From positions 1 through 46,983 of IMG/VR virus record IMGVR_UViG_3300037751_000148: a stretch of 46,983 bases of DNA. One strand, given 5' to 3'. This document shows, piece by piece, positions 1 through 46,983 of this stretch; position 1 is the stretch's first letter, and every line of letters starts with the position of its first letter. The DNA comes from a virus (lineage: Duplodnaviria > Caudoviricetes). The notes under the pieces were generated by a model, which had not been told where the DNA came from, did not search any database, and saw nothing but the letters and a program-made list of their open reading frames with translations. The translations under genes and the position numbers were made by a program.

Positions 1-126
1 CTGCCGGTATAGGCTACCGATACCGTATCTGAGGGAGGGCCTGAAACAGACGCGCCTTTCTACGAACTCTTTGACCTTGGCAAAGCTCTCCTTCATCCTC
101 GATCCGGGTTCTACGGTTGGTGGAAC
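1..126. repeat. Terminal direct repeat, copy 1 (circular assembly overlap)
   Basis: Bases 1-126 are identical to 46847-46972, and an ORF reads in frame across the join. Confidence 0.95.
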
Positions 127-615
127 GTAATTGCTTTCCCGCGTAAGCCTTCCTTCCCTATGCCCGTTAGCAATCGCTTCAGCTTCTTCCATTGAGTTAA
201 AGAGTCCTAAGTGGGTCTGCTTGCCGTCCAGGACTAGGCGAACCCTCCACTTACCGCTATTCCTATGGAAGGTAACCCCTTTAATGTCACTCTTTACGGA
301 AGTAACCCCAGTCCCATCCCTCAGGTTGTCCCAACTGTTGTCTCCTTTGTCACCGTTTTTGTGGACGATGCTCTTTGGTGGCTCGTTACCGGTCATAAGT
401 TTCCAGGCAACCCGGTGCGCTTTCAGAACATGGCTCCCAACTCTTATGCGAGTGTCTTGGACCTGCCTACAGCCAGCTACCCTTCCTTCCCACCTGTCAT
501 TCCAAGCGGTTTTACCAGGTCGTGCCCTCCAAACTAGATCCCCCGTATCAGGGTTGTAGTCGAACATCTTCTTCAGCTCTTTTTTAGTGAACGGTATCGA
601 ACTTACTTTGGTCAT
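1..615 (-). CDS. HNH-AP2 endonuclease-like protein, 5' part (continues across the join into 46846..46628; about 277 aa total)
   Basis: Translated by hand: ATG at 615 overlaps the polA stop. Reads MTKVSSIPFTKKELKKMFDYNPDTGDLVWR...AHRVAWKLMTG...IVHKNGDKGDNSWDNLR (HNH-like), then KGVTFHRNSGKWRVRLVLDGKQTHLGLFNSMEEA (AP2-like). Missing from the ORF track because it runs off the window edge. Confidence 0.85.
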   Translation of the reverse strand, partial: MTKVSSIPFTKKELKKMFDYNPDTGDLVWRARPGKTAWNDRWEGRVAGCRQVQDTRIRVGSHVLKAHRVAWKLMTGNEPPKSIVHKNGDKGDNSWDNLRDGTGVTSVKSDIKGVTFHRNSGKWRVRLVLDGKQTHLGLFNSMEEAEAIANGHREGRLTRESNYVPPTVEPGSRMKESFAKVKEFVERRVCFRPSLRYGIGSLYRQ

Positions 616-2459
616 CACTTCACCTCTCGCTCTGTGCCCCAGGTTGCTCCGACTGCTGCATCCCAAAGGATTTGTACTGTCGGTTCCCAGCCCCAGGCTG
701 CTTTGTAATCAAGATTGTCGAGTGTGTCCTTAACCCTTAGGACCAGATCTTTTGACAGATCCTGAATCTTTACGAAATAGTAAATCCCGTCATGAAGGTC
801 CCATGCCAGCAGCAGCTCCGGGTACTTCTTATAGACTGTCGCCATCGCCAGATACTTCATATCGGCACCGGTCCCCTGCACTGGGTGATTGATGGCGCTC
901 TGCTCTGTGCCCCAGTCGTTGCCGTGCCACTCAGTCAGATGGAACCTTCGACCGGCCAGCGTCTCGGCATAGCCGTAGTGCTTGGCCTTTAAGATCGCAT
1001 CACGCCAGTACCTGACCAACCCAGGGTACTTAAGGTTGTGACGGTTTATCAGCCCTTTCGACTGAATGATGTCCAGACGGAAGCTGTAATCCACCCTGGC
1101 CTGCCTGCGGAAGGACTTGGCACCGATACGGTAAGCACAGGCATGGTTCAACATCTTCGCCATCGCCCTGTGGCCCTGTGGCCCTACGATAGTCTCCTTG
1201 CCTTCAGCCTTCAGCCTTAGGAAGTCACCCAACGGTATCCCGGCCAGCTCCGCACCCAACGCCGAGTGAATGTCGTCGTATGGAGGCTTGCTGTTGAAGA
1301 TCTGCACCATCGTCGGGTCTTTGCTAAGATCCGCGATGATACGACGCTCCTGGCCCGACGCGTCGAATGATACCAGTGCGTAGCCCTTGGGAGCCCGGAT
1401 AAGATCCCGTATCGCAGCAGGTCTTGGGAACTGGTGCAACGGCATTCCTACCGGGAACTTGTTCTTTATCTTGGAGCCATACGTCAGCCTGCCAGTGTAG
1501 GCCGAGAAGATCTTTGGAACCGGGTGTAGCGTGTGTGACCCTAAGTACTCCGCCGCCTTAACCGGCCCGTTCAAAAACTTGCTCAGGGTTGTGTCGAACT
1601 TGCGCCACCTCAGCAACTCCAACGGCCTTGGATCGATATCAGCCAGATACGTCAGTGCTGCCTTACTGGTCCCCGGCTGTCCGGTTGGAGTCCTGTTCGA
1701 TTCATCGATAGGCAGAGCCCAGGTCTTATAGAGTAGCTCCCCCATCTGCTTAGGGGATCTGAGCCTCGGGGACGGTTGCCAGCGCTGTCCCATAGGAACC
1801 CGCACCCCAAGCCTCGACTCTATCTCGTCCATCTCCTCAGCGACGACCGGTACCCTGTTACGGCACTCGTCGATTGCCATCGGGATTCCGCGTACCCAGG
1901 ACATAGCCAGAGGAACAAGACAGCTGGCCTCGATCAGTGCCGATCTCTGCTGCTGAGCTGTCAGATTAGCCATACAGCGCTGTGCTAAGATCCGGGTTGC
2001 TGTGGCGTCCATACAGGCCCGGCCCTGCCAATAAGCCTCGTCTCTGTCCTCGTCTGCAAGTTCCTTCATCTCAACGAACTCGCTGGCCCACGGCAGATCC
2101 GACATATTGCGCTCAACGGCTGCTGCCAGACCCCACGAGAAATTGCCGCGCTCGGCAGACTGCCCGTTACTTACCCACTTCTCCAACAACATCGAATCCA
2201 ACCAAGGGTACCGCCCAACCGGGAACCCGGACGCAAACAACCAGGCGATATCAAACATCGCGTTATGCGCTACGAACCTGCAGTTCTTAAACTCTCTCAG
2301 TTCGTCCAGGGTTGCAAGGCGCGGTACCTCATGCTCCAGATCTACAGCAATGCTGGTTATGTGAGCCTTACCCTCCCCGACCCTCCAGGGCTGAAGGGAG
2401 TACTCAGGGTGGTCCGGGTCAAGGGATTCCGTTTCTATGTCCAGTCCAATGAGTTCCAT
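615..2459 (-). CDS. polA: Family A DNA polymerase with 3'-5' exonuclease domain
   Basis: Exo motifs LDIETES and AHNAMFD; YTGRLT; motif A FDASGQERR; motif B RAMAKMLNHACAY; INHPVQGTGAD; motif C LHDG. Confidence 0.95.
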   Translation of the reverse strand: MELIGLDIETESLDPDHPEYSLQPWRVGEGKAHITSIAVDLEHEVPRLATLDELREFKNCRFVAHNAMFDIAWLFASGFPVGRYPWLDSMLLEKWVSNGQSAERGNFSWGLAAAVERNMSDLPWASEFVEMKELADEDRDEAYWQGRACMDATATRILAQRCMANLTAQQQRSALIEASCLVPLAMSWVRGIPMAIDECRNRVPVVAEEMDEIESRLGVRVPMGQRWQPSPRLRSPKQMGELLYKTWALPIDESNRTPTGQPGTSKAALTYLADIDPRPLELLRWRKFDTTLSKFLNGPVKAAEYLGSHTLHPVPKIFSAYTGRLTYGSKIKNKFPVGMPLHQFPRPAAIRDLIRAPKGYALVSFDASGQERRIIADLSKDPTMVQIFNSKPPYDDIHSALGAELAGIPLGDFLRLKAEGKETIVGPQGHRAMAKMLNHACAYRIGAKSFRRQARVDYSFRLDIIQSKGLINRHNLKYPGLVRYWRDAILKAKHYGYAETLAGRRFHLTEWHGNDWGTEQSAINHPVQGTGADMKYLAMATVYKKYPELLLAWDLHDGIYYFVKIQDLSKDLVLRVKDTLDNLDYKAAWGWEPTVQILWDAAVGATWGTEREVK

Positions 2460-2462
2460 ACG

Positions 2463-2798
2463 TTACCACCTGACCCGGATGCCACCCCAGAGGGTATCCA
2501 TTCCATTGTCTTTTAGCTGAACATCGGATACGTGCTCCAGCTCCAAGAACAGGTTTTTGTAGTCAACCCCAACGGCTGCCTTGCCCAAGTTGCGCTGCTT
2601 GCTGAGAGTTCCGGACAGGTCCGGGTTCTGCCTGTTAATCCCGAATGCTGCCTCAGCGTAGACAGATGGTTTGTCAGGGTCAGGGCAGGCTACAACGCTT
2701 TCCGACATTGCAGCCATAATGACCACCCCAGTGATCAGGCAAAATGCGATGTAGATAATGGCGTTTAGGATAATTTCTAAAACCGTCGAAATTTTCAT
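2463..2798 (-). CDS. Membrane/secreted protein with outer-membrane beta-strand signature
   Basis: N-terminal hydrophobic helix, amphipathic beta-strands, C-terminal aromatic residue (GGIRVRW), SD GAGGA. Confidence 0.6.
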   Translation of the reverse strand: MKISTVLEIILNAIIYIAFCLITGVVIMAAMSESVVACPDPDKPSVYAEAAFGINRQNPDLSGTLSKQRNLGKAAVGVDYKNLFLELEHVSDVQLKDNGMDTLWGGIRVRW

Positions 2799-2819
2799 AG
2801 TTCCATCCTCGTTAATGTT

Positions 2820-3272
2820 CTACTGGTTCAGAGAGTCTATAGGGGTTCCGTGAACTACTACGCCATCAGCGATGTTGTTATCAACTATCTTAGCGGCATC
2901 ACGGCGCTGGTTCGCCTCTGCTACGTTTCCTACCCATGAAGGGCTGCTTATCGTCGGCCAGACCTGCACTCGAAACAGCTCGTCCGCTCCGATCATCTCT
3001 TCCGCTTTATGAATCGTCATCCTCGGGTTCTTAACGTACTTCATCGGTTCAAGGTCTTCGTCCTTCAGCAGACAGACCTTAACAACCGCGTTTAAGAAGG
3101 GCTCCCCGCCTACAGAGTTAGGAGACAAGAATACCGCGTTGTCGCCGCACTTCAGGAGGTAGACACAGTTCGCTACTTCGATACGATCCACTGCTGCACT
3201 GATATGCCCGGTCAGTACTACATAACTTAAGGTGCTTGTTGCTGCGTCGAAATATCTGTTGTTCGTTCTCAT
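2820..3272 (-). CDS. Hypothetical protein
   Basis: ORF in a tightly packed operon; likely start MRTNNRY at 3272. Confidence 0.6.
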   Translation of the reverse strand: MRTNNRYFDAATSTLSYVVLTGHISAAVDRIEVANCVYLLKCGDNAVFLSPNSVGGEPFLNAVVKVCLLKDEDLEPMKYVKNPRMTIHKAEEMIGADELFRVQVWPTISSPSWVGNVAEANQRRDAAKIVDNNIADGVVVHGTPIDSLNQ

Positions 3273-3282
3273 GATAATCCCC

Positions 3283-3498
3283 TTATCCGATACGTACCCA
3301 CGGAATCCCATCGGCTGTTTTTACAAATCGCCCGGTTAGTCTGCCCGGCGATTGCACCCACTTGTACACTGGGTTTGCACCCTTATACGTCGAACCGGCG
3401 ACCTCAACGATAACGCTACTCTTTCTATTGAGAGATCTGCTGATCATTTCGTTTACGTGGGAGGGTTTTCTGTTTCTTGGGTTACTCATTTTGTCCAT
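3283..3498 (-). CDS. Hypothetical basic protein
   Basis: 71-aa ORF with GGAGG SD, overlapping the upstream gene. Confidence 0.55.
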   Translation of the reverse strand: MDKMSNPRNRKPSHVNEMISRSLNRKSSVIVEVAGSTYKGANPVYKWVQSPGRLTGRFVKTADGIPWVRIG

Positions 3499-3763
3499 CC
3501 TCCAACAGTTTTATTAAGCGCTCTACGCTGTCTGCTAGCCGTGCTGTTTCCTTAGCAAGCCGATCCGTCACCTCCTTAGGGTCCAGCCCTATTTTTGGTT
3601 GATCCCCCCAAGCGTTGAGTGCTTCTTTGATGGTTTCCGCCCTTTCCACCCTGAGTGCTGCTTCGAACTCCTCGCAGGCATTCTCCCTGCTACGCCTACA
3701 TGCCTTGAGCTGCCTATCGGTCAGCTCCGAACCCTTCTTAAACCACCCGCTAACCCTAATCAT
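3482..3763 (-). CDS. Hypothetical helical protein
   Basis: 93-aa ORF with coupled overlaps on both sides. Confidence 0.6.
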   Translation of the reverse strand: MIRVSGWFKKGSELTDRQLKACRRSRENACEEFEAALRVERAETIKEALNAWGDQPKIGLDPKEVTDRLAKETARLADSVERLIKLLEDGQNE

Positions 3764-3962
3764 CGCTCGGCTCTCCGATGTAAAAGCTATCGTCAGAGTC
3801 GTCGTCGATGATTACCTTAGGGTCGAACCCGTCAGGGCACTCGCAGGACTCCTCAGGCTGGTCACATGCCCAGCATACTTGCCCTTCGTCGTCATCGTCA
3901 CAGTTCCAGTCGCCGGTAACAGAATCGCCTAAGTCGTGTCTTGGTCTGTCAGTGCTTCGCAT
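3756..3962 (-). CDS. Small acidic Cys-rich protein
   Basis: CWACDQPEESCEC motif; SD GGAG/AGGT. Confidence 0.55.
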   Translation of the reverse strand: MRSTDRPRHDLGDSVTGDWNCDDDDEGQVCWACDQPEESCECPDGFDPKVIIDDDSDDSFYIGEPSDD

Positions 3963-3974
3963 TTTACCTACTCC

Positions 3975-4142
3975 TCAGATTACCCAAACAAAAGGGCTTG
4001 GTTTTTCAGTTGCAACAGCTGATGGCTGTTCTTTGCACTCTTGGGTGTGAACGCCCCAGCTACTAGCAGGGATTAGAAATATGCCCCAAATAATGACGGC
4101 CCATGTAGCTGCCGCAACCGCTCCAACAAGTAGTGCTCTCAT
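3975..4142 (-). CDS. Small membrane protein
   Basis: MRALLVGAVAAATWAVIIWGIFLIP hydrophobic helix; internal ATG preferred after GAGGGA. Confidence 0.5.
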   Translation of the reverse strand: MRALLVGAVAAATWAVIIWGIFLIPASSWGVHTQECKEQPSAVATEKPSPFVWVI

Positions 4143-4221
4143 ATTTTGATCCCTCGTTCTGGTTTGTCTTAACGTTGTACAGTAGCCTGTATAGTACCAC
4201 CACGGCGCGCCGTTACAAGAT

Positions 4222-6621
4222 TTATTTTCTCTTTTCGTCAACTATCTCAAATGAGGGTCCAGGGTCAGGACGGTTGTAGGCTAGCTCTATCGCACGGTTG
4301 AACTCGCTTAGGATTGGTCCCTTCCCAGCACTACGCCACTTAGCCACATCGCGCCCTTTTACCACCCTGACTCGGATCTGCTTGGAGCCCTGGCCCCCGG
4401 TACGTATCGACCTTTCGATGGGCTCACTGATCTCCCTACAGATCCGCCGGGCGATGTTACCCAGGTCATGAGGAGGGCTTCCTATGCAGTTACTAGATAG
4501 GAACGCAGCCACCACTTCATCGTCTATCACTGAGCAAACAAACGGCCCTGTTCTGGAATCGATTGCATCTTCTACAAGAGCGGTCAGGTAGTCACCATTG
4601 CCCCTGCCCATCTCTCGCTTAGCTCTGGTGTCTGGTGGAGATTCGCTATGGTCGAACGCGCTCAAGTCCTTCGCCCTAAGGTATGCCTCCAAGTGCGCCG
4701 GCCCATCCGTGCCGATCCACTTTGTCAGAGCCCTGTAGTAGCTGGCGTGTTGCGGGTCTGCTGTTATTTTATAGACCCAGTACCGCCTTTCGTCTGGCCT
4801 TAGCGGCAGAGCATCGTCGTAGTTTGTGAACCCAATGAAGTTAGAAAAGATCTTCTGATCCGCCTGCTTACGATTTTTTATGTTAACCGGTAGCACTGGC
4901 TCCGTAATCTGTGGGGAGAGATCATCCACGAACCCCCGCGCCTTCGTATGGGGGATATCATCCAGGAGCACAACCGTTGTTCTGTCCAGGTAGTAGTTAA
5001 ACTCGCCCTCGATGTTCTTCACCCTGGTTGACGCCACGTTGTGCGCGCCTACTACACGTTTAAGCACTTCGAACAGCCTGTTCTTACCGACACCACCTTT
5101 CGATACTAGCAGCGGCATCCACTGGATTCTAAGCTCCGGCCGCTGCACAGTAAACGCTATCCAGTTCCACATAATCTCTCGTGCTGCTTCGTCCGGAAAC
5201 AGGTAGTTCATATGGTCAACAAACGGCTGCACCTTGTCGGGGTCGCATACCTCTGGCAGCTCCTGCATTGATCCCTGATACGGATTGAACCGCCTAACGC
5301 CTATCTCATCGGTATACACCCGCGCCGTACCGGGATGATACGCTATGGACCTCACAGACTGTCTATTCGGGCTCCCCATCCATCGGGTAGACACCTGAGT
5401 CTGTCCAACCCTAAGGTTCTTAGCCATGTTCTTAAAGTCCTCCATCGAGAGGATCGCCGCGCTTGGTGGCAGTGTCAGATCGACCACCTGTGAACCTTCA
5501 GTAACAAAGATGAACCGATCGTGCGCCTCATCGTCTGTTATCTGCCCGCCTGTCCTGTGCGCTGCAGTCTCATCAACCTCCCCACCGAACCCATCCAGAT
5601 CTATGCCCCCGGCCGTAGGTTCGTGGGGAGGTGTTACGGTCACTGCATCAGGTACCACAGGCTCAGGGGTCGGTGTTACAGGCTCATGGCGTGTCACCCC
5701 CCCACCACCCGCCAAACTCTTCGCCGGCGCAGTATCAAGCGCTACAAGGGGCAGCTTATCCGCCATCTGAGCGTATGCCCTGGTCACTTTCCCTAGTGCA
5801 TCCTGAAGCGTGAACAGGTCCCCACGCGGTTGCTCAACCAGGGTATGGAAGTGGGTCATCATGACAACGGCTTCAGCCTGCGTTACGCCACTCCGCACCA
5901 AGTGCCCGGCGTAGGCCGTCGCCCAACTGTCCCTAGTACCCGCAGGTACAGCGTCCGGCAGTGGGTCACATACAAACTCACTCCCGGCATACCCATACAG
6001 ATCCAGCGAATCAGTTACAGACAGGTTCCCAACCGATGGCGGGAGGTATTGAGGTGCAGGGAGGTTGAGCGAGTGGTCTATCAGGGCTTTGTCTGCTGAG
6101 CTGTTGGATACTTGGAGTGGGATCGTATAGGTGGGGAGGTTATGGAGGTCAGGAAGGCATCGGGATATCAGAGCATTCAACACCCAGGCAGGGGCTTGAG
6201 CATACGTGCTCCTATCCCGCCAGTTGCCGCGTCTGGCTGTATACGCGCCGTCGCTTCTGGTTGAAGGAGGTACGACGACATAGCTATGCCAACTCTTCGC
6301 ATCTACGCCCCTCAACATGCCTGTTACTGAGTGGATGTCCTGCCCTTCAGGGTGAGCATAAAACCAATGGTACCCGCCCGGAGTCTTGTTTACAGCAGTC
6401 TCAGGCAAGTGGCCGTTGGCTATCAGCCATGCCATTGTTTCCTTTCCACCCGATCGATAATCGAAGTCAACCACAACCACCCCATTGCCCGTAAGCATGG
6501 CCGTATTCTGTTTGTGGTGGTTTACAGGTACTGACTCAGTTAGCAGCTGCCAGCCCTTTATAACTGGCGTCCTGGTTGATCGAGTGACGGGGAATACAAT
6601 AGGGAACGGTAACGCTATCAT
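4222..6621 (-). CDS. Bifunctional primase-polymerase (Prim-Pol) fused to SF3-type helicase
   Basis: N-terminal VVVDFD, TPGGYHWFY, YVVVPPS (AEP prim-pol); PriCT-like GTRDSWATAYAGHL; Walker A GGVGKN; Walker B VLLDD; FTNYDDALPL..DERRY. Confidence 0.9.
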   Translation of the reverse strand: MIALPFPIVFPVTRSTRTPVIKGWQLLTESVPVNHHKQNTAMLTGNGVVVVDFDYRSGGKETMAWLIANGHLPETAVNKTPGGYHWFYAHPEGQDIHSVTGMLRGVDAKSWHSYVVVPPSTRSDGAYTARRGNWRDRSTYAQAPAWVLNALISRCLPDLHNLPTYTIPLQVSNSSADKALIDHSLNLPAPQYLPPSVGNLSVTDSLDLYGYAGSEFVCDPLPDAVPAGTRDSWATAYAGHLVRSGVTQAEAVVMMTHFHTLVEQPRGDLFTLQDALGKVTRAYAQMADKLPLVALDTAPAKSLAGGGGVTRHEPVTPTPEPVVPDAVTVTPPHEPTAGGIDLDGFGGEVDETAAHRTGGQITDDEAHDRFIFVTEGSQVVDLTLPPSAAILSMEDFKNMAKNLRVGQTQVSTRWMGSPNRQSVRSIAYHPGTARVYTDEIGVRRFNPYQGSMQELPEVCDPDKVQPFVDHMNYLFPDEAAREIMWNWIAFTVQRPELRIQWMPLLVSKGGVGKNRLFEVLKRVVGAHNVASTRVKNIEGEFNYYLDRTTVVLLDDIPHTKARGFVDDLSPQITEPVLPVNIKNRKQADQKIFSNFIGFTNYDDALPLRPDERRYWVYKITADPQHASYYRALTKWIGTDGPAHLEAYLRAKDLSAFDHSESPPDTRAKREMGRGNGDYLTALVEDAIDSRTGPFVCSVIDDEVVAAFLSSNCIGSPPHDLGNIARRICREISEPIERSIRTGGQGSKQIRVRVVKGRDVAKWRSAGKGPILSEFNRAIELAYNRPDPGPSFEIVDEKRK

Positions 6622-6690
6622 TCCGCCTATCCTCTGGTTAAAGGTCGAACTCTTGATTCTAGCGCCGATGGACAGCGCTAGATAGGGGAC

Positions 6691-6963
6691 TTATACAGAC
6701 TGTGAGTCATTGGCAGGTACCCGCCAGATCCTAACGAAGCCCGGCGCGTTCGTATCTTTGGCGCTTACGAACTTGTAGTTAGGGTTTTTCATGGCATAGC
6801 TTCTAGCGGCCCAAACAGCAGAGCAGTGCTGTGCATCCTCTCCAGGCGCTAGGAATGACGCGCCTACAGGCATCTCCCTGAAGTGGTACTTGTTGCGCTT
6901 ACCTGATGGGGCTGGGGCTGGGATGTCATATTCAAGTACAGGCCGGGTATTATAGGAGTCCAT
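6691..6963 (-). CDS. Small phage putative DNA-binding protein
   Basis: KYHFREMPVGASF...VRIWRV pattern, typical of a common small phage protein family. Confidence 0.65.
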   Translation of the reverse strand: MDSYNTRPVLEYDIPAPAPSGKRNKYHFREMPVGASFLAPGEDAQHCSAVWAARSYAMKNPNYKFVSAKDTNAPGFVRIWRVPANDSQSV

Positions 6964-6993
6964 GTTCAATCCTCTGGTTGGGTAGGTCTTGGT

Positions 6994-7024
6994 ATCTTAA
7001 CACCCTCTGGTTATTGGGTGTCAA
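6994..7024 (-). promoter_or_regulatory. Possible sigma70 promoter with overlapping inverted repeat
   Basis: TTGACA (7024-7019) and TAAGAT (6999-6994) with a long 19-bp spacer; ACACCC/GGGTGT inverted repeat across the spacer and -35 box. Confidence 0.35.
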
Positions 7025-7050
7025 GTGCTAAGTGCTAAGTGCTAAGCGCC
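7023..7050. repeat. 7-bp tandem repeat (AAGTGCT)x3 plus AAGCGCC
   Basis: Read directly from the sequence. Confidence 0.85.
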
Positions 7051-7130
7051 GGGCTTTTGTATTGGCGGGGTTCCCCCTTTTGTACGTGCTGGGAATTCCT
7101 TGTAGCGCCGTTCCTGGCTTGGTGATTTCG

Positions 7131-7405
7131 TGATGCAGTACGGTTTAGCGCTTTTACTGCATCACCTAACTGCATCACCTCATAACCCCTTGATGCTGAA
7201 AATGTTTTGATGCATGTGATGCAGTGATGCAGTTATTTCTTATTCAATATATATATATATATATATATAGGGCTACAGCATCAGTAGCAGGTAGTAGGTA
7301 AGGGGGGAGAGGGGGAGAGAGGTTCAAACTCATGCATCACTGCATCAAAACGCTCTAGCCTTAGTGGCACTAGGGATAGAGCGTGATGCAGTTAGGTGAT
7401 GCAGT
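7131..7405. repeat. Putative replication origin: ten TGATGCA iterons, perfect 23-bp inverted repeat, central (AT)11
   Basis: TGATGCA/TGCATCA at 7131, 7158, 7171, 7208, 7217, 7225, 7333, 7341, 7384, 7397; 7156-7178 is the reverse complement of 7383-7405; (AT)11 at 7247-7268; noncoding and near the primase gene. Confidence 0.65.
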
Positions 7406-7407
7406 TC

Positions 7408-8460
7408 TTAAGCCGCTACTGTTTCCCACTGTTTAGGCGATAAAGTAAGTATTTGACCGCCAATTGACTCTAATTCGGTCGCTCTATCGTAAGATTCGTG
7501 GTTGTTGGCTATTTCAGTGACCGCGTTGAGGAACCCCCATTGAGAAAGATCGCCATTACGGATCAGATTACTAAGCATCGATTCTTGCTCGTTGTCCGAT
7601 AGAGCGAATTGTTTAGCAAGGGTCTGCACGGCTTCGAGTGGCTTGGAGGCCATCGGACCGTTGGCGGATTGTTGCATTGTGGATAGGATTCGTTCGAATG
7701 CACTGCCATCAGCCAATGCTTGGATGATATCCCGGATCTGGTAGCTGATCTGGAGGCGGTCCGCTTGAATGGAATCGTTGCTCCGAATGACGAAATCAGG
7801 ACAGTCGATTATCCTGGCTCCTAGATGGCGCTTTTTCATGCTACCCAGGCCGCTGATAGGCATGGTCATGCCGTTAGTACAGACTAGGCGGTAGATAAGG
7901 GGCTGGATGACTGCAGAGCCCATGCCGATCTCTGAGTTGCTAACCACGAACCCGGCTTGAACAAGATCGCCTTTGCGCACTTCGCCTTCGATTTTAGGAA
8001 ATAGGATTTTCATGTAGAGGCGCTTATCGGTAATCGCGAAGCTGGCGGGCTCTATTTGCGTCGAGACGGTGCTTAAAGCGCTCAAGGTGGCCTCAGCTAT
8101 CAGGTCGTGGTCTATGCGCTTGTAACGGTCGCTTAAGAAGGCCCTGGCATGGTTGCCAAGAGTACGTACCATTCGGCGCTCGGGTTCATTGTGAAGGATT
8201 GTGTTGACAGTATCGGAGAGCTGAGCGGGATAGTCTGTTCTCATGCGGTCATAGAACCGGGTAGGGATCTTGAGTCGAGTCGCTATCTGTTGATGCGCAT
8301 GATCCGATACCGTGAACGTGTCGGTTCCGTCTCCGACCCTGAGGATGGACATTTGTTGGTCGAATTGCATCGCCCCTGTATCAGCAACGAGATCCCGCTT
8401 GCTGTTTGACTCAGTTTCGATCTGTTGAGCGAGTTGGACTAGAGATAATGAAGTTTTCAT
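7408..8460 (-). CDS. DUF932/DUF945-family protein
   Basis: RAFLSDRYKRID, NSEIGMGS, YRLVCTNGM and WGFLNAVT motifs. Confidence 0.8.
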   Translation of the reverse strand: MKTSLSLVQLAQQIETESNSKRDLVADTGAMQFDQQMSILRVGDGTDTFTVSDHAHQQIATRLKIPTRFYDRMRTDYPAQLSDTVNTILHNEPERRMVRTLGNHARAFLSDRYKRIDHDLIAEATLSALSTVSTQIEPASFAITDKRLYMKILFPKIEGEVRKGDLVQAGFVVSNSEIGMGSAVIQPLIYRLVCTNGMTMPISGLGSMKKRHLGARIIDCPDFVIRSNDSIQADRLQISYQIRDIIQALADGSAFERILSTMQQSANGPMASKPLEAVQTLAKQFALSDNEQESMLSNLIRNGDLSQWGFLNAVTEIANNHESYDRATELESIGGQILTLSPKQWETVAA

Positions 8461-8472
8461 GATTTTAACCCT

Positions 8473-8985
8473 TTAGATTAGGTTGTTTGATGCAAATGAG
8501 AATGAGCCTTCGTGGGTCACTATAATATGATCCAGCACCTGAATATCGAACATGAACAGACAGTCTTTAATTGCTGTAGTCAGTGTTCTATCGGCTTGAG
8601 AAGGGACCAGACTGCCCGATGGGTGATTGTGGGAGAGGATAACGGCAGACGCATTTAGCAGTAGTGCAGATTTCGCTATTTCACGAGGGTAGACAGAAGC
8701 TCTGGATACTGTTCCCAAGGCTTCGTCTTTTATCTCAATAACTCTGTGCTGATTATCGAGATAGGCAACGCTCATTACTTCGCGTTCGCCGCCTCCTATG
8801 CGAAGGCGGAATAGATTCTTAGCTGTATCAGCGTCGGTTATTCTCGGACCGGCTTCCCTCATGCGGGATTCTAAGATCCGTAAAGCGTGACGTATAACAC
8901 TATCGTCGGACGACACACTACCTGCAGAATTGCTAACTGAGCAATAAACTGGCGCATCTTCAGTATTGATGGTTTTTGTGTTCAT
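8473..8985 (-). CDS. radC: RadC-like JAB/MPN domain protein
   Basis: ERE...YLDNQHRVI, GTVSRASVYPREI, HNHPSG...PSQAD...VLDHIIV. Confidence 0.92.
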   Translation of the reverse strand: MNTKTINTEDAPVYCSVSNSAGSVSSDDSVIRHALRILESRMREAGPRITDADTAKNLFRLRIGGGEREVMSVAYLDNQHRVIEIKDEALGTVSRASVYPREIAKSALLLNASAVILSHNHPSGSLVPSQADRTLTTAIKDCLFMFDIQVLDHIIVTHEGSFSFASNNLI

Positions 8986-8988
8986 GGT

Positions 8989-9003
8989 AACGAGTCCCTC
9001 GTT
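8989..9003 (-). promoter_or_regulatory. SD-occluding hairpin with GGA loop upstream of radC
   Basis: The mRNA reads AACGAG-GGA-CUCGUU-ACC-AUG. Confidence 0.4.
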
Positions 9004-9072
9004 TGTTAACTGAGTACTAATTGTAAACTTTAATAGTCTCTCGTGGTTGATCTATTTTCATGTTGGGCGCCA

Positions 9073-9315
9073 TTAGAAGTAATCATCCGCATGGCAGTCG
9101 TCTAAAACGATCAGTTTAAAGATCATCGCCCGGCGATTCAGTGCAACGTTCACAGATTCAGCGGCTAGTTTGCTAGGGTATCTGCCCGCCATGCGTTCTA
9201 TTCTAACTACTTCGTCGGTTGCATGATTGTAAGCATCCGCTTCAGCTTCTGTGAATACGTGCCCTGTGAACGCCACATAGCCGGGTTCGATAATATCCTG
9301 TTTAGAAGTTGTCAT
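9073..9315 (-). CDS. Hypothetical protein
   Basis: Start MTTSKQ after AGGAG SD. Confidence 0.6.
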   Translation of the reverse strand: MTTSKQDIIEPGYVAFTGHVFTEAEADAYNHATDEVVRIERMAGRYPSKLAAESVNVALNRRAMIFKLIVLDDCHADDYF

Positions 9316-9472
9316 CGTTATCGCTCCTGTTCTTCCTGATCTTCTCAGCGTGTAAACTCTGGTCAAAGTTAAGCCATGAGCATAAAAGAATAGATGGGAA
9401 GATAATCAGGAACGGGTTGCCAGTTGTTAGACCGGTAACAATAAGCACTGATAGAAAGATTGTGATAAACAT
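9302..9472 (-). CDS. Small two-helix membrane protein (56 aa)
   Basis: Hand translation MFITIFLSVLIVTGLTTGNPFLIIFPSILLCSWLNF...; start overlaps the upstream stop (TAATG). Confidence 0.55.
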   Translation of the reverse strand: MFITIFLSVLIVTGLTTGNPFLIIFPSILLCSWLNFDQSLHAEKIRKNRSDNDDNF

Positions 9473-9804
9473 TATTTAGCACTCCCGACATGGATTAAGG
9501 AATCAAAATCTATCCAGTAAACGATAGCTTTGATGCTTGTTAGAGATAACCTGTGCTGCCAGACGTTTTGACCATCTTTAATAACATGCAAAGTATAATG
9601 CCCGGATCTATCAACCGTTACCGCCAGCATCTCTGTCTTATCTTTGGCCGCCCTATCAGTACCCGCCCAAACTGTCCTAGAGGTACCGATAGCCCTGCCA
9701 GTCCCTAAGCTGTTTGCCAGCTTTGCAATAGCCCGGCTTGCATTATCGCGCCACTCTTTAGCGAGATTGCGACTAGCTGTATCTGTTGTTGTTTTCATGT
9801 CCAT
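9472..9804 (-). CDS. Hypothetical early protein
   Basis: 110-aa ORF with GAGGA SD; first gene of the leftward unit. Confidence 0.6.
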   Translation of the reverse strand: MDMKTTTDTASRNLAKEWRDNASRAIAKLANSLGTGRAIGTSRTVWAGTDRAAKDKTEMLAVTVDRSGHYTLHVIKDGQNVWQHRLSLTSIKAIVYWIDFDSLIHVGSAK

Positions 9805-9836
9805 ATCCTCTAACTAAATCAACAAAACCTGTACTT

Positions 9837-9862
9837 ATTATAGGACGTTTCACAAACTGCAA
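9837..9862 (-). promoter_or_regulatory. Possible leftward early promoter
   Basis: Perfect TATAAT at 9842-9837; the candidate -35 TTGCAG is only 14 bp away, which is non-canonical. Confidence 0.35.
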
Positions 9863-10096
9863 GATGATTGATTTTCATGCCGATCTCCGCAACATGAATA
9901 AAATTCACCGCCCTTGATCCAGCCACCGTTTGAACCCTCGACGTTTCAGCACTTAGCCCCTAGCGCGAAGCGCTTAAATTTCAATTGGTTAGAGCGCCTC
10001 GATCATAGCGCAAAGAGTAGGGCAACCAACAACACCCAACTGCTAAGATGGCTACCAGGTAAGCGCATAGTGACCTAGAATCTTAGCACTTGGCGC

Positions 10097-10140
10097 TAAG
10101 TGACTGATTAATATAGACGCGTTTAGTTAAGTGCTTGATA
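10097..10140. promoter_or_regulatory. Two IHF consensus sites
   Basis: TAAGTGACTGATT (10097-10109) and TAAGTGCTTGATA (10128-10140) match WATCARNNNNTTR on the minus strand. Confidence 0.5.
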
Positions 10141-10164
10141 TCAAAGGGCTAAGCGCTCAGAGTC

Positions 10165-10287
10165 AGGGGCCGGGGGGGCCAGGCACCACCCCCCGATGGG
10201 GTTTTCTAATTGGGGGTACCTGACCGCGAAGCTCTCAACTCCTAATTTTTTAATAATTAATTAAAAATTTTTTAATTTTTTAAAATT
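10165..10287. other. G/C homopolymer tracts followed by a 45-bp pure A/T tract; candidate packaging-initiation region
   Basis: GGGGCCGGGGGGGCC...CCCCCC...GGGG, then 10243-10287 contains only A/T; lies just upstream of the terminase genes at the strand switch. Confidence 0.45.
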
Positions 10288-10414
10288 CCCTATTTTCGTG
10301 TTGCGCGCCAAGCGCCTAACACCCATAATCTAGTCTCCGGGTGGGACCGAGTGGAGCGTTTCCTGGTTGCATTCCTTAGGTTCCACCCGGAGTCTCCAGA
10401 CCAGGAGTTGTTGA

Positions 10415-11317
10415 ATGACTGCCCCAATAACACAGATTGAGTTTTATGCGCGCATAGGGCTTGAGTTCGAAAAATTTGATAGCTCTGCAGCGTTGGCACG
10501 TTCGCAGGGAACCAACGCATCTCATATCCGCAAACACCTTGTCAAACTCATGCAGACGCTCGATCACGGGCAGTTGCAAACTGACTTCCCGCACACTTAC
10601 CGGTTTTTCATGAGGGATCTTCACAGAACCCGTATGGATGAGATTGCCCTTCAGACTGCAGGGACGTTTGTTGACATGGATCTAGTCAAGTCCCTACCGT
10701 CAGATCGAAAGGAGTTGGCGCGAGTGTTGAATGAGTTGAAGCCGCCACCACCGAAAAGACCCGTCGGCCGGCCGAGGAAGAACCCGGATGCTCCGAAAAG
10801 ACCTGTCGGCCGGCCGAGGAAGGAATCCGCCGCCGTTGTGGATTGGCCCCCAGTCAGAACACCTCAGGCTGAGATAAGAACTCAGATGCCAGCCACTGAG
10901 ATGAGAACTCAGTTCCCAGAACCACTTTCTCAACCGGCTCCGGTACCGGCGTCTCCCCTTGACCAAGTTCGTAGGCGCGTAGTTACCAAGAGCGCACTTG
11001 CCGCCAGACCTAAGAAATCCTTGACTGAAGCTGAGTTGAGGGAGGAGTTGGGGAAGAAGTTGGCGCAAGTGTTGTTTTACGTCGATGCGACAAGCCTTGG
11101 TCAGGCGAAATTGTCAGAATTGGCTCAGATGCTACGCGTCCTGTTTGAGGCTAAACAGCTTCTCGACGGGAAACCGACGACGATACTCAACAGGGAAGAG
11201 AAACAGGAGCTGAAGACGTTGTTGCCGAGGCTGCTTGTTGAAGCCAAGAGGCGCGGCCTTGTGATGAAGGATGTTAAGGGGCAGGTTATCAACCAGAACA
11301 AGAGGAATTCGGAATGA
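10415..11317 (+). CDS. Putative terminase small subunit with two AT-hook motifs
   Basis: First gene of the packaging arm; KRPVGRPRK occurs twice (near-identical DNA repeat at about 10751 and 10793); C-terminal QLLDGKPT typical of TerS-like proteins; AGGAG SD. Confidence 0.6.
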   Translation: MTAPITQIEFYARIGLEFEKFDSSAALARSQGTNASHIRKHLVKLMQTLDHGQLQTDFPHTYRFFMRDLHRTRMDEIALQTAGTFVDMDLVKSLPSDRKELARVLNELKPPPPKRPVGRPRKNPDAPKRPVGRPRKESAAVVDWPPVRTPQAEIRTQMPATEMRTQFPEPLSQPAPVPASPLDQVRRRVVTKSALAARPKKSLTEAELREELGKKLAQVLFYVDATSLGQAKLSELAQMLRVLFEAKQLLDGKPTTILNREEKQELKTLLPRLLVEAKRRGLVMKDVKGQVINQNKRNSE

Positions 11318-11754
11318 GTGTGATGATACTGCCTCCTACGAGGGGCTGCGATAAGCAAGGATGCGGTCATTTTGGGGCTCCGAGAGGTGACCATGTTCAT
11401 AGGGGGACCGATTTTGCGTGTTTCCCCGGATCTGTAGTGCTTTCGATGGTTGAAGGCATGGTTACCAAGATCGGGTACCCTTACAAACCTGGTGACCAGA
11501 AGAAAGGGCACCTCAGGTACGTCGAGATTACGGATTCTCAGTCTCGGATGCGGTTTAGGTACTTTTACGTGAATCCTGAGGTAGCTGTCGGGCACTTTGT
11601 TGAGAAGGAACAGCCGATAGGCGAGGTTCAGGATCTCACAAAGATCTTCAGAGGAATAACGTCTCACTTTCACCTAGAGATTATTGACTACGACGGTCGA
11701 TACATCGATCCAAAAGATGTTATGGACATGGTTGGGATGTCAGTATGGCCTTGA
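11314..11754 (+). CDS. M23-family metallopeptidase (probable endolysin)
   Basis: HRGTD (HxxxD) and HFHLE (HxH) zinc ligands. Confidence 0.85.
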   Translation: MSVMILPPTRGCDKQGCGHFGAPRGDHVHRGTDFACFPGSVVLSMVEGMVTKIGYPYKPGDQKKGHLRYVEITDSQSRMRFRYFYVNPEVAVGHFVEKEQPIGEVQDLTKIFRGITSHFHLEIIDYDGRYIDPKDVMDMVGMSVWP

Positions 11755-13952
11755 AGGACCAGTTCAAGCTTGCAACCGCTGCGAGTCTCAAGGAGATGGA
11801 GGACGATGACTTCGTCGGGCTGCTGGAGGAGTTTCTTGAGATTCAGGAACAGGACCGGATGGAGTGCAACTTGAAGTACTATCAGCCTGTTTCTGATAAG
11901 GCTAGGGCGATACACTTTTCAAAGGCGAAGATTATGGGTATCGGCGGGGGGAACGGGTGTCTGCCGTTGACCGCTCCGGTGATGATGGCCGATGAGACTT
12001 ACAAACCACTCGGGGAGGTCGTCGTTGGTGATATGGTGATGGGGGCTGACTCGGCAACTGGCATCAGGACTCCATCTAAAGTGTTGACTGCTTGGAGGTC
12101 TGGGAGCAAGGCTGTCTACGAAGTGTCATTCCAGCCGGGCTACCTAGATACGCCACCTTTTCAGGCAACAGCCGAGCATATGATACCGATGTACGTCGAA
12201 CGGGCAGGTGAGGTTCAGAAGGTAGCCAAAAGGAACCGTAAGCTACCTCCGGTGAAGATGATGCTTGGGGACCACGTTTCTAAGATTATCCCTCCGATCT
12301 ACGGTGAGCCGCCACGTGGGCATAAAGTGTCGTTTTTTATGTCCATCCCGACCGACGCATATGGTAGGAACATTCGGAGGGAGGCTGCCGTAAAACAAGA
12401 GTTGATCGGGTTTCGAGAGTGTGGGGATCTGGAAGTGGACCATCCCGACCACTGCTACATCACCTCAGGCGGGATCATGGTTTCCAATAGCTCCAAGACA
12501 GAGACGAGCCTTGTTGAGCTGTGCATGTGTGCGACCGGGGTGTTCCCGGAGTGGCTGATTGATGCGCTCGGCCCTGAGGGGATGAGTGAGAAATACATGG
12601 GTCCGATGAAGTGCCGGATCATCGTGAAGTCCCTGAAGAACCAGCTCGATACCATCATGTTGAATAAGCTGAAGTGGTTCCAGTGGACGGGGCTTTTGCC
12701 GGAAGGTGGAGATAAAGGGCACTGGGGTTGGATACCCAGGAAGTGCTTGATCGGGGGGTCATGGGAGAAGTCATGGATGGCCGGGACTTCAACTCTGAAG
12801 TTTTACAGTTTCGACCCGGTGACGGATAAGCCCAGAGGTATGTCCAGCATCCAGTTCATGTCGAGCGATCAGGAAGCATTGGCGATGGCGGGTAATGACC
12901 TTCAGTTCGCGTTGCTTGACGAGCCGAGCACCTTGGCGATATGGCGGGAGACACAGGCGCGTGTGATGCGTGGTAGCGGCAGGATCTTTTTAGCGATGAC
13001 CTGGCCGGACGACCCAAGCATACCAGTGGACTGGATCTTCGACGAGATTTACGATCGGGCAGAGCGTGACCCGAGTGTAGAGTGGGTTGAGCTGTCGTCG
13101 TTCGACAACAAGAATCTTGACCAGAAAGCTGTAGCGATGATGGCCGGCCGGGTGTCGGACGAGGTTCGGAAAGTCAGGTACGAAGGGAAGCCGATGCGGT
13201 TCTCTAACCTGATACACCCAGGGTTCACGGACTCGCCGTCTCACTGGTGCTTCGAGTGCTGTAAGGAGACTGCCGCCGTGCCATCGGATGCCGGCCCTAC
13301 CGTGTGCATGGAGTGCAAAGGGATCGACGTTGTGAAGTACTGCCACGTTACTGAGTTTGATCACCACTCCAACTGGCCTACCGTCTTTGTGCTGGACCCT
13401 CATCCTCGAAAGCCTCATATGTGGCTTCACGTTCAGATCGATCCGAACAACGACCTCTGGGTGGTGGCGGATGGAGCCCTGGCGAAGGAACCGGCTGATG
13501 TTGCTGAGGTGGTGACGAGCGTTGAGGAACAGATGGGCCTCTACGTAGCGCAGAGGATCATGGACCCTAACATGGGAAAGCAGCCGTGCGGTAAGCGCAG
13601 AGAGGTGTCATGGCAGGATGAGTTTGCGGCCGGTGGTCTATACTGCGAGCTGGCAGACGACTCAGGTGTTGGGCGGTCACGGATCAACGAACGCCTGAAG
13701 CCCGATCCGGACACCTATGCGCCTCGGCTTCACATTCACCCAAGGTGTCGTGATACGATATACCAGATGAAGAGGTATGCATGGGACGAACACAGGCTGA
13801 GTGCCGAGAGGGATCAGAAGCAGGTACCGAAGCCAAAGTTTGATGACTACCCAACAATGCTGAAGTACCTAGTAAACCTGGCTCCCAATTTCAGGTCGCT
13901 CACTCCCGGTCAGGACCGCGTTCTAAAGACCAGGATCATCCGTAAACGTTAG
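11745..13952 (+). CDS. terL: Terminase large subunit containing an intein
   Basis: Walker A GGNG|SSKT split by the intein; Walker B ALLDEP; nuclease VLDPHPRKP...DDYPTMLKY. Confidence 0.92.
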   Translation: MALKDQFKLATAASLKEMEDDDFVGLLEEFLEIQEQDRMECNLKYYQPVSDKARAIHFSKAKIMGIGGGNGCLPLTAPVMMADETYKPLGEVVVGDMVMGADSATGIRTPSKVLTAWRSGSKAVYEVSFQPGYLDTPPFQATAEHMIPMYVERAGEVQKVAKRNRKLPPVKMMLGDHVSKIIPPIYGEPPRGHKVSFFMSIPTDAYGRNIRREAAVKQELIGFRECGDLEVDHPDHCYITSGGIMVSNSSKTETSLVELCMCATGVFPEWLIDALGPEGMSEKYMGPMKCRIIVKSLKNQLDTIMLNKLKWFQWTGLLPEGGDKGHWGWIPRKCLIGGSWEKSWMAGTSTLKFYSFDPVTDKPRGMSSIQFMSSDQEALAMAGNDLQFALLDEPSTLAIWRETQARVMRGSGRIFLAMTWPDDPSIPVDWIFDEIYDRAERDPSVEWVELSSFDNKNLDQKAVAMMAGRVSDEVRKVRYEGKPMRFSNLIHPGFTDSPSHWCFECCKETAAVPSDAGPTVCMECKGIDVVKYCHVTEFDHHSNWPTVFVLDPHPRKPHMWLHVQIDPNNDLWVVADGALAKEPADVAEVVTSVEEQMGLYVAQRIMDPNMGKQPCGKRREVSWQDEFAAGGLYCELADDSGVGRSRINERLKPDPDTYAPRLHIHPRCRDTIYQMKRYAWDEHRLSAERDQKQVPKPKFDDYPTMLKYLVNLAPNFRSLTPGQDRVLKTRIIRKR
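11958..12488 (+). mobile_element. Mini-intein (177 aa) without homing endonuclease
   Basis: N-terminal CLPLTAPVMMAD...VVVGDMV; block B ATAEH; block F CGDLEVD..HCYI; C-terminal VSN followed by Ser+1. Confidence 0.9.
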
Positions 13953-13962
13953 GAGGTTTAGA

Positions 13963-14289
13963 ATGTCAGTAAAAAGGTTCCTTGTGATTGCTGCCCTCGC
14001 ACCGGCTATGTCAGCCTTCCTAGCTTCGTGTGAATCGATTGACACCCCTCTTGACGACGGGTACCAGTTCGGGGATCTGTCGAGGACGGCGATTCAACTT
14101 CAGGCAGAGTACTGTGCGGAAGCGGACCCCCGGCAAAGGGCTCTGCTACTGGCGTTGATCAAAAGGACTCACATCCCAATACCGGATCGTGGTGCCTGTA
14201 CTGACCTGTTGAACTTACTGCCAGAGTTCGAGCTACCAGACGTTGATTTTGACGCTGCTGAGGAAGACATGGAAAGGTACTCGAAATAA
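13963..14289 (+). CDS. Lipoprotein (possible spanin component)
   Basis: Signal peptide with lipobox FLAS-C; AGGAGG SD. Confidence 0.65.
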   Translation: MSVKRFLVIAALAPAMSAFLASCESIDTPLDDGYQFGDLSRTAIQLQAEYCAEADPRQRALLLALIKRTHIPIPDRGACTDLLNLLPEFELPDVDFDAAEEDMERYSK

Positions 14290-14555
14290 TGGGCGAAGTC
14301 GTAGACATAAACGAGAACAAGCCTCATCTGACAGGACCAGCTATGTGTCTTCAGTGCGGCCATAAGTGGGTTGCTGTTGTACCGGTCGGAAGGCTGTCGG
14401 CGCAGTGCCCATCCTGCAATCTCGATACCGGTGTTTTCCAAGGGCTTGTAGTGCCCGATGAGATCTACGTCTGCAAATGCGGATGCTCGACCTATTTTAT
14501 AGCCTCAGACGGTGACGCTCAGTGCTGCCGTTGTGGCGTGACTGCGACTTTTTAA
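14289..14555 (+). CDS. Cys-rich zinc-finger-like protein
   Basis: CLQC, CPSC, CKCGC and CCRC motifs. Confidence 0.65.
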   Translation: MGEVVDINENKPHLTGPAMCLQCGHKWVAVVPVGRLSAQCPSCNLDTGVFQGLVVPDEIYVCKCGCSTYFIASDGDAQCCRCGVTATF

Positions 14556-14570
14556 CCAGAGGCAGCGAAG

Positions 14571-14822
14571 ATGGCAAGTATAATCGTGTGTGATGGGTGC
14601 AAACTAGCAACCGGCAAGGATGACTATCAGCGTCTCGGCGCTGTGATTAAGAAGGAGTACTGCCCTTCCTGTGCAAAGGTTGTTCGGGCATACCTTAGCG
14701 ACCGTGACGAACTGCATACCCAGGTTGCCAAACTCTGGGATGACGGGATAGACAGCCTTAAGGCCCTCTATCGGGAGAGTTTCCCGGAAGGTAGCCTACC
14801 CGACGAGAACTACAAAGCATGA
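14571..14822 (+). CDS. Small zinc-finger-like protein
   Basis: CDGC and CPSC motifs. Confidence 0.6.
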   Translation: MASIIVCDGCKLATGKDDYQRLGAVIKKEYCPSCAKVVRAYLSDRDELHTQVAKLWDDGIDSLKALYRESFPEGSLPDENYKA

Positions 14823-15229
14823 GCTGCCCGCGTAAGGTAGTCGGGCACTGCACAAAGTGTGGGTCCGTCATCGCTGATGTCGTGACCCAGTTTCCCTATG
14901 ACCATCCGTTTTCCGGAGATCCCATAAGACTCGGGGCTTGGCACGAAAACGCAAGGCGCGCAACGATGATCCTGTCCAACGGATCGACTATGGACATTAC
15001 TGTGTGTTCCGAGTGTGTTCCTGATCTGGGGGTATTCCTGCCCAGTATCTGGCGGGCTGTTCTCAAGGCATTCGCTAATGAGATGACTCCTGAATACAGA
15101 CAGGTGATGAACATGACACCGTACTCGGAGAGTCAGGTCGGGATCACAGACAGGTGGCTAGCAGGCATGGTTGACGTTATTCCGCTAGGGATTCTATTCG
15201 CAAGAGACTGGAAGGAATGTAATGGTTGA
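14819..15229 (+). CDS. Hypothetical protein with CxxC pairs
   Basis: CTKC and CSEC motifs; ATGA coupling. Confidence 0.6.
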   Translation: MSCPRKVVGHCTKCGSVIADVVTQFPYDHPFSGDPIRLGAWHENARRATMILSNGSTMDITVCSECVPDLGVFLPSIWRAVLKAFANEMTPEYRQVMNMTPYSESQVGITDRWLAGMVDVIPLGILFARDWKECNG

Positions 15230-17567
15230 TTTTGCAAAGATCCAAGAAGATGTCGGGATAAAACGAACCCGAACCCGGAAGTCGAGTTTCAAATTCGATC
15301 GGCAGGATATTGCTAACCGGGTGATGGATTTCTACACGCGGGACCAGACCAGCCGGACAGAGTTTCTGGATGACAGGTTGCAGCGATACGCCAAGTACCG
15401 TATGTGGTCTGAGCGCCGTGCTGTGCCATGGGAGTCGGCCAGCGACGTTGCTGTACCAGACCTGACCTCTGACTCTCTCAGGATGCAAGACACGTTGCAT
15501 AACGCCGTGATGGGTACCATGCCGCCGGTCCATGCAGAGGCCCTGCTTAAGGAGGAGCAGGACAAGCAGGATGCCGTCACAAACCTGATCACCCACCAAC
15601 TCTTCAATGACTGCCTCGGGGAGAAGATGATAGGGGAGATGGCCGAGGAGTTTGTCAACGAAGGAGTGATGACCGTCTTCATACCTTGGGTGCGGGAAGA
15701 CAGGAAAATTTCCGACCTGAGGATCTTGCCTAAGATCCCGGATGACTCCACCCCGAAGCAATACTTCGAGACGCTGCTAGATGGGAACTTCAAGCCTAAT
15801 GCATCCAGGGTTTCTATTGGTGATGGCTGGGACTGGACAGTCACGCAGTCCGGCGAAAAGCCAGTAAAAGTGAGTTTTTACAGCAGGGAGAGAGACAACA
15901 AAATAGAGATGATCATCGAGCAGTCAGTAACTGTATTCGACGGTCCTAGACCTATGGTGAAGGATATCGATGAGGTTCTACACCCTTGGCGGGCAGATAA
16001 CCTGCAGATGCCAGGCCCAAGCAACCCCGGTGGCGCGGCCCACGTTATCCTGATCGACTACCCAACGTTGGACGAGATAAAACGCCTGAAGAAAAACGGG
16101 TTTTACGATCTGATGACTGACGAGCAGATCGATGAGCTTGAGGCAAAGACTCTCGATGAGGACTATATGTCCAAACAGGACCAGAAGGATAACTTCCAAG
16201 GGACTTCATACACCCCTGGTCAGGAGAAGGAACCAGCGCACGGACTTTTCACAAGGCTCATGTGTTTTGATATGTACGACGTTGACGGGGATGGTCTGGC
16301 AGAGGATGTTATCTGGTGGGTAATCAAGGAAACGAAGACTGTCGTCAAGGCAAAGCTTCTGACTGAGATGTACCCAGCCAACCCTCCACGCCGTCCGTTT
16401 GCTGAGGCATCCCTGATTCCGGTCAAGGGCCGCCGGATCGGCATATCCTATCTCGAACTCGGGGAGGGGCTGCATGACGCGATGAAGGAGGTTTTGGACC
16501 AGACGATCGACTCCGGTACTCTGGGGAACTCGCCGTTCTTCCTCTACAAAACTACGTCACTGCAGAAGCCGGAGATCATAACCCTGTCACCCGGTGAAGG
16601 GTACCCAACAGCGAACCCGAAGGAGGACTTCCACTTCCCGACATTCTCCAACACGAACCAGACATTCGGGATCAACATGATCACGGTACTGAGTGGGATG
16701 AAGGAGAAACTGACGATGGTCGGGGATCTTCAGGCCGGGCGGGTACCAGCTGGAAAGTCGTCCGCTCTCCGCACCTCAGGTGGGATGAACCAGCTGATAT
16801 CGCAGGCTGAGGCCAGGCCAGAGAGGATACTACGCCGGTTTTTTACGGGACTGACTGAGATCTACCATCAGGTTCATGAACTGAATCAAAGGTTCCTTCC
16901 GGAGGGTAAGAAAGTCAAACTGCTGGGTTCTATGGATCTGAAGATCGATCCGTATCAGGAGATCTCTGACATCGGGCAGATCCAGGGACGGTTTCAGTTC
17001 AACTTCAGGGCAAACGTCTTCAACATCGATCGAGCCGGGTTGCAGGGGGCACTACAGAACATTATGACAGTCGTAATGAACCCTCTGGCTATCCAACTCG
17101 GGATCTCCACTCCCGACACAATGTATCGACTGACCAAGAAGTTTGTCGAGGCATGGGGGCAGGATGCTAGCCAGCTAGGACTTAACCCGCCGACTGAGTT
17201 CTCTGATGAGCAGATGATAATGGCTGAAGAGGCCCTGGTGTCGATCTTCAACAACATCATGCCTACAGGCCGTCCAATGGAGGGGTTCCAGGGGCATATG
17301 CAAAAGCTGCAGTCGTTTGCGCAGAGTGAGAACGTAGTCCTACTTGAGCCAGCGCAGATCAAGATCTTCTCGTCATACATGAGCCAGATTGAGATTGGGG
17401 CGCAGAATGAGGCTCACAAAGAGGCTCTCATGCAGCAGGCGCAACAGCTGCAGATGCAGTTGGGGCAGCAGGGCGGCAGTGGTGGACAGGCAGCAGCACC
17501 CGACATGAGCACCCCTCCACTCAACCAGAACGAAAACATAGACAGGAGTATGGACGGTGGCAATTGA
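15222..17567 (+). CDS. Portal protein (P22-like podoviral type)
   Basis: 781 aa, downstream of terL; PFAEASLIPVKGRRIGIS, RTSGGMNQL; Gln-rich C-terminal barrel. Confidence 0.85.
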   Translation: MVDFAKIQEDVGIKRTRTRKSSFKFDRQDIANRVMDFYTRDQTSRTEFLDDRLQRYAKYRMWSERRAVPWESASDVAVPDLTSDSLRMQDTLHNAVMGTMPPVHAEALLKEEQDKQDAVTNLITHQLFNDCLGEKMIGEMAEEFVNEGVMTVFIPWVREDRKISDLRILPKIPDDSTPKQYFETLLDGNFKPNASRVSIGDGWDWTVTQSGEKPVKVSFYSRERDNKIEMIIEQSVTVFDGPRPMVKDIDEVLHPWRADNLQMPGPSNPGGAAHVILIDYPTLDEIKRLKKNGFYDLMTDEQIDELEAKTLDEDYMSKQDQKDNFQGTSYTPGQEKEPAHGLFTRLMCFDMYDVDGDGLAEDVIWWVIKETKTVVKAKLLTEMYPANPPRRPFAEASLIPVKGRRIGISYLELGEGLHDAMKEVLDQTIDSGTLGNSPFFLYKTTSLQKPEIITLSPGEGYPTANPKEDFHFPTFSNTNQTFGINMITVLSGMKEKLTMVGDLQAGRVPAGKSSALRTSGGMNQLISQAEARPERILRRFFTGLTEIYHQVHELNQRFLPEGKKVKLLGSMDLKIDPYQEISDIGQIQGRFQFNFRANVFNIDRAGLQGALQNIMTVVMNPLAIQLGISTPDTMYRLTKKFVEAWGQDASQLGLNPPTEFSDEQMIMAEEALVSIFNNIMPTGRPMEGFQGHMQKLQSFAQSENVVLLEPAQIKIFSSYMSQIEIGAQNEAHKEALMQQAQQLQMQLGQQGGSGGQAAAPDMSTPPLNQNENIDRSMDGGN

Positions 17568-17976
17568 TAGGTTAGATTTTCTCAAGGCGCATGGAATGCC
17601 GTTACAGGCGAATGGAATGCCGTCACTGAAACGGTCTTCTGCAAGGACTGACCCCGCCCTAGCGCGGATGAGCGTCCGCAACGAGGCGATGATAGGAACG
17701 GAGGAGTGGGACACATTCCTGTCCTACATCGAGGCATCTATCCAGGAAGTCCGGGATGTTAAGAGGCAGGCAGCTCACAAGTTCGAGAAATCTCCGATCG
17801 TGAATGCAGAACAGCTCCTTATGCTCAAGATGGTAATGACTGAAGCGAGCGCCGTAGAGGCGGCACTTGAGCATGTAGTTATGCTGCCGTACAAGATCAT
17901 CCATGAACATGCGGGATCTACTGGCCGGAAGATCCCGGTACCAGAGATGCCAGCATTTTTGACTAAATCAGAGTAA
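17557..17976 (+). CDS. Hypothetical protein
   Basis: Helical ORF between portal and scaffold. Confidence 0.65.
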   Translation: MAIDRLDFLKAHGMPLQANGMPSLKRSSARTDPALARMSVRNEAMIGTEEWDTFLSYIEASIQEVRDVKRQAAHKFEKSPIVNAEQLLMLKMVMTEASAVEAALEHVVMLPYKIIHEHAGSTGRKIPVPEMPAFLTKSE

Positions 17977-18011
17977 TATGTTACTTAACCAGTGTTAGAT
18001 CAGGAGTTATC

Positions 18012-18818
18012 ATGAGTTACGAAGCAGAAAACGGTATCGATCCTGTCGAGCAGGAACTAGACCCTAATTTCGTTCCGCCTAACGACGGTTCTTGGGTGCC
18101 TCGAAAGGTCATGAACGAGCGTGTTGGATCTGCTGTTACAAAAGTCGAACAGCAGTTGGCTGTTGAGCGCGAAGCACGTATTCGCCTTGAGGAGAAGGTC
18201 AAGAGCTTGGCTACCTCCCAACAGTCTGTTCAGACTAAAGAGGAGCCGACCTATACAATGGCTCAGCTCCGGGAGTACGTTGAGGAGGGCAAGATCTCCC
18301 AGGTTCAGGCTGACGGGATCTACGAAGCTCAGAATGACAAGCGCATCAAGTCTGAGATTGATAAGGCGATGAAAACTCATCAGCAATCGACCTCAGTGCT
18401 CTCGACTGTTGAGAATGGGCTAAGTACCTACCTTGACCTGATCCCCGACCTCCTGACAGAGGGGAGCAAGAACAGGACCAAGGTAGCGGCAGAGTACAAC
18501 AAGCTTATCCCTGTGTTCGGCGCTCCTGTCCCTGATTCCTTGGAGGATAAGCGACTCCAACTCGTGGCTCTCCAGAATGCTTTCGGTGATGCCAGTACCC
18601 TGAAACAACAGCGCCTGGCTCGGTCTAACACTGCCGGTGAGAGGGAAACCCACCAAGAATACGCGGGCCAAGGTGACGAACCTGGTGCGTCGGAAGATAA
18701 TAAAGTGTTGAAAGGACTTTCAAAACACAAGCAAGACTACTATCGTAAGATGATAGACAAGGGCTTCTATAAGAGTTGGAAGGAGGTTGGTGAGGAACTT
18801 AAATATGCCAGCCGCTAG
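18012..18818 (+). CDS. Capsid scaffolding protein (putative)
   Basis: Charged coiled-coil protein upstream of the capsid genes; CAGGAG SD. Confidence 0.7.
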   Translation: MSYEAENGIDPVEQELDPNFVPPNDGSWVPRKVMNERVGSAVTKVEQQLAVEREARIRLEEKVKSLATSQQSVQTKEEPTYTMAQLREYVEEGKISQVQADGIYEAQNDKRIKSEIDKAMKTHQQSTSVLSTVENGLSTYLDLIPDLLTEGSKNRTKVAAEYNKLIPVFGAPVPDSLEDKRLQLVALQNAFGDASTLKQQRLARSNTAGERETHQEYAGQGDEPGASEDNKVLKGLSKHKQDYYRKMIDKGFYKSWKEVGEELKYASR

Positions 18819-19161
18819 AGGCTTCGAGATCTTGAAGCGTGTCGATATGACTGATCCCAAGGTTAGGGAGAAGGAGATGACACATCCCGGTCGAAAGATC
18901 GGGGGAACACACGGGTCGTGGATTTCAGACCTTGTAGAATTAAAGAAATCTATTGTTCTATGCCACGCTTGTACTAGGAAGTTCGATCACAAGAAGAACA
19001 ACTATTACAAGCAGTGTGAGTTTCCTCACGTACTAGGTAAGTGCGATGCCTGTAAGAACTTCGGAAAAGGAGACTTGTTTCTCCACTGGAGCGAGGCGAA
19101 GAAATGTTGGGCTATCAAAGAGCAGACTTCACGGTTGCAAAAGCCCATTCCTTGGCTCTGA
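18805..19161 (+). CDS. Hypothetical protein with CxxC pairs
   Basis: CHAC and CDAC motifs; ATG at 18805 after GAGGA. Confidence 0.6.
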   Translation: MPAARGFEILKRVDMTDPKVREKEMTHPGRKIGGTHGSWISDLVELKKSIVLCHACTRKFDHKKNNYYKQCEFPHVLGKCDACKNFGKGDLFLHWSEAKKCWAIKEQTSRLQKPIPWL

Positions 19162-19178
19162 ACAGTAGGTAAAAAATC

Positions 19179-19895
19179 ATGGAAATTACAGGCTTCTTCT
19201 CAGGGGGAGCGCCGATCATCAAGAAGTACCAAGTCTCTGAAGACATGGCAAACTCTGGTGTTCCGGTAATCGTCCCCGCCGCTGGTGGTGCCGGTCTTCG
19301 ACTAGCAACCACAACTGCTGCTGCTGATATGGTCGGCGTAACAGTTGACAGCCAAAATGACTATCAAACGGCTCAGCAATCCGACAACTCAAGCCCTGAA
19401 CGGCTCGTATCGGTCTGTGTAAACCCCGACGTTATGCTCCGCGCAAGGCTATCAGGTGGTTCGACTGAAGACACCGCTCTGTCTGTCGGGATCGTTGACA
19501 CTGCATCAACTACCGGTTTGGACGTTAACACACAGGTTAACTACACGAACTTTGACGAAGGTGCGATCTTCGGTTACGCCGGTGGTAACGTCTACCAGCT
19601 TCGCCGTATCGGTGTCGGTGACGGTACTGATGCAACCGTAGTTGTCGCGTTCCCTGTCGATATCGAAGTCGGGGACCAGTTCCTGCACGTTCCGTTCTGG
19701 CCTGCTGATAACCAGTTTGTGCAGCTGACCACGAATCTGACGCAAGTCGATGCATCCGTGGCTGTCGATACCGACAACTCTAACTTCAGGGTTCTGGAAC
19801 TGCTGTTGAAGGACTTTAGTGAGAACGGGTCCACCACTAGCAGCGTAATTCTGGTTCCGTTCGATCACCTATTCGCCGCTGGCGGATCTGTCTAA
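19179..19895 (+). CDS. Capsid decoration/auxiliary protein (putative)
   Basis: Beta-rich 238-aa protein directly before the major capsid gene. Confidence 0.6.
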   Translation: MEITGFFSGGAPIIKKYQVSEDMANSGVPVIVPAAGGAGLRLATTTAAADMVGVTVDSQNDYQTAQQSDNSSPERLVSVCVNPDVMLRARLSGGSTEDTALSVGIVDTASTTGLDVNTQVNYTNFDEGAIFGYAGGNVYQLRRIGVGDGTDATVVVAFPVDIEVGDQFLHVPFWPADNQFVQLTTNLTQVDASVAVDTDNSNFRVLELLLKDFSENGSTTSSVILVPFDHLFAAGGSV

Positions 19896-19907
19896 GGAGT
19901 TGCCAAC

Positions 19908-20825
19908 ATGGCCGTACCTCACATTCCTGGTAACTTCGGAGATCTGTTAGATCCTCGGTTCCAGAAGATATTTAACGAGCAGTACAAGTCGGTTCCCGAC
20001 ATGCTGCCAATGCTGTTTAACTTCGAGCCTGACAATGGTCGGAACTCAATGCAGTGGTCCTCTGTTGGAACTGTGCCTGACTTCGAGCAACTGTCTGGCA
20101 ACGTTTCATACAACTCCCAGAACCAAGGGTATGACGTTACCGCAACTCACGTTGAATTCTCTAACGGGATTCAGGTTGAGCGAACCTTGTTTGATGATGA
20201 CCAGTACAACATCATCAACCAGCGTCCAAAAGCACTGGCTCACGCAGCAGCCCGGACACGCCAGAAGCACGGTGCACGGATTCTGAACAACGCCTTTGCG
20301 GTTGACACCCTGTTCTATGCAAACAGCGAGGGTGTGGCTCTGTGTTCCAACAGCCATATCACAACCTCTGGTGCAAGTACGGCCAACGGGTTTGACAACC
20401 TCGGAACGGCCTCTCTGACCGCTACAGCTGTCGCAGCTGCACGGATTCAGATGACCGGGTTCCGTGGTGACCAGGCTGAGCGGATCTCTGTCCTCCCTGA
20501 CGAACTCTGGATTCCGCCTGACCTGTATGAACAGGCATTCGAGATCACAAAGAGTGCTGGCAAGGTAGACACCGCCAACAACAACCGCAACGTTCACGAG
20601 GGCCGGTACAAGGTCATTGAGTGGAACTACCTGACTGATGCCAACAACTGGTATCTGGTCGATTCGACCCTTCGGAACCAGAGTGTTCACTGGGTGGATC
20701 GTGTAGCGCTTGAGTTCGCAATGATGGAGGATTTCGACACCTTCATCGCGAAATGGCGGGCCTACATGCGCTACTCAATGGCGCATACCGACTGGCGCTG
20801 GATCATGGGCCATCAGGTAGCTTGA
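19908..20825 (+). CDS. Major capsid protein (Mu gpT-like HK97 fold)
   Basis: FDDDQYNII, EGVALCSNSH, PDELWIPPDL, C-terminal DWRWIMG; strong AAGGAG SD; followed by a hairpin. Confidence 0.88.
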   Translation: MAVPHIPGNFGDLLDPRFQKIFNEQYKSVPDMLPMLFNFEPDNGRNSMQWSSVGTVPDFEQLSGNVSYNSQNQGYDVTATHVEFSNGIQVERTLFDDDQYNIINQRPKALAHAAARTRQKHGARILNNAFAVDTLFYANSEGVALCSNSHITTSGASTANGFDNLGTASLTATAVAAARIQMTGFRGDQAERISVLPDELWIPPDLYEQAFEITKSAGKVDTANNNRNVHEGRYKVIEWNYLTDANNWYLVDSTLRNQSVHWVDRVALEFAMMEDFDTFIAKWRAYMRYSMAHTDWRWIMGHQVA

Positions 20826-20829
20826 TTGT

Positions 20830-20845
20830 AGGGGCTTCGGCCCCT
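20830..20845 (+). terminator. Stem-loop after the major capsid gene
   Basis: AGGGGC-TTCG-GCCCCT; weak U tail, so probably a partial terminator or mRNA stabiliser. Confidence 0.65.
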
Positions 20846-20869
20846 CTATCTCTTCAGAGGTTGTGAGAA

Positions 20870-21550
20870 ATGCCTACTACGAATTATCCTCAAGGGGTCA
20901 CAACAGCGGCTCAGTCTGACCCGCTGGGTGCCTTTATCCTCCCGGATGTGACGAAAGCTCATGTCTATTTCGATGACTTCGACACCTACTTGGCTGGCGA
21001 GTGGACCGTGACAGAAGTCGGTGCAGCTACCCAGGCCCTTGCGAACGGCGACGGTGGCCTGCTTCTGGTTACAAACGCCGCTGCAGACAATAACAGCTCG
21101 TTCTCACAGAAAGTCGGTGAGTCGTTCCTTGTTGCTGCCGGAAAGAAGCTGTGGTTCGAGGCAAGGTTAAAGGTGTCGGATGCTACTGAGTCGGACTGGG
21201 TTATCGGACTGCAGATCACAGACACAACACCACTCGGCGTTACAGACGGAATCTTCTTCCAGAAGAACGACGGCGACACTAACATCGACTTCCATGTCGA
21301 GAAGGACAGCACCGTCACAAGCAGCACTGCAATCGCCACGAACGTTGACGATACCTATGTCCGTCTCGGGTTCTACTACGATGGTGTTGATTCTGTCTAT
21401 GCCTTCGTAAACGGCGTCTCAACGGATCGGCTGGCGGTTACCAACCTCCCGGATGATGAGGAGCTTACCGTTTCCTTCGGCATCCAGAACGGGGAGGCTG
21501 TGGCTAAGACGATGACGATTGACTACATTTTTGCAGCCAAGGAGCGTTAA
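20870..21550 (+). CDS. Virion structural protein with concanavalin/LamG-like beta fold
   Basis: YFDDF...LGFYYDG...FVNG...MTIDYIFAAKER. Confidence 0.7.
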   Translation: MPTTNYPQGVTTAAQSDPLGAFILPDVTKAHVYFDDFDTYLAGEWTVTEVGAATQALANGDGGLLLVTNAAADNNSSFSQKVGESFLVAAGKKLWFEARLKVSDATESDWVIGLQITDTTPLGVTDGIFFQKNDGDTNIDFHVEKDSTVTSSTAIATNVDDTYVRLGFYYDGVDSVYAFVNGVSTDRLAVTNLPDDEELTVSFGIQNGEAVAKTMTIDYIFAAKER

Positions 21551-21551
21551 G

Positions 21552-21731
21552 ATGAAGCTTGAACTTCACTTCACGGCGTATTCTGAGAAGCAGAAGATAG
21601 CGATCTTGAAGGCAGTCTCTGATTTCGCTATCTACCTTCCAGAAAGGATCTCTATAGGGCCTGTCTCCGTCAAAGAGCCAAGCCGTAACAAGCAGAGGAA
21701 GGAGGCCGAAAGTGGCGAATCCGAACTTTAA
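21552..21731 (+). CDS. Hypothetical protein
   Basis: ATG at 21552 after AAGGAG. Confidence 0.5.
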   Translation: MKLELHFTAYSEKQKIAILKAVSDFAIYLPERISIGPVSVKEPSRNKQRKEAESGESEL

Positions 21732-21894
21732 AAAGATGGGCGGGGAAGCGCCGCCTAAAGGGAAGGCTGGGTCTGACAGCTCCACCATTAATGAGAAGAC
21801 AGCCGACTGGCCGGGGCTGCCCGGAAAAGCAGGTCCAGACCGGTCGCAAGGTGTTCCAAAGCTTAAGCAAAGCCCGAAGTCTGAGGGCATTTAA
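21712..21894 (+). CDS. Small basic hypothetical protein
   Basis: GTG start after GGAGG. Confidence 0.55.
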   Translation: MANPNFKKMGGEAPPKGKAGSDSSTINEKTADWPGLPGKAGPDRSQGVPKLKQSPKSEGI

Positions 21895-21908
21895 ACCAGA
21901 GGTCCAAA

Positions 21909-22523
21909 ATGCAAAACCTTCTACGGCCAAACCAGATTGCCGATCTGAAGCAAGAGGAGCAACAGCTTCTTGGCAAATTCAAGCAGCATGACTCCGACAA
22001 GGGAGCCATCAGCGGGCAGCTGAAACGCCTTAACAAGCAGATCGAGACGCAATCCCCGAAACCCTTTGAGGGCAAGGAGAAGGACAACGCTATCCAGGCT
22101 CAAAAGGAGTTGCTCGAAACCCTGCGTGAAGGTATGCCATCACATGAAGAGATGCGGAAAGCGCCTCCCGGAGCCGTCGATAAACACATGCGTTGGGAGA
22201 AGCGGAACAAGGAGAACATCATTCGTTGGAAGAACAACGAACTCCGTCTTAACCATGATTCCGACGATGTTGAGATTGCAAACTTGGAGAAGTACAGACC
22301 AACGGCGTCGTCTCTGAACATGGGCAATGCCTTCATCCCCGGCACTCAGTATTTCATGCCTCCGGGGCCAGTCCCTGTAACGAACGTTGCATCTGATGCC
22401 GACAAGAAACTCATCGCTGAGATGAACGAAAAGCTGGTAGAACAGGCTGTCGCGAATCAAGACGCAAAGCTTGCCAAGTGGCTTGGAATCAACCTTTCTG
22501 ACTATGAAGTCAGTGACAAGTAA
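21909..22523 (+). CDS. Hypothetical coiled-coil protein
   Basis: 204-aa ORF with GAGG SD. Confidence 0.7.
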   Translation: MQNLLRPNQIADLKQEEQQLLGKFKQHDSDKGAISGQLKRLNKQIETQSPKPFEGKEKDNAIQAQKELLETLREGMPSHEEMRKAPPGAVDKHMRWEKRNKENIIRWKNNELRLNHDSDDVEIANLEKYRPTASSLNMGNAFIPGTQYFMPPGPVPVTNVASDADKKLIAEMNEKLVEQAVANQDAKLAKWLGINLSDYEVSDK

Positions 22524-22534
22524 GAGGATTTGAG

Positions 22535-23557
22535 ATGGCCTTCCCATTTACGTTCGAATCTAACTTCGAATCGGGTACAGCCGGAGAGTGGGATAGCGAG
22601 ACAGATACTGTCGGGCAGCTAGATTTCCCGTCCTATAAGGACCTGGCTAGACTCCCGCACCGCACTGCAGCGCCATTCTCAGGGGCATATTGCATGAGAG
22701 CCATACTGTCGGGCGGGACGGCAGATGCCTTTGTTCTGGAGGGCGACCTGAACATTGCTGCCGATGGCAACGAGTTCATAAAGTTTGACGTTTGGCTGAG
22801 CCCTGACTTCACTGGGACGTCAGACGATACCGTTGTCCTGTTTGAGTCACAGTCCGCGTCTGCTGTTGAAGTTGCCTTCGGCCTTAGGGTAGTCGCGGCC
22901 ACTAACGCCATCAACTTCGGTGTCGGGAAGGCTACTCCAACGTCGTTCGGATCTATCGATATCCAACGAGGTGTTTGGTACACCGTCGAACTCGATATAA
23001 CCCTATCGACCGCTGTCACAGCAAACGGAACGATCGATCTGTATGTGACCAAGGAGGGGGACAAGCCAGGTCCGGTTCACGTAGCACAGGTAACAGGTCT
23101 GACACAGATAGCTGCGATTCAGGGTGTCCTCGGCATCCAGGATCACCTTGCCACGACCACAGGGGCGATCCTGTTCGATAACTTCGTCTCAGACGACGGC
23201 AGGGTATACCCGAAGAGGAACCGCTGGCCGGAGGAGATCCTTCTAACAAAGTCAGGTCACGCATTCGTGGGAGCCGGTAAGATTCGTAACGTCACGCTTC
23301 TTTCAGGGGCGGGGACTGACTGTGTTTTGTCCGTATTCGATACCGACGAGGCCGACGTAAACGACGCGACAAACATTGTCGTTGAGCTTAGGAACACGGC
23401 GGATAACGAGACAGTTGATCCGGCTGGTGTGCCAGTCTGCCTGAGCCAGGGTGCCTACGTTCAGCTGTCTGGCACTAACCCAAGGGCAATGGTCCAAGTG
23501 ATGCACGTTGACGCGTTCGGCACTCCTGCCGCCGTTCGCCGTATTGGAGGTCGCTAA
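22535..23557 (+). CDS. Virion structural protein (beta-sandwich)
   Basis: FESNFESG...GVWYTVEL...LFDNF lectin-like pattern. Confidence 0.65.
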   Translation: MAFPFTFESNFESGTAGEWDSETDTVGQLDFPSYKDLARLPHRTAAPFSGAYCMRAILSGGTADAFVLEGDLNIAADGNEFIKFDVWLSPDFTGTSDDTVVLFESQSASAVEVAFGLRVVAATNAINFGVGKATPTSFGSIDIQRGVWYTVELDITLSTAVTANGTIDLYVTKEGDKPGPVHVAQVTGLTQIAAIQGVLGIQDHLATTTGAILFDNFVSDDGRVYPKRNRWPEEILLTKSGHAFVGAGKIRNVTLLSGAGTDCVLSVFDTDEADVNDATNIVVELRNTADNETVDPAGVPVCLSQGAYVQLSGTNPRAMVQVMHVDAFGTPAAVRRIGGR

Positions 23558-24078
23558 TGGCTACCAAAGTCCACCACCTAGAGGCCCTGAACGGCCTTGA
23601 CGGTATGCAGTCTCTGATGATGCTCCTTACCAATCCCAGTAAGTATGACTCCGCGTTTAAGGAGCTGATCAAGATCCGGGAGGAGGTCAGGAAGCTGATA
23701 GAACTTATCGGACCGGCTGATGAGATCCCTACCCTGAGGGGCGCGGCCCGGTATGCCCTTGAGCAGGCCAGAGTAGAGGCTGAGGCAATTGTTAAGAAGT
23801 CGGTGGAGAAAACTGACAGGGTTCAGAAAAAACTGGATTCCGACGTAGCCGCCTTCGAGAAGCGAGTCACTGAAGCGAACGCTTCCATGTCTTCAAAGGC
23901 GGAAAGGATCGAAGCAGATCGCCAAGCGCTCCTGATCCTTGGCCGTGCTGTGAGTGCGGATCGTAAAGATCTTGACAGTAGGCTGGAACGCCTCGCTCTG
24001 GATGAAAAGATCGCTGCTGGTTTGAAGGCTGACTATACCGAGCGTCTGCGTCGGTTCAAGGAGGCTACAAGTGAGTAA
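23557..24078 (+). CDS. Hypothetical coiled-coil protein
   Basis: 173 aa; TAATG coupling. Confidence 0.65.
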   Translation: MATKVHHLEALNGLDGMQSLMMLLTNPSKYDSAFKELIKIREEVRKLIELIGPADEIPTLRGAARYALEQARVEAEAIVKKSVEKTDRVQKKLDSDVAAFEKRVTEANASMSSKAERIEADRQALLILGRAVSADRKDLDSRLERLALDEKIAAGLKADYTERLRRFKEATSE

Positions 24079-24256
24079 TGTTTCTGCCTGCGATACGGTT
24101 ATTAAGGGGTTCGGCCTGGTACGGGACAAGGACGGCAAGCCAAAGATCGATGACCCAAAAAATCTGCCTATCGAGATCTACAACATGCTGACCGACGAGG
24201 AGAAGATTTCGTTTCCTAGAGATGGCGCTTACAGAGTCGGTGGAGATGAGCGATAA
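24071..24256 (+). CDS. Hypothetical protein
   Basis: GTG start after AGGAGG. Confidence 0.55.
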   Translation: MSNVSACDTVIKGFGLVRDKDGKPKIDDPKNLPIEIYNMLTDEEKISFPRDGAYRVGGDER

Positions 24257-25067
24257 AACAGCAGAGTTTTTTAAGCGTCATAGCAAGGTAGTTCTATACC
24301 TATCGGCAGGGAAGGACTCGGCATCCTGCCTATGGCTCTTGGAGCCTTACTGGGACCGGATGACCGTCATGTGGGCAAACCCTGGCAACCCGTACCCTGA
24401 GACTGTCGCCTACATGGAATGGATAGCTGGTATGGTTCCGAACTTTGTTGAGGTGAGAGGTAACCAACCCGATTGGGTTAAGAAGTTCGGGCACCCGGTA
24501 GATATACTCCCTGTCTTAGACTCCCCGGTCATGCCTATCCCTGGCAACGAGAAGAACCCGAAGCTGCAGCCGGTCTATAACTGCTGTTTCGATAACTTCT
24601 GGAAACCAGCGATGGACTGGGTTGAGGCGAACGGGTTCACAGGTGTCATACGCGGGCAGAAGGTCTGTGACAGCCTCAGGACTACCTTACTAAGTGGTCA
24701 ATGGGATAATGGGAAGGAGTTCTACCACCCCATCGAAGACTGGGACAACGAACGTGTGATGAGGTATCTTGGTGACCGCGTACCGGATTCTTACAAGAGG
24801 GGTCTAAAATCGTCCCTCGACTGCATGAACTGCACAGCCTATGTTAAGGAGAGTCCGGGCAGGATCTCTGATCTCGCTCTTATCGATCCGTCTGCAGCTC
24901 AAGAGGTTCGTCGGATACACGCATACGTCAGGGAAAAAGCAATGGACGCAATACAGGCTATGGAAGGACCGGTACCCTATGTTCCGGAGACTCTAGGGCT
25001 TCAGAGAGCAATCGAAACTGCACAGCAAAACCTACTTAAAGAACGAGGAACTGGATCATGGCACTGA
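24246..25067 (+). CDS. PAPS/APS reductase-family (PP-loop) protein
   Basis: LSAGKDS PP-loop; CC..NFWKP; IRGQK..D; HPIEDW; SLDCMNCT. Confidence 0.85.
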   Translation: MSDKTAEFFKRHSKVVLYLSAGKDSASCLWLLEPYWDRMTVMWANPGNPYPETVAYMEWIAGMVPNFVEVRGNQPDWVKKFGHPVDILPVLDSPVMPIPGNEKNPKLQPVYNCCFDNFWKPAMDWVEANGFTGVIRGQKVCDSLRTTLLSGQWDNGKEFYHPIEDWDNERVMRYLGDRVPDSYKRGLKSSLDCMNCTAYVKESPGRISDLALIDPSAAQEVRRIHAYVREKAMDAIQAMEGPVPYVPETLGLQRAIETAQQNLLKERGTGSWH

Positions 25068-25444
25068 CACACACAACAGCCGTCCGTAACGTATTGGCGG
25101 ATGCAACCGTCGATGCGATTGACGCCGGTGCGACGGATACTACCGGCGACCTTATCATAATGACTTCCGGCGACGTTGAGGTGGCGACACTGACATGGAC
25201 CGCAACCCCCGCCTTTGGCGCTGCGTCTGGTGGTACCGCAACGATGAACGCCATCAACGACGATACTAGCGCAACTGGCGGAACCGCAGCCCTTTTCAAG
25301 TTCCAGAACCGTGATAACGTTGAGATCTTCCGGGGTACCGTAACAGCAACCGGCGGCGGCGGGGATCTGACACTATCCTCAACTTCGGTCGGTGCGACGG
25401 ATACCGTCTCGATTACGTCCTTCACCTACTCAGCGAGCGCATAG
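25058..25444 (+). CDS. Virion/tail-associated protein
   Basis: Thr/Ala/Gly-rich; RNVLADA...GTAALF...GTVTATGGGGDL...VSITSFTY pattern. Confidence 0.7.
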   Translation: MALTHTTAVRNVLADATVDAIDAGATDTTGDLIIMTSGDVEVATLTWTATPAFGAASGGTATMNAINDDTSATGGTAALFKFQNRDNVEIFRGTVTATGGGGDLTLSSTSVGATDTVSITSFTYSASA

Positions 25445-25446
25445 AC

Positions 25447-25824
25447 ATGGGCGCATTAGTAACCAAACGGTCGCGCCGGATTGCAGATGAGCAGGACTCG
25501 ATCAACCGGGCGACACTGAGCACCATCAGCTCAATGGCCCGCGAGCTTGACCGTGTGAAGCTTATTGCTGCTTGGGCGTTCGACAACCTGCTTCAGGGGA
25601 AGGGTGACATCGAGGAGGCCGATCTAGTTATCATCAAGACGAACTATGAGGCAGCTGCACCCTTAATCCGAGCATTCATCCCATTGCTGGACGACTTGGA
25701 GTCTATCCGAGTAACCGATGCCGAAGGCAACCTTGACCCGATAGCAACCCGGACCGCCTTAGACTCCTTCATCACCAAGTACGGCATCAACGTCGGGACA
25801 TACGACACCCGCTTTGATCAGTAG
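25447..25824 (+). CDS. Hypothetical protein
   Basis: 125-aa ORF in the operon. Confidence 0.6.
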   Translation: MGALVTKRSRRIADEQDSINRATLSTISSMARELDRVKLIAAWAFDNLLQGKGDIEEADLVIIKTNYEAAAPLIRAFIPLLDDLESIRVTDAEGNLDPIATRTALDSFITKYGINVGTYDTRFDQ

Positions 25825-25833
25825 GGGTAACCT

Positions 25834-27495
25834 GTGGCCTTCGGCTTCACCTATACTCTACCGACGATCACAGGGACCCATACTGACCTACCAGTAGTCC
25901 TGAAGACCGCTGACTTCCCTACAGCAGCTGTAGACGGGGGATCGTCCTCCCTCCTTAACGGCGGCGGGGATCTCCGCGCCTATACAAGTAGTGCCAAGAC
26001 AACCCAGCTCCCGCTTCAAGTTATTCGGTTTGTGACAGGAGGCACACCCGACTGTCAGGTATGGGTAAAAGTACCCTCTGCAGCAACTAGCTCCACAATC
26101 TACCTTGAAGCCGATGATGTAGAAACCACACAACCAGCTGTGACCAATGCGTTTGGCCGCAATGCTGTATGGGCTGACTACGTGGCTGTATGGCATCTAG
26201 ATAGCCTAACCGATTCGACAGGAAACGCTCATGATCTAGCAGAGGTCGGCAGTCCAAGCGCGGGGGAGACTGACCCGTTCGGAAGTACCGGGGCATATAG
26301 GGTTACAGGAGGCAACTATTTAGAAGCCTCTTCTTGGGCGAAGGTGCCCCAACCATTTTGGGCACAGGCTTGGGTTAAACCGGATTCTGGCATTACGCAA
26401 ACCATTTTCTCTCAAGGCTCCTCTCTGGAGAATAGTTGGGAAGCGTTACTTATACGGGCTACGTCGAAATGGGAGATTAACTACTCAGGTGCTGGGACAC
26501 CAAGCGGCGCAGATGTAACGAACGGTGTTTGGCAGCTTGCCCACACAAGGATGTTTGGCGGGGAACCAAGGGTCTACGATAACGGCGTCAATGTCGTAAC
26601 AGGAACGCAATCGGGAGAGGCAGGTACTAAAGATGAGTTCGCTCTTGGGATTCTTCTTCGAACAGGAAGTCAGTTAAATCTAGCTGGCTATCTATCTGAA
26701 GTTTGGGTCAGGGAAACGCCGCCTTATACTTTACCCGATGATTTGCAGGCTTGGTCAGAGACAGAGTACAGCAACCAATCCGCTGCAACCGCATGGGGCA
26801 CAGTCGGGGACTGGGAGGACTCGGCGGGAGGAATAACCGGATCTGGAACCCCTCAGGCGACTACTGCAACAGCCTCTGCAGCCGGTATCATCGGCAGATC
26901 TGGAACAGGAACCCCACAGGCTGCAACAGCAACAACCTCTGCAGCTGGAGTAATCGGTAGATCCGGTACCGGGGAACCACAGGCCGAAACTGCAACCTCA
27001 ACCGGCTCCGGATCTGTTGGCCTGACAGGTTCAGGTTCGCCCCAGGCCGAAACTGCAACGACAACCGCCTCTGGTACCCTAACAAGGGCCGGTACTGGGT
27101 CACCACAGGCCGAAACTGCAACAACAACTGCCTCGGGTACCCTAACAAAGATCGGTACCGCCGTTGTCCAATCAGCAACCGCCACAGCAACCGCCTCTGG
27201 TGTGATTGGCAGGTCCGGTACCGGGTCACCGCAGGCCGGAGCAGCTTCGGTCACAGCCTCAGGATCTGTTGTAAAAACAGGTACTGGGTCACCCCAGGCA
27301 GCGACAGCGACAGCGTCTGGTGAAGGTGTAGTATCTGCCATAGGGGTTGTCACAGGCTCTGGATCACCACAGGCTGTAACTGCAACAGCGTCCGGAGAGG
27401 GCATAGTGATTGGTACAGGAGGGGACGGTGGCACAAGGCGGCAGAGATCTATGGCTGCTTTGGTTGGGTCACGGCGGCGGCGGCGAGCTGCATAG
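25834..27495 (+). CDS. Fibre/adhesin-like protein: DUF2341-like and LamG domains plus nine 21-aa repeats
   Basis: GGDLRAY...VWVKVP...YVAVWHL..DSTGN; repeats of type TGSPQAxTATASGxG; Arg-rich C-terminus. Confidence 0.75.
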   Translation: MAFGFTYTLPTITGTHTDLPVVLKTADFPTAAVDGGSSSLLNGGGDLRAYTSSAKTTQLPLQVIRFVTGGTPDCQVWVKVPSAATSSTIYLEADDVETTQPAVTNAFGRNAVWADYVAVWHLDSLTDSTGNAHDLAEVGSPSAGETDPFGSTGAYRVTGGNYLEASSWAKVPQPFWAQAWVKPDSGITQTIFSQGSSLENSWEALLIRATSKWEINYSGAGTPSGADVTNGVWQLAHTRMFGGEPRVYDNGVNVVTGTQSGEAGTKDEFALGILLRTGSQLNLAGYLSEVWVRETPPYTLPDDLQAWSETEYSNQSAATAWGTVGDWEDSAGGITGSGTPQATTATASAAGIIGRSGTGTPQAATATTSAAGVIGRSGTGEPQAETATSTGSGSVGLTGSGSPQAETATTTASGTLTRAGTGSPQAETATTTASGTLTKIGTAVVQSATATATASGVIGRSGTGSPQAGAASVTASGSVVKTGTGSPQAATATASGEGVVSAIGVVTGSGSPQAVTATASGEGIVIGTGGDGGTRRQRSMAALVGSRRRRRAA

Positions 27496-27504
27496 GAGGC
27501 TAAA

Positions 27505-28239
27505 GTGGCCGGATCAACGGATGTACTAGGACCCTCAGCGAACCCTCAGTTTACCCTTGGGACTTCTGTTCTTGGGATGTTCCATGAGGGAACCAGCGAA
27601 GCCCAGGCAGAGACAGCGACAGCCTCTGGTAGTGGTGTCATGGGGAAGTCCGGCACCGGCGCACCCCAGGCCGCTACCGCCACTGCGTCAGGATCGGGTG
27701 TTATTGGCAACGAAGCAACCGGATCACCCCAGGCCACCACAGCGATAGTATCGGGCTCTGGATCTGTCGTAAAGACTGGGGTCGGATCACCCCAGGCCAC
27801 CACAGCGATAGTATCGGGTTCTGGGGTTACCGGTAGGTTCGGATCTGGATCGCCCCAGGCCATCAGGGCAACCGCATCAGCCTCCGGGGCCGTGACTAGA
27901 ATCGGTACCGGGTCCCCCCAGGCAACAACAGCTACCAGCTCCGGTTCCGGAATCGTTGAGGCGGATGGTACTGGGAACCCTCAGGCATCCGCAGCCAGTG
28001 CTTCTGGGTCAGGGATCATTGCCAGGATCGGCACTGGATCACCCCAGGCCACTACCGCCACTGCGTCCGGAGAGGGCATCGTCGAGGATACCGTAATCAC
28101 CGGGGCAGGAGCCGTACAGGCATCTGAAGCCACAGTGAATGGAACGGGTGAGATAAACGGAGTAGGGGACGGTGACGGTACTAGGAGGCAGAGGGCGCTA
28201 TCTGCTATTATTCAATCACGTAGTCGGAGAGTCGCATGA
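27505..28239 (+). CDS. Repeat fibre-like protein (nine 21-aa repeats), paralogous to the C-terminal part of the upstream gene
   Basis: Same repeat unit and same GDG..GTRRQR..SR.RR.A tail. Confidence 0.75.
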   Translation: MAGSTDVLGPSANPQFTLGTSVLGMFHEGTSEAQAETATASGSGVMGKSGTGAPQAATATASGSGVIGNEATGSPQATTAIVSGSGSVVKTGVGSPQATTAIVSGSGVTGRFGSGSPQAIRATASASGAVTRIGTGSPQATTATSSGSGIVEADGTGNPQASAASASGSGIIARIGTGSPQATTATASGEGIVEDTVITGAGAVQASEATVNGTGEINGVGDGDGTRRQRALSAIIQSRSRRVA

Positions 28240-29258
28240 GCAGTACAACACAACCCACAGACTTCTCAGATCTGTATACCTCGCTACTGAACTCCGTCCG
28301 AGCGGATACCGGTCAGTCTGTCACAGTCACACAAGCAAAACGATACATAAACATCGCCCTCCAAGACATGCATGTTGGGTTTGGCGAGAAGTTTCCTTGG
28401 GCTGAGCGCCGGGGTGTGATTGTTACGCAGCCTGCATACACCACTGGAACACTGTCTGTAACCCAGGGATCGGCAACGATCACCGGTGTTGGGACTCTGT
28501 GGAACACGAACAACGCCTTCAGCCTTGCCAACATGAGAATTGGCGGTAAGATCCGTATCAACAGCGGAACTGAGGTCTACGAGATAACAGCCGTTGCAAG
28601 TGACACCTCGGCAACAATCGGCCATAAGTTTACGCCTGCTGATGTAAGTGCGGCCACCTACACCTACTTCGAAGATGAGTACTCTTTGGCGGACGACTTC
28701 CTCAGGCCCATCGACATTCAGCAGTTCTCGGACAGTATGCCGATCGATGTTATAGACCGGCTGATGTTCCGCCGCGCATACCCGAGAAACTACATCCCAG
28801 GTAAGCCGGTTGTTGCAACCCTGATCGATCTGCCTGCAAGTGGCGACACAACACCGGTGCGCAAGGTCAGATTCCACAAGCCGCCAGATGTCGCATACAG
28901 CATCCCATACAGCTACGTTACCGGGCACCTTGCTATCTCCTCTTCCGGAGTCTCCCAGCAGTCACTCTCCGCTGATACGGATGAGCCGATCGTTCCGTTC
29001 CGGTACCGGCACGTTATCCTATTCCATGCCCTATACCACTGGTACCGGGATCGCAAGGATGATCAGCGCAGCCAAGAGGCGAAAGCCGAGTACACCGATC
29101 TAATCCAGAGGATGACCGGGGACACAGAAGTAGGAGCCCAGAGGCTGAGATTCAGACCAGCAAACGGGATGTACCGTGCCAAGGCTCGGCGTCCATATGG
29201 TGGAGGGTCGAACCGTCGATTCGACAGCGGCGGACGCTTCGACAGGTTTGAGGAGTAG
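28236..29258 (+). CDS. Head-tail adaptor / tail tubular protein A-like
   Basis: FSDLYTSL...AKRYINIALQD...FPWA...YSLADDF...DEPIVP pattern and gene position. Confidence 0.7.
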   Translation: MSSTTQPTDFSDLYTSLLNSVRADTGQSVTVTQAKRYINIALQDMHVGFGEKFPWAERRGVIVTQPAYTTGTLSVTQGSATITGVGTLWNTNNAFSLANMRIGGKIRINSGTEVYEITAVASDTSATIGHKFTPADVSAATYTYFEDEYSLADDFLRPIDIQQFSDSMPIDVIDRLMFRRAYPRNYIPGKPVVATLIDLPASGDTTPVRKVRFHKPPDVAYSIPYSYVTGHLAISSSGVSQQSLSADTDEPIVPFRYRHVILFHALYHWYRDRKDDQRSQEAKAEYTDLIQRMTGDTEVGAQRLRFRPANGMYRAKARRPYGGGSNRRFDSGGRFDRFEE

Positions 29259-29260
29259 CC

Positions 29261-30856
29261 ATGCCAACAAAGCGTCAACACTTCCGGCACATCTTTGAAG
29301 GCGGGTTTGCTACGGATATGGGTACATCCGTCGAGACTCCAACCGATCAGTTCGGGCGTCTGATCATCCCGTTCCTGATCCAAGCCGAGAACGTACGTTT
29401 CGAGATGGATGGGGGACCACGTAAGGTCGGCGGGACACTGAAGCTCAACGCAACAACACTTGAGAGTGGGTCGCCTGTTAGGGGACTCTTCGACTACTGG
29501 CGGATGGGTACCGCTGGCACCCCTGTTCAGAAACGGGTTATTCATGTCGGTGAGGATATCTATAAGGATGATGCAGACGGAACATTCACCTCATTAGCGA
29601 CAGGGTTAAGCGCGACGGCAATCCCGAACTACAACCTGTTCGATGATATCCTGATCATCGCCAGCGACTCTAACATAGACGTACCTAAGTCTTGGGACCA
29701 GACCACGTTCCAGAACCTCGCCGGTACGCCGCCAAACTTCGCATTCTCGGCGACCCATAAGAACAGGGTGTGGGCGGCGGGTGTTGCCTCTGACCCATCC
29801 ACAGTTTACTACTCCGAGATCTTCGACCCTGAGGATTGGACAGGCGCTGGGTCGGGTAGCATCCAGATCGACCCAGGCGACGGAGACAAGATCACCGGTC
29901 TGATATCCCACAATAACGAGCTGTTCATTTTTAAAGGGCCTCATAAGGGATCGATCCACAGAATCACTGGATCAGCACCGACCGGAGATGATCCGTTCGC
30001 AAGGAGGATCTTTATTCGTGGTGTCGGAGCCGTCAGTCAGAATACGATATTCAGGTTCCTCGATGACGTTGGATTCATATGGTCTGACGGGTCGGTTCGA
30101 AGCCTGAAGGCTACAGACTCATTCGGGGACTTCTCCGAAGCGGCCATGTCTCGTGGCATCCGCGCCTACATACATCGGACCGTCGATTTCTCCTCCCTCC
30201 CCAAGGCATGGGTTATTAACGACGACTCGAACGCTACGATTCTGTTCGGCTTCCAGTCAGTTAGTGGTACCGATAACGATACGGTTCTTATGATGGACTA
30301 TCGGTTCCAGCCGCCTCGTTGGGCAGTCTGGAATGCATTTGACCCCTCGGCACTGGCGGTTGTTCTAGACCCTGATAACAACGATCTCCCAACTGTGATG
30401 ATGGGATCATCCGATGGGTTCGTGAAGAAGATGAACCAGGATACTCGTTCAATCGATGGGACCGGAGCCATCAGGTACATCGTTACAACTCCCTTCATTC
30501 ATTATGGCATCCCCATAATGATGAAGACGCTTACATCAGCATCTGTTGGTCTGAAACCTCGGACAAGCTCAGACATGACGTTCCGCTGGCGACGGGACAA
30601 CAACGCCAGCCAGACCAAGGTACTGACACAGACAGGAGGAACAGACCTGCTTGCTCCTGCCCCTGAGAACGAGTTCACCCTTGGAACCTCAACACTTAGC
30701 GGCGGGGATTTCCTAGACATTTATGTCGATATGGACGAGGGCGGGGAGTTCCGATCTATTCAGTACGAATTCTCGAACCTGACGGCCGGTGACGACATCG
30801 AACTGCATACATTCTCCGCAGTAGTCGAAGGCGGTGCTTGGAGTGGAGAGAACTAA
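29261..30856 (+). CDS. Tail tubular protein B / nozzle (P22 gp10-like beta-propeller)
   Basis: FEGG...AENV, HKNRVWAAG...VYYS..DPEDW, ITGL...LFIFK, GVGAVSQNTI. Confidence 0.78.
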   Translation: MPTKRQHFRHIFEGGFATDMGTSVETPTDQFGRLIIPFLIQAENVRFEMDGGPRKVGGTLKLNATTLESGSPVRGLFDYWRMGTAGTPVQKRVIHVGEDIYKDDADGTFTSLATGLSATAIPNYNLFDDILIIASDSNIDVPKSWDQTTFQNLAGTPPNFAFSATHKNRVWAAGVASDPSTVYYSEIFDPEDWTGAGSGSIQIDPGDGDKITGLISHNNELFIFKGPHKGSIHRITGSAPTGDDPFARRIFIRGVGAVSQNTIFRFLDDVGFIWSDGSVRSLKATDSFGDFSEAAMSRGIRAYIHRTVDFSSLPKAWVINDDSNATILFGFQSVSGTDNDTVLMMDYRFQPPRWAVWNAFDPSALAVVLDPDNNDLPTVMMGSSDGFVKKMNQDTRSIDGTGAIRYIVTTPFIHYGIPIMMKTLTSASVGLKPRTSSDMTFRWRRDNNASQTKVLTQTGGTDLLAPAPENEFTLGTSTLSGGDFLDIYVDMDEGGEFRSIQYEFSNLTAGDDIELHTFSAVVEGGAWSGEN

Positions 30857-30857
30857 G

Positions 30858-31265
30858 ATGCGCCCTGATATCGAAGTCCGAATGGCTGAGAATACTGAAG
30901 GTGAGATAGTCGGGATGTTAGCCGCAAGGGCAGGGTTCCAAGAAGATTATGTTGACTGGACAAATATTTTCCCGTACTGGTTGGTCGCCATCTATGAGAG
31001 TAGAATAATTGGCACGATTCAAGTATGCCCAGGCGGGCCTATAGGAAGGTTGGAGATACTTTACGTGATGCAGGACGTTCCTACAAGAGTAAGGAAGTTA
31101 GCCACCTACATGCTACTTGAGGCGGGAGCCCGTACACTCAAACTGGGGGGTGCCCAGGTTGTCGGGGGCATCGTCAGTTTCGATATGAAGTACTTCAAGA
31201 ATTTCCTTCGCAAACGGGGCGCAGTGACGGCCCTTACCGGCAACCTTCTTATGTGGAGAGTTTAA
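30858..31265 (+). CDS. GNAT-like acetyltransferase-fold protein
   Basis: WLVAIYESRIIG...LEILYV...; position after the nozzle gene as in podoviruses. Confidence 0.6.
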   Translation: MRPDIEVRMAENTEGEIVGMLAARAGFQEDYVDWTNIFPYWLVAIYESRIIGTIQVCPGGPIGRLEILYVMQDVPTRVRKLATYMLLEAGARTLKLGGAQVVGGIVSFDMKYFKNFLRKRGAVTALTGNLLMWRV

Positions 31266-32126
31266 ATGGGCGGCAAGTCGGGTGGGTCTAAGCCAGCTCC
31301 AGTGAGTAGGCATCAGGATACAAGCGAAGCGAACGAGGTCGCACTACAGAACCTCGCTATACGCATGTCAACACAGCAGCTGCAGGAGATTGGAAGACAG
31401 TCAACGGCCCAGATAAAGCGTGAGACTCAGATGCAGCCTCTCATCGATAAGCAGATGGCGTTCGAGATGCAGCAATTCGACCAGCTGGAGCAGCAGAGAG
31501 CGTTCGAAGCAGAGCTTGAGCCACTACGGCGGGAGATTGAACGTAAAGAGCTTGAAGCCATAGCGGCGGGACCGGGGGCAACGGAGGAACAGAAAGCCCT
31601 AATTGCTCAGGCGACAGAGCAGGGCATAGCTGCTGGAACATCTGATATCGAGAGGTTCCGGGATGAGGGTATCGAACAGATCCGGTCTAGACTAGCTCCG
31701 TCACTCGGGCTACGTCCGGGGGATACGCCTCTTGTCGATCGGGGGCAGACTGTCCAGAACGAGGCTGCGAGACTTCAAGGGCAGCTTGTTAGTGGGTTCC
31801 GAGGGCAGCAGGCAGAGGCAGAGCTAAACTTCCCGTTGGCTGCAGGACAATTCCAGGCGCAGCGGACCCAGGCTCAGCAGGGGCTTGGAGCTGCAAGCGA
31901 TTCCTTCATAGCTCAACTGCAGCAACAGATAACAGCGAATCGACTTGGCAACCAGGGACAGAGTACATCAACCGGACTAGGATTGGCTGGGATGACGAGT
32001 GCAACCGGGGGACCATCCTTCCTACAACGTGGCGCTCCATTGCAGAAGGGTGAAAGCACTCTTGGAGCGACACTTGGCGGAATTGGCGGTGCATTGACGG
32101 GCGGTGCAGCGATGTTCGCACTATAG
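31266..32126 (+). CDS. Internal virion (DNA ejection) protein
   Basis: MGGKSGGS start, Gln-rich, Gly/Ala hydrophobic C-terminus. Confidence 0.7.
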   Translation: MGGKSGGSKPAPVSRHQDTSEANEVALQNLAIRMSTQQLQEIGRQSTAQIKRETQMQPLIDKQMAFEMQQFDQLEQQRAFEAELEPLRREIERKELEAIAAGPGATEEQKALIAQATEQGIAAGTSDIERFRDEGIEQIRSRLAPSLGLRPGDTPLVDRGQTVQNEAARLQGQLVSGFRGQQAEAELNFPLAAGQFQAQRTQAQQGLGAASDSFIAQLQQQITANRLGNQGQSTSTGLGLAGMTSATGGPSFLQRGAPLQKGESTLGATLGGIGGALTGGAAMFAL

Positions 32127-32139
32127 GAGTTCTAAAAGA

Positions 32140-33933
32140 ATGGCAATCGGTCTTAACCTTCGACCAGACGAACAAAGGCAGAGTCCGGGCCTCAACCTGG
32201 CACAGGTTCGTCCTGATATAACGCCGCCTACGGCAGCACCAAGCCTAGCCAATCGACAAGTCGAACAGCCTGTTCGAGCTCCTATGCTGTCTCAACAATC
32301 TCCGATGCCTGTTGATGTTCCACCTCCTCCACAGGTGGCGTCAATTTCACAGCAGGCACCGGCACCGACCGCACCAGCAGCAGAGGGGGAGGGGTTCGCC
32401 GGTGTTCTGGAGGATCTAGGGTTCCTGTTCAGTTCCGTGAGTGCTGGGATGGCCGGAACCACAGGGCCTCAGCATCCTGACGAGAAACGGGCAGCTGCCG
32501 CTAGGAAAGATGCGGCCCTGCAGTTTGAGCAAGATCAGCTCAGGCAGAAGATGTTTAACGATCAGGTTAAGAACCTTGAAACGTTCACGAAGCTTGCAAA
32601 GGATGTCCCAAAGGAGTCACGAGGCAAGCTGAAAGAAATAATGATGAAACAGTTCCAGGACAGTCCCCTGGCCGAAGTGATGGACCTTGCCTTCGAAGAT
32701 GACTCCGTAATGGAGTTGGCAACACAGATGGGGCTAGATCCTCAGGACGAAGTAGTTCAGATGCTCGGTCGGTCGGACATAGGCCCTAAGGATAAGATGA
32801 AGGTGCTAACAGACAGGGCGGACGAGGTTCTGTTCCCTGAGGCGATGAGGAAGATCGGTGTAATCAGTGCGTCCCCAGAGAAGGCTTTCCCGCCTGATGT
32901 TCTCGAACTTGTTATGAAGGACGGAAAGATCACTCCGGCTGAATTCCAAGCCTTCAATGACTCGATAATGGACGAGTCAATGAAACTCAGTAAGGGTGAG
33001 GTAACCTCAGCTCTCCGGAACATCGACGTACTTAAAGCTGCCGGGATTGGGGTTGATGGGTCTGAGATGGAGGAGTTGAAATTTAAGGATGTTGGCACAG
33101 TCACCCTGAGGGATGGCACGACAATAAATGACGCTACAACATTCATGCAGGGTAACCGGAGAGTTATCCGGAACCCCGATACCAACCAGATGATTCCCCT
33201 TCCTTCAGGAGCCAGATTTGCCCCTAGAAAATCCGAGGGCATCAACATAAAGATGGCCCCTGGTGAGAACGAGTTCCAGAGAGTACTTGGCAAATCGGCC
33301 GGCACTCGTATCGCCAAGAAACTTGAAGTCGCAGAAGGAGCTAGAACGGCTCTTACCAACGTCAACTCAGCGAAGAATGCGTTGGACAAGGGTGTCATAG
33401 TTGGCTTCGGTTCAGACTTCCGGATGGGGTTTGGCCGTCTCCTTGGTGCAGCCGGGTTCGGGAAGGCTGGGGACGAGGTTGCGAATACAGAGGCATTCAT
33501 GGCTGTCATGGGCAACCAGTTTATGTCCTTACTGGCATCTGGTGCGTTCGGTGCCGGTACTGGGATATCGGATCGAGATCTTCAGACAGCACAGGCAATC
33601 GTTGGTGGGAACACTGAACTCACAGAGAAAGGCATCCGCCTAATCCTCAGGGTCACAGAGGCGGGTGCTAAGGCATCGATAAAAGGATTCCGTGAGGAAC
33701 GAGGCAGGCTCAGTCCGGAGGATCTCAGATTCGTACCGGATGTTGCAGACCCTGAAGATGCTGTTGGGTTCGGTAGGGCTGAGAAGGGCAAGGAATCCGC
33801 GGCGAAGACACCACAGGCGGCACCACCAAGGCCCCTAGAGGAGATGAGCCAGAGCGAGAAGATGAAGGAGCTGAAACAACTTTTGGATGCTGGTGTTATA
33901 ACTCAGGAGGAATTCGATGGCGTCAATCGATGA
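32140..33933 (+). CDS. Internal virion (DNA ejection) protein
   Basis: GAGTGISDRD motif; SHOCT-like C-terminus LKQLLDAGVITQEEFD. Confidence 0.7.
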   Translation: MAIGLNLRPDEQRQSPGLNLAQVRPDITPPTAAPSLANRQVEQPVRAPMLSQQSPMPVDVPPPPQVASISQQAPAPTAPAAEGEGFAGVLEDLGFLFSSVSAGMAGTTGPQHPDEKRAAAARKDAALQFEQDQLRQKMFNDQVKNLETFTKLAKDVPKESRGKLKEIMMKQFQDSPLAEVMDLAFEDDSVMELATQMGLDPQDEVVQMLGRSDIGPKDKMKVLTDRADEVLFPEAMRKIGVISASPEKAFPPDVLELVMKDGKITPAEFQAFNDSIMDESMKLSKGEVTSALRNIDVLKAAGIGVDGSEMEELKFKDVGTVTLRDGTTINDATTFMQGNRRVIRNPDTNQMIPLPSGARFAPRKSEGINIKMAPGENEFQRVLGKSAGTRIAKKLEVAEGARTALTNVNSAKNALDKGVIVGFGSDFRMGFGRLLGAAGFGKAGDEVANTEAFMAVMGNQFMSLLASGAFGAGTGISDRDLQTAQAIVGGNTELTEKGIRLILRVTEAGAKASIKGFREERGRLSPEDLRFVPDVADPEDAVGFGRAEKGKESAAKTPQAAPPRPLEEMSQSEKMKELKQLLDAGVITQEEFDGVNR

Positions 33934-36043
33934 GCTGCTGCTTCGCGGCAGGCAGGCTAGCACCACCAAAACCCCGCCAGCTGCGGCACAGGCTCCAGCG
34001 CAGGCTCCGGCAGCATCTCTATCCCAACCACAGACAAACGGCCTAGACGCTCTACTTCAGAGGGCCAGGGGCGGGGCGACTACTACGCCTCTGCCAGATG
34101 TCCCACTTGGTCCAACTCCTTCAGCAGGAGGTGCCATAGGATCTGAAGCTCCTGAGGGGGCAAGTACTTTCGCTGGTGACCTTGGAGAGGTTGCCAAAGA
34201 GATTCCACAAGCTGCCGGAGGAACACTCGGCGCTATGGGCGGGGCGGCTCTCGTTGCACCGTTCGCCCCAGTAGCTGGCCCTCTTGCACCAATCGTTGTC
34301 GCTGGTGGTGCTGTTGCAGGCGCATTCCTTGGCGGGGGACTGACCGGGTTCGGGTCTAATATGGTCGAGCAGATGATAGCCGACCCAGGCATAACCCCAG
34401 ACTTCAAGATTGCTTGGGAGGAGGCAAAGCTTACAGGTCAGGAGGAGGGATTTTTTGAGGGCGTCGGCCGGGCGATTGCTCAAGCTTTACCTGGTGGGGT
34501 CCGTGCTGCTGTCAACCTAATTGGTCCTAAAGTTGACATGCACAAGTTCGCTATCTCACAACGGTTGAAGGCAGCCGGTAGGGAACTCGGAATAGAAGGC
34601 AACGCCGGTCTGACACTCGGGGAGATCTCCGGCGGTAAGATATCAAGGTGGACAGAAGAACTCATACAGGACGCTCCTCTCGGGGGGCAGTTTTTCGGAA
34701 AGCTGGCCGGGACGAATGATGAGATCTTAAAGCAGATTAACGATAAGGCCCTCCGGAACATAAACAACGGTACCATCGAAGCGCTGGAAGATGATGCACT
34801 CGGTGATATGGTCATAGACTCCGTGAATAACGGGATGTCTATGATGTACCACATAGGGAAACGTATTTACGGCGACCTCGATAAGATGTTCCCCGGTACC
34901 AAGACAATAGTCACAAGGGAGATCCCTATAGAGGGGATGGTGGACGTTTCCGGGAAACCCCTTACAAGGAAGATTCAGGAGCAGGTCACCCTTGGACCAG
35001 TTGACACCAGGCCGATGAAAAAGTGGGCGTCGGAGCAGGAGAAATCTTTCCTTATAGAGAAGGATCTTATCGGCGGCAAGCTGGTTACTGACTTCGCAAA
35101 CCTTCCAGCGGATGCCAGCTTCACCCAGATCCACAGCCTTCGGTCTGCTGTTAAGCAACGCCGGAGAGATCTCAACAATGTTCAGGATTCCGGTCCTGCA
35201 CTCCGAATCCTAGCAGATGGGGAGCAGCAGCTGACACGCGCTATGGATATAGCAGGGGCCAGAGACGACGTTGCACCGGGCGCTGTGAAGCAGCTGCAGA
35301 GGGCGCAGAAGTTCTGGCGAGAGGGTAACGAGAAGCTGAACAACGAACTGATCCAGCGTGTTATGCGACTTGAGAAGACACCTTCCAAGATCGGAAACTA
35401 CCTGTTCCAAGCCAATAACATCGACACAGTTAGGGCTATGAAGAAGTCAGTACGCCATGCTGCTAGGCTTGGGAAACTGACTAAATCTGGTGGACAGTTC
35501 GGAGATGCTGCCGTCCTATCTCGCAAGAAAAAAGAGGTCAAAGGGATCGACTTTAAGGAAACATGGGGGCATATCCAGGGCCGGTATGTGTCGAACGTGC
35601 TCGAACAGACCGGGGAGGATCTGTCCAGTACGAAACTAATTAAGATGTATGGAGATAGGAAGCAGAGGGCAGTCTTCGACGAGATTCTCGAACCTGAGAT
35701 GCGTAAGCCCTTCGAGGAGTTTGTCCAGGTTATGAAGATCCAAAATGCCAAGCCCCCAGGAAGGGGAACCATGCTCAACTGGCGGCAGACTGGAGCGTTT
35801 CTTCAGGTAGGTGCAGCTGGTGGGGCAGTGGTCGGAGCCGGTGCGGCTGGGACTGCGTCCTCCATGCTGTTCATAGCTCCTCCGGTACTGGGGGCGATGA
35901 TGACCAGGCCAGATGGGATCTTACTACTTACCAGGGCACTGCAGAACACGCCTGGCTCCCAAGTCGCCGGGCCGCTAGCCGCTCGTATCGCTGATATGGC
36001 AGGGATGATCGAATTAGATCTAAACTCAGAGGAGCAGCAGTGA
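33917..36043 (+). CDS. Large internal virion (DNA ejection) protein
   Basis: 708 aa with Gly/Ala-rich hydrophobic segments; position in the ejection module. Confidence 0.7.
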   Translation: MASIDELLLRGRQASTTKTPPAAAQAPAQAPAASLSQPQTNGLDALLQRARGGATTTPLPDVPLGPTPSAGGAIGSEAPEGASTFAGDLGEVAKEIPQAAGGTLGAMGGAALVAPFAPVAGPLAPIVVAGGAVAGAFLGGGLTGFGSNMVEQMIADPGITPDFKIAWEEAKLTGQEEGFFEGVGRAIAQALPGGVRAAVNLIGPKVDMHKFAISQRLKAAGRELGIEGNAGLTLGEISGGKISRWTEELIQDAPLGGQFFGKLAGTNDEILKQINDKALRNINNGTIEALEDDALGDMVIDSVNNGMSMMYHIGKRIYGDLDKMFPGTKTIVTREIPIEGMVDVSGKPLTRKIQEQVTLGPVDTRPMKKWASEQEKSFLIEKDLIGGKLVTDFANLPADASFTQIHSLRSAVKQRRRDLNNVQDSGPALRILADGEQQLTRAMDIAGARDDVAPGAVKQLQRAQKFWREGNEKLNNELIQRVMRLEKTPSKIGNYLFQANNIDTVRAMKKSVRHAARLGKLTKSGGQFGDAAVLSRKKKEVKGIDFKETWGHIQGRYVSNVLEQTGEDLSSTKLIKMYGDRKQRAVFDEILEPEMRKPFEEFVQVMKIQNAKPPGRGTMLNWRQTGAFLQVGAAGGAVVGAGAAGTASSMLFIAPPVLGAMMTRPDGILLLTRALQNTPGSQVAGPLAARIADMAGMIELDLNSEEQQ

Positions 36044-36237
36044 TGGAAGAACTTATCAAATTCATCGCTCCCATATTTTCGGGAGCAGCCCTTTTAATGC
36101 TTGGCATACTGGTCAGACGGTTGACGACCATTGACGATAAGATAGGCAGGATCCACGATCGTATGACAACGGTCGAGGTTGACATAAAACAGCGGATCAG
36201 TGTGCTGGAAACGAAAGCATACAGAGGGGACAGATAA
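36040..36237 (+). CDS. Small single-TM protein (possible holin)
   Basis: N-terminal TM helix followed by a coiled-coil; GAGGAG SD. Confidence 0.5.
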   Translation: MMEELIKFIAPIFSGAALLMLGILVRRLTTIDDKIGRIHDRMTTVEVDIKQRISVLETKAYRGDR

Positions 36238-38040
36238 GTGGCTATTACAACATTCAAGACATTCTCAGCCGGTGAGGTACTGACAGCCTCAGACCTCAAC
36301 TCGTCCTTTACCCATATCACCGGTAACGGCGAGGATCTCGGGTGGCCGTCAACTCAGGCCAAGGATATGGACGGGACTGAGTTAATCCTTGACGTTGACG
36401 CGGATACGTCGATCCACGCTAGCACTGATGACCAGATTGACTTCAAGGCTGGTGGTACAGACGTAATGATCGTCGATGCTTCCGGTGTCAGGGTTGTTGG
36501 TGACTTTCAGAACTACGGAGCTGGGGCTGTTACGTCAAACTTGTCGCTGGGACTTGATGCGCTCGGCGCTAACACCTCAGGGGCCGGCAACACAGCGGTA
36601 GGTCAGGGTGCTCTCGATGCTAATACCTCAGCATCTAACAACACTGCAGTAGGTCAGAACGCTCTCACTGCCACTGTTACCGGGGCTCAGAACGTCGCTG
36701 TTGGTAAGGATGCTTTGGCTCTCAATACGGTTGGCAATAACACAGCTTTAGGGTACCTCGCCCTCGCTTCGACTGTTACAGGACAGCAGAACACAGCTGT
36801 TGGTGCGAGTTCCTTGAATAACAACACAGCCTCTGGACTGACAGCCGTAGGGTTCAATTCTCTTGGTGCTAACACCTCTGGGACCAGTAACACTGCAGTT
36901 GGTACCTCAGCAGCTGCTTCTACTACTACCGGGGGCGGTAACACCGCAGTTGGCAACAGTGCGCTGACTACCAATACTACCGGGGGCGGTAACACCGCAG
37001 TTGGCAACAATGCTCTCACGCTCTCTACTGGGGACGGTAACACTGCAGTTGGTCAGGCTTCCCTAGATGCCAACACTACCGGGTCCAACAACGTTGCAGT
37101 TGGGAAGGATGCCCTCACTGCAGTCACTACCGGTGTTGATAACACTGCAGTAGGTACGGAAGCCCTTAGGGATAACGTTTCCGGTAATAACAATACAGGC
37201 ATAGGCAGAGCAGCGCTTAGGGAGTGTACAGCGTCGGACACAACAGCAGTTGGGCATCTGTCGTTAGCTGCCTTAACAACCGGGATTAACAATACTGCTG
37301 TAGGTTACAGGGCAGGGGCAGCACTGGTAGGAGGAGGACAGAACTCGATGCTTGGCTATAACGCCGCTGGTGGGACTACCTTTGCCGGTACCTCCTGCAC
37401 AGCTATCGGGTACAATACCCTCTCTTTGGCTCAGACTGTCTCGTTCAATACCGCCGTAGGGTCTGGAGCACTCGCCTCCCTGACAACCGGAGGTAGACAG
37501 ACTGCCGTTGGGGCTGGTGCCCTGACTGCTGCGACTACAGGGTTTTCCAACGCGGTCTTTGGGCGCGATGCTGGTAAGAACGTAACTACCGGCGGGGGCA
37601 ACATAATACTTGGATCAGAAAACTCCTCCGGTACTTATCTACCAGTTTTCGATGTTACAGCGAATGACAACAGGGTTGTTGTGGGGCATACCTCTGTAGC
37701 CGTCGCCTACGTTCAAGTAGCTTGGACAGTCACATCAGATATCCGTGATAAGGCGAACATCCAGCCTGTGGCGCACGGACTAGGGTTTGTGATGCAACTT
37801 AACCCAATCTCATACCAGTTCAAGGTTGATCGTGATAGTGAGGAAGTTCACGGACCTGTCCGGTATGGGTTCTCAGCGCAGGATATCCTAGCCCTCGAAG
37901 GCGATAGCCCGGTTATCATCGACGCCGAAGATCCGGATCACCTACGACTAACCAGCGAAAACCTGATAGCAGTCCTCGTTAACGCTATCCAGGATCTGAA
38001 GGCTGAGGTGGATGACCTTAAACAACAGCTTCTAGGGTGA
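36238..38040 (+). CDS. Tail fibre/spike with NTAVG repeats and C-terminal intramolecular chaperone (peptidase S74-like)
   Basis: N-terminal FSAGEVLTASDLN; many 15-17-aa NTAVGxxALxxNTxG repeats; TSDIRDKANI...YGFSAQD...VLVNAIQDL. Confidence 0.88.
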   Translation: MAITTFKTFSAGEVLTASDLNSSFTHITGNGEDLGWPSTQAKDMDGTELILDVDADTSIHASTDDQIDFKAGGTDVMIVDASGVRVVGDFQNYGAGAVTSNLSLGLDALGANTSGAGNTAVGQGALDANTSASNNTAVGQNALTATVTGAQNVAVGKDALALNTVGNNTALGYLALASTVTGQQNTAVGASSLNNNTASGLTAVGFNSLGANTSGTSNTAVGTSAAASTTTGGGNTAVGNSALTTNTTGGGNTAVGNNALTLSTGDGNTAVGQASLDANTTGSNNVAVGKDALTAVTTGVDNTAVGTEALRDNVSGNNNTGIGRAALRECTASDTTAVGHLSLAALTTGINNTAVGYRAGAALVGGGQNSMLGYNAAGGTTFAGTSCTAIGYNTLSLAQTVSFNTAVGSGALASLTTGGRQTAVGAGALTAATTGFSNAVFGRDAGKNVTTGGGNIILGSENSSGTYLPVFDVTANDNRVVVGHTSVAVAYVQVAWTVTSDIRDKANIQPVAHGLGFVMQLNPISYQFKVDRDSEEVHGPVRYGFSAQDILALEGDSPVIIDAEDPDHLRLTSENLIAVLVNAIQDLKAEVDDLKQQLLG

Positions 38041-38054
38041 AGGAGGTAATCAAG

Positions 38055-38646
38055 ATGCGTCGATGCGCAATTTTGATCCACGGCTTTCAACGTAACTGAT
38101 GGCGGGCAGGGCACTGTCAATTCGTTGGCACCGTTCTTCGAGGCGCTTGGCGTCACGCCTATCATTGTCAGGTACGGGTATTTCTTCCTGTTACAGACCA
38201 GGCTTAGGAATGACAACGTAGCAAGGAAAGTATGCGCTGCCGTGAAGGCGGCTCGTTTCAACTACGACGAGATTTACGTGGTTGGGCATAGCAATGGGTG
38301 CTCCATCGCAGAGCTGGCCTCTAGGATGCCCGGATTCAGCTGTGATGGGTTTACATTCATCAGCCCTGCCCTGAGGAGGGACCAGCCGCTACAGCCTGGC
38401 GTAGCGAAGCTGCACGTATGGCACAGCCCATCTGACCTCCCTGTCAGCCTGACCAAGTACCTTCCGTTCCGGGGCAACTGGGGCAGGATGGGAGCTGTCG
38501 GGTATAAGGGGGCACCAGATAGCAGGATCGTGAACTTCAACAAGGAAAGGGATTTTCTCCTATCCAGCAAGTCGCACTCGGACGTTTTTGAATATGACCT
38601 GATACCGTACTTCGGACCGGTCATAGCCGAAAAGACAGTCTCTTAA
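38055..38646 (+). pseudogene. Alpha/beta hydrolase (lipase-like) interrupted by a +1 frameshift
   Basis: AGGAGG SD and ATG at 38055 give MRRCAILIHGF then a stop at 38097; the +1 frame continues NVTDGGQGTVNSLAPFF...VVGHSNG...HS. Confidence 0.7.
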
Positions 38647-38765
38647 CGTCGATTCCGTGACCTATATCATACTTTGGACACAAGGTCAGTGACCTCCAGA
38701 ACGAGGTTAACTTGCAACGGATTCTCGCTGGTCAGCGGGGAAACGGTCAGGGCTGAGGGTAGCAC

Positions 38766-39035
38766 TCAGGAGCCTGTAGTTCTGGGCTCCTTCTCCTCCG
38801 GAGGAGTCATCCAAGTAGCAGCTTCCAACCAGTTGCTGTACTTGGATACTGCCCCTACAGCGTCTTGGAGTCTCCTTTCCCTGTCTTCGATAATAAAGTC
38901 CTTGGCAGCACTCCAAGTCTCGAACGCGTAATCCAAAGCACCGGCAAAATTTTCGAACCCCTCAGTTGGGACCTTCTTCGTTATTTTAGGGAATGCGTTG
39001 TCTAGGTTACTAACTACGTATTTTTCTTCCATCAC
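38766..39035 (-). CDS. Hypothetical protein
   Basis: 89-aa ORF; last gene of the minus-strand arm. Confidence 0.55.
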   Translation of the reverse strand: MMEEKYVVSNLDNAFPKITKKVPTEGFENFAGALDYAFETWSAAKDFIIEDRERRLQDAVGAVSKYSNWLEAATWMTPPEEKEPRTTGS

Positions 39036-39235
39036 TCGACCCTCAGCAAATTGCCATTTTCATCCGTCTCCCACTCCGGGTGCGGCTCTGCGGTTTCAGG
39101 GTGGCAGAACTCGCCGCAACTATCGCAGTGCTCTCCACTTGGTGAGTGGCAGTCCCTGGTAGCGTAGCGCCAAGATGTATTGCAATCGACGTTCTCACAT
39201 TCGAAATATCGATACCCTGGTACTGGCTTTCTCAT
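39032..39235 (-). CDS. Small zinc-ribbon protein
   Basis: CENVDC...RDCHSPSGEHCDSCG. Confidence 0.65.
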   Translation of the reverse strand: MRKPVPGYRYFECENVDCNTSWRYATRDCHSPSGEHCDSCGEFCHPETAEPHPEWETDENGNLLRVE

Positions 39236-39387
39236 ATGCCTGTCACTCCAAAGTTAAAGCGCCATTGAAGCCTTATGCTCGTCAACGGACCACGAGTGGC
39301 TTGTAACTCACGGATATAGTGCCCGGGTCCGCTGAGTGCAACTAAAAGCTGCCTGAGAGCCAGTGCGTTCACTGTTATAGTTTCCAT
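39232..39387 (-). CDS. Hypothetical protein (51 aa; first gene downstream of attC-like site A)
   Basis: Hand translation METITVNALALRQLLVALSGPGHYIRELQATRGP...; GAGG SD; ATGA coupling to the next gene. Confidence 0.6.
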   Translation of the reverse strand: METITVNALALRQLLVALSGPGHYIRELQATRGPLTSIRLQWRFNFGVTGI

Positions 39388-39400
39388 ATTTACCTCTACG

Positions 39401-39461
39401 CCATAACAAATCGTTGTAATCGGACTGCAAACATCGCAGCCGCTAAACTCTGCCGTTAGGC
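39401..39461 (+). mobile_element. attC: attC-like recombination site A
   Basis: CCATAAC-AAATC-GTTGTAAT-CGGACTGC...GCAGCC-GCTAAAC-TCTGCC-GTTAGGC (R'', 5-nt spacer, L'', stem-loop, L', 6-nt spacer, R'). Confidence 0.8.
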
Positions 39462-39686
39462 GCTATCAGTAATCGTCAGAATACGACCGTCAGCTAAGTC
39501 GATTCTCCCTTGTTGAGTTCCATGACCGCAGCAGCAAGCCACGGTGTAAACACCTCCTGCATTCAATGCAGCAACAATATGATGAATGCACCAATCAATA
39601 CTGTGCACCTTTCCATTTATGGGCATTACAACTTGGTTCTCATACGTCGTTTTGCCGCCGCATTCATCGCATCTTTTACATGTCAT
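39456..39686 (-). CDS. Cassette gene, Cys/His-rich hypothetical protein
   Basis: IDWCIHHIVAALNAGGVYTVACCCGHG; stop TAA lies inside R' of site A. Confidence 0.75.
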   Translation of the reverse strand: MTCKRCDECGGKTTYENQVVMPINGKVHSIDWCIHHIVAALNAGGVYTVACCCGHGTQQGRIDLADGRILTITDSA

Positions 39687-39697
39687 ATTCGATCACC

Positions 39698-39919
39698 CTA
39701 ATTTTCTTCATCAACATTATCGAGTAACGCCTTTTTAAATCGCTCAATCAGCCAAAGCGCATCGCCGCCATCGGCATAAGTGCTGCTAAAAAACTCGTTA
39801 CCATCCAAATCATAACCGGCGAGAACGAAGCCCTTTAACTTTCCATCCAGGTTTTTTAACGTCAAATCCGCATCCGAATCTAGCGTAGTAATTACCGGCA
39901 ATTGAATTACGTTGCTCAA
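39698..39919 (-). CDS. Cassette gene, hypothetical protein (73 aa)
   Basis: Likely TTG start at 39919 after GGAGA; the ORF-track extension is a translation through attC B. Confidence 0.7.
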   Translation of the reverse strand: MSNVIQLPVITTLDSDADLTLKNLDGKLKGFVLAGYDLDGNEFFSSTYADGGDALWLIERFKKALLDNVDEEN

Positions 39920-39937
39920 TATTTTTCTCCAATAATC

Positions 39938-39999
39938 GCCTAACAAGGCGCTCAATCGGACCGGCAAACACCGCTGGCCGCTTAGCTTAATCATTAGGC
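39938..39999 (+). mobile_element. attC: attC-like recombination site B (R' core ATT instead of GTT)
   Basis: GCCTAAC-AAGGC-GCTCAATC-GGACCGGC...GCTGGCC-GCTTAGC-TTAATC-ATTAGGC. Confidence 0.8.
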
Positions 40000-40269
40000 G
40001 TCCTCTAGCTCATCGACGCCGAGTTCACCATTTTCTAACATCGCAGTGACAGCATCATCTAACATCACGTGCACCAGGGTTGATCCATCGGCATCCTCAT
40101 TCTCCAGTTGCCGAGCAAGGCCCTCAACAAATATTGTTTTGTCTGTAATTTCGATGTCGCCGGTTCCATATCTTCGGCCTACCTCGCAGGCATGACAGAG
40201 AATATCAACACCGATTGAAACTGATAAAATTCCGTTTTCCACAGTTACTTTTAGTTGCTGGTCTTTCAT
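39994..40269 (-). CDS. Cassette gene, acidic hypothetical protein
   Basis: GGAGG SD beside attC C; stop TAA lies inside R' of site B. Confidence 0.75.
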   Translation of the reverse strand: MKDQQLKVTVENGILSVSIGVDILCHACEVGRRYGTGDIEITDKTIFVEGLARQLENEDADGSTLVHVMLDDAVTAMLENGELGVDELEDA

Positions 40270-40282
40270 ACCCCCTCCAGAC

Positions 40283-40343
40283 GCATAACCAGTTAATGAA
40301 TGGGAGCTTCGCTTCGCTCGCTCCCTTATCGCCGGCGTTAACC
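40283..40343 (+). mobile_element. attC: attC-like recombination site C
   Basis: GCATAAC-CAGTT-AATGAATG-GGAGC-TTCGCTTCGCTC-GCTC-CCTTATC-GCCGGC-GTTAACC. Confidence 0.75.
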
Positions 40344-40344
40344 G

Positions 40345-40587
40345 TCAATGTTTCCGCACCAAGCCGGTCTTGAACTCCTGCCCGTCTGGGTCGGTAACGT
40401 AGTACTCTCCGTTCTGGCACCGCACGTTCACATCAACGCCGGTCACTCGCTTAAACAGTGCCTTCACCTCTTCCGCCCCGTCGCAGCGAGGTAGTGGCGG
40501 CTTAGGGCACACTCCGCTGTTGCCGTGGAACTTGAACATTTCCTCGCCATCCGGCATAGGTTCTCCGCACAATTTGCACTTGCTCAT
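40345..40587 (-). CDS. Cassette gene, hypothetical protein
   Basis: CKLCGEPMPDGEEMFKFHG..G.CPKPPL; AAGGA SD; ends 1 nt before site C. Confidence 0.75.
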   Translation of the reverse strand: MSKCKLCGEPMPDGEEMFKFHGNSGVCPKPPLPRCDGAEEVKALFKRVTGVDVNVRCQNGEYYVTDPDGQEFKTGLVRKH

Positions 40588-40613
40588 CTTGTTTCCTTTC
40601 TCGCCGGAAAATC

Positions 40614-40651
40614 GGCTAACAAATCACTGGTTTTAAACACTGTGGTTAAGT
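40614..40651 (+). mobile_element. Partial/truncated attC-like site D (array boundary)
   Basis: GGCTAAC-AAATC-ACTG matches an attC left half; GTTAAGT at 40645-40651 but no full L'/stem. Confidence 0.5.
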
Positions 40652-40665
40652 GGCCGTCCCTGGCC
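40652..40665 (-). promoter_or_regulatory. CsrA/RsmA-type binding hairpin
   Basis: The mRNA reads GGCC-AGGGAC-GGCC, an ANGGAN hexaloop closed by C-G. Confidence 0.5.
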
Positions 40666-40673
40666 GATCAGCC

Positions 40674-41846
40674 CTAGCCCCACTGTTCCAAGATGGAGTT
40701 CAGATCGGTACCGTGTGGGTCCGAAGGCTGCTGGAAGTAACCAGACCCAGCCGGGCCATCCGGGTTCTTTGCTACGGTAGCTTCTGGTTCCGACTCAACG
40801 AAGCCAGACCCCGCCGCCGCCGGTTGCGCTGCTACTCGGGGAGAGGCCGCATCAGCTTGCTTATTTCCTTTCCGAGCGCGCCACGCTCCATTCGCTGTCA
40901 GAGTCTTGTTGGCCGAGTGCCTGGCCGCGTCCCAGATCTCTCCGTTAGAATCGACCTCAGGACCGGCCTTCTGCTCAACGATGCCGCCGTACCCGCTTTC
41001 TGCCGCGCCTCGGGGATCGCCATAGACACCGGCCCTAGCCAGGGTATTCGTCTGTTCTGGATCAGGGTCTGGTGTCTCTAATGCCTTAACATAGTCGGGA
41101 ACATCCGGAACGTCGGCAGTCTCTTCGACCGGTCCCGCCGCTGCATTCTGGATGATTGACTGGATCTCTTCAGACGAAGCCCTGGCAACGGCTGCACCAG
41201 TCTCAGCCTCTGGCATAAACCCGCCTAGCGAGAACTTTATCTGTGGGAACTCCGCATCCTCAACGAAGGAGACTTTCGTAATGCAAGCCTGCACTGGTAC
41301 GCCGTGAGATTTAAGAGCCCGGCCGTAGGAGGTCAGTGCCTTAAGACTCATGGTTGGAACCTGCAACATGAACACATCGCCCTTGCCGGGGTTGTTTGGC
41401 GGCACAACATAGAGCCGCTTAACGTCGTGACATGCCTTCCCTTTGGTAGGGTTGCCGTGTGAGTCCATGCCACTGCCCCACTGGTTCATCGGGCACGTTG
41501 CACAGTTGGCGCACTGTGGTTCATCAACAAAGGTATCCGGGCGGATGCCGTCACTGCTTGAACAGTCTGGTGGATCGTCGCTGTCCGGGGTGTATGCGCC
41601 AGAATAGTAGCTCTTGGCGCAATACTTACCGGGTGGATCTGCCAGTAGAACCACAATATTGAGAGGTTGCCCCATAGACAGGGAACTCTCAGTACCGTCC
41701 TTTTTAAACCGGAACACTTTGCCTCGAAGGCTGATCCTCGGGAAAGACTCACGCTGCGTTATCAGCGATTCGTTGGAGTCCGTCCCGTAGTTCTTCAGGT
41801 ACGCCGGTAGTTGCATGCTTTCTGGAATGATCAGATCGTTAGCCAT
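40674..41846 (-). CDS. Putative ssDNA-binding/annealing protein with C-terminal accessory domain
   Basis: PRISLRGKVFR, PDCSSSDGIRPD, CATCPMNQWGS..GKAC, LQVPTMSLK; later WDAARHS...NGAWR; acidic tail; within the replication module. Confidence 0.7.
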   Translation of the reverse strand: MANDLIIPESMQLPAYLKNYGTDSNESLITQRESFPRISLRGKVFRFKKDGTESSLSMGQPLNIVVLLADPPGKYCAKSYYSGAYTPDSDDPPDCSSSDGIRPDTFVDEPQCANCATCPMNQWGSGMDSHGNPTKGKACHDVKRLYVVPPNNPGKGDVFMLQVPTMSLKALTSYGRALKSHGVPVQACITKVSFVEDAEFPQIKFSLGGFMPEAETGAAVARASSEEIQSIIQNAAAGPVEETADVPDVPDYVKALETPDPDPEQTNTLARAGVYGDPRGAAESGYGGIVEQKAGPEVDSNGEIWDAARHSANKTLTANGAWRARKGNKQADAASPRVAAQPAAAGSGFVESEPEATVAKNPDGPAGSGYFQQPSDPHGTDLNSILEQWG

Positions 41847-41847
41847 T

Positions 41848-42309
41848 TTAATTTCCTTCCCTTACTTGTAAAAACCGCTCTACTTGGTAGGCGGTGCCTG
41901 GTGGTAGGTTTCCCCCATGATCGTCAAGATATTCCTTGACGCTGTTTTTCAAGACTCCTTTTTTGATGTAGTGAAGATTTGACGCCTCGACTTTAGCAAC
42001 CAGCTCAACCTCTGACATTCCAGGGAACAGCGGCGCAATAGCGAACGCTAGAACATCTGACCAGTCACTGACTGAAACGAAATCCTGAGTCGTTACAAAG
42101 GCCGTCCCAACTCCTTTAGACTTGAGTGAGTCGGTACCCAGCTCAGTGCAGATCCGTTGCATCTCCTTCTTTATCGACTCAAGAGCTTTATTAGCAGCGT
42201 CTGAGTACTCTTTGTTCTTTTTGGCGTGTTCGTCGAGATCGTTTTTGATTGCGAAGTAAGCCTTAAATAGCTTATCAACGGGTTGGTACTTCTGGTTTGA
42301 ATCCGGCAT
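41848..42309 (-). CDS. Conserved phage replication-module protein
   Basis: Coiled-coil N-terminus; SLKSKGVGTAF...VSDW...LPPG pattern. Confidence 0.7.
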   Translation of the reverse strand: MPDSNQKYQPVDKLFKAYFAIKNDLDEHAKKNKEYSDAANKALESIKKEMQRICTELGTDSLKSKGVGTAFVTTQDFVSVSDWSDVLAFAIAPLFPGMSEVELVAKVEASNLHYIKKGVLKNSVKEYLDDHGGNLPPGTAYQVERFLQVREGN

Positions 42310-42655
42310 ACTTTTCCTTCCTCTTTATCAAATGTTTAACAGGGTCGTACTGCTCCGCGATGCACTTAACAACCCATCGCCTGTTGTCGTCCCCGCCGAA
42401 CCTTACGTAAAGCCTGCCTCCAGGCCCTTCATAACAAACTTTGACTAGGTGGTATAAGAAAGCTGTCCTCGCAGCAACCTTTTGGTAATCTAAAAGTGAC
42501 TGCACCTCTTTCTCTGTATAAAGCTTTTCCTCAGAAACCTCAGCTGCCTCGACCGGAGATATCAGGTACATTACGGTAACATAAACAGCAGCTACTAGAA
42601 CTATACTTATAATCAAGTTTGCGGCAGCTTCCATGAGAATTTTTCGTCTGCTCAT
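42275..42655 (-). CDS. Membrane-anchored hypothetical protein
   Basis: N-terminal TM helix; GAGG SD. Confidence 0.6.
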   Translation of the reverse strand: MSRRKILMEAAANLIISIVLVAAVYVTVMYLISPVEAAEVSEEKLYTEKEVQSLLDYQKVAARTAFLYHLVKVCYEGPGGRLYVRFGGDDNRRWVVKCIAEQYDPVKHLIKRKEKYAGFKPEVPTR

Positions 42656-42670
42656 AACAACACCTCACAC

Positions 42671-44200
42671 TTAGTTTTTAAGAAGATCCATCAACAGCCC
42701 TTGCATAGATTCCTTACTGAGTAGCCGCTTATAAACCTTATCTTCTGCTGGTGAGCATGACAGACGCCATATTGTCTGTATCTGATTCTGCCCACCACGC
42801 GTTATCCTCCCAGACGCCTGTTCGTCTGTTCCGAAGTTATCCACCGGCGACCACCATATAATAGTGTGTGACCTGGTTAAGTTTATACCGTGAGCCATCG
42901 CCTCAGGGTGCGCTACAATAAAATCTAAGTCTCCATACTGGAAGTCATCAAATATCCCTGTCCTTTTAGATTTCGGTACGTCTCCGTTTATAACCTTTAC
43001 CGATCCTGCCTTCTGTAGGTGGTCGGATAGTAACTTGCACGAAAATTTGTAGGGTGTGAATATTATAACCTTACTGCCTACAGATTCTATAATGCTATCC
43101 AACTCTTTCAGTTTCGTTTTGGAATTGATAGCCTCCGCGCTATGCCCTTCTACATAAGCAAGCCCACAAGATATCTGTAGTAACTTTCCAAGTTTAACGC
43201 CTTCATTGGCGGCTGTTATCTTCCCCTCTCGCATCTCGACAATGCACTTTTCCTTCATATCCTTGTAGTGCTTGGCCTGCTCCGTTGTCATCTCAACACG
43301 GCGCATCTTTGTAACACAAGGTGGGAGGTCAAGGCATGTCTTACGCTCGAACCTGATGCAATGATTCTTCAGCTTACCGTAGACGTATTCTTGCCAGCCT
43401 GTCTTAGGGAGCCAGTTGAACATCCCGTTCTGTACCATTACCTGATCCCTGAACCTTACGAATGACTTGGAGAAAATCTCTGTGTCGATCAACCTAGCCT
43501 GTGCCCAGATATCAGTTGGTGCCTTTGGCATAGGTGAGCCGCTCATTAGCCAGATGTTCTTAGTCTTGGCGGCTAGATAGCTAAGAGCCCGGTACCTGTC
43601 AGTTCTCTGGTTCTTTACCATCGTGCTTTCATCGACTGCTATGTGAGTAAGGCCCACAACCTTGTCAAATGCGCTACCGGTGACACGCCTTGAGTCACCC
43701 TTGGCCCAGTCCGACATTACAACAAGGCCCTCGTGGTTGATGATATAAACGTCAACATCTTCGCTGAGCATCTTTAAGCGCCTGGCCTTTGATCCGTGAA
43801 GTACCCGGCAGGTTAGGTGAGGGAATGACTTGAAGATCTCACGCGCCCAGACAACATCCAGGGTACTCAGTGTCGATACGATCAGCATCTTGCCGGCCAT
43901 TCCTTTACGCCTGAGAAAGTCATAGGCCCATAGGATCGGCAGGCTCTTGCCCGTACCTATCTCACTGAACACCCCCGCCCGCTGGTGCTGCACGAGGAAA
44001 TCAGCCGTCTCTACCTGGTGAGCGTATGGCTTAGGGTACTGGCTCTTGAAACCGTACTCAGTCCTTATCATCGATGGCAGGTTGATGCCCTTAGATGCCA
44101 GATACTGGTAGCTCTGCAGGCAGTACGGCAACACCGTAAACGGCCTGCCCTCAATCAGGTCCGGTACGATGATGGCGTTCTTCTCAGGCAGCACGAACAT
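42671..44200 (-). CDS. SNF2-family (SF2) helicase
   Basis: PYAHQ, EIGTGKS, VDES, MSGSP, HGINLT, QASGRITRGGQ. Confidence 0.93.
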   Translation of the reverse strand: MFVLPEKNAIIVPDLIEGRPFTVLPYCLQSYQYLASKGINLPSMIRTEYGFKSQYPKPYAHQVETADFLVQHQRAGVFSEIGTGKSLPILWAYDFLRRKGMAGKMLIVSTLSTLDVVWAREIFKSFPHLTCRVLHGSKARRLKMLSEDVDVYIINHEGLVVMSDWAKGDSRRVTGSAFDKVVGLTHIAVDESTMVKNQRTDRYRALSYLAAKTKNIWLMSGSPMPKAPTDIWAQARLIDTEIFSKSFVRFRDQVMVQNGMFNWLPKTGWQEYVYGKLKNHCIRFERKTCLDLPPCVTKMRRVEMTTEQAKHYKDMKEKCIVEMREGKITAANEGVKLGKLLQISCGLAYVEGHSAEAINSKTKLKELDSIIESVGSKVIIFTPYKFSCKLLSDHLQKAGSVKVINGDVPKSKRTGIFDDFQYGDLDFIVAHPEAMAHGINLTRSHTIIWWSPVDNFGTDEQASGRITRGGQNQIQTIWRLSCSPAEDKVYKRLLSKESMQGLLMDLLKN

Positions 44201-44536
44201 TTACTTTAACGCCTCTAGGACACTCAGCTTCTCTTCAACGTCTGGCCCGCCGTAGACCGTTATGTAAAGCCCGCCTGCATTCTGGATGCCCTCCCGTTGT
44301 AGTATCTGATACTCCGACATTGCGCCCTTGGCCGACTTGGCCTCGACCCCCACGAAAATCCCAACCGTTCGGCCTACGTCTGCAGCTGTGATGGTGTAAG
44401 GAAGGCAGAAGATATGGTCTGGTATCCCATGCGTTCCGTAGCCCGACTGAACCGGCATGTATCCCCATATACTGGGGAACATCTTTTTCATCCGGTCCTT
44501 AATCGCTTTCTTAACCTTACCCTCTGGCTGTGTCAT
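44201..44536 (-). CDS. VRR-NUC domain nuclease (Holliday junction resolvase-like)
   Basis: MTQPEGKVK...GYGTHGIPD...FVGVEAK...Q...IQNAGG; true start at 44536. Confidence 0.85.
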   Translation of the reverse strand: MTQPEGKVKKAIKDRMKKMFPSIWGYMPVQSGYGTHGIPDHIFCLPYTITAADVGRTVGIFVGVEAKSAKGAMSEYQILQREGIQNAGGLYITVYGGPDVEEKLSVLEALK

Positions 44537-44844
44537 TCTTCGTCCTCCGGAACATCTTTTTCGCTGGGAAGCCCCGCCTCGTCCAGCTCCTTCTCTATGG
44601 CGGATCTCGAAATCAGGGTTTTTGAAAGAGCCTGAAAAGCGTTTTCGTTGATATGGTTCGCGTCTGCCCACCTTCTGAACTGGATAGTCGCCAGACGCTC
44701 AGCGACTGCATCGACCTGGCGTACAATGTCCTGAAACAGTACCTTTGAGTTACCGACCATTGGCCTGAAGGTTATGGTAACAACCCCCGTCTCTATGTTC
44801 TCTACCAACGTCCAGTTTTCGCAAACACCCACGGACCTAGCCAT
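44533..44844 (-). CDS. Hypothetical protein
   Basis: 103 aa with coupled overlap. Confidence 0.6.
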   Translation of the reverse strand: MARSVGVCENWTLVENIETGVVTITFRPMVGNSKVLFQDIVRQVDAVAERLATIQFRRWADANHINENAFQALSKTLISRSAIEKELDEAGLPSEKDVPEDEE

Positions 44845-44846
44845 CG

Positions 44847-45527
44847 CTACACCCCTCTAGCATACTTGCACTGAGCCTTGTTACAGGGGCACCATCGGCA
44901 ATTGAAGTCCGAAGGGTTCGCCTGCCAAGAGTTGCTGTCACTGGCAATCTGGATCATCTCTGCTCGCTCCTCAAACTCCTCAATGAGTGCTGGCAGCTCG
45001 CCACGGTTATAGGATGCCGTCGTCTTGGTCTTGTGATCAACCCAGACATAGTGAGTGCCGACGTAATCCACCTGAGGGTGCAACAGCATGGCCGACATTC
45101 CAAACAACTTGAGCTGGTCACTGCTCTCCCTGACCTTGCCAGTCTTCCAGTCGATGATTGACGCCTTGTCACCGTGTGTCAGGATTACGTCATAGATAAC
45201 CCTCAGGTAGGCGTCCGCCGCGAACCAGCTGCACTGAGTATAGCCCCTGGTGAACGCTATCTGTTGCTCCACTCGGACATTCCAATCGTTCTTTGCCTGC
45301 AACTGGATGCCCGCAACCACTGGCTCCACGCTCCGAAGTTCGTAAGGAACTGGCTTGCCTCCAACCGCCAGCTCAAGATCCTTGTGAGCCTTCTTGCCAC
45401 GTAGCGTTGCTTCGTTGTCTGTGAACGGGATTCTCTGCCCCTTAGGGGCAAAGTTCTTCCAGTAGCACAGGAGCGGGCACTTTTCGAAGTCGGACAGTCG
45501 GCTCCATGAGTAGGCTATCTGAGTCAT
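44847..45527 (-). CDS. PD-(D/E)XK exonuclease (Cas4/RecB-like)
   Basis: SWSRLSDFEKCP, RGKKAH, IIDWKTGK, QLKLF, CRWCP...C. Confidence 0.88.
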   Translation of the reverse strand: MTQIAYSWSRLSDFEKCPLLCYWKNFAPKGQRIPFTDNEATLRGKKAHKDLELAVGGKPVPYELRSVEPVVAGIQLQAKNDWNVRVEQQIAFTRGYTQCSWFAADAYLRVIYDVILTHGDKASIIDWKTGKVRESSDQLKLFGMSAMLLHPQVDYVGTHYVWVDHKTKTTASYNRGELPALIEEFEERAEMIQIASDSNSWQANPSDFNCRWCPCNKAQCKYARGV

Positions 45528-45970
45528 ACCGGTGCCCCACGGTGGGACAGAAGATTACCGCCTCTCTCTTTTATCCGGTCGAATACTTCATCCCTGTGAA
45601 TGGATACGTCAGACGGAGCCGTGATCCCTACTTTAATGCCTCGTCTGTCCATAGCCAGTACCTCGAAGAATACCCTCCCATATACGGAACTGCCACCCGC
45701 CCCTTCGATCTCAAAGACAATGCCTTCTCCGATCTTTAAATGTTCCGTCGCTTGGAGACTTCCGTGAGCGGATGTTTCTAAAACGATCGGAGTCCCACGC
45801 TCGAATACGCTCCCCGGAGTGACGGATAGTCCCTTCCTAGCAAGTATTCCCCGATGTGGTTCCATCTCGATATAGAGAACAGCCGTTTTCCCTGTTGAGC
45901 GAACCTCTACAGTGATTAGCTCGTCACCGATTATTACAGACCTCCCCGCCTTTATCGAAAGTACTAGCAT
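45524..45970 (-). CDS. csrA: Tandem CsrA/RsmA-like RNA-binding protein
   Basis: N-terminal MLVLSIKAGRSVIIGDELITVEV and C-terminal IKVGITAPSDVSIHRDEVFDRI both align to CsrA. Confidence 0.8.
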   Translation of the reverse strand: MLVLSIKAGRSVIIGDELITVEVRSTGKTAVLYIEMEPHRGILARKGLSVTPGSVFERGTPIVLETSAHGSLQATEHLKIGEGIVFEIEGAGGSSVYGRVFFEVLAMDRRGIKVGITAPSDVSIHRDEVFDRIKERGGNLLSHRGAPV

Positions 45971-46227
45971 GGCTCTATCCCCGTATCGCTCTTGAATGAT
46001 TTTAACAACTCTATGGCAAGTGCCACCGGACCGTCGCTTTCGTAGTGGTATAACCTACTACCGTCGTCCCTTATATAAAGGGTTCGGCCGTCACAGGTAA
46101 TCTCGCCCGTACTCGACGCCGACCTTAGTGCTAACTGCTTACCATTAACGTATGTGAGTGCCGTAACCGTATTTCTTAGGCTTTCGTCCCTCTCCGGAAG
46201 CATTCTAATTTCACTCATCGCCGTCAT
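45964..46227 (-). CDS. Hypothetical protein
   Basis: 87-aa ORF in the operon. Confidence 0.55.
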   Translation of the reverse strand: MTAMSEIRMLPERDESLRNTVTALTYVNGKQLALRSASSTGEITCDGRTLYIRDDGSRLYHYESDGPVALAIELLKSFKSDTGIEPC

Positions 46228-46327
46228 CCTTCATAAAGAAAAAGATCCCTATCACCGCTACCAATATAAAGATCCCAGGTAGAACGTTCAGTGCTACCAG
46301 TTTGTAACTCTCGTCAACAAAATACAT
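46211..46327 (-). CDS. Small single-TM protein (38 aa)
   Basis: Hand translation MYFVDESYKLVALNVLPGIFILVAVIGIFFFMKDDGDE; GGAGG SD. Confidence 0.55.
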   Translation of the reverse strand: MYFVDESYKLVALNVLPGIFILVAVIGIFFFMKDDGDE

Positions 46328-46346
46328 AAACAACCTCCGATGCTAT

Positions 46347-46625
46347 TTAAATGTTCCCTTTAAACTTTTCCTGAACTTGGTATAACCGGCTGTCCTCCTT
46401 ATAACTTTTTGTTGAGCCGAACCATGCCTGCTCAACCAGCTGCAGGACGGACCTCGAATACTGTCTCCCATCTCTGGAGAGCATCACAGCCCTTGGACTA
46501 TTTCCTACCCGGTAGACCGCCATCTTTTCCTTGGTGGTGACGTTGCGAACAGTTCCGGAGTAGGAGATTTCATAGTTCGGGAAGTCCGGTACCGGTCTGT
46601 ACTCAACCTTCTTTACGGTAGCCAT
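46347..46625 (-). CDS. Stand-alone NUMOD4-domain protein
   Basis: YRPVPDFPNYEISYSGTVRN...VMLSRDG...VLQLVEQAWFG; no HNH domain follows. Confidence 0.75.
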   Translation of the reverse strand: MATVKKVEYRPVPDFPNYEISYSGTVRNVTTKEKMAVYRVGNSPRAVMLSRDGRQYSRSVLQLVEQAWFGSTKSYKEDSRLYQVQEKFKGNI

Positions 46626-46627
46626 TT

Positions 46628-46846
46628 TTATCTGGCGCTCCAATTGGGCCATCTCTGCGCGGCACCCGCCTCTCTTCGCAGCCGGTTAATCTCCATATCT
46701 GAATCACACTCGCTCAACCTCTTCACCAAGGCAATCTCAGTGATGGCGATATCATAAGCAACGGAATCATCGGACCACTTCCCAAATGGGTTGTGTGGGT
46801 TCCGTCCAGCAATGTGATCCAGGACAGCGGTATAGTACCCAAGGCT
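46628..46846 (-). CDS. 3' part of the HNH-AP2-like protein that begins at 615
   Basis: In frame with 615..1 after circularisation (..SLYRQ|SLGYY..). Confidence 0.8.
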   Translation of the reverse strand, partial: SLGYYTAVLDHIAGRNPHNPFGKWSDDSVAYDIAITEIALVKRLSECDSDMEINRLRREAGAAQRWPNWSAR

Positions 46847-46972
46847 CTGCCGGTATAGGCTACCGATACCGTATCTGAGGGAGGGCCTGAAACAGACGCG
46901 CCTTTCTACGAACTCTTTGACCTTGGCAAAGCTCTCCTTCATCCTCGATCCGGGTTCTACGGTTGGTGGAAC
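46847..46972. repeat. Terminal direct repeat, copy 2
   Basis: Identical to 1-126; the last 11 nt of the window diverge. Confidence 0.95.
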
Positions 46973-46983
46973 CCGGATCAAGG

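What the first reader, a model, noticed from the sequence alone, without database searches (positions are those of the whole stretch)
39253..40651. Integron-like gene cassette array inside a phage genome with no integrase
Seen: three 61-62 bp imperfect palindromes (39401, 39938, 40283) and one half site (40614) have attC anatomy: TAAC core, 5-nt spacer, 8-nt L'' with one extra base, central stem-loop, 7-nt L', 6-nt spacer, (G)TTA core. They separate short unrelated ORFs. Each left core complements the right core of the PREVIOUS site: CGCCTAAC with GTTAGGCG, GACGCATAA with TTAGGCGTC (8/9), CGGCTAAC with GTTAACCG (7/8). For sites C and D this match is better than to any core of their own site. 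Established: this is the signature of circular cassettes inserted by IntI at G^TT. I found no tyrosine recombinase in the apparently complete genome. Inference: the phage gains or shuffles accessory genes using a host integron integrase in trans.
Basis: partly seen in the sequence, partly recalled or inferred. Interest (0 to 1): 0.9.

Follow-up and report, generated by a model that had tools for sequence, protein, structure and literature searches.

The report
Back-to-front integron cassettes in a phage
A sediment phage with no recombinase of its own carries small accessory genes boxed between integron-type recombination hairpins, but facing the opposite way from bacterial integron genes; related genes sit in the same kind of box among other neighbours in other phages, so phages likely keep their own mirror-image pool of swappable genes.

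Summary
The array is real. A model built from bacterial attC sites hits the 47-kb genome only at sites B, A and, weakly, C. D is a collapsed 38-nt site. No tyrosine recombinase or attI was found. This holds in 50 of 59 viral loci; bacterial arrays are canonical in 182 of 235 intervals. Relatives of three cargo genes are inverted cassettes with other neighbours in other phages, and a contig from another study joins one cassette to new sequence exactly at the crossover. Some phages carry their own IntI and attI beside inverted arrays, so 'host integrase' is not established. The sites here are partly decayed, so present activity is uncertain. Integrase-less attC arrays in phages are published (Qi 2023); I found no paper on the inversion. 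This scan already noted inverted phage arrays in about 30 other genomes.

The parts
40614..40651 (-). Site D: collapsed 38-nt attC with both cores and most of the central stem missing. It lies upstream of gene D in the direction of transcription.
   Evidence: no R1 hit
40345..40587 (-). Gene D (80 aa, unknown function). It stops just before site C's core. Full-length viral homologues are inverted cassettes with other attC neighbours.
40283..40343 (-). attC site C (strand given = bottom strand). It has C where the canonical extrahelical G would be.
   Evidence: R1 18.7 bits, E 0.01; anatomy read from sequence
39994..40269 (-). Gene C (91 aa, phrog_21508-like, unknown function). Its RBS follows site C and its TAA stop lies in site B's core. 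Homologues are single-gene inverted cassettes in L415 and L450; junction contigs break exactly before 39994.
39938..39999 (-). attC site B (bottom strand). It has the extrahelical G and T of canonical sites, but the crossover reads A^TT.
   Evidence: R1 46.1 bits
39698..39919 (-). Gene B1 (73 aa from TTG, phrog_11040), first gene of a two-gene cassette. A 73%-identical homologue is a single-gene inverted cassette in phage MW202573; 0 of 80 viral homologue loci have an attC directly flanking it.
39456..39686 (-). Gene B2 (76 aa, Cys-rich, unknown function). Its TAA stop lies in site A's core. None of 4 viral homologue loci has an attC hit.
39401..39461 (-). attC site A (bottom strand), with a 9-nt L'' and C at the extrahelical position.
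   Evidence: R1 38.6 bits; an A-like site with other neighbours on both sides in run X2
39232..39387 (-). Gene A (51 aa). It matches only positions 15-42 of the 84-position phrog_31465, so it is probably truncated. It is the last cassette, with no clear end.
39253..39262 (+). A possible cassette end, not supported as attI.
   Evidence: rank 1078 of 1721; 7/10 complement tied by 2 of 12 other nearby sites

Best explanation
This is an integrase-less array of integron-type attC sites whose genes all lie on the attC bottom strand, the reverse of bacterial cassettes, and it likely derives from phage 'mirror-image' integrons whose cassettes are predicted to be cut out and inserted by an IntI acting in trans. 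Shown: attC anatomy, inverted polarity, complementary cassette ends, the same gene families boxed among other neighbours in other phages, breakpoints at the crossover, and phage contigs with intI, attI and inverted arrays. Inferred: each unit is attC plus RBS plus gene, with the attC upstream. IntI would bind the folded coding strand and recombine at AA^C (G^TT on the top strand). The genes would be read through from the phage early operon, not from an integron Pc. In complete phage integrons new cassettes would enter at the promoter-distal end beside intI. This lineage has no intI or attI, so it would exchange cassettes only by attC x attC events, using an IntI from a co-resident phage or the host. 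Its sites are partly decayed, so it may now be nearly frozen.
For: R1 hits only A, B and C in the window. The strand assignment follows the aadA7 bottom strand printed in Qi 2023 Table S3 and intI geometry. Polarity: SD plus start follows the site on the bottom strand at 141 of 197 viral sites and on the top strand at 10; in GTDB loci the counts are 33 and 75 of 309. Per locus, viral is 50 bottom, 1 top, 8 ties of 59. PHROG hits fall on 30 of 117 bottom-strand and 2 of 117 top-strand ORFs between viral sites. GTDB intervals are 182 canonical, 13 inverted, 40 unclear. Cassette-end complementarity beats own-site complementarity in viral arrays (4.52 vs 2.72 of 6, n=126), as in bacteria (4.78 vs 2.79, n=177). 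Gene D homologues: all 7 full-length loci stop just before a core and 6 of 7 are followed by an R1 hit (one weak, 16.2 bits); ends are 9/10 complementary in L457, L458 and L462 with different core sequences. Gene C homologues: L450 10/10, L415 8/10. Run X4 holds a contig with 35 nt of gene C's end and 73 nt of other sequence joined exactly before 39994; two shorter X5 contigs break at the same base. Between phage arrays, 7 of 42 homology ends lie within 3 nt of the crossover, 5 of them at +1. Viral IntI: L032 and L038 pass TIGR02249 and show attI after an inverted cassette. 52 viral IntI loci were found; in those with arrays, SD is 39 bottom vs 1 top of 65 sites and PHROG 14 of 39 vs 1 of 38. 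PH101 attC2, shown by Qi 2023 to recombine with IntI1, is of the inverted type.
Against: No recombination was tested for these three sites. B reads A^TT, D has collapsed, A and C lack the extrahelical G, and C scores below 20 bits. No attI and no intI remnant was found. No close relative was available: 80 loci found through the neighbouring gene (at most 44% identical) show no attC array within 5 kb, so gain or loss at this locus was not seen. No laid contig skips a cassette of this phage. Many homology ends between arrays fall in the centre of the attC (offsets 24-45), which IntI crossover at the R box does not explain; within 10 nt of the crossover, 9 observed vs a random mean of 2.9 (maximum 9 in 2000 draws). 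Only 1 of the 3 junction contigs has 31 or more letters on both sides. Not all phage arrays are inverted: TJE1 is canonical. The viral and GTDB loci were seeded with a pattern taken from sites A and B, and some loci are near-duplicates.
Confidence: 0.7

Rival explanations
1. The array is a fossil. It was taken over as a block from a phage that had IntI and now changes only by IntI-independent recombination or slippage between the similar hairpins.
For: Decayed sites (B A^TT, D collapsed). No attI or intI. Homology between arrays often starts in the middle of an attC (L021/L051, L031/L056, L026/L051, L027/L030). Homologous genes carry unrelated upstream attCs. Collapsed and half sites also occur in MW202573. 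The X4 variant of gene C looks like a chimera within the gene.
Against: Cassette ends stay complementary while the core letters change among homologues, which suggests continuing selection for a recombinable circle. Junctions fall exactly at the crossover.
Confidence: 0.17
2. One reading: the phage plugs into the host's integron, using host IntI to take up and shuffle cassettes from the host pool.
For: The attC family is the same as in bacterial integrons. IntI1 accepts phage attC sites (Qi 2023) and inserts at G(W)T secondary sites (bioRxiv 10.1101/2022.09.11.507474, passages). 85 of 401 genomes sampled in one phylum have an IntI over the cut-off.
Against: Polarity is opposite to host cassettes, so host cassettes would land antisense. 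The cargo families are viral. No match in plasmids. Phage-encoded IntIs exist. Host IntI acting in trans on phage-type cassettes remains possible and is part of the best explanation.
Confidence: 0.1
3. The hairpins are RNA-level signals (processing sites or weak terminators) or chance palindromes, unrelated to recombination.
For: They lie between genes of one operon, directly before ribosome-binding sites. DNA folding energies are modest (-6.6 to -10.7 kcal/mol), and the minimum-energy folds do not pair the R boxes.
Against: CM scores against bacterial attC. Complementarity runs across sites rather than within them. The sites lie next to intI and attI in other phages.
Confidence: 0.03

Closest known systems
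CALINs in virulent phages (Qi et al. 2023, PMC9892861: TJE1, PH101, P12002L, MW202573)
   Same: Two or more attC sites within 3 kb and no IntI. The attC family is that of PH101_attC2, which recombined with attI1 under IntI1. MW202573 shares gene B1.
   Different: The paper's text does not report genes on the bottom strand, although PH101 and MW202573 are inverted by my test and TJE1 is canonical. It reports 17 CALINs in 10,705 phages and complete integrons only in temperate phages or prophages (two are described as captured host integrons), and it describes no inverted complete integrons.
Bacterial integrons and CALINs (Cury et al. 2016, PMC4889954)
   Same: R''/L''/L'/R' anatomy, extrahelical bases on one strand, complementary cassette ends, stop codons inside cores. 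In phage loci that have intI, the intI-attI-attC geometry is the usual one.
   Different: The ORFs are on the bottom strand, so the attC lies upstream of its gene and carries the RBS side. The cargo is phage-type. There is no intI, attI or Pc here. Cury's 'inverted integron-integrase' concerns the direction of intI, not of the cassette ORFs.
attG secondary-site insertion by IntI (bioRxiv 10.1101/2022.09.11.507474)
   Same: Offers a route for an integrase-less array to start at a G(W)T site, such as 39253.
   Different: Shown in E. coli chromosomes with no strand bias. It does not explain a consistent inverted polarity.

Membership tests
attC site | R'' and R' cores with a G^TT crossover | tested here: inconclusive
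   Met for A, C and D; B reads A^TT
attC site | L''/L' boxes with extrahelical bases on the bottom strand | tested here: met
   B has G and T as in the model; A and C have C in place of G; not discernible in D (alignments, sequence)
attC site | Covariance-model hit | tested here: met
   Own model R1 from 41 bacterial sites: B 46.1, A 38.6, C 18.7 bits, D none. The IntegronFinder and HattCI models were not available.
attC site | Length of about 57-141 nt (range recalled) | tested here: met
   A 61, B 62, C 61; D 38 fails
attC site | IntI-dependent, bottom-strand-selective recombination | not testable with these tools
   Shown in print only for other phage sites (Qi 2023)
CALIN | At least 2 attC within 3 kb at 20 bits or more (Qi 2023 rule) | tested here: met
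   A and B, 477 nt apart, scored on R1 rather than their model
CALIN | No integron integrase in the replicon | tested here: met
   genome 96% complete by CheckV
Complete integron | intI gene | tested here: not met
Complete integron | attI site | tested here: not met
   Phage-attI matrix ranks the candidate 1078 of 1721; other attI types are not excluded
Complete integron | Pc promoter reading into the array from attI | tested here: inconclusive
   3 sigma-70-like sites vs 2.6 expected; a Pc would read these genes antisense
Canonical integron gene cassette | ORF on the attC top strand | tested here: not met
   All 5 ORFs are on the bottom strand
Canonical integron gene cassette | Unit moves between arrays, bounded at the cores | tested here: met
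   Homologues of genes D, C and B1 lie among other neighbours with complementary ends; junction at 39993|39994. Not met for B2.

The most novel reading that the evidence does not exclude
Phages run their own mirror-image integron system: a phage lineage of IntI with its own attI motif, and a cassette pool made from ordinary phage genes (many DNA methyltransferases) on the attC bottom strand. Reversed polarity keeps phage and host pools apart, because each lands antisense in the other's arrays. Integrase-less phages such as this one tap the pool in trans. Since the same gene families occur both free and boxed, cassette formation could be traced directly.
Probability: 0.45. Interest if true: 0.85.

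Novelty: new variant of a known kind. Interest (0 to 1): 0.62.

Why it matters
Integrons are treated as bacterial devices, and their cassettes include anti-phage defences (bioRxiv 10.1101/2024.07.02.601686 and .601719, abstracts). A phage-side pool with reversed polarity, in which 14 of the 30 recognisable genes sampled were DNA methyltransferases, would give phages a matching site-specific tool for accessory-gene turnover. It would also mean that attC surveys and cassette PCRs from metagenomes mix two pools. How cassettes first form is a long-standing open question (recalled). Here gene B1's family lacks a flanking attC in 80 of 80 viral loci yet is boxed in this phage and in MW202573, which gives paired free and boxed versions to compare. 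This window itself is a small, partly decayed example.

Tried and rejected
Rfam: no hit in the window. My loose regex-and-fold detectors were too noisy (47 hits; 10-21 hits in random controls) and were dropped for the covariance model. A profile HMM missed site C. The longest-ORF polarity test was ambiguous for short viral genes (30 inverted, 18 canonical, 26 unclear; 8 of the canonical ones come from L055, a bacterial-type integron in an isolate-derived contig) and was replaced by SD and PHROG tests. The SD test is noisy in GTDB (14 bottom, 40 top, 54 ties of 108 loci). attI at 39253: rejected. intI remnant: none (best tblastn E 0.022). Close relatives for a same-locus comparison: none. BLASTN of site A against phages gave only chance hits; plasmids gave no match. 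Cargo function: no Pfam hit; ESM Atlas gave no hit for gene C and only unnamed viral clusters for B2. Sequencing runs: no RNA holder listed. The one joint (38115-41168, 21-nt side) was not counted. The IntI tree is a quick tree; the careful search did not finish. Literature searches found no paper describing inverted phage cassettes; subscription journals are mostly not covered. Qi's figures and Dryad annotation file were not visible and may show the orientation.

Full report
Setting. The window is a whole phage record of 46,983 bp. It has a 126-nt end repeat and is 96% complete by CheckV, though IMG/VR classes it linear. It encodes a family A DNA polymerase, primase, helicase, SU10-type portal, capsid and tail proteins. 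No integrase was found among 63 ORFs scanned against PHROGs and Pfam, nor by whole-genome searches with PF00589 and an IntI alignment or by tblastn and HMM for remnants. Runs that hold the region are sediment metagenomes from 6 studies, one of which may be the source. The array lies at the distal end of the leftward early operon, near the point where it meets the late genes.

The observation. Sites A (39401-39461), B (39938-39999) and C (40283-40343) are as described; D (40614-40651) has both cores but only 38 nt. I searched GTDB with a pattern drawn from A and B. From loci with three or more strict sites I collected 48 other sites that do not match the pattern, aligned 41 of them after dropping the 7 longest and built model R1. 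Eight of these GTDB loci encode an IntI over the TIGR02249 cut-off. Unfiltered, R1 finds B (46.1 bits), A (38.6) and C (18.7), all on the - strand, and nothing else above 10.8 bits. The previous-site complement is 8/9 for A|B (own 5), 8/9 for B|C (own 7) and 6/9 for C|D (own 7). B's crossover is A^TT. The G^TT at 39253 is not a supported attI.

Polarity. R1 models the bottom strand: its consensus has the layout of the aadA7 bottom strand printed in Qi et al. 2023, Table S3, and in IntI loci the hits lie on the intI strand upstream of intI. In the window that strand is also the coding strand. Each gene has its RBS just after the upstream site and stops in or next to the core of the downstream one. 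This is the reverse of bacterial cassettes, where bottom-strand selectivity places the gene for expression from Pc (PMC11023631, passages). The same pattern gave 66 IMG/VR loci. I gave 59 to R1 after leaving out 7 near-duplicates and used 216 of 221 hits. Without L055, SD plus start follows the site on the bottom strand at 141 of 197 sites and on the top strand at 10; GTDB gives 33 and 75 of 309. Per viral locus the vote is 50 bottom, 1 top, 8 ties. The longest ORF per interval hits PHROGs in 30 of 117 cases on the bottom strand and 2 of 117 on the top. Fourteen of the 30 are DNA methyltransferases, plus a Mom-like protein, a queuine tRNA-ribosyltransferase and a Lar-like protein. GTDB intervals are 182 canonical, 13 inverted and 40 unclear. 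Of the published phage CALINs, PH101 and MW202573 are inverted and TJE1 is canonical. These loci are pattern-seeded and not fully independent.

The genes move as cassettes. Gene D: all 7 full-length viral homologue loci stop just before a core, and 6 are followed by an R1 hit (one weak). Two pairs of loci are duplicates, so this is five contexts; the ends are 9/10 complementary in L457, L458 and L462 with different core letters. Gene C: L450 (70% identical, 39.6-kb viral contig) and L415 (67%, metagenome contig) are single-gene inverted cassettes with 10/10 and 8/10 ends. Of the six more distant loci, one has an upstream hit. Gene B1: MW202573 holds a 73%-identical gene alone between complementary cores, but none of 80 viral homologue loci has a flanking attC. 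Gene B2: none of 4 loci has one. In run X4 a 108-nt contig joins the last 35 nt of gene C to other sequence exactly before 39994. Two X5 contigs do the same with only 27 and 21 loose letters, and a 380-nt X4 contig carries a 90%-identical gene C with a different upstream core. Across phage arrays, 7 of 42 homology ends lie within 3 nt of the crossover, and L032/L039 share one cassette core to core. Several other ends fall in the attC centre, which points to a second, possibly IntI-independent route.

Which integrase. An earlier scan note (e1-5356307) mentioned phages with their own IntI, and I tested this. L032 and L038 pass TIGR02249; each shows a cassette on the bottom strand ending in a complementary core, then an attI-like stretch and intI. 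A scan found 52 viral IntI loci, and 23 of the 51 searched have attC hits. Using 67 of the 72 hits, SD is 39 bottom vs 1 top of 65 sites, and PHROG hits are 14 of 39 vs 1 of 38. Flanks include endolysins, tail fibres and lysogeny integrases. Many share an attI motif, and in several only the start of intI is left, which offers a path to integrase-less arrays. In a quick tree of 75 IntIs, 11 of 14 from inverted arrays group together (SH-aLRT 95; only 38 rows labelled bacterial, careful search unfinished). So a trans-acting IntI could be a phage's or the host's.

Mechanism. Most likely (0.7), this is a piece of a mirror-image phage integron whose cassettes were assembled by IntI-type recombination and are expressed from the phage early operon. 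It can exchange cassettes only when an IntI is supplied in trans, and it is partly decayed. Why the polarity is reversed is inference. It lets the array be read towards intI in one operon; it would make host cassettes antisense in phage arrays and the reverse; and if replication runs with transcription it would put the recombinogenic strand on the lagging-strand template, which raises excision in Vibrio (PMC11023631, passages). The direction of replication here is unknown. Rivals are a fossil array reshuffled by homology (0.17), direct use of the host cassette pool (0.10) and RNA signals or chance (0.03).

Comparison and novelty. CALINs in virulent phages and IntI1 activity on their attC sites are published (PMC9892861; I read parts 1-4 of 7, covering abstract to conclusions, and part 1 of 2 of the supplement, but not the figures or the Dryad file). 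Its text does not mention reversed genes. Six literature searches found no description of the inversion or of complete inverted phage integrons. I saw only passages of PMC4889954, PMC8618304, PMC11023631, bioRxiv 10.1101/2022.09.11.507474, 10.1101/2024.07.02.601686 and 10.64898/2026.09.14.751636, and only the listing abstract of 10.1101/2024.07.02.601719. I noted the inversion before looking at the scan's notes, which report it in at least 30 other genomes (unchecked AI notes, not used as support). The window works like an integron cassette array and meets the CALIN definition. It is not a complete integron and its cassettes are not canonical. Verdict: new variant of a known kind, interest 0.62.

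Noticed in passing
L032, L038, L365-L372, L376, L382, L387, L391, L402, L407-L412 (IMG/VR): Phage contigs with intI (whole or truncated), inverted cassettes and, in most, an attI with a shared motif after the last cassette; often beside a lysogeny integrase, endolysin or tail genes.
   Followed up: partly
L377-L392, L401, L411 (viral IntI group): A second group of 14 viral IntI-like proteins clusters apart; R1 finds almost no attC near them (one hit, in L384). They may use another attC type or be a different system.
   Followed up: no
L021/L051, L031/L056, L026/L051, L027/L030: Near-identical cassettes share only the downstream half of their attC; homology starts in the hairpin centre, suggesting chimeric attC sites.
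   Followed up: partly
L002-L067 and L364-L413: DNA methyltransferases dominate the recognisable cargo of inverted arrays (14 of 30 PHROG hits; 5 of 14). This window's array has none.
   Followed up: partly
window 45524-45970 (-): CsrA-like domain (PF02599) at the C-terminus of a 148-aa phage protein.
   Followed up: no
window 7408-8985 (-): DUF932 protein and RadC/JAB-domain protein side by side in the early region.
   Followed up: no
window 24222-25067 (+): PAPS-reductase-like gene among the structural genes.
   Followed up: no
window 46847-46983: Positions 1-126 repeat at 46847-46972, followed by 11 extra bases, which may be why the record is classed linear.
   Followed up: partly
window 7164-7238: Short repeated TGATGCAG/TGCATCA motifs in the intergenic region between primase and early genes, a possible origin or regulatory site.
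   Followed up: no

Follow-up and report, generated by a model that had tools for sequence, protein, structure and literature searches.

An integron-type array of reversed gene cassettes in a phage genome and its counterparts in other phages

Introduction

Integrons are usually treated as bacterial systems, with cassettes that face one way for reading from the promoter Pc. In sedentary chromosomal integrons, toxin–antitoxin cassettes can oppose the direction of the array, as isolated members with a promoter of their own. One such case is parDE3 (10.1101/2023.11.21.568050). The integrase IntI prefers the bottom strand of attC, a preference set by extra bases in the site (Nivina et al. 2016, PMC5027507). 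Integrons have also been described as banks of anti-phage defence genes (10.1101/2024.07.02.601686, 10.1101/2024.07.02.601719). Clusters of attC without intI (CALINs) are known from virulent phages, with IntI1 recombination of five of six sites; the sites of phage PH101 recombined with IntI1, the bottom strand better than the top (Qi et al. 2023, PMC9892861). Phage attC arrays as such are thus already published (Qi et al. 2023), and the new part, as far as the accessible sections of that paper go, is reversal as a phage-wide class. Its text calls TJE1 and PH101 typical and does not use the words 'reverse' or 'opposite'; its figures and annotation file may show the reversal. A literature search, with subscription journals mostly outside its scope, yielded no description of reversed phage cassettes as a class, and neither did the accessible parts of PMC8876359, 10.1101/2022.02.06.479319, 10.1101/2023.11.21.568050 and PMC13366799.

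The array reported here lies in the phage record IMGVR_UViG_3300037751_000148 (label G000), all 46,983 nt of which were analysed and are referred to as the window. Together with the arrays of other phages surveyed below, it resembles the CALINs of Qi et al. (PMC9892861, sections at hand) in having two or more attC sites, no intI, and small phage genes and methyltransferases as cargo; one of their phages, MW202573, has a relative of our ORF B. Those sections make no mention of phage attI lacking intI, or of a phage intI that shares the orientation of reversed cargo. Classical cassettes, as portrayed in the available part of PMC5027507 and as present in R388, share the box order, the extra L'' bases, the G/TT crossover, cross-cassette complementarity, a similar median length and core TAA stops; unlike in these, the ORF here runs antisense to the top strand, the cassette's own attC lies upstream of it, and the newest cassette is predicted to come last in the transcript. 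The likeness to reversed toxin–antitoxin cassettes is that the gene opposes the array direction, and the difference is that here whole arrays are reversed, with 13–26 nt from site to start. Like the defence banks (in the parts of the two preprints consulted), the arrays store conflict genes, but the carrier is the phage, and 15 of 38 annotated reversed cargo proteins are methyltransferases, Mom-like or Lar-like.

Results

The phage genome and its array

The record is a whole phage genome, 96% complete (CheckV), with a terminal repeat of 126 nt and with profile matches to DNA polymerase, primase, helicase, portal and major head proteins. The closest match of its polymerase is in Xanthomonas phage Xp15 (33%), and the sequencing runs containing its DNA are recorded as sediment metagenomes. 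A PF00589 search of the whole 47-kb genome matched no tyrosine recombinase or intI. The array is located near the end of a minus-strand gene run (46981 to 38766), at the junction with the plus-strand virion genes, and consists of the following features:

39232..39387, minus strand: ORF E, 51 aa, PHROG 31465; start 13 nt left of s1
39401..39461, plus strand: attC s1, intact; crossover G/TT at 39455/39456; 47.2 bits, E 3.7e-9
39456..39993, plus strand: cassette X1, 538 nt; two reversed ORFs (A, B) and its own site s2
39456..39686, minus strand: ORF A, 76 aa, small Cys/His-rich protein; its stop TAA is the TTA of the s1 R' core
39698..39919, minus strand: ORF B, 73 aa, PHROG 11040; TTG start after GGAG
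39938..39999, plus strand: attC s2; 41.5 bits, E 1.1e-7; A replaces G at crossover base 39993
39994..40337, plus strand: cassette X2, 344 nt; reversed ORF C and its own site s3
39994..40269, minus strand: ORF C, 91 aa, PHROG 21508 and others; its stop TAA is the TTA of the s2 R' core
40283..40343, plus strand: attC s3, weaker; crossover 40337/40338; 11.7 bits, E 0.15; structure-only detector score 12.75
40338..40627, plus strand: cassette X3; reversed ORF D and a remnant of its own site
40345..40587, minus strand: ORF D, 80 aa, Cys-rich N-terminus; stop TGA 1 nt past the s3 core
40614..40652, plus strand: s4, truncated attC; R'' and spacer kept, stem lost; 7.5 bits, which is noise level
40674..41846, minus strand: 390-aa phage gene, directly upstream of the cargo in the same minus-strand run

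ORFs A, B, C and D all lie on the minus strand, as the first-pass annotation had stated; two of them share cassette X1. Starts with SD-like sequences were found where that annotation had placed them, just beyond each R'' (13, 18, 13 and 26 nt left of the R'' of s1, s2, s3 and s4). Its claim that the sites supply the stop codons is right for A and C, the two ORFs that it named, whose stops are the core TTA of s1 and s2; B ends in a TAG away from any site, and D ends just past the core. The core TTA lies past the G/TT crossover and is therefore part of the cassette itself. A stop within the core is no special trait and mirrors ordinary cassettes: at 106 of 216 bacterial sites a forward ORF ends in the TAA of R''.

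The GC content of cassette X1 is 44.6%, against 52.8% for the genome. None of ORFs A–D has a known function; the array ORFs matched no toxin–antitoxin family in Pfam or PHROGs, and atlas searches for function returned no match for ORF D and only unnamed viral clusters for ORF B. ORF E is probably the cargo with which s1 arrived. No relative of the 390-aa neighbour gene was found, and hence no sister phage with an empty site. With more than one attC site in the space of a few kb and intI absent, the array is a CALIN and would work like that of an integron; it is neither a complete integron, as neither intI nor attI was found, nor a forward array, as all four ORFs are on the minus strand.

Several other features of the window lie outside the array. 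A perfect 23-nt inverted repeat (7156-7178 / 7383-7405) with short repeated units around a TA run occupies positions 7130-7405, between the primase region and a DUF932 gene, and is a possible replication origin. A separate early module (7408-8985) encodes the DUF932 protein and, adjacent to it, a RadC-like JAB protein. CsrA-like domains occur in one protein (45524-45970; Pfam E 4e-14), and coding repeats of 63 nt and about 51 nt in two virion or tail proteins (26839-28082, 36575-37169). A PAPS-reductase-like gene is situated among the virion genes (24222-25067), and a similar gene adjoins reversed cassettes in the bacterial locus L173.

Structure and polarity of the attC sites

Sites s1, s2 and s3 show on the plus strand the box order R''-5 nt-L''-stem-L'-6 nt-R', with an extra base on the left arm. 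Measured against the general attC layout (R''-5 nt-L''...L'-5/6 nt-R', extra bases on the L'' arm), s1 and s2 are strong, s3 is weak and s4 fails. Of the four annotated sites, three are thus attC sites, while s4 is truncated: its first 13 nt are identical to the intact site of a relative (L355), and the match covers R'' and the spacer plus a single further base. A core-like 7-mer at 40646-40652 in s4 may be a remnant or may be there by chance. The crossover triplet in R' is GTT in s1 and s3 and ATT in s2, s4 being truncated; with its crossover G replaced by A, s2 is likely to be a poor substrate for recombination.

Polarity was assessed with a covariance model (R1). Of the 59 bacterial sites with forward ORFs that qualified for it, 43 were used, near-duplicates from Rhodanobacteraceae being omitted. 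The search motif behind R1 was designed from s1 and s2, so that R1 leans to the same site family; its polarity is anchored by bacterial ORFs and the plasmid R388, not by the phage window. Both attC sites of the R388 control scored 48-50 bits, on the strand of dfrB2. In the window, s1 and s2 reached 47.2 and 41.5 bits on the plus strand, and the best overlapping minus-strand scores were 4.8 and 4.9. The top strand of the sites is plus, opposite to all four ORFs, which bears out the polarity first deduced from the asymmetry of the sites. A Pc promoter reading the top strand would run antisense to the cargo.

A structure-only detector gave s1 a score of 16.0, and the bottom-strand fold of s1 had a z value of -2.8. 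The bottom strand is predicted to be slightly more stable than the top in s1–s3, with the full hairpin only as the centroid of s2. Predicted minimum-energy folds of s1–s3 differ from the full recombinogenic hairpin, into which the R388 control folds fully; the fold of s3 was no better than those of shuffled sequences, and s4 gave no fold. The array may now be inactive, given the lost crossover G of s2 and the weak predicted folds, together with the truncation of s4 and the resemblance of s3 to its shuffles.

A search left of s1, the top-strand start of the array, with two attI motifs and a matching core found no attI; nor did a left cassette end or a matching core turn up on that side. A promoter consensus scan gave 8 promoter-like sites against 7.6 expected by chance, and an Rfam search matched no family. 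An initial loose attC scan of the genome, with 10 matches on the plus and 8 on the minus strand, was discarded as too unspecific.

Relatives of the cargo and mobility of the cassettes

For three relatives of ORF D (L355, L357 and L359), homology begins at the left G/TT and ends after the right-hand R'', and the neighbouring sites differ. Since the homology spans exactly this interval, the cassette's own site is the one 5' of the gene. The 7 viral relatives that match D over its full length, 5 of them distinct, all have the core 1 nt from the stop, in the same register, and the site bodies before it are unlike one another; the same core register was found in 18/21 near-full-length metagenome relatives, many of them redundant. 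Contigs of sequencing runs X3 and X5, from two other studies, match ORF C from 39994, and the sequence before 39994 differs. A mobile unit that reaches from TTRRRY to the G of its own attC and stands beside different neighbours is therefore documented for D and C; cassette X1 offers no such case. In two sets of loci, matches to R1 were without exception opposite in strand to the relative of ORF D or ORF A (20/20 in 29 loci and 68/68 in 80 loci); all 88 lie around relatives of D. From these observations, the cassettes are mobile in origin and reversed.

The annotation of the cargo as phage-type agrees with the phage relatives of B, C and D: those of ORF C occur in 118 phage records, and ORF D is absent from 400 sampled bacterial genomes and from plasmids. 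The homologues are attC-flanked only in part. Viral relatives of D have such sites, and the relative of ORF B in MW202573 stands between reversed attC sites; in IMG/VR, none of the three viral relatives of ORF A (67-72%) has an attC model match, and attC was found beside 0/6 relatives of ORF B. In a provirus (L007, around 3001-3572), a shortened core-like site gives the stop of an ORF C relative, and an intact reversed attC lies 256 nt away.

No joint indicating excision of cassette X1 was found in the contigs inspected. Contigs of sequencing run X2 break at s1 and s2, with the piece of cassette X1 at lower depth, which is only a lead for excision. For homologous whole cassettes, a comparison of the site on the left with that on the right was uninformative (20 viral pairs, including 6 that are identical copies). 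A separate test of the flanks leaned to the left one, with a site identity of 0.76 (n=20) against 0.62 for the other (n=4) and a background of 0.65, but was not significant (p 0.07), and neither was its bacterial control.

Orientation of cassettes in viral and bacterial arrays

A scan with a single fixed motif gave 134 loci in viral contigs (48/64 parts) and 149 loci in bacterial genomes (6/64 parts). After removal of sites with <250 nt on a side, 113 viral and 216 bacterial sites were left. A reverse start with SD beside R'' was present at 70/113 viral versus 10/216 bacterial sites, and a forward start with SD beside R' at 7/113 versus 51/216. Viral contigs were mostly reversed (67 reversed, 12 forward, 17 ties; n=96) and bacterial genomes mostly forward (9 reversed, 60 forward, 30 ties; n=99), a contrast with a Fisher p of 2e-19 that is inflated by near-duplicate contigs. 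Without Rhodanobacteraceae, the bacterial figures were 7 reversed, 41 forward and 26 ties. Because the ORF calls are heuristic, ORFs flanking the sites in 56 viral contigs, reverse and forward alike, were also compared with PHROGs; 38/104 reverse ORFs had matches versus 2/93 forward ones. A hand count assigned 15 of the 38 annotated reversed cargo proteins to DNA methyltransferases (12), Mom-like proteins (2) and a Lar-like protein (1). Median cassette length was 325 nt, versus 388 nt in bacteria, and whole viral records held 1-16 attC sites. One phage, G018, has two clusters on opposite strands, both of them reversed (3/3 and 5/6 sites).

Complementarity of the cores places the cassette junctions; it is symmetric and says nothing on polarity. 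Among 99 adjacent viral pairs, R'' is a perfect complement to the left end of its cassette in 61 and to its own R' in 14; the bacterial figures are 153 and 38 of 204. The three cassettes of the window gave 4/4, 3/4 and 3/4 against the left end and 4/4, 2/4 and 2/4 against their own site; in X1, the R'' of s2 complements the left end in 4/4 positions of the variable core and its own R' equally (4/4).

Forward exceptions exist. Forward viral sites were at least 90% like bacterial forward sites in 6/14 cases, reversed ones in 1/70, which suggests that some forward viral sites may be host DNA. Among six loci examined, the reversed bacterial case L155 turned out to be a prophage and L173 to be phage-like. 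PH101, the source of two sites recombined by Qi et al., is reversed, with the top strand plus and the annotated genes on the minus strand; among the other phages of that study MW202573 is reversed, TJE1 forward and P12002L divergent with one site each way, and R1 had no match in 4 of 5 further ones. The notion that reversal holds for all phages is consequently to be narrowed to most arrays, given TJE1 and the 12/96 forward viral units. The survey supports the predicted distinct class: reversed cassettes are phage-associated and form the layout of most sampled phage arrays. Neither did the minus strand emerge as top strand from the covariance model, nor did homologues turn up mainly as forward cassettes in bacteria.

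attI and intI in other phages

Several phage arrays start with a site resembling the attI that lies beside intI in L153, L202 and L199, and its core fits the R'' of the first cassette. A separate scan with the motif of this site found 48 loci (44 distinct viral sites), none of the 48 with intI within 1.8 kb. For 20/44 of these sites, 4 of them tandem copies on one contig, attC lay within 1.6 kb on the proper side, and the longest ORF was reversed at 17 and forward at 2 of the 20. In the viral contig L443, the attI-like site occurs in tandem, in three copies 30 nt apart, like gene-less attI repeats.

IntI scored above the cut-off in 1/50 unselected viral records and in 2/5 further ones, three of which had been chosen for tblastn evidence. 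The gene is intact in G019, G455 and G457, and only two fragments are left in G456; in all four phages it follows the cargo downstream in the same orientation and diverges from the attC top strand. In G456 (L493, G456:10745-11096), next to a reversed array, intI retains only the two ends of the model (its first 95 and last 30 positions), likely a case of intI loss in progress. The order in G019 (L304:1-4300) is methyltransferase, attC, small gene, attC, Mom-like gene, attI-like site, intI, small gene and phage integrase, that is, a phage-borne complete integron with reversed cassettes. G019 and G457 have an attI-like sequence of their own in common, and a tree of 8 IntI proteins resolved no phage clade beyond these two. 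The attI and attC styles resemble betaproteobacterial ones. In G019 (L304:57-1875) and TJE1 (L009:77-1046), some ORFs read past the core and terminate within the neighbouring site, which makes their C-terminus dependent on the neighbour.

Discussion

The locus is probably best understood as an integron-type cassette array in a phage gene run, with reversed genes each preceded by its own attC, likely served by an IntI from outside and likely read from the phage transcript. Starting from the observed polarity, cassette ends and recurrence, and from the attI and intI seen in other phages, we infer the enzyme used, the transcription and the order of losses as follows. An IntI-type integrase encoded outside this genome would insert the cassettes in canonical geometry, with folding of the bottom strand and crossover at G/TT. 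The cargo would be inverted, the recombination geometry not, the cassette gene being built antisense to the top strand. If an intI–attI platform settled in a phage operon with intI facing the operon direction, the array would come to lie upstream of intI; only reversed genes would be expressed there, and a separate phage cassette pool would be selected. The newest cassettes would enter at the promoter-distal end, and the cargo would be read by operon read-through of the minus-strand transcript. In many phages, intI and then attI may have been lost, and the window may represent an orphan eroding from the truncated s4 towards the intact s1. Such decay would fit an attI side on the left, from one example. 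It is likely that phages swap their own accessory and anti-restriction genes via integron integrase. A further step, that phages run a mirror-image integron system of their own, in which IntI and attI are phage-borne and ordinary phage genes become cassettes, is possible and put forward tentatively, because A and B are without attC in 9/9 IMG/VR relatives yet are reversed cassettes here, B also in MW202573.

Four other explanations are less likely. Selection by replication strand, by which reversal keeps the genes co-directional with the fork and the attC bottom strand on the lagging template, with more folding and excision, is compatible with the reading of an IntI-served array but unlikely as the explanation. 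Placement of the bottom strand on the lagging template is reported to raise excision (Loot et al. 2017, PMC5371416, part available), and the cumulative GC skew of the genome, with turning points at 6034 and 38786, is compatible with a leftward fork across the array; skew also tracks gene direction, though, which makes replication and coding bias inseparable by this measure, and such selection alone leaves the co-orientation of intI unexplained. Intergenic repeats in hyperplastic phage regions offer a parallel for another view, in which sites descended from attC now act as short homology linkers or RNA hairpins and are shuffled by phage recombination without IntI. The lack of an integrase in the genome, the eroded sites and the ORFs elsewhere that end inside the next site would suit it; breakpoints at G/TT with unrelated site bodies, cross-cassette core complementarity, attI at array starts and the intact intI of three phages make it very improbable.

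Less probable still is the capture by the phage, as a block, of host cassettes that were already reversed. Bacterial arrays do have reversed members (9/99 units; parDE3 in the passage of 10.1101/2023.11.21.568050), and the betaproteobacterial look of the attI and attC sites points the same way, but relatives of the cargo are phage genes, ORF D is missing from the sampled genomes and plasmids, and the reversed bacterial loci L155 and L173 proved to be a prophage and phage-like. That the polarity was misread, with minus as the top strand and the cassettes as ordinary forward ones, we regard as scarcely credible. On the minus strand the succession of core, SD, ORF and stop in the core does resemble a forward cassette, and complementarity is symmetric; against this, model scores are 47 and 42 versus about 5 bits, the same motif has forward ORFs in bacteria, and the site 5' of ORF D is the one common to its relatives.

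Should the IntI-served reading be true, integrons would also be at work on the phage side of the arms race, in a widespread reversed version with many anti-restriction genes, and host or phage IntI would shuffle phage genomes. A reversed cassette would not be expressed behind a host Pc, so that the bacterial and phage pools would stay apart. The same small genes with and without attC provide a handle on how cassettes first form, and G019 is the best model system for testing the reversed class. If phages do run an integron system of their own, phage arrays would be the counter-defence counterpart of bacterial defence integrons, and the birth of cassettes would become observable.
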